Below are positions 1 through 32,000 of a DNA stretch of 32,000 bases, piece by piece. Where the stretch lies: assembly GCF_000283555.1 (NCBI RefSeq), contig NC_016012.1, positions 1-32,000 on the forward strand, given 5' to 3'. The DNA comes from Candidatus Arthromitus sp. SFB-rat-Yit. Its GTDB lineage: Bacteria > Bacillota > Clostridia > Clostridiales > Clostridiaceae. Every line of letters begins with the position of its first letter. The first letter of the stretch is position 1. Made by a program: the position numbers and the translations under genes. The notes under the pieces were generated by a model. The model made no database searches, had not been told where the DNA came from, and saw nothing but the letters and a program-made list of their open reading frames with translations.

Positions 1-1359
1 TTGGAATTTAGTTATACAGAGTTATGGGATGACATTTTGTTAGAATTGAAAAAAAATTTATCGGATATCAGCTTCAATACATGGTTCTCAGATATAGAAA
101 TTTTAAATATTTACAACTCTACCATAATTCTTGGATGTAATAACTCTTTAATTTTAGAAACTATTAATCTCAGATATATCGATTCATTAACTTCAATAAT
201 ATTCAATATAACAAAGCATTCATATAAAGTTAAATGCATATTGAAAGAATCATTTAAAAATGAATATTCCAAAAATCTGACTAAAACTATTGTATTGAAA
301 AATAATAATGATATTTTAAATACTTCTTTAAATTCTAATTTAAATTCTAAATATACATTTGAAACTTTTGTTGTTGGAAATAGTAATAGATTTGCTCATG
401 CTGCATCTTTAGCTGTTGCAGAATCCCCATCTAAAGCATATAACCCATTATTTATTTATGGCGGTGTAGGTTTGGGAAAAACGCATTTAATGCATGCTAT
501 AGGTCATTTAATCAATGAAAATAATTCTAAATTAAAAGTTGTTTATCTTACTTCAGAAAAATTTATTAATGAGTTAATTAGCTCAATAAAGGACGATAAA
601 AACATAGAATTTAGGGATAAATATAGAACTGTTGACGTTTTACTTATTGATGATGTTCAATTTATTGCTGGAAAAGAACGTACACAAGAAGAATTTTTCC
701 ATACATTCAATGCTCTACATGAATCTAATAAGCAAATTATACTATCAAGCGATAGACCTCCAAAAGAAATAAAGACACTTGAAGAAAGACTACGTTCAAG
801 ATTTGAATGGGGACTAATTGCAGATATACAACCCCCTGATTATGAAACGAGAATAGCTATATTAAGGAAAAAATCTGATGTTGATAATTTGAATGTTCCA
901 AATGAAGTACTTATCTATATAGCAACAAAAATTAAATCAAATATTCGTGAATTAGAAGGGGCCCTTTTAAGAGTAGTAGCCTACACTAATTTAACAAATA
1001 CTCCTATTTCCCTTGAGTTAGCTAAAGAAGCCTTAAAAGACCTAATAAGTGTTAATAATTCAAAAATAATTACAATTGAATACATACAAGAAACAATATC
1101 TAACTACTTTGATTTAACTATCGATATAATTAAATCTCAAAGAAGAACCCAAAATATAGCTTTTCCCAGACAAATTGCTATGTATTTATGTAGAAAACTT
1201 ACAGATTCATCTTTACCTAAAATAGGCGAAAAATTTGGTGGTAGAGACCATACTACAGTCATACATGCTTATGAAAAAATATTAAATAAAATAGAGTCTG
1301 ATCCAGAGTTTAATAATTTAATTAATGAATTATCAAATAAAATTACTAATAATAAATAA
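1..1359 (+). CDS. dnaA: Chromosomal replication initiator protein DnaA
   Basis: 452-aa ORF starting at TTG nt 1. Walker [11 protein letters not shown], Walker [10 protein letters not shown]-terminal DNA-binding signature [11 protein letters not shown]. Canonical dnaA-dnaN-recF-gyrBA synteny follows. Confidence 0.97.
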
Positions 1360-1588
1360 TAGTTTTCAACTAATGTTTATAACTTATTTTTTATTAATTC
1401 AACTAACAAAACTTTTACTATTATACATTAGGTTTTTCATATTCTTTACACTAATTATTAACAAGACTATTTTTTCTACGTGTAACTATTTTTATATAAA
1501 AAATTTGGTTTCAACAAAATTAACAACCCTTATTACTATTACTACTATAATTTTTTAATTTTATTTAATTATTAAGGATGGTTTAATT

Positions 1589-2695
1589 ATGAAATTTTTT
1601 TGCAATAAATCAGAATTGGTTGAAAAAATAAATATTGTTCAAAAAGCTATAACAAATAAAATCAATTCCTCTGTTTTAGGTAGTATATTTATGCATATAG
1701 ATGATAATAATTTAACAATGATTGGCGTAGATACAGATTTATCAATTGAAACAAAGGTTAATGCTAAGGTAGTCGAACAAGGTAAATTATTTTTAGATTC
1801 AAAATTGTTTGGTGAAATAATAAAAAGACTTCCTTCGGATAAAATTGAAATCAAAAACAATGAGTTAAATAAAAAAAATATAATTATTTCATCAGGTAAT
1901 ACTGAATTTAATTTATTGAATTTAGATTCAAAAGAATATCCTCAAATACCCCAAGTTGATTTTCAAAATAAAATATTATTAAAACAATCTATATTTAAGA
2001 ATATGATAAAAAGCACAACTTTTTCTGCCTCGTTTGATGAATCTAAAGGTATAATTACAGGAGTTCTTATAAATATAAAGAATAATATTTTAACTTTTGT
2101 AGCCTTAGACGGATTTAGGCTTGCATTAAAAAGTGAAATTATAGATAATAATGAGGATATAAATATAATAATTCCAGCTAGGACGTTAAATGAATTAAAT
2201 AAAATACTTAAAGAAACAGATGATTTAATTGAAATATATCTTACAAATAATTTCATAATGATAAATGTGAATAATGATAAAATAGTATTAAAATTACTCC
2301 AAGGAGACTTTATAAAATATGATTCAATAATACCTAGAGAATATAAATTATCTGTTATTGTTTCTAAATATGAATTAATTAATGGATTAGAAAGATCAAC
2401 ATTATTAACTAAAGATAAAAACAACAATTTAGTTAAAATGGAAATAAGAGAAGATAAATTAGTATTAAAGTCCCATTCTTCTTTTGGTCAACTAAAGGAG
2501 GAAATAGTAATAAAAAAAGATGGGATAGATTTAGATATAGCTTTTAATTCTAGATATCTTGTTGATGCGGTTAAATCAATCGAAGAGGATGAGATTGAAA
2601 TTAAATTTAATAATAATATAACTCCTTGTATAATTAAGGGTAATAAAAGCGATAGTTCAAAGTATATGGTTTTACCTGTTAGATTTATTGTTTAA
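1589..2695 (+). CDS. dnaN: DNA polymerase III beta sliding clamp
   Basis: 368-aa ORF directly after dnaA, length typical of a beta clamp, RBS AAGGATGG upstream of the ATG. Confidence 0.94.
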   Translation: MKFFCNKSELVEKINIVQKAITNKINSSVLGSIFMHIDDNNLTMIGVDTDLSIETKVNAKVVEQGKLFLDSKLFGEIIKRLPSDKIEIKNNELNKKNIIISSGNTEFNLLNLDSKEYPQIPQVDFQNKILLKQSIFKNMIKSTTFSASFDESKGIITGVLINIKNNILTFVALDGFRLALKSEIIDNNEDINIIIPARTLNELNKILKETDDLIEIYLTNNFIMINVNNDKIVLKLLQGDFIKYDSIIPREYKLSVIVSKYELINGLERSTLLTKDKNNNLVKMEIREDKLVLKSHSSFGQLKEEIVIKKDGIDLDIAFNSRYLVDAVKSIEEDEIEIKFNNNITPCIIKGNKSDSSKYMVLPVRFIV

Positions 2696-2759
2696 TATAA
2701 TTTGGATTTTAAGATCATTTAATTTATAAATGATCTTAAAATTTTATTTGGAGATAATA

Positions 2760-3860
2760 ATGCGGTTTTGTGATATTAAATTGGAAAACTTTAGGAATTA
2801 TAAGAATATAAGTATTAATTTACATGCAAATTTAAATATTTTAGTAGGTAATAATGGAGGGGGAAAAACAAATATATTAGAATCAATTTATTTTTTTTCA
2901 TTGTTAAAATCCCATAGAACAACAAAATTAAATAATTTAATTAATTTTAAAGAACAGTATACGCAAATATTTGCTAATATTATAAAAGATGATGAAAAAA
3001 AATTAGTAGGACGTGTTAAATTTGATAAGTTAAAAGGGAAAAATATAAATATAAATAATTTAAATATTAGTAGATTAATAGATTTTATAGGGTATATAAA
3101 AGTTATTATGATAGCTCCGGAAGATATGAAAATAATTAAAGATTCACCTGCTATTAGAAGAAAATTTTTAGATATTAATATATCTCAAATTGATAGAACT
3201 TATTTAGAATGTATTATTAACTATAATAAAGTTTTAAAATTAAAAAATAATTTACTGAAAGAAAAAAATGTTAACGATAAGCTACTGGATGTATATGATG
3301 AACAAATAGCCTCATACAGTGAAATTATAATTAATAAAAGATTAGAATATATAGATAAGATAGACAAAATTTCCAAAAATATACATACTAATATATCTCT
3401 TAATAAAGAAAATATAATAATTACCTATAATTCTTTTATAGATTTGGAAATTTGTAGAAATAATAAAAATATAAAAGATATAATTATAAATATATTAAAA
3501 AAAGATAGGTCTATGGATAAAATTAGACAAAGTTCTAGTAAGGGTATACATAGAGATGATTTTATAGTTTTTATAAATGATAAAGAAGCTTCGAATTATT
3601 CATCGCAAGGTCAACAAAAAAGTGCAATTATATCTATAAAATTAGCTATTGTAAAAATAATAAAGGAAATTACAAAAGAATATCCTGTATTACTTTTAGA
3701 TGATGTATTATCAGAACTTGATAGTGAAAGGAGGAATTTTTTAATAAATTTCCTTCCAAATGTTCAAACATTTATAACTTGTACTGAAATATATGAGGAA
3801 ATTTTAAGACCCTGTAAGGTTTTTAATATACACAAAGGTGAAATTTTAGAGAGGTGTTAA
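2760..3860 (+). CDS. recF: DNA replication/repair protein RecF
   Basis: The ORF track starts at 2730, but a GGAGA RBS precedes ATG 2760 (MRFCDIKLENFRNY). Walker A GNNGGGKTN, ABC-like signature SQGQQKS, Walker B LLLDDV. Confidence 0.9.
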   Translation: MRFCDIKLENFRNYKNISINLHANLNILVGNNGGGKTNILESIYFFSLLKSHRTTKLNNLINFKEQYTQIFANIIKDDEKKLVGRVKFDKLKGKNININNLNISRLIDFIGYIKVIMIAPEDMKIIKDSPAIRRKFLDINISQIDRTYLECIINYNKVLKLKNNLLKEKNVNDKLLDVYDEQIASYSEIIINKRLEYIDKIDKISKNIHTNISLNKENIIITYNSFIDLEICRNNKNIKDIIINILKKDRSMDKIRQSSSKGIHRDDFIVFINDKEASNYSSQGQQKSAIISIKLAIVKIIKEITKEYPVLLLDDVLSELDSERRNFLINFLPNVQTFITCTEIYEEILRPCKVFNIHKGEILERC

Positions 3861-3861
3861 A

Positions 3862-4119
3862 TTGTATATTCAATTAGGAAATGAAGTAAGTGTTATAGAT
3901 AAAGATATAGTTGGTATATTTAATATAGATACAACTTTTAAATCTAAAGATAGTAATGATTTCTTAAGAATATCTGATGAAGAGGGATTTGTACAAAAAA
4001 CGTATGATTATTATATTAAATCTGTTGTAGTAACAGAGATAAATAATAAAAGTAAGATTTTTTTATCTTCAATTTCATCTCATACATTAATAAAAAGAAT
4101 TAGTGGAGATAAAATTTAA
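3862..4119 (+). CDS. remB: DUF370/RemB-family small protein (YaaB-like)
   Basis: 85 aa, TTG start. MYIQLGNEVSVIDKDIVGIF resembles B. subtilis RemB/YaaB, and it holds the conserved position between recF and gyrB. Confidence 0.8.
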   Translation: MYIQLGNEVSVIDKDIVGIFNIDTTFKSKDSNDFLRISDEEGFVQKTYDYYIKSVVVTEINNKSKIFLSSISSHTLIKRISGDKI

Positions 4120-4151
4120 ATTTTTAATATAAACCGTTTGGAGGAATTTGA

Positions 4152-6071
<1,920 letters not shown>

Positions 6072-6090
6072 TTATGGGGAGGATCTATAT

Positions 6091-8517
6091 ATGTCAAATA
6101 ATGAAGGAAGAATATTAAATATAGATATAAGTTCAGAAATGAAAAAATGTTATATGGAATATTCTATGAGTGTAATAATAGGAAGAGCACTCCCTGATAT
6201 TAGAGATGGTTTAAAACCAGTACATAGAAGAATTTTATATTCAATGTATAGCTTATCATTATACCCAGACAAACCTTATAGGAAGAGCGCGAAGATTGTT
6301 GGAGATGTTTTGGCAAATTTCCACCCTCATGGTGATTCATCTGTTTATGATGCTTTAGTTAGAATGGCACAAGATTTTTCGATGAGGAATCCTTTGGTAA
6401 ATGGACATGGTAATTTTGGATCAATTGATGGTGATTCTGCAGCGGCTATGCGTTACACAGAAGCTAAAATGAGTAAAATTACATTAGAAATGGTAAGGGA
6501 TATAAATAAAGAAACGGTAGATTTTTTAGATAATTATGATGGATCTGAAAAAGAGCCAGCTACACTTCCAAGCAGAATACCTAATTTACTTATTAATGGA
6601 TCATCTGGAATTGCTGTTGGTATGGCAACTAATATACCTCCTCATAATTTAGGGGAAGTTATAGATGCCATAATATGTTTAATTGATGATGGAGAAGATG
6701 TAAGCATAGATGAGTTAATGAAATATATAAAGGGTCCTGATTTTCCATTAGGTGGTATTATATTAGGGGTTAATGGTATAAGAGATGCGTATCAAACAGG
6801 AAAAGGTAAGATAACAATAAGATCAAAATCTGTAATTAAGGAAATAAACAATAGAAACTGTATAATAATTACAGAAATCCCATATCAGGTTAATAAATCA
6901 AGACTAATTGAATATATAGCTGAACTTATAAGAGATAAGAAAATTACAGGAATACATGATTTAAGAGATGAATCAGATAGGGAAGGTATAAGAATTGTAA
7001 TTGAATTAAAAAGAGATGTTAATGCAAATATAATATTAAATCAATTATATAAATTAACAAAACTTCAAGATACATTTGGTGTTATTATGCTTGCTTTAGT
7101 TGATAACGAGCCTAAAATCTTAAATATTAAAGAAATTTTAGTTCATTATCTTAACTATCAAAAACAAGTTGTAACTAGAAGAACTCAATTTGATTATAAG
7201 AAAGCAGAGCATAGTAAACATATATTAGAAGGGTATAAAATCGCTCTAGATAATATCGATCAAATTATTAAATTAATAAGGGAATCCAGCAATAATGAAA
7301 TAGCTAAGGAAGGTTTAATAAAGCAATTTGGATTTACAGAAATTCAAGCGGTATCTATATTAGAAATGAGGCTTAGAAGGTTAACAGCTCTAGAGAGAGA
7401 TAAGATAGAGTTAGAGTTATCTGAGAAGATACAACTAATAAAAGAGTTGAAAGAAATACTTGATAATGAAAGATCTTTACTCAAACTCATAAAAAATGAA
7501 CTCTTAGATATAAAGAAAATACACAATACTGACAGAAGAACCTATATAGATGAAATGTTTTATGAGGATGACATAGATAGGGATAATTTAATACATAAAG
7601 AGAATATAGTTGTTACATTAACTCACGATGGATATATTAAGAGGATGGCATCTAATACGTACTCCAGTCAAAAAAGAGGAGGCAGAGGTATGCAGGCTAT
7701 GACAGTAAAAGAAAATGATTTTATAGAAAATATTTTCCATACAACGACACACCATAATTTGTTATTTTTTACAAATTTAGGTAGAGTATATAATATAAAA
7801 GCTTATGAAATACCTGATTCATCAAGGATAGCTAAAGGTATAAACATAGTAAATTTAATAAATTTAAATAGCAATGAAAAAGTTCAAGTTGTTTTATGTT
7901 TAGATAAATTAGATGATAATGGATATGTATTAATGGCTACTAAACTTGGGCTTATTAAGAAAACTAAGATTTCAGAATTTTCAAAAATAAGAAAAAATGG
8001 ATTAATTGCAATAGGTATAAAAGATAATGATGAGTTATTAAATGTAAAGCAAACAAAAGGTGATGCTGATATAGTAATGGTTACTAGTTGTGGATATGCA
8101 ATAGTATTTAATGAAAAAAATATACGTGCTATGGGAAGAGGTGCATCTGGGGTTAAAGCTATTACACTAAGAGAAGGAGATAGCCTTATTTCTATAGATA
8201 TTGCAACAGAAGGAGAAGATTTGTTAATTACAAGTGAAAATGGATATGGTAAGAGAACAGCATTAAAAAATTACCCTGTACAAAATAGAGGGGGAAAAGG
8301 CATAAAAACTTATAAGATAACTGAAAAGACAGGTAAAGTATCTTGTGCATGTGTTGTAAATAAGAATAATGATGTTATGCTTATTAATTCAAATGGAGTT
8401 GGAATACGAATAAAGGTAAGTGATATTTCACAAATAGGCAGGAGTTCATTAGGTGTTAAACTTATGAGAACAACAAATAATGAAAAGATAACTACAATAG
8501 GCAAGATAAAAGAGTAA
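6091..8517 (+). CDS. gyrA: DNA gyrase subunit A
   Basis: 808 aa. Catalytic Tyr in AAMRYTEAKM, QRDR HPHGDSSVYDA (wild-type-like Ser/Asp), C-terminal beta-pinwheel repeats. Confidence 0.97.
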   Translation: MSNNEGRILNIDISSEMKKCYMEYSMSVIIGRALPDIRDGLKPVHRRILYSMYSLSLYPDKPYRKSAKIVGDVLANFHPHGDSSVYDALVRMAQDFSMRNPLVNGHGNFGSIDGDSAAAMRYTEAKMSKITLEMVRDINKETVDFLDNYDGSEKEPATLPSRIPNLLINGSSGIAVGMATNIPPHNLGEVIDAIICLIDDGEDVSIDELMKYIKGPDFPLGGIILGVNGIRDAYQTGKGKITIRSKSVIKEINNRNCIIITEIPYQVNKSRLIEYIAELIRDKKITGIHDLRDESDREGIRIVIELKRDVNANIILNQLYKLTKLQDTFGVIMLALVDNEPKILNIKEILVHYLNYQKQVVTRRTQFDYKKAEHSKHILEGYKIALDNIDQIIKLIRESSNNEIAKEGLIKQFGFTEIQAVSILEMRLRRLTALERDKIELELSEKIQLIKELKEILDNERSLLKLIKNELLDIKKIHNTDRRTYIDEMFYEDDIDRDNLIHKENIVVTLTHDGYIKRMASNTYSSQKRGGRGMQAMTVKENDFIENIFHTTTHHNLLFFTNLGRVYNIKAYEIPDSSRIAKGINIVNLINLNSNEKVQVVLCLDKLDDNGYVLMATKLGLIKKTKISEFSKIRKNGLIAIGIKDNDELLNVKQTKGDADIVMVTSCGYAIVFNEKNIRAMGRGASGVKAITLREGDSLISIDIATEGEDLLITSENGYGKRTALKNYPVQNRGGKGIKTYKITEKTGKVSCACVVNKNNDVMLINSNGVGIRIKVSDISQIGRSSLGVKLMRTTNNEKITTIGKIKE

Positions 8518-8543
8518 AAAATGAAAAAATAATTTAAAAAGTA

Positions 8544-8572
8544 TTGACAACTTATATAAATAAACATATAAT
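8544..8572 (+). promoter_or_regulatory. Sigma-70-type promoter for the tRNA(CAU)-tRNA-Ala pair
   Basis: TTGACA (8544-8549), 17-nt spacer, TATAAT (8567-8572), about 25 nt upstream of the tRNA 5' end. Confidence 0.6.
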
Positions 8573-8596
8573 AAGAATGTAAGTTGTTCTTACTAA

Positions 8597-8673
8597 GGAT
8601 CTTTAGCTCAGTTGGTTAGAGCAACCGGCTCATAACCGGTCGGTCCGGGGTTCGAGTCCCTGAAGATCCACCA
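8597..8673 (+). tRNA. tRNA with CAT anticodon (Met, or lysidine-modified Ile2)
   Basis: 77-nt cloverleaf folded by hand. Acceptor GGATCTT/AAGATCC, anticodon arm ACCGG-CTCATAA-CCGGT, T-loop TTCGAGT, encoded CCA. Ile2 versus Met cannot be resolved by eye. Confidence 0.88.
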
Positions 8674-8674
8674 T

Positions 8675-8750
8675 GGGGGTATAGCTCAGTTGGGAGAGCA
8701 CCTGCCTTGCACGCAGGGGGTCAAGGGTTCGAGTCCCTTTATCTCCACCA
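8675..8750 (+). tRNA. tRNA-Ala (anticodon TGC)
   Basis: 76 nt. Acceptor GGGGGTA/TATCTCC with the G3:U70 Ala identity pair, anticodon loop CTTGCAC, encoded CCA. Only 1 nt separates it from the previous tRNA. Confidence 0.95.
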
Positions 8751-8755
8751 TTTAT

Positions 8756-8800
8756 AAACAGAAAAGAGTACGTATTGGATGCGTACTCTTTTCTGTTTAT
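8756..8800 (+). terminator. Rho-independent terminator after the tRNA pair
   Basis: 17-bp perfect stem (8756-8772 pairs with 8782-8798: AAACAGAAAAGAGTACG / CGTACTCTTTTCTGTTT). The 3' arm is T-rich and the 5' arm A-rich, so it could act in both directions. Confidence 0.75.
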
Positions 8801-8830
8801 TTCTCAAATATCAAATATTAAGGGAAAACG

Positions 8831-9337
8831 ATGGATAGAATAAAACAATTTTTATTTTATATATTTAGTTTGTTTTATAAAATAGATGAAGAATTTTTAA
8901 AAAATTATCTAGATAAAGAAGAGTTATATTATTTCAACAAACTCTTAAAAAGTGAAAAACAGCATTGTATAAAAGTTGCTAAAAAATGTTTAAAAGTGTA
9001 TGATAAATTCGGTATATGTGATTATGAAGTTAGCTTAGTGATAAAGATGTGTTTACTTCATGATATCGGGAAAATATATTCAAGATTAAATTTGTTTTTA
9101 AAGCCTGTTATTGTTATTATTACAAATAATAGAAGAATAAGGAAACTGATATTTTTTATAGATAAAAAACGTATTTGCAAGTATTTAAAACATTCAAAAT
9201 ATAGCTATGATATTTTGAAAAAATTTAGATATTCAGATGATTTTTTATATTCTATCAGATATCATCATTCAGAAAAAATAATGAGGAATAATAAATACAT
9301 TAATTTGTTAAAATATTGTGATTCTAATTATTGTTAA
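8831..9337 (+). CDS. HD-domain protein (predicted metal-dependent phosphohydrolase)
   Basis: 168 aa with His...HD...HH spacing: QHCIKVA, CLLHDIGK, IRYHHSE. Confidence 0.65.
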   Translation: MDRIKQFLFYIFSLFYKIDEEFLKNYLDKEELYYFNKLLKSEKQHCIKVAKKCLKVYDKFGICDYEVSLVIKMCLLHDIGKIYSRLNLFLKPVIVIITNNRRIRKLIFFIDKKRICKYLKHSKYSYDILKKFRYSDDFLYSIRYHHSEKIMRNNKYINLLKYCDSNYC

Positions 9338-9402
9338 TATTTAAATAAGTAATTTGATATTTTAAAACAAAAAAATTTTAAAATTTAGTAGAGGAGATTT
9401 TT

Positions 9403-10689
9403 ATGTTAGATTTAAAATTTATTGTTTATAATAAAGATTTTGTAAAACAAAAATTGAGTAATAGAGGAGAGGATTTTTTAGTTGACACAATAGATGATCT
9501 TATTGAATTTTATAAGGAAAAGAATTCTTTTATACTTAAAGTAGAAGAATTAAAGAATAAGAGAAATGTTTCTTCAAAAAAAATAGCTGAATTAAAAAAG
9601 AATGGTGAGAATGTTGATGATATCTTTAAGGAAATGAAAAATTTAAGTGATAAAATCAAGGAATTAGATAAAAAAATACATATTTTAAATGAAAAAATAA
9701 ATTATATAATGCTTAGAATTCCTAATTTACCTAGTGATGATGTACCAGAAGGTGATAGTGATCAAGACAATATTGAGGTCAGAAAATGGGGAGAACCAAT
9801 TAAGCATGATTTTGAAATAAAAGCACATTGGGATATAGCTAAAAGTTTAGATATATTAGATTTTGAAAGAAGTGCTAAAGTTACAGGATCTAGATTTGTG
9901 TTTTATAAAGGATTGGGGGCAAGATTAGAGAGAGCACTTATAAATTATTTTTTAGATGTACAAACGATGAAACATGGGTATGTAGAGATTATTCCACCTT
10001 ATATGGCAAATAAAGATAGTTTTACAGGTACGGGTCAATTACCAAAATTTGCAGATGATGCATTTTTAGTAGAGAATAAAGATTATTTTCTAATACCGAC
10101 AGCAGAAATACCAGTTACGAATTATTATAGAGATGAAATAATTAGTTTAAGTGAGACAAAACCTGTACAGAAATTTGTAGCTTATAGTGCTTGTTTTAGA
10201 TCTGAGGCTGGTTCAGCCGGTAGAGATACGAGAGGTTTGATAAGGTTACATCAATTTAATAAAGTTGAATTGGTTAAGTTTTGTCGTGAAGAAGATTCTT
10301 ATAATGAATTAGAGAAGCTTGTTAATGATGCTGAGTTTTTATTGAAAGAGTTAAAGTTACCTTATAGAGTTGTTAAAGTATGCAAAGGTGATTTAGGGTT
10401 TTCACAGTCCTTTAAATATGATATAGAAGTTTGGATGCCAAGTTATAATAGATATGTTGAAATATCTAGCTGTAGTAATTTTGAGAGTTTTCAGAGCCGT
10501 AGGGGCAATATAAGGTATAGAGAAAACAACTCATCTAAAACTAAATTTGTGCATACGTTAAATGGGTCAGGATTAGCTGTTGGTAGGACATTTGCAGCGA
10601 TACTTGAAAATTTCCAAACATCAGATTGTAGAGTTGTTATACCAGAAGTACTGAGGAAATACTTTAATGGATTAGAAATTATATCTTAA
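9403..10689 (+). CDS. serS: Seryl-tRNA synthetase
   Basis: 428 aa. N-terminal coiled-coil arm and class II motifs ([44 protein letters not shown]). RBS GAGGAG upstream. Confidence 0.95.
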
Positions 10690-10715
10690 TTGATGTTTGA
10701 TTTCTAAGGAGGGTA

Positions 10716-12320
10716 TTGATGACTAAAAATATTAAAAGAGGAATTGTTTTAATATTAATAGTGCTTATTTTTATAGGTATATGTAGTTTGGTTAATTTAA
10801 ACAGTTTAACTAAGAAGGTATATGTATATAATAATGGATCAATAGATTTTGAGAGTAAAAAGTTCATAAGATTGTATGATGATGATTTTAATTATACTAA
10901 GTTAAGCAATAAGGATTATCCATATATAGGTTATTTAAATAAGAACAACTATTTTAAAGAGAATATAAATATTTCTGAAATTGATAATGGGAAAGTTATT
11001 TATGTTGATCCATTTCAAGAATATATAAATGTTGAGGATCCATATTTGTATGGAGGACTTTATGTTAATAGTAGTTATTATGATGAATTTATGTTAAATT
11101 TTGATTTTACGGAGTATTATAAAGAGTTATCTTTAGTAGATGAAGGTAAAAGTTTTAATTTATCCAATGAGGAATGTGAAATCATCAAAAATATAGTTTT
11201 AAATAATGTTTATAATGATAGAAATTATGATGGTATAAAGCAGTATTTATCAGAGTATTCTTATGATTTAAATATAAGGCATAAGGTATATACAGATATT
11301 TATTTAAAGTTGAGGATTTATAGAGATAAAAATGATAACTTAATTCTCAAATTTAATGATATGAATTATTATGTAAACGAATTTAAAAATAATGATGAGG
11401 TAAATCAAAATACGTCCTATTATACATATAGAGGTGATGATTACGGATATTTGTATAACAACATAACTACTCAAGAAGATTTAGAAAATTTTGCATTTCA
11501 TGATTATATAATTGAAACTATGGATTCAAATGTTTATTCAAATTATGCTAGTTATGCACTTGACGTAATAAATGATGAAAAGTTATCTATTAAGGATAAA
11601 TTGTCCTTGTTAAAACAAACTTTGTATATAAAGTATAAACCTACAAATAGAGAAGATTTTTCATTAAAGATTGATAGGATAAAGAATTTAAATATTATAG
11701 GTGATAATAGGAAGACATATAGGATAAATCATAAGTTTTTGTTTGATATATTTAATTATCCAGCTAATGTGTATTCACTAGCGTTTTATGAAGATGATGT
11801 TTTATATACCATTCCTGAAAGATATAAAGAGTTATATGAGAATTTTGTAAATATAATTATTAATGATCCTGAGGTTGATTATTTAAAAAAGAATGATATG
11901 ATAGTCGAACTTCAAAATCATTTAGCGGTTGTTGATGAGAAACAATTAAGTTCATTAAGAGATAAGTATGGAGAAATTGAAATTTTAGAAGAAAGTGTTG
12001 ATAGGATCAAATATACATCTGGGTATTATGGGTTTTTGTATGATGATATTGGGAATATAAATGATTTAAAAGATTTTGCCTTACATAAAGAGGTTCTTGA
12101 TAATATATTTAATGATTATTTTAAAGATATTTATATAAATAGAATCAATGAAATAATAGATGATGATAGGAACTTGGATGAAAAATTAAAGAGTGTTGTT
12201 GAGTGTCAATTGAAATTTACTTTAATACCTATCACTAAACAAAAATATTATAGAGAAACATATAAAAATAATTATTTTAATCAGAGTTATATAAACAAGA
12301 TTAAGAAAATATTATCTTAA
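10716..12320 (+). CDS. Hypothetical protein with N-terminal membrane anchor and an internal duplicated motif
   Basis: 534 aa, RBS AAGGAGG. TM segment GIVLILIVLIFIGICSLV. No family recognised. The Tyr/Asn/Asp-rich body carries two copies of a YG(Y/F)LY..I....DL..FA.H motif. Confidence 0.6.
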   Translation: MMTKNIKRGIVLILIVLIFIGICSLVNLNSLTKKVYVYNNGSIDFESKKFIRLYDDDFNYTKLSNKDYPYIGYLNKNNYFKENINISEIDNGKVIYVDPFQEYINVEDPYLYGGLYVNSSYYDEFMLNFDFTEYYKELSLVDEGKSFNLSNEECEIIKNIVLNNVYNDRNYDGIKQYLSEYSYDLNIRHKVYTDIYLKLRIYRDKNDNLILKFNDMNYYVNEFKNNDEVNQNTSYYTYRGDDYGYLYNNITTQEDLENFAFHDYIIETMDSNVYSNYASYALDVINDEKLSIKDKLSLLKQTLYIKYKPTNREDFSLKIDRIKNLNIIGDNRKTYRINHKFLFDIFNYPANVYSLAFYEDDVLYTIPERYKELYENFVNIIINDPEVDYLKKNDMIVELQNHLAVVDEKQLSSLRDKYGEIEILEESVDRIKYTSGYYGFLYDDIGNINDLKDFALHKEVLDNIFNDYFKDIYINRINEIIDDDRNLDEKLKSVVECQLKFTLIPITKQKYYRETYKNNYFNQSYINKIKKILS

Positions 12321-12349
12321 AAAATTAACTATTATATTACGAAAAAGTA

Positions 12350-12378
12350 TTGACACATATTTTTTAAAGTGATATAAT
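12350..12378 (+). promoter_or_regulatory. Sigma-70-type promoter for the tRNA-Ser pair
   Basis: TTGACA (12350-12355), 17-nt spacer ending in TG (extended -10), TATAAT (12373-12378), 15 nt before the tRNA. Confidence 0.65.
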
Positions 12379-12393
12379 AGTTATCGTAACGAT

Positions 12394-12484
12394 GGAGAGA
12401 TGGTCGAGTGGTTTAAGGCACCGGTCTTGAAAACCGGCGTGCGTTGATAGCGTACCGTGGGTTCGAATCCCACTCTCTCCGCCA
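12394..12484 (+). tRNA. tRNA-Ser (anticodon TGA)
   Basis: 91 nt class II tRNA with long variable arm. Acceptor GGAGAGA/TCTCTCC, anticodon loop CTTGAAA, T-loop TTCGAAT, encoded CCA. Confidence 0.93.
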
Positions 12485-12495
12485 ATTAATTTTTT

Positions 12496-12586
12496 GGAGA
12501 AATACTCAAGTGGCTAAAGAGGCACCCCTGCTAAGGGTGTAGGCTAGGAAACTGGTGCGAGGGTTCGAATCCCTCTTTCTCCGCCA
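12496..12586 (+). tRNA. tRNA-Ser (anticodon GCT)
   Basis: 91 nt class II tRNA. Acceptor GGAGAAA/TTTCTCC, anticodon arm CACCC-CTGCTAA-GGGTG, encoded CCA. Confidence 0.93.
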
Positions 12587-12625
12587 AAAAAAGGTGCTAT
12601 TTAAATTAAAATAGCACCTTTTTTT
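12587..12625 (+). terminator. Rho-independent terminator after the tRNA-Ser pair
   Basis: A-run, stem GGTGCTATT / AATAGCACC, then a T7 run (12619-12625). Confidence 0.75.
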
Positions 12626-12753
12626 GGTATTTTTAAGAAAGATTTTTGGAGTATTAAATTTATATATTTTTATAAAATGAATGTCTTTATGTAATGTTTT
12701 CATATAGGCATTTTATTTTTAACTTAAATTATATTAAATTGGGAGAGTAAGGT

Positions 12754-15700
12754 TTGAAGTTTAAATTTATATTTGGGAAAAAAGGGTATGGAAAGAGTGA
12801 GTACATATTAAATGAAATAAAGAATATTAATGATCGTAAAATTTTAATTATAGTACCTAGTCATAATACGTTTATGATGGAGAATAGGGTTCTTGAATAT
12901 TTAGGGGAGAGTGCATTATCAAAAATTGAGATAATGGATTTTAAGAAACTTACTTTTAAGTTATTAAATATTTTTAAAGCAAAAACAAAAAATAAGATAA
13001 CAAACATAGGAAAGTATTTATTAGTTAATTATTTAATCAGAAATAATTATAATCAATTTCTATATTTTAAGAAAAATAATAGCACCAATTTGTCAGATGA
13101 AATATTATCGATATTAGTAGATTTTAAAAATTTTAATATAGATAAGAATTCTATTAATGATATATTAAATAATTTGAATTCTGATATGGAACTATATAAA
13201 AAAATTAGGGATTTAGATTACATAAATGATTTATATAATGATTATTTAGATAAGAATTATTTGGATTCATTGGATGATATGAAGATAGTAAATGAGATAA
13301 TAAAGGAAAGTGATGAGTTATTTAATTATTATGATATTTACATAGATGGATTTGATATATTTACATATTATCAATATGAATTTTTAAAGATAATTATGGA
13401 TAGATCAAATAAAATAACTATTTCTCTTACATTAGATAAGTTTTCAAATAGTATTATTTACAATGAAATTTTTAAAATAAAGAATAGAATTCGTGAATTG
13501 CTTTTTGATAAAAATTGTTCTGATTATGAAGAAGTGTATTTAATAGATATAGATAAGAGTGAGGATCTTAAATATTTAGATAGAAATTATTTGAAATATG
13601 ATGCTAAGGCTTATGATTATGAGGTTCGGAGTATATTTTTAAATAAATCACTTGATAATTTTTATGAGGTAGAAGAGCTTTGTAAAAAAATTAGATCTCT
13701 AGTTATAAATAAAGGATATAGATATAAAGAAATAGGTGTTGTATGTAGGGATATTGATTCATACGAGAATTTTATAAGAGTTTCTTTTGATGAATTTAAT
13801 ATTCCATATTTTATAGATAAAAAAAATGAGATAACATCAAACGTATTTAGTATTTTTTTGTTTTCTATATTTGAGATTTTTGAGAATAATTTTTCAAATA
13901 ATGCTTTGTTTACATATATAAAGAGTGGTCTTTTAGATTTAAATGATGAGGAGATATTTTTAATAGAAAACTTTGTTCAAGAAAATGGAATATCAAAATA
14001 TAAATGGAAATCTGATTTTATAGATGAAGATTGTGTAAGATATAGAATAGAAGATATGAATAAAGATCACATAGATATAAGTGATATAAATAATATACGA
14101 AAAAAAATTATAAATCCATTAATGAGTTTATTTAATAAAGTTAAGGATAAAAATAGTGTGAACTATTTTATTAAAGAATTTTATGGATTTTTAAAAGAGT
14201 TTGGCTTTTTAGATAAAGTATCACTTATATGTGAAACATTAAAATCAAGAAATGATTTTATTAATGCTAATGAATTAATTCAAATTGTAAATAATGTATT
14301 TGATATTTTAGATGAGATAAATGATATATTTAGAAATGAGGAAATGAGTTTTTCTGAATTTATGAATATATTAATAAATAGCATATCTAAGATTGAAATA
14401 TCTCATGTTCCTATGCGTATGGATGAAATACTTATAGGTGATATTGAAAGATTAAAGATAGGTAATTATAAAGTGCTATTTGTTATAGGGTGTAATTCCA
14501 TAAATTTTCCGAAGAGTTATAAAAAAGAGGATTTAATAAATGATTTAGAAAAAGATTACATAAAAAATTTGGGATTTGAATTTTCAATTACAAATATGGA
14601 GAAGAACTTATCTGAAAATTATTATATATATTCTCTTTTGAATATACCTAAAGATAAAATTTATATCAGTTATTCTATATCAAGCATAGATGGAACATCT
14701 ATGACTCCATCAATTTTGATATCTAAGATTAAAAAGATATTTCCCAAAATAATTGAGGAAAATACGACGATCATAAAAAATGATTTTTCATTAGATAAAA
14801 TGTATTCTATGAATAGTACATTATCTATTTTTATATCAGATTTTAAAAATTGTATTTCAAATGGTAAATTATCTAATATTCAGAGGGATTTATATAATTT
14901 TTATATAAATAATGAGGAATTTAAGTACTTTTTACGGTTTTTTTTGATGAGAATAAGAGGGGAAAATTATAATGATTTACTTGATTTGGATATATTGCAT
15001 CATATATATAAAAATTCAAAATTTTCTATATCATCTATAGAAGTTTATTCTAAGTGTCCATTTAAGTATTTTTTAGATTATATAATAAAAATTAAAACAA
15101 AAAGGTTATTTTCATTTGAAACTTATGATTATGGAAATATAGTTCATTTTTTAATGGAAAATATATGTAAAAACATAATTAAATCTTGTGATTTTTCAAA
15201 TTTATCCAAAGATGAAATTGATAAATTTATAGTTGAATATTTTAACAATGTAATTTTTTCTAATAAAAATAAGAGTTATATTTTAAATAACAATTTTAAA
15301 TTTAAAGCTTTTGCACAAAAAATAAGAAAAATTGTAAGTGATGCTGTATTTTTTACGGGTAGGCATTTAAGTAATACAGAGTTTTTTCATAAGTATTATG
15401 AATTTGAATTTGGAAAAACCAATTCTAAAATAGAATTGGTTTTAAATGATGGAAGAAAAGCTTCATTCGTTGGGAAAATTGATCGTATTGATTTTTGCAA
15501 GAGTAATAATGAGGTATTTATAAATATTATCGATTATAAATCAAGTATTTATGATATAGATTATGGAAAGATATATAATAATTTAAATATACAAACAATT
15601 GCATATATGAATTGTATTATAAGGCTATATAGGGAAAATTATAATATTAATTTAAGTCCGTGTGCTATTTTTTATTTTACTATAAGTAAGCCTGTTATAA

Positions 15701-16134
15701 AAAATAAGAAGGGTATAGATTTAATAAAAGAGATTGGGAAGTATTATAGGTATAGTGGTTTTTTAATTGATGATATTGAAAAAATTAATCTTATTGATAG
15801 GAATGTTTTGAATGGAAATGGGAGCATTGTATCTGTAAAAATAAATAAGAATGGGGAAATAGCTAAGCATAATTCTTCAGATAGTATTTTAACTGAAAAT
15901 GAATTTAATGATATGTTGGAATTTGTGCATAATTCTATTAAAGATAAGATCTTGAAAATTTATGATGGAAATATAGAAGTATGCCCTGTATTAGATGATA
16001 TGGAGCAATCTAAGTGTAGTTATTGTAATTATATTGGAATATGTAAGTTTACAAAACATGAAAATAAATTTAAGATTGTTAATGAATTAGATAAAAGTTC
16101 ATTTTTAAATTTAATACGAAAGGGAAGTAATTAG
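12754..16134 (+). CDS. addB: ATP-dependent helicase/nuclease AddAB, subunit B
   Basis: 1126 aa, TTG start after GGGAGAG. N-terminal Walker A GKKGYGKSE. C-terminal RecB-type nuclease (IIDYKSS) flanked by Fe-S cluster cysteines (SKCPFKYF ... CSYCNYIGIC). Overlaps addA by 1 nt. Confidence 0.9.
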   Translation: MKFKFIFGKKGYGKSEYILNEIKNINDRKILIIVPSHNTFMMENRVLEYLGESALSKIEIMDFKKLTFKLLNIFKAKTKNKITNIGKYLLVNYLIRNNYNQFLYFKKNNSTNLSDEILSILVDFKNFNIDKNSINDILNNLNSDMELYKKIRDLDYINDLYNDYLDKNYLDSLDDMKIVNEIIKESDELFNYYDIYIDGFDIFTYYQYEFLKIIMDRSNKITISLTLDKFSNSIIYNEIFKIKNRIRELLFDKNCSDYEEVYLIDIDKSEDLKYLDRNYLKYDAKAYDYEVRSIFLNKSLDNFYEVEELCKKIRSLVINKGYRYKEIGVVCRDIDSYENFIRVSFDEFNIPYFIDKKNEITSNVFSIFLFSIFEIFENNFSNNALFTYIKSGLLDLNDEEIFLIENFVQENGISKYKWKSDFIDEDCVRYRIEDMNKDHIDISDINNIRKKIINPLMSLFNKVKDKNSVNYFIKEFYGFLKEFGFLDKVSLICETLKSRNDFINANELIQIVNNVFDILDEINDIFRNEEMSFSEFMNILINSISKIEISHVPMRMDEILIGDIERLKIGNYKVLFVIGCNSINFPKSYKKEDLINDLEKDYIKNLGFEFSITNMEKNLSENYYIYSLLNIPKDKIYISYSISSIDGTSMTPSILISKIKKIFPKIIEENTTIIKNDFSLDKMYSMNSTLSIFISDFKNCISNGKLSNIQRDLYNFYINNEEFKYFLRFFLMRIRGENYNDLLDLDILHHIYKNSKFSISSIEVYSKCPFKYFLDYIIKIKTKRLFSFETYDYGNIVHFLMENICKNIIKSCDFSNLSKDEIDKFIVEYFNNVIFSNKNKSYILNNNFKFKAFAQKIRKIVSDAVFFTGRHLSNTEFFHKYYEFEFGKTNSKIELVLNDGRKASFVGKIDRIDFCKSNNEVFINIIDYKSSIYDIDYGKIYNNLNIQTIAYMNCIIRLYRENYNINLSPCAIFYFTISKPVIKNKKGIDLIKEIGKYYRYSGFLIDDIEKINLIDRNVLNGNGSIVSVKINKNGEIAKHNSSDSILTENEFNDMLEFVHNSIKDKILKIYDGNIEVCPVLDDMEQSKCSYCNYIGICKFTKHENKFKIVNELDKSSFLNLIRKGSN

Positions 16135-19100
16135 TGAATTTTAGTAAAAATCAGAAAAATGTTATTGAGTTAATTAATGGAGATTTGCTCGTGGCAGCAT
16201 CAGCAGGATCAGGTAAAACAGCGGTTTTAGTTCAAAGGATAATAAATTTAATATTAAATTACAATGTATCTATGAATGAAATTTTAGTAATTACATTTAC
16301 AAATGCTGCAGCAGCTGAAATGAAGGATAGGATTGTAAAAGCTTTAGAAGAGAGTATAAATGATGAAAATAAATACATATTAGAAGCACAACTAATGATG
16401 ATAAATAATTGTAATATTCAAACTTTTCACTCTTTTTGTTTAGATATTTTAAAAAATAATTATTACAAATTAAATTTGGGGTCAAATTTTAAAATAGTTA
16501 AAGATAGTCAAAGAAAGATGATGATCGAAAATGCACTTGATGATACATTTGATTTTTATTATGAAAATGAGGACAAGGAGTTTTTAAATATTGTAAATAT
16601 ATATGGTGGAAAATATTCAGACTCAAAACTTAGAGAGATAATTATATCTATTTATAAATTTATACAAAATATGGTTGATTGTGATGAATTTATTAAAAGA
16701 AGTATAAGCGTGTATGAACTAAAAAATAATGAAGATGTATTTTCAAGTGAAATAGGTAAGGTGCTACGTTCAAGGTTAATAGAAAAAAGTATATTTTATA
16801 AAGAACAATTAAGCGATTTTATGATAGGAATACCGAGTGATGAAAAAATTTATAACGTTATAGAGAATGATATATCTATAATTGATTCACTTTTAGATAA
16901 AATAAATTCTTGCTATGAAGATGTATACAATTATATTCATAATATTAAATTTTTGAGACTTCCTAAATTAAGTGAGTATTATAAGGAAATAAGGGGAGGA
17001 TTAAAAGATTTTATAGAGTCATTAAAGAAAAGTATATTTATTGTGGATGAGGATGCTTTAAAATTACAAATAAGTGATGTGAAAAATATAGTCATCAAGT
17101 TATTTGAAGTTGTGTGTGATTTTAGGGATAAGTTTTTATCTAAAAAATTATCTAAAGATTTTATAGATTTCAATGATATGGAGCATTTAACGATTAAACT
17201 TTTAAATGACTCAACTATATGTAATTATTATAAAAATAAATTTAAGTATATTTTTATAGATGAATATCAAGATACGAATTACATACAAGAATACATAATT
17301 AATAAAATAAAAAGTGATCATAATGTATTTATGGTAGGAGATATCAAGCAAAGTATTTATGGATTTAGGGGTGCAAAGGTAGATTTGTTTAATAAAAAAT
17401 ATACTAATTTCAAAAAGGTAGATGATATAACTTATATAGATACAAATGAAAACAAGATATTATTGTATGATAATTATAGAAGTAGGAATGAAGTAATTAA
17501 TTTTATTAATTTTATATTTAAAAATATTATGGTAAAAGGTATAAGCAATATAGAGTATACACCTGAGGAGTACCTAAATTGTTCGAGTAATTATGAAACT
17601 ATAAAAAATGAGAATGAAAATTTTGAAGGAGAGGTTACTCTTTCAATTATAGTAAATGATGATGAAGATTCAGAAAAAAATGTAGAAGCAGATGAGATAG
17701 AGTGCAATTTAATTATTGATTATATAAATAAGCTTATTAATTCTGAAGATAAGGTATATAAAATTTATGATAAAAACATTAATACATATAGAAAAGTTGA
17801 GTATAGAGATATTGTAATTTTGATAAGGAATATAAATGGTTCTTATATATCAAAATTATTACATGAAAAGCTTAAGGAATGTGATATACCTTCATATTTT
17901 GATGGAGGAAGTCAATTTTTTGATCGTATTGAAGTGATAACAGTAATGAGTTTACTTAAAATCATTAATAATCCAATTGATGATGTTGATATACTTACAG
18001 TTCTTAAGAGTGAGATATTTAATTTTTCAAATAATGATTTGGTTTATATAAGGTATATAAATAATAACGATTATTTATATAACAATATTAAATATATTTT
18101 AAGTTTAAATTTTGGACATGAAGATAAGGTGTTTTTAAATGATGGATTTTCAATAACTTATGATAAATTTAAAACTCTTTATGATAAGTGTATGTTTTTT
18201 TTAAACAAGATAAATGAATATAGAGAGAAGTCTTTGTTTATGAAAATTGATGAGTTTATTTGGTTTATATATAAAGATAGCAAGTATTATTTTTTGTTAT
18301 CTAGTATGGAAGATGGATTAGATAAGCAAGCTAATTTAAGAATTATATTTAATAAAGCAAAAGAATTTAGATCATCAAGCTTTTCTGGATTATTTAATTT
18401 TATAGAGTATTTGAATTATTCAAATAAGGTTGGGGATGATACGCTTGTTCCTAAAAATATATCTGAAAATGAGAATGTTGTACGTATAATGAGTGTTCAT
18501 AAAAGTAAGGGACTTGAATTTCCTATTGTAATACTTTGTAATACATCAGGGAGGTTTAATTTTAAAGATTTAATGTCATCTATGATATTGCATGATGATT
18601 TTGGAATTGGATTAAATCATATGGATTATAATTTGAATTTAGAAACAGAATTATTTATGAAAAATATCATGAAAGAAGATCATAAATACAAAATTATTTC
18701 AGAAGAACTTAGAATATTGTATGTAGCTTTGACAAGAGCTAAGGAAAAATTATTTATAACAGGTACATATAATTCAGATAAGGATTTTAAAAGGGTAGAG
18801 GATATTCATAAATGCAGGAGTTATTTGGATTTTTTGTGCAATTCACTTATGAAACATAAAGATGGAGAGGTTATTTTAAATTATCCTTGTAATGTATTAT
18901 CTTATAACGATTTAAATGAGAGGAAATTTAAAATTAATATATACAATAGAACAAACTTTACTAAGCACAAGAAGAATGAAAATGTAGATAAAAATATAAA
19001 ATTAGAGGATATTATAAATGAGGATTCATCTAGTTATGATTACATAAATGATATTTTTAATTTTAAGTATGATTATGATGATGCAATTAATATGCCAATT

Positions 19101-19718
19101 AATTTATCTGTATCTGAGATATTATCATATGATGAGGAAGGGCGATTGAATATAAATTTTAAGGTTCCTAAATTTATTGATGATATCAAGAATGAAGAGG
19201 TATATACATCTTTGGACATAGGAAATTTATATCATTTTTTTATGCAAAACATATCTTTAAAATCAAATATAGATTATGAGTATTTAGAGAGTGAAGTAAA
19301 TCGTATGCTTGATTCTGAAATGATTTCTTTTGAAGATGTTAAGTATTTAAATATACATAAAGTATTGAAATTTTTTGAAAGTAATTTGGGAAAAAGAGTT
19401 ATAGAGTGTTTTAATAAAAATAGAGAAAATGTTTATAGAGAATTTGAATTTTTGATGAATCATAGGATAGATAAAATAAATGAAAATAATGATTTAAGAA
19501 TTCAAGGCATAATTGATTTGTTTTTCTTTGATGGGGATAAAATAGTTTTAGTTGATTATAAAACAGATAAAAATATATTTAATGATAACAAAGTTATTCC
19601 AAATAGATATAAGGAACAACTTTATTATTATAAAATTGCACTTAATAAAATATTTAATGTAGATGTTTCTGAAAGTTATATTTATTCTTTTGAGAACAAT
19701 AAGGCTTTCAAGGTTTAA
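16134..19718 (+). CDS. addA: ATP-dependent helicase/nuclease AddAB, subunit A
   Basis: 1194 aa, GTG start. UvrD/Rep SF1 motifs (AASAGSGKTAVL, IFIDEYQDTN, VGDIKQSIYGFRGA, SVHKSKGLEFP, LYVALTRAKEKL) and C-terminal nuclease IDLFF...LVDYKTDK. Confidence 0.92.
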   Translation: MNFSKNQKNVIELINGDLLVAASAGSGKTAVLVQRIINLILNYNVSMNEILVITFTNAAAAEMKDRIVKALEESINDENKYILEAQLMMINNCNIQTFHSFCLDILKNNYYKLNLGSNFKIVKDSQRKMMIENALDDTFDFYYENEDKEFLNIVNIYGGKYSDSKLREIIISIYKFIQNMVDCDEFIKRSISVYELKNNEDVFSSEIGKVLRSRLIEKSIFYKEQLSDFMIGIPSDEKIYNVIENDISIIDSLLDKINSCYEDVYNYIHNIKFLRLPKLSEYYKEIRGGLKDFIESLKKSIFIVDEDALKLQISDVKNIVIKLFEVVCDFRDKFLSKKLSKDFIDFNDMEHLTIKLLNDSTICNYYKNKFKYIFIDEYQDTNYIQEYIINKIKSDHNVFMVGDIKQSIYGFRGAKVDLFNKKYTNFKKVDDITYIDTNENKILLYDNYRSRNEVINFINFIFKNIMVKGISNIEYTPEEYLNCSSNYETIKNENENFEGEVTLSIIVNDDEDSEKNVEADEIECNLIIDYINKLINSEDKVYKIYDKNINTYRKVEYRDIVILIRNINGSYISKLLHEKLKECDIPSYFDGGSQFFDRIEVITVMSLLKIINNPIDDVDILTVLKSEIFNFSNNDLVYIRYINNNDYLYNNIKYILSLNFGHEDKVFLNDGFSITYDKFKTLYDKCMFFLNKINEYREKSLFMKIDEFIWFIYKDSKYYFLLSSMEDGLDKQANLRIIFNKAKEFRSSSFSGLFNFIEYLNYSNKVGDDTLVPKNISENENVVRIMSVHKSKGLEFPIVILCNTSGRFNFKDLMSSMILHDDFGIGLNHMDYNLNLETELFMKNIMKEDHKYKIISEELRILYVALTRAKEKLFITGTYNSDKDFKRVEDIHKCRSYLDFLCNSLMKHKDGEVILNYPCNVLSYNDLNERKFKINIYNRTNFTKHKKNENVDKNIKLEDIINEDSSSYDYINDIFNFKYDYDDAINMPINLSVSEILSYDEEGRLNINFKVPKFIDDIKNEEVYTSLDIGNLYHFFMQNISLKSNIDYEYLESEVNRMLDSEMISFEDVKYLNIHKVLKFFESNLGKRVIECFNKNRENVYREFEFLMNHRIDKINENNDLRIQGIIDLFFFDGDKIVLVDYKTDKNIFNDNKVIPNRYKEQLYYYKIALNKIFNVDVSESYIYSFENNKAFKV

Positions 19719-20880
19719 AATTGTTTATTAAATGTTTTAGAGTTTTATATTTATTTAAGCTTGGTTTAATATGAAGAAGTGTTATTAGGTAGTTATTGTA
19801 CTTAATAACATCTTTTTTGTTTTTTACAAAGTTTTGGGTATTTATAGCTATATGTTTAAATTTTAATGGTTCATATCCCCAAAGTAATTTATAGAATTTT
19901 TTGGATATATTTTTATCTATGTAGTTAGATAGAATGAGGATTATGTTTAGAGATGTTTTGTAACTTTCTTTTTGAACCATTTTTTTGATAAAGATTTTAT
20001 CGTTTTTAAAAATTTTTATATAGCTGTGTATTTTTTTTACCTCATTTAAGTTCTTTTTGTTTATGGTAAAATTATTTTTTAACACATGAAATATAAGATT
20101 ATCTTGTATATTTGAATGAAAGTACAATATACAAAATAATTTTATATGAAAATCATTTAATGAAGATATTAATGAGTATATATCAAATAATTTTATATTT
20201 TCATTTATAATAAGTGAGAAGAAATTAAGTGAGTTAAGTAAGTGAATAGATTTTATAAAGTTTGAATCATTTAATATTTTTTTAAATTCTTCAAGTATTT
20301 TCTGATTAGATAATTTTGTAATTAGGTTAAAGTCATGTTTAAGAGCAAGTAGAGTTTTAAATTCTATATTAAAATTTAGTTTTGATTTAAATCTAATGCA
20401 CCTTAGCATTCTTAGAGGATCTTCTTTAAACCTTACATTATGATCCCCAATTAATCTAATTAGTTTATTTTTTATGTCATGTATTCCAGAATTTGGATCT
20501 ATTAGTTTATTTCCATCATAGTAAATTGAATTGATTGTAAAATCACGCCTTAATGAATCAATTTGAGGAGAGTCTATAAATTCTATATGATTTGCATGCC
20601 TAAAATCCAAATAATCTTTTTCAATTCTAAGTGTTGTTATTTCAAACCAATCTCCTTTAAAGTAAATTTTTATACATCCAAATCGTTCCCCTATATCTAT
20701 ATGTTTTTTAAATATTGATTTTATATGTTTTGGGTGGGCATTTGTGCATAAATCAACTTCACAAACTTTTATATTTACTAAATAATTTCTTATAGCACCC
20801 CCTACAACGTAACATTTAAAATTATTTTTACTAAATATATTAATTAGTTCCTTTACTTTGTAATTAAAAAATTTTTTCAT
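19708..20880 (-). CDS. cca: tRNA nucleotidyltransferase (CCA-adding) / poly(A) polymerase family protein
   Basis: 390 aa. GGAIRN glycine motif, DLCT, RRDFTINS, EDPLRMLRCIRF. The 3' end converges on and overlaps addA by 11 nt. Confidence 0.8.
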   Translation of the reverse strand: MKKFFNYKVKELINIFSKNNFKCYVVGGAIRNYLVNIKVCEVDLCTNAHPKHIKSIFKKHIDIGERFGCIKIYFKGDWFEITTLRIEKDYLDFRHANHIEFIDSPQIDSLRRDFTINSIYYDGNKLIDPNSGIHDIKNKLIRLIGDHNVRFKEDPLRMLRCIRFKSKLNFNIEFKTLLALKHDFNLITKLSNQKILEEFKKILNDSNFIKSIHLLNSLNFFSLIINENIKLFDIYSLISSLNDFHIKLFCILYFHSNIQDNLIFHVLKNNFTINKKNLNEVKKIHSYIKIFKNDKIFIKKMVQKESYKTSLNIILILSNYIDKNISKKFYKLLWGYEPLKFKHIAINTQNFVKNKKDVIKYNNYLITLLHIKPSLNKYKTLKHLINNFKP

Positions 20881-20962
20881 AATATTATATTAATTTTTAA
20901 AACCTTCCATTTTTATATAAAATACTTTAATATAATAATATTATAAAAAATCGAGGTGTTAA

Positions 20963-21931
20963 ATGAAAGATCATATAAATATAAAGGATTTTAAATTAGG
21001 GCAGAGAATTCAGGGAGTATACCTTATTAGAAGTATAAATGTAAAACTTACAAATTCTAGTAACAAAAAGTATTTAGATATTAATTTTTCAGATAAAACA
21101 GGGAATATTAATGCTAAACTTTGGGATTTGAAAGATGATTATAATAATGAATTTAAAGAAAATAGTTTAGTTAGAGTAAAAGGATGTGTTTTAAGTTGGC
21201 AAGGTGTTATGCAACTTAAAATTGAGAATTTATCAAATGATTTTGAAAGAGAAGATGTGAATATTGATGACTATGTACAATGTGCTCCTATGGATTCAAA
21301 CTATATGTTTGATGAACTTTATAATTTAATATCTTTATTTAAACAAAAGGAAATAAAACTTGTTTTATTATCCGTACTCGATATAAAAAAGGATAAACTT
21401 TTATATTATCCAGCAGCTAAAAGTAATCATCATTCAATAAAAGGAGGACTTTTATATCACATATTAAGTATGATAAAACTCGGTGAGGGTATGTGCTCAC
21501 TTTATCCTTTTGTTAACAAAGAGTTATTGTTTGCAGGAATAGTACTTCATGATATTGAAAAAACTGAGGAGATGGATTCAAATGAATTAGGAATAGTTAG
21601 TACATATACAGCAGAGGGTCAAATGCTTTCACATTTAATACAGGGAATAACACTTGTAGATAGGGTTTGTAATAATTTAAATATATCTAGTGAGGTTAGA
21701 ATGTTACTTCAGCATATGATATTGTCACATCATTATGAACCTGAATATGGAAGTCCTATAAAACCTATGATAATTGAAGCAGAACTTTTGCATTATATAG
21801 ATGTCATAGATGCAAGGATGTATGATATGAAAAAGATTATAGATAATATAAATGAGGGAGATTTTTCAGATAGGATATTCTCTTTAAATAGTCGGAGGAT
21901 ATATAAACCTAGGAAATTATTAGAGGAGTAG
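20963..21931 (+). CDS. yhaM: 3'-5' exoribonuclease YhaM (OB-fold plus HD domain)
   Basis: 322 aa, collinear by eye with B. subtilis YhaM: AKLWD, NIDDY, YPAAKSNHH, GGLLYH, VLHDIEK, LSHHYEPEYGSP, EAELLHYID. Confidence 0.82.
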   Translation: MKDHINIKDFKLGQRIQGVYLIRSINVKLTNSSNKKYLDINFSDKTGNINAKLWDLKDDYNNEFKENSLVRVKGCVLSWQGVMQLKIENLSNDFEREDVNIDDYVQCAPMDSNYMFDELYNLISLFKQKEIKLVLLSVLDIKKDKLLYYPAAKSNHHSIKGGLLYHILSMIKLGEGMCSLYPFVNKELLFAGIVLHDIEKTEEMDSNELGIVSTYTAEGQMLSHLIQGITLVDRVCNNLNISSEVRMLLQHMILSHHYEPEYGSPIKPMIIEAELLHYIDVIDARMYDMKKIIDNINEGDFSDRIFSLNSRRIYKPRKLLEE

Positions 21932-21934
21932 ATT

Positions 21935-22774
21935 ATGAAAAAAGAAGATAGTTTTTTAAGTACTCTGTATATTTCTACGTTTGATTTTAAGAAGTATACA
22001 GTATTTTTGGGTATGAAACCTTCTAAAGTGGTTTTAAATAGAATTATATTTGTGTTATGCATAAGCATATTTTATTTTATATCTTTTCATAAAAATATAA
22101 AGCAGGTTGAGGAATTTAATGCAACTAAGCAATCGATATTTGAGGATATTAGTTATGCAAATGGAAGTTTAAATATAAAAAATTCGCCTGTGACTTTTAA
22201 ATCAAGTGTATTTAAGGATAATAGTTTTCTTTTAGTTGGGGATACAAGAGATGAATTTAATATAAATAATGTTAGTGATTATAGTTATCATAGGGATGCT
22301 ATAGTTTTAACAAAAGATTATATGATAGTTAAAAGCAGACTTCGAGAAACTACATTTAAATATTCAGACTTTGAAGCGTTAGGTATAATACCAAAAGATA
22401 TGGCTATAAATAAAGATATGTTTTTTAGTTTGATTGATATTGGAACAAAAATCTTAAAGTATATATCATACGTAATTTTTCCTCTAAGTAAGATTTTTGA
22501 TTATTTTTTGTATGGATTTATTATTTCATTATTTGCGTTTTTATGTGGATATATAATAAGGTTTAGAGCAAGTTTTGGAAGTATTTATAAAATGATTTTA
22601 TTTGCCCAAACACTACCTTATTTGATTATTTCTATCTTTGATATAATTAGTGAAATAAATGGAATTAAAGTTATATTTCCACTACATATTTTAGAGATAT
22701 TAACTTTGTTTATATTTTTAAGGAGTACATACTTAATAAAGAAAGATGCTTTAACAAAGTATCTCAAAAAATAA
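21935..22774 (+). CDS. Polytopic membrane protein, DUF1189-like (tentative)
   Basis: 279 aa, starts 4 nt after yhaM. One N-terminal and several C-terminal hydrophobic segments. The family call is from overall architecture only. Confidence 0.5.
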   Translation: MKKEDSFLSTLYISTFDFKKYTVFLGMKPSKVVLNRIIFVLCISIFYFISFHKNIKQVEEFNATKQSIFEDISYANGSLNIKNSPVTFKSSVFKDNSFLLVGDTRDEFNINNVSDYSYHRDAIVLTKDYMIVKSRLRETTFKYSDFEALGIIPKDMAINKDMFFSLIDIGTKILKYISYVIFPLSKIFDYFLYGFIISLFAFLCGYIIRFRASFGSIYKMILFAQTLPYLIISIFDIISEINGIKVIFPLHILEILTLFIFLRSTYLIKKDALTKYLKK

Positions 22775-22789
22775 TAATAAATAATTTAA

Positions 22790-22818
22790 TTGAAAAACAT
22801 AATAAGTTTTGATATAAT
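22790..22818 (+). promoter_or_regulatory. Sigma-70-type promoter for tRNA-Arg
   Basis: TTGAAA (22790-22795), 17-nt spacer ending in TG, TATAAT (22813-22818), 11 nt before the tRNA. Confidence 0.55.
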
Positions 22819-22829
22819 CAAATTATTGT

Positions 22830-22906
22830 GCACAGGTAGCTCAGTTGGATAGAGTAGCTGGCTACGAACCAGTTGGTCGGGGGTTCGAATCCTCTCCTGT
22901 GTGCCA
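22830..22906 (+). tRNA. tRNA-Arg (anticodon ACG)
   Basis: 77 nt. Acceptor GCACAGG/CCTGTGT (G1:U72 wobble), anticodon arm GCTGG-CTACGAA-CCAGT, T-loop TTCGAAT, encoded CCA. Confidence 0.9.
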
Positions 22907-22912
22907 TAGTAT

Positions 22913-22955
22913 ACCATCTATTGATGAAGTTATTTTATCAGTAGGTGGTTTTTTA
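22913..22955 (+). terminator. Rho-independent terminator after tRNA-Arg
   Basis: 13-bp stem with two G:U pairs (ACCATCTATTGAT / ATCAGTAGGTGGT), followed by T5. Confidence 0.6.
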
Positions 22956-23051
22956 ATATATAAATGTTAAGGAGATATTTAAATTGTCAAAATGATAGCT
23001 CAGAAAATATAGTATTAAAATTATATTTTAAAATTTTAGGAGGATAAAATT

Positions 23052-23477
23052 ATGGTAAAACCTTTTATAACGTTTAAAGGAAATGCAAATGAGGCTATTA
23101 ACTTCTATGAGGAGGTATTTAATGGCACAGATAAGAAGGTAATGTATTACGGAGATATGCCAAGTGATCCTGAGTTTAAAATAGATGAGAATAAAAAGAA
23201 TTGGGTGCTTCATGGAACGCTTAATATTTGTGGATCAGAGATTATGTTTTCTGATACAGATGAGAGTTTACATAATGAAAATACTTTTAACCCTTCTTGT
23301 ATGATTTCTATTGCTGTTGATTTTAAAAGTGAAGATGAGATACGTTCAGCTTATGAAAAGCTTAAAGAGGGTGGATATGTTATGATGGAGCTTTCTCCTC
23401 AATTTTTTGCAGGACTCTATGCTTGGGTTTCTGACAAATTTGGGGTAACTTGGCAAATGACATATAGTACTCATTAA
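23052..23477 (+). CDS. VOC-family / PhnB-like (glyoxalase fold) protein
   Basis: 141 aa, RBS AGGAGG. PFITFKGNANEAINFYEEVF ... FGVTWQ is characteristic of the PhnB-like / 3-demethylubiquinone methyltransferase-domain family. G+C is intermediate (~1/3 by hand count). Confidence 0.78.
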   Translation: MVKPFITFKGNANEAINFYEEVFNGTDKKVMYYGDMPSDPEFKIDENKKNWVLHGTLNICGSEIMFSDTDESLHNENTFNPSCMISIAVDFKSEDEIRSAYEKLKEGGYVMMELSPQFFAGLYAWVSDKFGVTWQMTYSTH

Positions 23478-23618
23478 TGATATTTGTAGGAAGATATGTC
23501 TAAAAAGAGGGGTAAAAATAATACAGCTTATACAGTCGAAAATGGCGAGATCGATGATTGTCTTATGTTCACTCTCGACATAGCACTGCGCAATCTTGCT
23601 ATCGTTGACTTTCGTTTT

Positions 23619-24037
23619 TTACGTCAGATAATCTATGGTGTAGGTTTTTTGCAGAGGGTCATCGACTTTGTACTTATCGTTTGGAATTATCTGCTTGATC
23701 GTCGTGGTGTTACACTTTGGCTTGTTTACCGGTGACGCCAATCGGATGATGGACACTGGAATGTCAAGTACATGGTTATTTGCCGATAGAAAACAGAAAA
23801 TATCGTATTATTTTGCCGTTAATGAAATCTCCTGACCATTGCTTATAATTTTTCTGCGGCAAGGTTTATTTCAAGTCCGGGAAATGATATTATCGGCTCA
23901 TCTCGAAGTTCTAACTTTTCCAAATCAGGGTGGCGTGACCAAAAAAGATAAAATATCTTCAAATGCCGAACTGTCACGCTCTGTTAACTTTAATATAATG
24001 ATTCGTCTGATAGTACCACCTCCTTGATGATTACCAT
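23619..24037 (-). pseudogene. Remnant of an OmpR/PhoB-type response regulator (winged-helix part recognisable, receiver mostly deleted)
   Basis: Stitching three minus-strand frames gives MVIIKEVVLSDESL.. / ..IIILKLTERDSS..HPDLEKLELRDEPIISFPGLEINLAAEK / IISNGQEISLTAK[TAA]YDIFCFLSANNHVL...TYTIDYLT[TAA]. The LTxKE(F/Y)..L..L pattern is typical of Trans_reg_C domains. At ~139 codons it is too short for a full regulator. Confidence 0.3.
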
Positions 24038-24085
24038 TTTTAGAATCTAATCCTATGCTTATTCCTCGATATTGATTTGCTGATC

Positions 24086-24984
24086 CTAATAGAGTTTGTT
24101 ACTCATAATTTCAGGACTTTCCCCAATAAAGGCTTTTGCTGCTTCTTCATCGCCCTGAAGCTGCCACATAAACCATGCGGTCAAGCCACCCGCTTATACA
24201 TCATATCACCATGTGTCATGCCAACTCTTCTAGCCATAACTTTGGGTGAAGTAATTTTATTGTACATCTTATTAATTTCAGCTATTGGGATAACAATTTT
24301 GGTTTCAAAATCACCGCTGGTTCCGGCAAGCATTAGAATAGGACAATTTGTCTTCGCGGAATCGTAGGGATAGTCTGTTGTATGTTCAGCGGTTTTTTCG
24401 CTTATAGGAGAAAGCAGCATAGCAGTTTTGAATGACTTTCTTCAAACATAGTAATCGCACGCAGAGTTGCAGCAACGCCCTGAGAAAATCCTGTAATGCA
24501 TATATTCTCTACATCAATTTTGTCGTAGAAAATACTGTCCTTGTTTTCATTTTCTCCGAGAATATAGTTCAGCGTTTTGATTGTCGTTTCGCCCTTGTCT
24601 GTCCCTTTGTCCTGCGTTCCTACAACAATAAATCACCAAGAAGCTAATTGGCTCAAATTCAGGATCATACTTTGTTGCTTTGAATCCTGTACCGTTTATC
24701 ACAAGTATAATCGGATATTAGTTATCGGTTGTTTCAAGCTCACTCGGATAATAAATTGTGTATTTTTTGATTGGATCTTCTGCTTTCACAGTTTCCTTCG
24801 AGGTTTCATATGTACCGTTTTGTAGATACTTTTTTTCTATTTCCTTGCCTGTTTCTATTTTCTCATTATAGCATTTATGTATAATCGGGGCATTATCCGC
24901 CCAAAGATATCAAACTACAATGAGCGCAATCAAAACTAATATAATGATAAAGATCACTTTTAGAATTTTGGGTAATGTTTTTAT
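24086..24984 (-). pseudogene. Decayed membrane-anchored alpha/beta hydrolase (dienelactone-hydrolase/chlorophyllase-like)
   Basis: Minus strand reads (ATA)KTLPKILKVIFIIILVLIALIVV[TGA]YLWADN...ETTDN[TAA]YPIILVINGTGFKATKYDPEFE / QLASW[TGA]FIVVGTQDKG...ICITGFSQGVAATLRAI (GxSxG) / MLLSPIS...CPILMLAGTSGD...GMTHGDMMY / LTAWFMWQLQGDEEAAKAFIGESPEIMSNKLY[TAG]. That is three in-frame stops, at least three frame changes and no ATG. Confidence 0.7.
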
Positions 24985-25006
24985 TGTTTACTTTTTTCTG
25001 AATTTG

Positions 25007-26140
25007 TCAGTATTGTTTATTAACCAAATCAAGACCGTAGTCCACCAGTTTGCCGTTTATTGCGTCGTTAAGCCATCCGGCGATAGACTGTTTTTGTTCC
25101 TCAAACGGCAGCCATACGGCAGGAGTTGCGATAATGGTATGTGCTGTCATATTTCTCGGATCGTCATACCATGCAACGCCATCCCAAATGAACAGGCTTA
25201 CACCGATTTCCTTAAATTGTGGAATGATGTCTTTTAGTATATGCTGATAAATGTCCGCTTCTTTTTCCGATACATCCATTACACCCGTGTCGAGATAATT
25301 CTGCACCTTTGCCAAATCGCCATCTCTAGTGGAGCTATCGAATAGAATATGGATACCATCACCGTATTTTTCATGCAGGGCAGTAAGACAGTCCAGCGTG
25401 AGATTATTGCCTGTCAGCTTATCCGAGATTTCTTTCGGAGTTTTCCAAACATCGGTTGCGACAGTGTGCCAATCGTCATATAGCAAGAGGGATGCATCTA
25501 CTAAAACATTTTTGCTTACCGAATTCGGAAAGTAGTTTGTAAAAATATCGTCAGAAAGAAGCGCCGCTCCAAATCCTCCGGCACTATATCCAGTAACAAC
25601 GACTGTATCGGGATTATCAATACCAGCAAGCTCCGTTATTTTCTTCATTGATTCTGTATAATTTACATAACCGTTGTGGTAAAGAATCTTCTCTTTGCCG
25701 TTTTTATCAGTATAATGAAATTCGCCTGTTCCAGCATGGAAATCCCCCGTTGCATAGGGAAATAGGATAATGCTCCAGTTTTCAAACGGACTGTTCTCCA
25801 CATCAGAAGCAAGACCGCCCATGTTCATTGTGACATTTGCCAGTATATCCGGCCATACCATTTTTGTGTTGTAATTGTCATTTTTAGCTGTTTCCTCGTT
25901 AATGCTGACACCGCCTCCGGCAAAATAGATCATTACTTTATTCTCGCTACCTTTTTTGAAAAGGGCGTGATAGCCGTTTCCTTCGGAATCCTTCATCTCA
26001 TTGGTTTCAACACGATACCATTTTCCCTCGGCAGGGTTTTTCTTCAAATTCGGGTATCGCAGTACGAGGAAATACACGAGCAATACGATGGCAATAAGAA
26101 CCAATAAAATGATTCTAATTATTTTTAATGCTTTTTTCAT
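25007..26140 (-). CDS. Membrane-anchored alpha/beta hydrolase, pectin-acetylesterase-family-like
   Basis: Intact 377-aa ORF. N-terminal TM IIRIILLVLIAIVLLVYFLVL, FAGGG oxyanion-type motif, nucleophile elbow VTGYSAGGFGA. The family assignment is from remembered motif patterns. Confidence 0.7.
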   Translation of the reverse strand: MKKALKIIRIILLVLIAIVLLVYFLVLRYPNLKKNPAEGKWYRVETNEMKDSEGNGYHALFKKGSENKVMIYFAGGGVSINEETAKNDNYNTKMVWPDILANVTMNMGGLASDVENSPFENWSIILFPYATGDFHAGTGEFHYTDKNGKEKILYHNGYVNYTESMKKITELAGIDNPDTVVVTGYSAGGFGAALLSDDIFTNYFPNSVSKNVLVDASLLLYDDWHTVATDVWKTPKEISDKLTGNNLTLDCLTALHEKYGDGIHILFDSSTRDGDLAKVQNYLDTGVMDVSEKEADIYQHILKDIIPQFKEIGVSLFIWDGVAWYDDPRNMTAHTIIATPAVWLPFEEQKQSIAGWLNDAINGKLVDYGLDLVNKQY

Positions 26141-26151
26141 AACTTTTTCTC

Positions 26152-27138
26152 CTATTTTACAGGCATATACTTGTCGAGGTATTCTTCAACTGTCTTCATA
26201 TATTCTTTCATAACGTCATTGTCATTTTGAACACCGTGTCTCGAATGAGTTGCTTCAAAGAGCTTGTAATCAACACCGTTATCTTTAAGTGCTTTCACCA
26301 AATGACGCACGCCTTTCCACGGCTGCACCCTGTCATGCGTACCGTAGAGCAGGAGACTTGGACAGGAATTTTCATTAACAAAACGGAAAGCAGAAATTGA
26401 TTTTATCAGTTCCTGATAAGAACCGTCTTTTATCATGTCGGGAGTGAGTTCCACTCCACCCATGACGCTGAATAAACCCGATGCTGCTCTTCTTGAATCG
26501 TCCATATCCTGATCAAGTCCGTATATTCCCCAATCCTCTGCATAGAAGCTGGATGGACCAACCATTTCAAACATCAGCTTGACGGGAACGGGAGACTGTG
26601 TAGCGTCTCTGTATGCGTAAAGCATAGCAAGACAGCCTCCGGAAGAACCACTGGATATTGTCATTTCCGTAATGTTATAGCCAAGCTTCTTTGCTTCTTC
26701 AATGACAACAGGCATAGCTGCTTTGATTTCACTCGACTGTGTAAGAATGCTTTTATTGTTTTCGTCGGTACGGAGCGTGTAATTTATGCCGCAGGTTACA
26801 TAGTCCTTACTGCACAGCCACGCAAGCATTTCCTTATCATCGGCTTTATCTCCTGTTGTAAATCAGCCTGCGTGAAGATAGACAACCAAGCCGTAGCTTT
26901 CTTTTGTGTTATCCTTTGGAAGATAAAGGTCAAATTTATTTGCTCCACCGTTGCCATAGGAAATATCGGTTTTCAGTATTCCAAGCTCGTCGCTCCATTG
27001 AACGCTGTAATTTTTTGCCCATGACGGTTTAATCGCAACTTTTGATATCATGCCGCCCACAAAAGCCAAAATAAATACCAAAATTCCGATTCCAATTGGC
27101 ACGGCTCTCACCTTCTTTTCTTTCTTTATTTTGTTCAT
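26152..27138 (-). pseudogene. Membrane-anchored esterase/lipase (fold-3 / BD-FAE-like) interrupted by one in-frame TGA
   Basis: ORFs 26863..27138 and 26152..26829 are one frame: ...GLVVYLHAG[TGA 26863-26865]FTTGDKADDKEMLAW... The nucleophile is in TISSGSSGGCLA and the C-terminal His in EATHSRHG. It is 328 codons if the TGA is read as sense. Confidence 0.78.
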
Positions 27139-27269
27139 AAGAAATTACCTCCGAACATCGTTCCGCCGAGTAAAAGGTTCATAACGACTCTGACTGCAAG
27201 TCTGTCGAGAACAAACGCTACAACGGCAATAAATATTAGAATAATCCATTTTTTCTGGGTTAGTTTCAT
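27135..27269 (-). CDS. Small hydrophobic peptide (44 aa), translationally coupled to the esterase
   Basis: MKLTQKKWIILIFIAVVAFVLDRLAVRVVMNLLLGGTMFGGNFL. RBS GAAAGGA 9 nt upstream. Its TGA overlaps the esterase ATG (ATGA at 27135-27138). Below the ORF-track size cutoff. Confidence 0.4.
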   Translation of the reverse strand: MKLTQKKWIILIFIAVVAFVLDRLAVRVVMNLLLGGTMFGGNFL

Positions 27270-27321
27270 TTCTGTAAATTCCTTTCTGCCATTACATATT
27301 GATTTTTTGTTTACAGCGTGC

Positions 27322-27367
27322 TATCATAATGATGATACACTTGTTTTGGTGATGTTATTGTATCATC
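27322..27367. promoter_or_regulatory. Candidate TetR operator: interlocking inverted repeats built on TATCAT/ATGATA
   Basis: TATCAT-aatg-ATGATA (27322-27337), and GATGATACA (27331-27339) paired with TGTATCATC (27359-27367). They lie in the 130-nt divergent region between the small-peptide/hydrolase operon and the TetR gene. Confidence 0.35.
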
Positions 27368-27399
27368 GGATTTTATTAACGTCAATGGGAGGTGATAAA

Positions 27400-27933
27400 A
27401 TGAGACAAACTCCAAAAAATGTATCACCGTTCAGCAATCAAGCGAGAAACGCTTATGTTATAGAGCATATTACGGACTCACTATTGAAGTTATTGCGGGA
27501 CAAGCATATAGGTGATATATCCATTAGCGAACTATGCGACCTTGCCGGTATCGGTAGAGCTTCGTTTTATCGGAATTTTGAAAGCAAAGAGGACATTTTG
27601 CGGGGATATATCAATAAAATATTCAAAGAATGGATGAACGAAGCAGATGGAAAAGAAAACAGACCGTTAAGCGAATTGCTCGGCTTACTGTTTGTACATT
27701 TTGAAAAACATAGAAATTTTTACAGTTTATTAAATGAAAGAAATCTTGTGCACCTTTTGAAAGATGTTATTATCGGATTATGCGGACCGAAACCCGAACA
27801 TTCAAAGGTGGAAGCATACGCAAAGGCATATGTAGCATATACGTTGTACGGATGGATTGAAGTGTGGTTTCAAAGGGGAATGCATGAATCAGCGGAAGAA
27901 ATCATAGAAATGTTTAAGGGTCAGGGATTATAA
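27400..27933 (+). CDS. TetR/AcrR-family transcriptional regulator
   Basis: The ORF track starts at 27307, but RBS GGGAGGTG precedes ATG 27400 (MRQTPKNV...). HTH ISISELCDLAGIGRASFYRNFESKEDIL. 177 aa, intact. Confidence 0.85.
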   Translation: MRQTPKNVSPFSNQARNAYVIEHITDSLLKLLRDKHIGDISISELCDLAGIGRASFYRNFESKEDILRGYINKIFKEWMNEADGKENRPLSELLGLLFVHFEKHRNFYSLLNERNLVHLLKDVIIGLCGPKPEHSKVEAYAKAYVAYTLYGWIEVWFQRGMHESAEEIIEMFKGQGL

Positions 27934-27957
27934 TGTAAATGTACTTTACGAAAACTA

Positions 27958-28233
27958 TTATTGAATACCTTTTGATTTTTCCTCAAGTGTGTTCAGGTCT
28001 TCAAAAGTAGAGGGTTCAAATCTATATGGGGAGGGTTTGCGCACCTTTCCACTTTCCAGGAACTACAGATTTACAAATTTGGTATTTTTTGTATGAAAGC
28101 TGAATAGTAGCTTACCTGTGCCGTGAGGGAATGGTGCAGTTGCTCGGTCTCCATTGAAACGCGGGCAGAGGCAGCGACCTTTTTTTGCTGGTAGTTGCAG
28201 GATTTATGATTCGATTTTCCTTATTTTTCCCAT
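27958..28233 (-). pseudogene. N-terminal stub of a large serine recombinase
   Basis: MGKIRKIES.. then, in another frame, KKVAASARVSMETEQLHHSLTAQVSYYSAFIQKIPNL[TAA]. This matches the RVAAYARVST...Q..YY...I catalytic-Ser region. About 90 codons remain of a protein that is normally 500 aa or more, and it abuts the TetR 3' end. Confidence 0.55.
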
Positions 28234-28423
28234 AAAATCATATCCTTTTCGCTATAATATATCATTCTAAAATAGACACATAGTAAGTCTTACGGGAATA
28301 ATAATGTTGAGAATTTCGTCTCGTATTTTGCCCGCAGTTTTGTATCAATCTACTCAGTTATGGGTTATTTTTCACAGAGGTTTTTCGCTATCGTGATGGC
28401 GATGGGATACTTCTTTTTTTGCT

Positions 28424-28860
28424 TCAAATTAATGTTTGCTCATTGCTATCACCGTCTTTGAACCTATCTGAAATATAGCAGGTATGGCAGTAGTATTTTC
28501 GGTGGATGTTGCCGTATGCTGAGAACAGCTTTTCGTATTCGATGCAGGTGCATGAGTAGATAGCTTTGCGAGTGATTTTTTCCGGGAACGCGTTCCACCA
28601 CTTGTAGCGACACTCATTGGAGTAGAATTTTTTTTCTTTCCTGACGTACACCTGCGTTATTGCTTTCCCATATTCTAGGCAGAATGAGGGGGAGAGGATA
28701 GGAATATCGGTGTGCTTCCCAATGCTGCTCTCGATATGTTGTTCCGTTTGCAGTAAGACTTGACCGTGTTCTTTGACAGGTCGAGTGTCTGTTTGATCTT
28801 GGTATATCTGAAGTTTTGTGAGCGTAAAGCCGTGATTTCGGGTTTTTGCTAAATGTCCAT
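28424..28860 (-). pseudogene. Sigma-70 region-4-like HTH plus zinc-ribbon protein (element-associated), disrupted
   Basis: MDI[TAG 28849-28851]QKPEITALRSQNFRYTKIKQTLDLSKNTVKSYCKRNNIS..., then a frameshift around 28680-28710 (contains a G5/C5 run). It continues FCLEYGKAITQVYVRKEKKFYSNECRYKWWNAF...TCIEYEKLFSAYGNIHRKYYCHTCYISDRF. Several expected CxxC cysteines read Tyr. Confidence 0.6.
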
Positions 28861-28950
28861 AAGAGTAAACTTCACTTCATGTCTTCTGTCAGAGGGAAAA
28901 GGCGGTTTTCATACCCCTTACGTTGAAAAGTGTACGAAACTGCCGAAAGA

Positions 28951-29330
28951 TTAGTCTTTCATATGGAAATCGTAGATATAGCTGTCCGTTCAGAAATTGA
29001 GTCCCGGTGTTCAGTCGGGAACCTATCTATTTGTTCATACAGAATGTTAAGTGATATCTTTGGATCAGCCTCGATTATAAGCTCGTCATGTATGTGCATG
29101 ACGATGGAGCAGCATCGCAGCGTATTTATGTAATTGAAGAGTATGTTCGCGGGAAATAGCCTGGACGATGTTCTCCATGAACTTGGGAGTGTAGGATTCG
29201 ATTATGTGAGCTTGTCGTCCGAAACGATTATGCAGTCGAAAGTGCTGAACGAAATGGGAACATAGATAGTAAAGTTAAACCTTGTTTTAATGAATACCTG
29301 TGCGTCAGAGTAGGTTTGTTGTTCCTGTGT
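28951..29330 (-). pseudogene. C-terminal remnant of a family-A-like (phage/element type) DNA polymerase
   Basis: ...SIVMHIHDELIIEADPKISLNILYEQIDR (HDE motif at 29082-29090), then in a shifted frame TPGLNF[stop]TDSYIYDFHMKD[TAA 28951-28953]. It resembles the VHDE...PW.PGL.L.A.GY...FY.KD termini of such polymerases (from memory). The upstream limit is uncertain. Confidence 0.35.
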
Positions 29331-29381
29331 CATCTGCTCCAGGACGTAATCTTTGTAGGAGTCTGTTAGTTCCTCGCTCTC

Positions 29382-29708
29382 TCATAAAAACGGTAGTTCT
29401 TTAGCAAAGCCCCTTATGAACACCATTTTGTCAAGATCGCTTCTTATTGATTTCGACTTTTTAATGGCAAGCATGGATTCCGTCGCATCAAGGCAAACCA
29501 CTATACGTATGTACGGTGCAAAACTGCGGGAGATGGCACAGGTGCCTGCCACAACTTCCAGCATGGTCATATCTTTGTCAGAGGAATAGTATGAACGATC
29601 ATTTTAAGATAATTCTCATTTTGTAAAGTTGACGACCTTGATATCAAACCCTTCTGCTTGTGTTTCAAATGATTTGTTTATTATCTCAAGATTCTCAGGT
29701 TTCTTCAT
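29382..29708 (-). pseudogene. N-terminal fragment of a class I SAM-dependent methyltransferase (type 11-like)
   Basis: MKKPENLEIINKSFETQAEGFDIKVVNFTK[TGA 29616-29618]ELS[TAA 29604-29606]NDRS...DMTMLEVVAGTCAISRSFAPYIRIVVCLDATESMLAIKK...MVFIRGFAKELPFL[TGA 29382-29384]. Motif I (LEVxxGTC) and the LPF post-II motif are present. The downstream MTase core is not recognisable. The ATG overlaps the ogt stop (ATGA). Confidence 0.55.
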
Positions 29709-30243
29709 AATGCCGTATCTTTCTTCGGAATAAAGAAATTCGTTATATTGACTTTTTCCATTGTAAGGAGTCGCATTTTCTTATCGATTCCTCCAGCGTA
29801 CCCCGTAAGTCTGCCGTTTGTGCTAACCACTCTATGGTAGGGGATAATCAGTAAGATGGAATTGTGACTAACCGCACTACCAACCGCCTGTGCGGACATA
29901 CGGGAGAGTCCTTTTTGTTTCGCTATTTTCTCTGCAATCTCTCCATAGGTGATTGTTTTGCCGAATGGTATTGTCAGAATGATCTCCCATACTGCTTTCC
30001 TAAATTCTGTAGTTTTCATGCGAAGTGGTGGCGTAAAATCAGTAGTATTTCCGGGAAAATAGATATCCAGCCATTTATTTGTTTCCCTAAAAATGGGCAG
30101 GAGTTTTTCATTGTGATCTTTCCTAAGCGTATTGGCAAAATACTTCTGCTCGTCAAACCATAGCCCGATTAGTGCATTGCCGTCGCTTGCAAGTGTAATA
30201 CTGCCAAGCGGCGAATTATGGTGATGTGTATATTCTAGGTCAT
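29705..30243 (-). pseudogene. ogt: Methylated-DNA--protein-cysteine methyltransferase (Ogt/AdaB type) with 5' frameshift and acceptor Cys replaced by Tyr
   Basis: The frame of ORF 29705..30019 extends upstream without stops as ..EYTHHHNSPLGSITLASDGNALIGLWFDEQKYFANTL...DFTPPLRMKTTEFRKAVWEIIL, a full-length Ogt. Both candidate ATGs (30243, 30258) are out of frame. The active site reads IPYHRV (TAC at 29837-29839) instead of PCHRV. Confidence 0.7.
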
Positions 30244-30263
30244 TCCTTCAGTATTCATTGGAA

Positions 30264-30805
30264 TCAGCGTAAGTCTTGGATATGTCTGTATCCGTTTATA
30301 TACGGATAGTAGAGCATACGGTGATCCAATAGCTTTTGAACAGATTTTTTCGTTTTTCTTTTTGGATCATGTGATGCTCCACGACATTGCGTCATATGGG
30401 AATTGCCTACTCGTCTGTATAGACGAGTAGGCAGCAGTTTTCCTTCCTCATTTAGCCGTGAATCGTTTCGTACAAATAAAGTCCTCAAATACGGCAAGTA
30501 GAGGTTTTAAACTGCGGCCAAGTCAAGATACCTTTTCATACCTTACCTTTGTTGGTTTTATCCCAAGCAGCACAATCATTCCGCTCATTATTCGTGTTCT
30601 TCTTTCCATTTTTCAGTCTTGTATCGTTTGTAAGGTCGGTATCCATCACGCAGCGCATCATCCAAATTGTCGTAAAATTATATGTTCTTATGCAGTGGTT
30701 TCGTATGGAAGCTTGGCAGATACACTATCCCTGTGGTACGAAGGTCTACATAGAATAGCCCGTTACAGTATGTATCTCTTTCCTGTATAGCCTTGATTTT
30801 TTCAT
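30264..30805 (-). pseudogene. adaA: AdaA-type regulator (Ada Zn-binding N-domain plus AraC HTH), heavily disrupted
   Basis: ATG 30805-30803 overlaps the alkA stop. An A6 run puts the Ada frame out of register. That frame reads KIKAIQERDTYCNGLFYVDLRTTGIVYLPSFHTKPLHKNI[TAA]FYDNLDDALRDGYRPYKRYKTEKW, followed by 6 more in-frame TAA/TGA, then LDLAAV.NLYLPYLRTLF...SHMTQCRGAS (AraC-like tail). Confidence 0.7.
30404..30433. repeat. Perfect 12-bp inverted repeat (hairpin) inside the adaA remnant
   Basis: TGCCTACTCGTC-tgtata-GACGAGTAGGCA. All 12 pairs were verified by hand. No T-run follows on the minus strand and only a weak TTTTCC follows on the plus strand. Confidence 0.85.
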
Positions 30806-31470
30806 TTCGTGTTATTTTTTACTCCTTTTGTTAATTTCTTTGTGGGAGCAGGATCGGTAAATCCTGGAACAGTACCGCCTGCAACGGCCCAAAAGTATAG
30901 ACTTGCTACGCTACCATAAGGAGAGAGGCGTTTCCTGTATTTTTCAAACTGCTTCCTGTCAATCTCACGATGCTGATAAACCATTCTCATACCACGCAGA
31001 ATCGCTAAATCACCGAAGCTTAGGATATTTGGTCTTTGCAGACAGAATATTAGAATCATCTCCGCTGTCCATACTCCTATGCCTTTTAAATTCACAAGTG
31101 CATCTATTGCTTCTGTATCAGACATCTTTTTTACGGCAGCTAGGTCAAATTTGCCTATAGTAACTTTTTCGGAAAAGTCCTTGATATACTCCGCCTTGCG
31201 GAAAGTCATTCCCAGAGATTGTAGTTCTGCTATATTTGCACTGTTGATTGTTTCCGGCGTTACTTTGCCAAGATAATCATTCATTCGCTGCCATATAGTC
31301 CGATGTGCCTTTGTGGAAATCTGCTGCCCTATAATGTGATGTACGACAGAGGAGAACAGATCGGAATCTACCTCCCGGTCAATATGCCCCACATGATCGA
31401 TGACCCATGCGAGTTTCTTATCCTTAGATTTAAGATATTCTACAGCTTCATCGCCATACTCAAAATACAT
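30802..31470 (-). CDS. alkA: DNA-3-methyladenine glycosylase II (AlkA-like, HhH-GPD superfamily)
   Basis: Intact. Likely start at M13 of the track ORF (MYFEYGDEAVEYL; the ORF track starts at 31506). HhH LVNLKGIGVWTAEMILIF and catalytic Asp in SFGDLAILRG. Confidence 0.8.
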   Translation of the reverse strand: MYFEYGDEAVEYLKSKDKKLAWVIDHVGHIDREVDSDLFSSVVHHIIGQQISTKAHRTIWQRMNDYLGKVTPETINSANIAELQSLGMTFRKAEYIKDFSEKVTIGKFDLAAVKKMSDTEAIDALVNLKGIGVWTAEMILIFCLQRPNILSFGDLAILRGMRMVYQHREIDRKQFEKYRKRLSPYGSVASLYFWAVAGGTVPGFTDPAPTKKLTKGVKNNTK

Positions 31471-31567
31471 CTTTTCACCGCTCACCGCCTTTATAAATCG
31501 CCTCATCTATACTATAATTATATCGCGAAACACTGGTATTTTCTATTAGAATGCTGTAGAATTTTAA

Positions 31568-32000
31568 CAATATATTTCAAACACTAACATTCAGGATGCG
31601 ATCACCTTGGAAAAACGGAATGTATATATCAATTTGGTTAATTTGAACCTGCATACCTACTTCTCGTACCTTGTTCTCAATGTTGAAAATGACACTTCTT
31701 ATCTGTTGAATCCGGGTTTACGTGTCATGCATTGGTATGAAGACCTATATTTTATCTATGTGATAGAATGAACGATATGTGTGAAGACGTTGGGAACAGA
31801 GGAAATTGGCTCTGTGGTAGATGGGATATACATCAACAAGAATGTCGTGCATCTGGTTGAAAATATCAGTGCTTGCAAGTATAAGAGTTTTCTTTTCCCG
31901 GAATACTTTGTTTATTATTACCTGATAGCACCGACAAGTTGCACTTACATACGTCATAACGTGAAACAGTGGAATCTCACTGATGATGCTATACGGCTCT
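31568..32000 (+). pseudogene. AraC/XylS-family regulator, N-terminal cupin part (partial at window end, no in-frame ATG, one in-frame TGA)
   Basis: A plus-strand frame is open from 31568 to the window end except for TGA 31769-31771: ...LNPGLRVMHWYEDLYFIYVIE[TGA]TICVKTLGTEEIGSVVDGIYINKNVVHLVENISACKYKSFLFPEYF. This resembles the HWH.E.E.IYV.EG...G..I.IN.N..H cupin pattern. It is divergent from alkA. Confidence 0.4.

Follow-up and report, generated by a model that had tools for sequence, protein, structure and literature searches.

A tRNA-adjacent island of phage and gut-bacterial gene remnants in the rat SFB chromosome, very probably drifting under the AT-biased mutation of its host

In the amelioration model of Lawrence and Ochman, acquired DNA is said to drift towards the composition of its host, and a universal GC>AT mutation bias was reportedly described by Hershberg and Petrov and by Hildebrand et al. 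In Bacillus subtilis, adaA-adaB/alkA form the Ada alkylation-repair (adaptive-response) operon. For mouse SFB, degraded prophage remnants (SFBMP02-04), GC anomalies and 24 pseudogenes genome-wide have been noted, phages being the main gene-transfer route into SFB (Kuwahara et al. 2011, PMC3158464). We examined the first 32,000 nucleotides (the whole stretch analysed, hereafter the window) of the chromosome of the rat gut symbiont Candidatus Arthromitus SFB-rat-Yit, which carries an island ~23 kb from dnaA. No published description of this island was found in the literature searched.

GC content was 20-31% in the host part and 37-43% from ~23,000 to the window end. A sequence-only reading had taken this higher-GC block for acquired DNA, and this was borne out by an empty site in two SFB-clade relatives (L014 and L015), where DUF1189, the same tRNA-Arg(ACG) and chrA are adjacent with nothing between. 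The island covers ~10.5 kb, from 22,907 to ~33,450, i.e. ~1.4 kb past the window end, between the tRNA on the left and chrA on the far side; a C-terminal hsdR-like fragment beyond the window also belongs to it. At its left edge we found:

22830..22906, plus strand: tRNA-Arg(ACG) (ARAGORN and Rfam), left boundary of the insertion
23052..23477, plus strand: PhnB/glyoxalase-family gene, intact, 33% GC (Pfam 3-dmu-9_3-mt and Glyoxalase), within the insertion

A homologue of the PhnB/glyoxalase gene was absent from the syntenic site in L013-L016, and a search for att-type direct repeats of at least 12 bp flanking the island found none. Close intact relatives of the island parts were recovered from ICEs, phages and chromosomes of gut Firmicutes; these homologies argue for a composite, horizontally acquired mosaic of gut-bacterial and phage DNA.

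At least 12 of ~16 gene units in the island were broken, against none of the 15 host CDSs; the earlier tally of 10 disrupted genes among 14, compared with 0 of 15, held up as well (Fisher p = 5e-5). All 15 host ORFs were long when translated with table 11. Pfam matches ran end to end in 8 of the 10 scanned (DnaA, DnaN, RecF, RemA-like, GyrB, GyrA, HD and SerS), the other two having no Pfam match. Host AddA, CCA, the HD protein and DUF1189 aligned over their full length to relatives, and Pfam domains are on record for AddB.

The SFB-rat-Yit genome was sequenced in the early years of next-generation sequencing, and the damage might reflect sequencing or assembly errors of a 2011-era genome, for example in homopolymers, or a contaminant block misjoined to the SFB chromosome. 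The Logan contigs of DRR001117 do break inside the block (window ~23,918-23,942). However, contig DRR001117_54 runs from addAB through the tRNA and then ~900 bp into the block, reproducing the host-island junction, while contig DRR001117_176 is 100% identical to window 23,942-32,000 (8,059 bp, 0 mismatches, 0 gaps). A second SFB lineage (runs SRR19621095 and SRR19621104) carries every lesion checked: a 33-kb contig of SRR19621095 spans both host sides, continuous from host through island to host, with the same stops and indels, and a third run agrees. The lesions are moreover mostly substitutions rather than homopolymer-length changes. We consider them real, and error or misjoining extremely improbable.

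A cargo cassette of TetR, BD-FAE, PAE and PETase-like hydrolase genes, TetR diverging from the three others in that order, was collinear with an ICE in L094 (GCA_902491535.1) over 4,160 bp at 89.9% identity. This ICE carries MobL, TraG and three tyrosine integrases. The corresponding features of the island are:

23791..24037, minus strand: OmpR-type response-regulator remnant, ~81% DNA identity to L094 3′ of its hydrolase
24086..24984, minus strand: PETase/chlorophyllase-family alpha/beta hydrolase pseudogene with start loss, 4 nonsense codons, 3 frameshifts and one 3-bp deletion
25007..26140, minus strand: pectin-acetylesterase-family (PAE) gene, intact (Pfam PAE)
26152..27138, minus strand: BD-FAE esterase pseudogene (Pfam BD-FAE) with one nonsense codon, GGC>TGA at 26863-26865
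27135..27269, minus strand: small 44-aa ORF, putative gene upstream of BD-FAE (ORF list)
27400..27933, plus strand: TetR-family regulator, intact (Pfam TetR_N and TetR_C_8)

Lesions of the hydrolase were tabulated codon by codon against L094. Its repaired translation was 87% identical to an intact 310-aa protein (P0146) over 100% of the length. The start had changed from ATG to ATA (24982-84), nonsense codons were found at 24910-12 (TGG>TGA), 24718-20 (CAA>TAA), 24633-35 (GGA>TGA) and 24086-88 (CAG>TAG), and indels at 24651 (+1), ~24433 (-4), ~24196 (-1) and ~24184 (-3). The stops, frame changes and ATA start read earlier from the sequence agree in position with this alignment, and the single TGA then noted in the esterase proved to be its sole nonsense codon; the L094 counterpart is intact, encodes 328 aa and has 93.5% DNA identity to the esterase gene. 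PAE (copies in L094 and in Gemmiger-type elements match it at 96-97% DNA identity) and TetR (84% aa identity to that of L094) are intact, as had been claimed for them and for alkA. The 44-aa ORF was 70% identical to a 61-codon open frame upstream of BD-FAE in L094. As for the OmpR-type gene, previously drawn as one broken gene at 23619-24037, a broken remnant stands at ~23,791-24,037 but 23,529-23,705 belongs to a serine recombinase. The OmpR-type remnant had weak matches only, to ArlR DNA-binding domains (E ~0.3). Since its reading frames are interrupted in the ICE relative too, the remnant was probably inherited already broken.

The phage part consists of stubs, whose recombinase, Zn-ribbon, polymerase and exonuclease pieces were mapped against gut-phage proteins:

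23529..23705, minus strand: serine recombinase/integrase middle fragment, aa ~230-288, with a stop (tblastn, gut-phage DNA invertase, E = 8e-7)
27940..28235, minus strand: serine recombinase N-terminal stub, best match 28080-28187 to aa 17-52 (tblastn, phage DNA invertase, 72% identity, E = 1e-9)
28424..28860, minus strand: phage HTH/Zn-ribbon gene remnant, its two parts in separate frames, several Cys changed to Tyr or Phe
28954..29202, minus strand: phage family-A DNA polymerase C-terminal stub, aa 564-646 of 646, in two frames (blastn and tblastn)
29205..29393, minus strand: phage DUF2800/PD-(D/E)XK exonuclease fragment, aa ~70-130 of ~370 (Pfam DUF2800, E = 1.7e-9; tblastn, phage exonuclease)

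This mapping upheld three proposals, a recombinase cut short to an N-terminal stub, a broken HTH/Zn-ribbon gene and a polymerase reduced to its C-terminus. The limits of the N-terminal recombinase stub were set by eye from the translation, and the Pfam Recombinase match of the middle fragment was weak. The Zn-ribbon part (28439-28690) aligned in one frame with a 140-aa phage protein (aa 57-140, 51% identical), and a weak HTH-type match (Terminase_5, Pfam E 0.013) lay in another. Blastn matches of the polymerase stub were DNA polymerase genes of Oscillospiraceae, Ruminococcus and Christensenellales phages, and the aligned part of the exonuclease spanned aa 72-126. Homology to L094 stops at 27,940, the edge of the recombinase stub, which appears to have been cut off by insertion of the cassette into an integrase gene; the two recombinase fragments could nonetheless come from two different genes. 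We attribute the stubs to large deletions and to this insertion rather than to point mutation.

The remaining genes form an alkylation-repair operon, in which AraC diverges from alkA, Ada-Zn, ABM, ogt and a methyltransferase, an order found intact in L109:

29358..29708, minus strand: class I SAM methyltransferase, truncated to its N-terminal ~115 codons, with three stops
29705..30238, minus strand: ogt pseudogene (Pfam Methyltransf_1N and DNA_binding_1), start lost, active-site Cys>Tyr (PYHRV)
30241..30588, minus strand: ABM (antibiotic-biosynthesis-monooxygenase-like) pseudogene, 119 codons, with four frameshifting indels and stops
30585..30815, minus strand: small Ada Zn-binding-domain pseudogene, ~75 codons (Pfam Ada_Zn_binding, E = 1.7e-10)
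30802..31506, minus strand: alkA (DNA-3-methyladenine glycosylase II family), intact (Pfam HhH-GPD)
31607..32000 and on to ~32,284, plus strand: AraC-family regulator pseudogene (tblastn with intact AraC of L007 and L109)

Only alkA is still intact in SFB; its protein is 84% and 80% identical to those of intact relatives. The methyltransferase fragment, whose three stops had been recognized before, aligned at 51% identity with aa 2-116 of its intact 259-aa counterpart, located after ogt in L109. A supposed 5′ frameshift in ogt was refuted: intact Ogt (80% identity for that of L004) can be aligned with the full 177 codons without a change of frame, and there is no internal stop. The gene has instead lost its start, ATG having become ATA, as in the second lineage, and then CTA in the window, and its catalytic Cys (PCHR>PYHR). 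Similarly, what had been read as adaA resolved into two separate small genes, Ada-Zn and ABM. Its A6 homopolymer frameshift is not a lesion, its 7 in-frame stops are an artefact of a single frame forced across both genes, and so is its excess of substitution stops over indels, the ABM part having four indels. The ABM lesions were read from a DNA alignment with 40 intact homologues, and its tblastn pieces fell in three frames. Ada-Zn, whose intact homologues of 70-85 aa are located between alkA and ABM, has lost its start (ATG>ATA) and all four Zn-ligand Cys, two of them still present in the second lineage, and carries a TAA at 30678-80. By-eye comparison with its nearest small-gene homologues, of the L132 type, revealed no indel, and tblastn placed one single-codon gap relative to L109. 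In AraC, the proposed TGA stands (31769-71), with more stops beyond the window and a truncated C-terminus without HTH, but the missing ATG is no damage, as the aligned codon from which the intact L007 homologue is called is TTG. The disrupted block as such was thus confirmed, with details of ogt, adaA, OmpR and the AraC start corrected.

Could these genes be unbroken, read through an alternative genetic code or recoding in which TGA specifies, for instance, Gly or Trp? TGA indeed occupies three conserved Gly positions (BD-FAE G92, hydrolase G117 and one in AraC) and a conserved Trp (hydrolase W25). Yet the same genes also have TAA or TAG stops, lost starts and frameshifting indels, catalytic or metal-binding residues are gone from ogt and Ada-Zn, the host genes stay open under table 11, and GGA>TGA is expected from a frequent leading-strand C>A change (see below). 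No suppressor tRNA was found in the window by ARAGORN, and we give recoding next to no credence.

The polarity of decay had initially been drawn from stop codons. This evidence is ascertainment-biased, because single-base changes can create a stop codon in 23 ways, 12 of them GC>AT and only 2 AT>GC (by enumeration), and it cannot show polarity alone. A polarised three-taxon test over the four cargo genes, with the branch of the intact relative as control, gave 88 GC>AT, 24 AT>GC and 7 other changes on the SFB branch, against 24, 27 and 6 on the control branch (Fisher p = 1e-4). Outgroup-polarised SNPs between the two SFB lineages were distributed likewise (32, 7 and 1), and the per-site likelihood of G/C>A/T was ~4-7 times that of the reverse. 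Both data sets support decay under AT-biased mutation. Cytosines of the leading (plus) strand were hit most, with C>T 55 vs G>A 34 and C>A 24 vs G>T 6 on the window branch, and C>T 20 vs G>A 4 among recent SNPs (p = 0.0015, tally of SNP output); the strongly positive host GC skew (+0.3 to +0.45) agrees with this bias. The minus strand being the coding strand of most island genes, such changes read as coding G>A and G>T, and yield ATA from ATG, TGA from TGG or GGA, and Tyr or Phe from Cys (TGY).

The damage might instead have been mostly imported, the island being already a pseudogene mosaic in a donor gut Firmicute and the AT-rich host not the main cause. The OmpR remnant is broken alike in L094, and the low GC of the cassette (39-45%) is shared by the relative. 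In addition, dN/dS on the SFB branch was 0.19-0.43, compared with 0-0.20 on the control branch, raised in three of four cassette genes (TetR excepted) but below 1, with 0.22 for PAE and 0.27 for the hydrolase. That even the hydrolase stays far under 1 indicates that part of the branch predates inactivation; this part possibly predates entry into SFB, and some lesions could date from an intermediate host. On the other hand, no non-SFB relative recovered had a broken hydrolase, BD-FAE, ogt, AraC, Ada-Zn, ABM or methyltransferase gene, the SFB branch bears the host signature of GC>AT change with leading-strand C bias, and decay is ongoing separately in the two SFB lineages, each having private stops and the window lineage alone having lost two of the Ada Cys. 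Mostly imported damage appears distinctly unlikely, and AT-biased decay of acquired DNA is retained; the original interpretation needs qualifying in that the AT-rich host did not cause all of the damage: OmpR is broken in the ICE relative too, and the stubs come from large deletions and an insertion into the integrase gene. Amelioration is so far slight, as the cassette already had 39-45% GC in the intact relative and the SFB branch lost only ~2 points.

Divergence between the two SFB lineages was very uneven inside the island, with SNP densities from 0.1% to 9.6%, and hence is not explained by simple clock-like neutral decay. PAE, alkA and TetR showed no synonymous excess between lineages. 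Local hypermutability of 27,139-28,423 and 30,241-30,801, e.g. by ssDNA cytosine deamination, could have driven the Ada/ABM substitutions instead of a genome-wide bias: 18 SNPs fall in 193 bp against a backbone difference of 0.1% (p = 9e-18), plus-strand changes are mostly C<->T, derived alleles are interleaved between both lineages, and transitions are more frequent than in cold zones (p = 0.02). Nevertheless, no sequence-context motif was found, and the Ada/ABM patch (77.6% identity to outgroup L007) is no more diverged than alkA/AraC (~80%), which is evidence against any long-lasting hotspot. Divergence peaks in the hsdR-like fragment, where changes are in excess at third codon positions (17/17/47, p = 1.5e-5), which indicates that a diverged allele came in by recombination; the other high-divergence patches, too, could stem from short recombination tracts. 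We consider local hypermutation unlikely.

Altogether, the locus is very probably a composite island of ~10.5 kb, a mosaic drifting under the AT-biased mutation regime of SFB. Its phage part would represent the ends of a temperate phage, as in gut Oscillospiraceae, cut to stubs by large deletions, and the island may have arrived via the phage integrase. The cargo cassette, including the OmpR remnant, would sit inside the integrase gene, which suggests that phage DNA came first. Most island genes would have no function selected in SFB and drift under host mutation, small indels and large deletions adding damage beyond substitutions. PAE, and perhaps TetR and alkA, may have been kept by selection rather than luck.

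The island resembles the mouse SFB prophage remnants in being anomalous-composition foreign DNA in remnants within the same host clade. It differs in that it lies in rat SFB at another, tRNA-adjacent site, joins phage stubs to an ICE cassette and a repair operon, and has at least 12 pseudogene remnants in ~10 kb compared with 24 in the whole mouse SFB genome. The cassette shares genes, order and 82-97% DNA identity with ICE/IME cargo modules of gut Firmicutes (L094; Gemmiger-type L009-L012; L095-L097), but is without neighbouring conjugation, relaxase and tyrosine-integrase genes and has two of four genes inactivated. Similarly, the operon matches Ada repair operons, including that of L109, in content and order of AraC regulator, alkA, Ada Zn-domain and ogt, although it adds ABM and methyltransferase genes and has a stand-alone Ada-Zn gene (~75-80 aa), whereas AdaA has the Zn-domain fused to an AraC HTH. 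As in the amelioration model, mutation is GC>AT-biased and unselected genes gain stops and indels; here, however, the drift was measured directly on a single branch, another serving as internal control, bears the host replication-strand asymmetry and amounts to only ~2 GC points. A decaying tRNA-adjacent island is an ordinary kind of feature, unusually well documented here.

The first 23 kb of the window carry host genes on the + strand (dnaA, dnaN, recF, gyrB, gyrA, serS, addB, addA and their neighbours), and the host part as a whole has 20-31% GC and a GC skew of +0.3 to +0.45. From this skew and the gene orientation, the + strand downstream of dnaA would be the leading strand. The same layout was described for mouse SFB by Kuwahara et al. 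(PMC3158464), and the published SFB-rat-Yit genome has 1,515,556 bp and 27.98% GC (PMC9482736, Table 1). Beyond the addAB region the composition changes: up to the window end the DNA has 37-43% GC and a GC skew near 0, and in the DRR001117 Logan assembly, which reaches 4.6 kb further, the chrA genes are again at about 25% GC. The parts of this higher-GC block are as follows.

Features of the block and its left border (window coordinates, extended past 32,000 where needed)
22,830-22,906, tRNA-Arg(ACG), with the GC step up directly after it
23,791-27,940, cargo cassette, collinear with contig L094 (89.9% identity over 4,160 bp)
27,940-29,400 and 23,529-23,705, phage stubs, matched to gut phages of the proposed order Heliusvirales (blastn, tblastn)
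29,358-32,284, alkylation-repair operon, in the gene order of the intact operon of metagenome contig L109
32,208-33,449 (3189-4430 of L002), 413-codon ORF matching Pfam T1RH-like_C

In two SFB-clade relatives (L014 and L015; relatives in the genome-contig scan stood at 74-77%) the gene order is AddA, CCA, HD, DUF1189, tRNA-Arg(ACG), chrA, chrA, DHHW, MBOAT, with a gap of 36-99 bp between the tRNA and chrA. This empty site indicates an extra stretch of about 10.5 kb in the rat SFB lineage, between 22,907 and about 33,450. The block is absent at the syntenic site of the relatives, differs from the host in composition and adjoins a tRNA gene together with recombinase fragments, and we consequently refer to it as an island. 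Its recombinase is not functional and consists of two fragments of a large serine recombinase. We found no att direct repeats flanking the island, the longest exact repeat between its ends being 11 bp and AT-rich; such repeats could have been lost to decay, or a short core site may have sufficed for the serine integrase. Megablast gave no plasmid or phage matches to 23,400-32,000, and blastn in its 'distant' setting no plasmid matches to 27,940-29,700. The space between the tRNA and the integrase fragment holds an intact gene of the PhnB/glyoxalase family (23,052-23,477, 33% GC), which is missing from the relatives' empty site and may be a passenger that arrived earlier or on its own.

We then considered whether the lesions in the block are real. 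Window positions 23,942-32,000 aligned to Logan contig DRR001117_176 with 0 mismatches and 0 gaps, and contig _54 of the same run proceeds from addAB through the tRNA into about 900 bp of the block. A second SFB lineage is represented by a 33-kb contig of run SRR19621095, which spans host, island and host; only 181 SNPs and a few indels in about 20 kb separate it from the window lineage. The second lineage carries all the stops and indels checked, and a third run, SRR19621104, agrees with it. An assembly artefact was therefore rejected as the source of the lesions, these being carried by independent assemblies and by the second lineage. An alternative genetic code for the block was also considered and rejected. 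Both DRR001117 contigs end at 23,918-23,942, leaving about 23 bases of the OmpR-remnant region uncovered; the second-lineage contig is continuous there. By coordinate arithmetic, the latter terminates near two adjoining tRNA-Ser genes (anticodons TGA and GCT; window 12,394-12,586), whose position is conserved in relatives of the SFB clade.

Disruption affects at least 12 of the block's roughly 16 gene units, versus 0 of 15 host CDSs; the remainder are three intact genes (PAE, TetR and alkA) and one small ORF of uncertain status. A contrast of this kind had been proposed in the sequence-only reading (ten of about fourteen genes, for which Fisher's test gives p = 5e-5), and it was if anything slightly understated. 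For the whole genome of mouse SFB, 24 pseudogenes have been reported (PMC3158464).

The cargo cassette provides the closest intact reference. L094, a contig of assembly GCA_902491535.1, has a TetR gene followed by genes for BD-FAE (328 aa), PAE (377 aa) and a PETase-like hydrolase (310 aa), set in a conjugative element with MobL, Toprim, TraG and three tyrosine integrases; variants of the cassette also occur in other mobile elements (L009-L012 and L095-L097). Relaxase, coupling protein, type IV secretion genes and integrase are absent from the window, whereas they surround the cassette in L094 and L009: SFB kept only the cargo of a conjugative element. Compared with L094, the hydrolase has lost its start (ATG>ATA) and has acquired four nonsense codons, three frameshifts and one 3-bp deletion, at positions matching those read directly from the sequence. 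Likewise, the esterase described there as carrying a single TGA is BD-FAE, with one nonsense codon (GGC>TGA). The window copies of PAE and TetR are intact. The OmpR-type remnant downstream of the hydrolase had been counted among the decay lesions. It is indeed broken, but its L094 homologue is broken too, and the remnant was probably imported in that state.

PAE (25,007-26,140) shares 96-97% DNA identity with copies from a protein cluster of 227 members, Gemmiger formicilis among them. In the comparison with the Gemmiger-type element, identity falls sharply at both PAE ends, to about 60% in the adjoining BD-FAE. Mobile elements of gut Firmicutes seem to exchange PAE as a single unit.

That acquired DNA ameliorates and turns into pseudogenes under GC>AT bias is textbook knowledge, and the earlier reading had found every polarised change to run from G/C to A/T. 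Polarity taken from stops is weak on its own, as by enumeration 12 of 23 single-base routes to a stop are GC>AT and 2 of 23 AT>GC; the bias nevertheless holds over all substitutions. For the four cargo genes we made three-taxon alignments (window, L094, outgroup) and assigned each substitution to a branch where the other two taxa agreed. The SFB branch showed 88 GC>AT, 24 AT>GC and 7 other changes, a per-site GC>AT to AT>GC ratio of about 4.6, versus 24, 27 and 6 on the L094 control branch (Fisher p = 1e-4). SNPs between the two SFB lineages, polarised by outgroup, gave 32 GC>AT, 7 AT>GC and 1 other.

The changes are also asymmetric between strands. On the + strand of the window branch, C>T outnumbered G>A (55 vs 34) and C>A outnumbered G>T (24 vs 6), and the tally of polarised lineage SNPs showed the same for recent changes (C>T 20 vs G>A 4, p = 0.0015). 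The main mutation target is leading-strand cytosines, in agreement with the strong G-over-C skew of the host. Since most island genes lie on the minus strand, mutation of leading-strand C explains the recurrence of ATG>ATA, TGG>TGA, GGA>TGA and Cys>Tyr/Phe. Cysteine codons were lost repeatedly (TGY>TAY or TTY): in the Ogt active site (29,837-29,839), at all four Ada Zn ligands and at several Zn-ribbon cysteines (28,439-28,690).

The proposal of acquired DNA decaying under AT-biased host mutation is therefore supported by the three-taxon test, with two qualifications. The cassette already has 39-45% GC in the intact relative and has fallen by only some 2 GC points on the SFB branch. Secondly, dN/dS was 0.19-0.43 on the SFB branch versus 0-0.20 on the control branch. 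For TetR the two were about equal (0.19 and 0.20), and for the other three cargo genes these ratios point to relaxed constraint. As the values on the SFB branch are not neutral, part of this branch is older than the inactivation.

The intact repair operon of L109 comprises a divergent AraC gene (294 aa) and alkA (228), Ada-Zn (79), ABM (119), ogt (179) and a methyltransferase gene (259). Only alkA is intact in the window. AraC has one TGA inside the window, more stops past its end, and no C-terminal HTH; of the methyltransferase gene about 115 codons remain, interrupted by three stops and directly adjoining the exonuclease fragment. An 'adaA' gene with one homopolymer frameshift, seven in-frame stops in an otherwise single frame and hence an unusual excess of substitution stops over indels had been described here. 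With intact homologues as guides, it resolved into two genes, Ada-Zn and ABM, read in one forced frame; a protein search with the single-frame pseudo-protein returned no homologues, and this frame is not a real protein. Ada-Zn has lost its start (ATG>ATA at 30,815-13, where the alkA end overlaps) and contains one premature stop, a TAA. Relative to the nearest small-gene homologues it has no indel; in tblastn against L109 there is a single gap of one codon. Its Zn ligands are Y, F, Y, Y in the window and Y, C, Y, C in the second lineage, versus C, C, C, C in intact homologues. The A6 run taken for a frameshift falls within the alkA/Ada-Zn overlap and is no lesion. ABM carries stops and four frameshifting indels in 360 bp (+1, -1, -2, -2). 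With one stop and no indel in Ada-Zn and four indels in ABM, stops and indels are in ordinary proportion, and the supposed excess disappears.

Similarly, the 5' frameshift attributed to ogt was not recovered: the gene aligned over all 177 codons, with neither internal stop nor frameshift. The real damage is the loss of the start (ATG, then ATA, then CTA) and of the catalytic cysteine, the active site reading PYHRV in the window versus PCHRV in L109 and in L004, the source of an intact Ogt. ABM proteins of the cassette-bearing elements L095-L097 gave no match to the window ABM pseudogene at E < 1e-4. Viral contigs contained no AlkA relatives, so arrival of the operon on a phage is unsupported.

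The phage part of the block was resolved by homologues into the following pieces.

Phage-derived pieces (residues of the phage homologue or integrase)
DNA polymerase stub, aa 564-646
DUF2800 exonuclease fragment, aa 72-126
HTH/Zn-ribbon protein fragment, aa 57-140
28,080-28,187, large serine integrase piece, aa 17-52
23,529-23,705, large serine integrase piece, aa 230-288

The exonuclease, polymerase, HTH/Zn-ribbon and integrase fragments share 40-72% amino-acid identity with the phage records PV036431 and PV036449, in a phage-like order. A Pfam scan of six-frame translations, run with stops replaced by X, gave no match to structural, packaging or lysis genes at E <= 0.01-0.1 in 23,001-32,000; in a lax scan of the fragments, the sole such match was Terminase_5/HTH (E 0.013). 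The phage part consists of stubs only and is a prophage in no functional sense. The Pfam scan also missed the OmpR, Resolvase and polymerase fragments, which phage or ICE homologues revealed. A PDB match to the MurB N-terminus (E 0.17) was discarded as spurious, the stretch being a serine-recombinase fragment. The two integrase pieces flank the cargo cassette in correct order and on the correct strand; most simply, this would place the cassette within the integrase gene.

Differences between the two SFB lineages (the window against L008 and L093) are unevenly distributed.

SNPs between the two lineages
Host backbone, 9 SNPs in 9.9 kb (0.1%)
'Cold' island zones, 31 SNPs in 6.7 kb (0.46%)
27,139-28,423, around TetR, 30 SNPs (p = 2e-12)
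30,241-30,801, Ada/ABM pseudogenes, 21 SNPs (p = 9e-13)
30,471-30,663, core of the preceding patch, 18 SNPs in 193 bp (p = 9e-18)
hsdR-like zone, 81 SNPs in 848 aligned bp (9.6%)

The hsdR-like zone corresponds to the 413-codon ORF, which we interpret as encoding the C-terminus of a type I restriction R subunit; in the second lineage it is additionally broken by 268-bp and 117-bp deletions. Differences between the lineages concentrate at third codon positions (17/17/47, p = 1.5e-5), which argues for diverged functional alleles and hence recombination. Recombination at the island's right end seems to have replaced one allele by another.

The Ada/ABM and TetR patches are transition-rich, mostly C<->T on the + (leading) strand, and their derived alleles interleave between the two lineages. 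The 5' and 3' neighbours of the 68 mutated cytosines occurred at background frequencies, and thus no deaminase- or RIP-like context was found. Short recombination tracts from a third, more diverged island-bearing lineage are a likelier origin of these patches than local hypermutability. We regard it as improbable that 30,471-30,663 and 27,139-28,423 underwent persistent, strand-asymmetric cytosine hypermutation, at about 5-20x neighbouring neutral DNA and independently in both lineages, instead of recombination with a third one; if true, a bacterial chromosome would here show a local mutator effect resembling kataegis.

SFB, known above all as inducers of Th17 cells, live in the gut as host-restricted symbionts and have reduced genomes; to our knowledge little has been written on the foreign DNA that reaches them and on its fate. 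The island indicates that conjugative-element and phage DNA of ordinary lumen Firmicutes (Gemmiger/Oscillospiraceae type) does enter an SFB chromosome, and that most of the foreign DNA in it was quickly inactivated. Its decay left a readable signature of host mutation, GC>AT with leading-strand cytosines hit most, and provides a direct, internally controlled estimate of mutational bias in an organism that is hard to culture. The survivors PAE, TetR and alkA are candidates for functions specific to the rat lineage. Annotations should label the genes of the block as pseudogenes and remnants and replace 'adaA' by two entries, Ada-Zn and ABM. No earlier description of the rat-SFB island was found in the literature searched. 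In mouse SFB, degraded prophage remnants of anomalous composition were described and phages proposed as the main route of gene transfer (PMC3158464). The island is of a kind already known, and a newly found instance of it in rat SFB.

Follow-up and report, generated by a model that had tools for sequence, protein, structure and literature searches.

The window analyzed here covers the initial 32 kb of a chromosome that exact matches to recorded proteins identify as that of Candidatus Arthromitus sp. SFB-rat-Yit. An 8.8-kb foreign insert begins about 23 kb from oriC and occupies 23528-32294, of which 23528..32000 lies in the window and the rest, to 32294, just past its end (Table 1). The GC content of the insert is 37-45%, compared to 21-30% for the host, and this compositionally distinct segment has no counterpart at the same locus in the sister lineage: in mouse SFB (AP012209), the position is occupied by hsdM-hsdS-hsdR. 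Rat SFB is colinear with mouse SFB up to ~22957 and again from 32295, and lacks hsdM and hsdS along with the 5' portion of hsdR, all of which mouse SFB retains. The boundaries of the insert are demonstrated by this analysis. The glyoxalase-family gene adjoins hsdM in mouse SFB and is conserved, and it therefore lies outside the insert. The earlier note described neither the replacement of the type I restriction-modification operon by foreign DNA nor the further damaging replacements in the esterase described below.

Table 1. Features of the insert and of the adjoining host sequence.
Feature	Position	Strand	State and evidence
tRNA-Arg(ACG), host	22830..22906	+	ARAGORN; mouse-SFB alignment
Glyoxalase-family gene, host	23052..23477	+	Pfam; 87% DNA identity to mouse SFB over 23034-23527
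Winged-helix (Trans_reg_C) regulator pseudogene, small stand-alone	23540..24030	-	At least 2 frameshifts; in-frame TAA 23808-23810; 21 homologues (E down to 2e-16), 9 aligned; ArlR alignment
Alpha/beta-hydrolase (PETase/chlorophyllase-like) pseudogene	24062..24990	-	3 frameshifts (+1, -4, -4), 4 stops; DNA alignment to L009 (85.8%) and L027; tblastn; Pfam
In-frame stops of the hydrolase pseudogene	TGA 24910-12 (opposite Leu), TAA 24718-20 (opposite Thr/Lys), TGA 24633-35 (opposite Gly), TAG 24086-88 (from CAG, Gln)	-	
Pectin-acetylesterase-family hydrolase (PAE)	25007..26140	-	Intact 377-aa ORF; TGA end at donor-gene terminus
BD-FAE esterase pseudogene	26152..27138	-	Lone nonsense codon TGA 26863-65 (Gly92, GGA>TGA), no frameshift; Pfam; homologue alignment
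44-aa membrane ORF (orf44)	27135..27269	-	Conserved; TGA overlaps esterase ATG (ATGA), as in donor copies
TetR-family regulator	27400..27933	+	Intact 177-aa ORF; divergent from esterase cassette
DUF2800 (mobile-element PD-(D/E)XK-like) remnant	29205..29393	-	Pfam on stop-masked frames; inside unassignable debris, 28.0-29.4 kb
SAM-dependent methyltransferase pseudogene	29358..29708	-	Truncated, frameshifted; tblastn against 259-aa homologue (L082)
ogt (O6-alkylguanine-DNA alkyltransferase) pseudogene	29705..30238	-	Zero stops; ATG start lost; active-site change
ABM-type monooxygenase pseudogene	30251..30588	-	Several frameshifts; in-frame TGA 30392-94 from TGG (Trp), TAA 30296-98 from TAT (Tyr), TAG 30407-09 (ambiguous)
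Ada N-terminal Zn-finger remnant	30618..30800	-	In-frame TAA 30678-80; Pfam; PDB Ada alignments; homologue L056
alkA-type HhH-GPD DNA glycosylase	30802..31506	-	Intact 234-aa ORF; TGA end
AraC-family regulator pseudogene	31613..32000, on to 32294 (insert end)	+	TGA 31769-71 opposite Gly; tblastn E=6e-33 and 2e-35 to homologues L061 and L074

Relatives of the insert are found in unrelated taxa and on mobile elements, with 83-96% DNA identity to Lachnospiraceae, Clostridia and Gemmiger-type contigs on which integrase, relaxase or TnpV is encoded. Lachnospiraceae/Clostridia MAG contigs match the TetR-orf44-esterase cassette at 89.7% DNA identity with no indels. For PAE, the identity is 95.8% with respect to a Gemmiger-type copy on a mobile element, whose neighbors are integrase, relaxase and TetR-esterase genes. 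Genes for integrase, relaxase, NikA-like and AAA_25 proteins, or for TnpV, are present on contigs that match the gene order of the insert; unlike in these contigs, no integrase or relaxase was identified in the SFB copy.

Lesions in the insert genes

All three types of stop occur in the insert, along with at least six frameshifts, a lost start codon and active-site losses, several kinds of lesion such as characterize an island decaying under relaxed selection. The reading frames of PAE, TetR and alkA are still open. In ogt, the start ATG has become CTA in the window strain and ATA in the second rat-SFB strain in which the insert is found, and PYHR stands in place of the active-site motif PCHR, with loss of the catalytic Cys. 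All four Zn-ligand cysteines of the Ada remnant have been replaced (Tyr, Phe, Tyr, Tyr). The apparent TGA and TAA of the methyltransferase, at 29616 and 29604, lie downstream of a +1 insertion, and the AraC pseudogene has more stops past the window end, including a TGA (32276-78) from TGT (Cys). The winged-helix remnant, in which a Trp has been replaced by Leu (TGG>TTG), was not detected as a domain by Pfam and gave only weak matches to the PDB (E about 0.3). In the hydrolase, the motif GFSQGG has become GFSQGV.

The esterase was identified as a BD-FAE/HSL-type (fold-3) enzyme by its Pfam BD-FAE domain (E=1.8e-19) and by its oxyanion-hole motif, in which HAG[TGA]F lies opposite HAGGF. The earlier note considered this gene intact but for one codon, which proved incorrect. 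The GxSxG nucleophile elbow has changed from GGSAG to SGSSG through G163S and A166S, G300R adjoins the catalytic-His motif (HSGHG to HSRHG), and the window strain has an additional replacement, G112D. Thus, neither an intact elbow nor an uninterrupted ORF was found, the stop being at codon 92. A single stop of this kind could in principle be leaky.

The pseudogenes of the island contain 20 or more in-frame stops. The earlier note had singled out four of them, a selected subset, as lying at Gly or Glu positions: TGA 26863-65(-), TGA 24633-35(-), TGA 31769-71(+) and TAA 23808-10(-). The coordinates, strands and opposite residues of all four were confirmed. The esterase TGA faces the invariant Gly of HAGGF (Gly in 16/16 full-length non-SFB homologues aligned), with GGA as the inferred ancestral codon, and the winged-helix TAA faces the invariant Glu of TAKEYDI in 9/9 homologues. 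The TGA of the AraC-type regulator faces Gly in three homologues (GGT, GGG and GGT), and that of the hydrolase faces the Gly of ASWGF in 2/2 outgroups. Because both outgroups carry GGC, the hydrolase TGA arose either in two steps or from an unseen GGA ancestor; a single G>T step is not demonstrated at this site. With that caveat, the claim that each of the four stops requires a first-position G>T change is supported. (A further statement, that G>T can turn TCG into a stop, is impossible, since this needs C>A.) The only single-step changes from Gly to stop and from Glu to stop are GGA>TGA and GAA>TAA or GAG>TAG, respectively, so that a stop facing Gly or Glu necessarily resembles a first-position G>T. 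The four stops all appear to be G>T because they were chosen for facing Gly or Glu.

Origin of the stop codons

Nine stops could be traced to a single step. Four of these are G>T (three at Gly, one at Glu); the remainder are one C>T (CAG>TAG, 24086-88), one G>A (TGG>TGA, 30392-94), two in which a pyrimidine at the third position became A (Tyr>TAA at 30296-98 and Cys>TGA at 32276-78) and one ambiguous case (TAA 24718-20, against Thr/Lys). Numerically, G>T-type stops are somewhat over-represented, at 4/9 overall and at 3/5 among traceable TGA codons, compared to 21% expected for the latter (P=0.07). The earlier note had proposed a G>T-biased process of the 8-oxoG type, and oxidative damage of this kind, for example through loss of MutM, MutY or MutT in SFB, might be the main stop-making force. 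In addition to the four highlighted stops, the Trp-to-Leu change in the winged-helix gene and the Gly-to-Val change in the hydrolase GxSxG motif are G>T, as are 5 of the 25 derived changes in PAE (sense strand), and the 4/9 share among traceable stops is above the about 25% expected from the esterase-cassette spectrum. However, this excess, and with it the Gly/Glu enrichment, is not significant (P(>=4 of 9)=0.17), and the four stops were picked post hoc. Other stops arose in Gln, Trp, Tyr and Cys codons, through C>T, G>A or a change of pyrimidine to A. Furthermore, the 114 substitutions polarized to the SFB branch (89 + 25) are not dominated by G:C>T:A, as in an 8-oxoG signature: only 19 (17%) are of this type, compared to 68 G:C>A:T transitions (60%), which are strand-asymmetric, and 17 A:T>G:C transitions. 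Going by wild-type bacterial spectra, a G:C>T:A share of 17%, measured here on the insert alone, is not expected to need a repair defect. Of the 96 differences between the strains, 51 are C/T when read on the + strand and 19 are G/A. An oxidative driver is therefore improbable.

We considered it less likely still that the esterase works, either by low-level readthrough of the TGA or through the 225-aa C-terminal ORF alone, with the conserved stop being maintained. The gene does have only one stop and no frameshifts, the stop is common to two strains, and pN/pS on the stem branch is 0.24. However, the N-terminal membrane anchor and the loop of the oxyanion hole are lost through the stop, the elbow has decayed, and G300R lies beside the catalytic His motif. 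The two strains differ in the esterase by five nonsynonymous changes and one synonymous change (eight and one for esterase and ogt combined), consistent with no constraint after the split. The low stem value indicates that most of the divergence arose while the esterase was functional and that inactivation was recent. The presence of the stop in both strains is explained by common descent, because the strains are 99.4% identical.

Three in-frame TGA codons lying exactly at conserved Gly positions could also mean that the donor or SFB reads UGA as glycine (translation table 25), and that the genes are intact. In the donor relatives, however, the highlighted Gly sites are GGA, GGC, GGT or GGG, in intact table-11 ORFs. 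Across about 8,300 codons in 13 host ORFs, which use GGA 127 times and include DnaA, DnaN, RecF, SerS and the full-length GyrB, GyrA, AddB and AddA, no in-frame TGA was found, at conserved Gly or elsewhere. TGA also serves as a terminator, in the host cca and in the island PAE, orf44, ogt and alkA (the last four as the earlier note had it), and the TGA termini of PAE, orf44 and ogt coincide with those of their donor homologues. At further in-frame TGA codons, the residue opposite is Trp, Cys or Leu; TAA and TAG stops and frameshifts occur within the same genes, and no tRNA with a UCA anticodon was found in 36 kb (the five window tRNAs and the extensions L001 and L004). The absence of TGA among host sense codons, the TGA terminators and the stops shared with the second strain exclude recoding as far as the window allows, and the view that the stops are mutational holds.

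Sequencing error does not account for the four highlighted stops. The DRR001117 reads, assembled independently, give a sequence that is 100% identical over 23942-32000, including all three TGA codons, and the second rat-SFB strain (SRR19621095) has all four stops. The abrupt GC change and a break at 23918-23942 in the Logan assembly of DRR001117 might suggest a chimera or artefact, a possibility as negligible as recoding, since one Logan contig extends from host genes through the change in composition as far as 23918, one 33-kb contig from a different sample covers host, insert and host, and every stop is identical between the two data sets.

Decay of the insert

The best explanation, to which we assign a probability of about 0.93, is ordinary pseudogenization under AT-biased mutation of a horizontally acquired 8.8-kb segment that replaced most of the type I restriction-modification operon in the rat SFB lineage. 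The four stops are ordinary knock-out mutations in recently acquired, decaying foreign DNA. The earlier interpretation thus stands in preferring pseudogenization to recoding, but its G>T-biased driver does not.

The rat SFB lineage probably gained the segment from mobile elements of gut Clostridia of Lachnospiraceae and Gemmiger type, and the segment would have taken the place of most of the host operon in doing so. Its genes are unneeded in a reduced, 28%-GC genome and are therefore decaying; the damaged ones are presumably non-functional. Decay appears to track the AT-biased, strand-asymmetric mutation pressure of the host, and we take the spectrum to reflect mutation rather than selection. 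Most changes are cytosine to thymine on the leading (+) strand, that is, G>A in minus-strand genes, and the G-rich codons for Gly (GGN), Glu (GAR), Cys (TGY) and Trp (TGG) absorb many of the mutations. Divergence between the strains is highly uneven along the insert (1 to 37 differences per kb), which a uniform neutral decay model leaves unexplained.

The insert resembles several known systems in part. As in table 25 of the Gracilibacteria/Absconditabacteria (SR1), in-frame TGA lies opposite conserved glycine in three genes, but SFB host and donor genes terminate with TGA, conserved genes have none in frame, and the pseudogenes also hold TAA, TAG and frameshifts. The four G>T stops recall the 8-oxoguanine signature of MutY/MutM deficiency, whereas the spectrum is dominated by G:C>A:T with a leading-strand C>T bias, as expected from cytosine deamination. 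With integrative mobilizable elements of gut Clostridia, the insert shares the order TetR-orf44-BD-FAE esterase-PAE-hydrolase, at 83-96% DNA identity; in contrast to them, it is a mosaic that also contains, from other sources, a cluster of alkA, ada and ogt as well as an AraC gene. It is also similar to the AT-biased decay (amelioration) of acquired DNA in reduced host-associated genomes: a GC-richer foreign segment missing from a sister lineage, with nonsense codons, frameshifts, a lost start codon, a GC>AT-dominated spectrum and intact-looking ORFs amid debris. Compared to such cases, the SFB insert is very recent, as seen from the near identity of PAE to the Gemmiger-type copy, it lies close to oriC in place of a type I restriction-modification operon, and its decay is strongly strand-asymmetric and unevenly spread.

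Position, borders and origin of the insert

The window starts with dnaA, followed by dnaN, recF, gyrB, gyrA, serS, addB and addA, and therefore represents the origin-proximal 32 kb of the 1,515,556-bp SFB-rat-Yit chromosome. DnaN, GyrA, the 377-aa hydrolase, the 225-aa esterase fragment and AlkA each have an exact sequence match in this strain. The first 23 kb have a GC content of 21–30% and a strong positive GC skew; from ≈23.5 kb onward, the GC content is 35–42%. The genome of mouse segmented filamentous bacteria (SFB; AP012209, here L115) is colinear with the window up to position 22957, and again over 23034–23527, which comprises the glyoxalase gene and the first 26 nt of hsdM. At this point the mouse genome continues with hsdM, hsdS and the first 1.9 kb at the 5′ end of hsdR, together 4.85 kb (L115 12566–17415), in place of which the rat genome has 8.77 kb of other sequence, and colinearity restarts inside hsdR. 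The insert has taken the place of a type I restriction-modification operon. The region that held the stops at issue (24633–31771) lies wholly within this foreign insert. The PadR and DUF1048 genes, which in mouse SFB separate tRNA-Arg from the glyoxalase gene (L115 11024–12078), are also missing in rat SFB (window 22958–23033).

The insert sequence is real and not an artefact. A single 33-kb contig from a second rat-SFB strain (SRR19621095; L004) runs from host DNA through the insert and back into host DNA with 99.4% identity to the window. In the Logan assembly of independent reads (DRR001117), one contig with addB extends to 23918, and another is 100% identical over 23942–32000 and continues for 4.1 kb beyond. 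The break between them falls within the insert, ≈400 bp from the compositional junction, and could reflect low coverage or a variant.

The TetR–orf44–esterase cassette matched metagenome-assembled contigs of human and mouse gut Lachnospiraceae/Clostridia with 89.7% DNA identity over 1,782 bp and zero indels. The gene for PAE, a 377-aa hydrolase of the pectin-acetylesterase family, was 95.8% identical to a copy adjoining integrase, relaxase, NikA-like, AAA_25, TetR and esterase genes, the protein of which is annotated in Gemmiger formicilis. The gene orders esterase–hydrolase–PAE or PAE–hydrolase were found again in L027 and L009, the two hydrolase outgroup contigs, and relatives of alkA are accompanied by the same divergent AraC gene, an ABM gene, ogt and a methyltransferase. 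In the donor-type contigs L111–L114 (1–7134) and L005 (8786–10987), the TetR–esterase(–PAE) cassette adjoins either integrase/relaxase/NikA-like/AAA_25 genes or TnpV, a setting that marks it as cargo of integrative mobilizable elements that circulate among gut Clostridia. The SFB copy of the insert yielded no integrase. The orf44 reading frame is still intact in SFB, and is kept in the donor copies L006 and L027.

Features of the insert and its right border (window coordinates)
Feature	Position	Strand	Observation
Insert	23528–32294		Foreign DNA
Winged-helix gene	23808–10	−	TAA
Hydrolase	24086–88		TAG, from CAG/CAA (Gln)
Hydrolase	24633–35	−	TGA
Hydrolase	24718–20		TAA, opposite Thr/Lys
Hydrolase	24910–12		TGA, opposite Leu
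Esterase	26863–65	−	TGA
orf44	27135–27269	−	44-aa hydrophobic ORF directly upstream of esterase; ATGA stop/start overlap
Debris without assignment	28000–29400		Fragments typical of conjugative/phage-like elements
Cys-rich 'KKFYSNECRYKWWN...' ORF	28424–28651		Within debris; presumably akin to conjugative/phage-like element proteins
DUF2800 remnant	29205–29393		Within debris
ogt	29705–30238	−	No stop; ATG changed to CTA (ATA in second strain); PCHR changed to PYHR (catalytic Cys to Tyr)
ABM gene	30296–98		TAA, from TAT (Tyr)
ABM gene	30392–94		TGA, from TGG (Trp)
ABM gene	30407–09		TAG, ambiguous
Ada Zn-finger remnant	30618–30800	−	All four zinc-ligand Cys replaced (Tyr, Phe, Tyr, Tyr); flanking residues recognisable
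Ada remnant	30678–80		In-frame TAA
AraC gene	31769–71	+	TGA
AraC gene	32276–78		TGA, from TGT (Cys)
hsdR remnant	32295–33452		3′ fragment only

Residues opposite the stops and further lesions

The four stop codons described in the earlier note are all present, and the residues opposite them are those that it claimed, so its observation is confirmed. The esterase TGA (the 225-aa esterase fragment is RATSFB_0017) replaces the second Gly of an HAGGF motif found in 16 of 16 full-length homologues (68–90% identity), and the ancestral codon was inferred to be GGA. The hydrolase TGA, which has a +1 insertion 22 nt upstream, corresponds to the Gly of ASWGF in L009 (85.8% DNA identity) and L027. Both of these use GGC, which implies either a two-step change or an unsampled GGA ancestor. 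The AraC TGA aligns with the Gly of V-L-[DE]-G in three homologues (codons GGT, GGG and GGT), and the winged-helix TAA with the Glu of TAKEYDI, conserved in all nine aligned family members. Frames with stops were masked for Pfam; there, neither the winged-helix fragment nor that of the AraC N-terminus had a match. Only a large protein search assigned the winged-helix remnant to a family, Trans_reg_C proteins that are small and stand alone (E values as low as 2e-16); the PDB offered no more than weak matches, with ArlR at E about 0.3. All stops checked are common to both rat-SFB strains, and the lesions are therefore older than the strain split.

These four codons are a subset of the damage, since the same pseudogenes carry many additional lesions. 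Besides the stops listed in the table, there are three frameshifts in the hydrolase, several in the ABM gene and four more, poorly alignable stops in AraC, and the methyltransferase and winged-helix genes are frameshifted. Nine stops were counted as traceable. The asterisks in tblastn alignments were rejected as a count of nonsense codons because they over-count: by codon inspection, the stops at 24194–24549, 29604, 29616 and 30523 are out-of-frame results of frameshifts. Nor is the esterase intact apart from one codon, as had been supposed, since it also has G163S and A166S in GxSxG, G300R in HSGHG and, in the window strain, G112D. The loss of cysteines from ogt and the Ada remnant may be due to chance under G>A pressure or to selection to inactivate. 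Other cysteines in the island are kept, including the four in the esterase.

Substitution spectrum and the genetic code

Substitutions on the SFB branch were polarised using donor sequences as outgroups. On the esterase-sense strand of the cassette, the 89 substitutions comprised 35 G>A, 18 C>T, nine A>G, eight G>T, five C>A, five T>C and nine others; the 25 in PAE comprised eight C>T, seven G>A, five G>T and five others. Pooled, there were 68 G:C>A:T transitions (60%), 19 G:C>T:A changes (17%) and 17 A:T>G:C transitions. The island spectrum is thus a general AT-biased one and not a G>T signature. A weaker form of the earlier note's idea survives with low probability: SFB may have a mildly raised G:C>T:A rate.

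Applied to the donor coding sequences, the measured cassette spectrum predicts that 39% of nonsense codons should arise by G>A (Trp), 25% by G>T (Glu, Gly) and 21% by C>T (Gln, Arg), that TGA should come from Trp in 68% of cases and from Gly in 21%, and that TAA should come from Glu in 51%. Against this codon-weighted expectation, there was no significant Gly/Glu enrichment: G>T accounted for four of nine single-step stops (P = 0.17). Gly was faced by three of five traceable TGA codons (P = 0.07, post hoc). All four highlighted stops are G>T because stops facing Gly or Glu were the ones selected. The earlier interpretation thus holds in that the stops are mutational, but the G>T-specific process that it proposed is without support.

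Reassignment of UGA to Gly, against which the earlier note had also argued, would account for TGA codons at Gly positions, but can be ruled out within the limits of the window: the donor genes have ordinary Gly codons opposite the three TGA positions; 13 host ORFs (≈8,300 codons, encoding full-length conserved proteins) use GGA 127 times and contain zero in-frame TGA codons; TGA terminates the host cca gene as well as PAE, orf44, ogt and alkA, with matching termini in the donor copies of the first three of these island genes; and no tRNA with a UCA anticodon was found in the 36 kb of the window and its extensions.

Decay of the insert

On the stem branch, pN/pS was 0.24 for the esterase, 0.18 for TetR and 0.23 for orf44. 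PAE, with 14 synonymous and 11 nonsynonymous changes, gave ≈0.22, a rough estimate for which the ratio of nonsynonymous to synonymous sites was taken as ≈3.5. These values indicate that most of the divergence is older than the inactivation. When the two rat-SFB strains are compared, the nonsynonymous to synonymous counts for the esterase (5:1) and ogt (3:0) are consistent with no constraint, while those for PAE (4:3), TetR (6:5) and alkA (3:1) are ambiguous.

Of the 96 between-strain differences in 23.0–32.3 kb, 51 were C/T and 19 were G/A on the plus (leading) strand, in agreement with the sense-strand excess of G>A over C>T in the minus-strand genes on the stem. The AT-ward states were divided about evenly between the strains (49 vs 45). 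Both lineages are therefore still decaying by leading-strand-biased C>T. The C/T differences had no 5mC-type hotspot motif around them, and their trinucleotide contexts were those of the background.

Divergence from L004 (window coordinates 16155–36140, past the window end) was ≈1 difference per kb in host genes, 1–3 in the hydrolase and winged-helix pseudogenes and 6 in PAE and the esterase, with peaks of 21 in TetR, 37 in the ABM/Ada segment and 66 in the hsdR fragment, which in L004 has deletions of 268 bp and 117 bp. The uneven divergence within the insert (1 to 37 per kb) could be a sign of localised hypermutation or of recombination, and not of neutral decay at an even rate. Re-import of donor alleles by one strain was rejected for the dense TetR region, where derived states were nearly even (10 vs 9).

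The question asked of the stops thus has a negative answer: the window gives evidence neither of a changed genetic code nor of a mutagenic process out of the ordinary. Where the surrounding DNA is frameshifted and foreign in composition, a stop opposite Gly or Glu should not be taken as recoding. As by-products, the analysis gives the borders of a segment that SFB recently gained by horizontal transfer and that displaced a restriction-modification system, and a directly measured, strand-asymmetric, AT-biased spectrum for an organism closed to mutation-accumulation experiments. SFB is an uncultivable symbiont, for which mutation-accumulation culture is impossible, and descriptions of its genome usually call it reduced and highly syntenic. 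The literature searched, including SFB genome papers, is silent on the insert, on pseudogenes and on any horizontal gene transfer here. We consider it unlikely that the insert amounts to a dated natural mutation-accumulation record, in which recent Lachnospiraceae- or Gemmiger-type mobile DNA at a destroyed restriction-modification operon erodes unevenly by leading-strand C>T. The insert is a standard case of a segment that was gained by horizontal transfer and now decays and ameliorates in a reduced, AT-rich genome. The island resembles an 8-oxoG signature in the four selected codons only, and table 25 recoding only in its TGA codons that face Gly.
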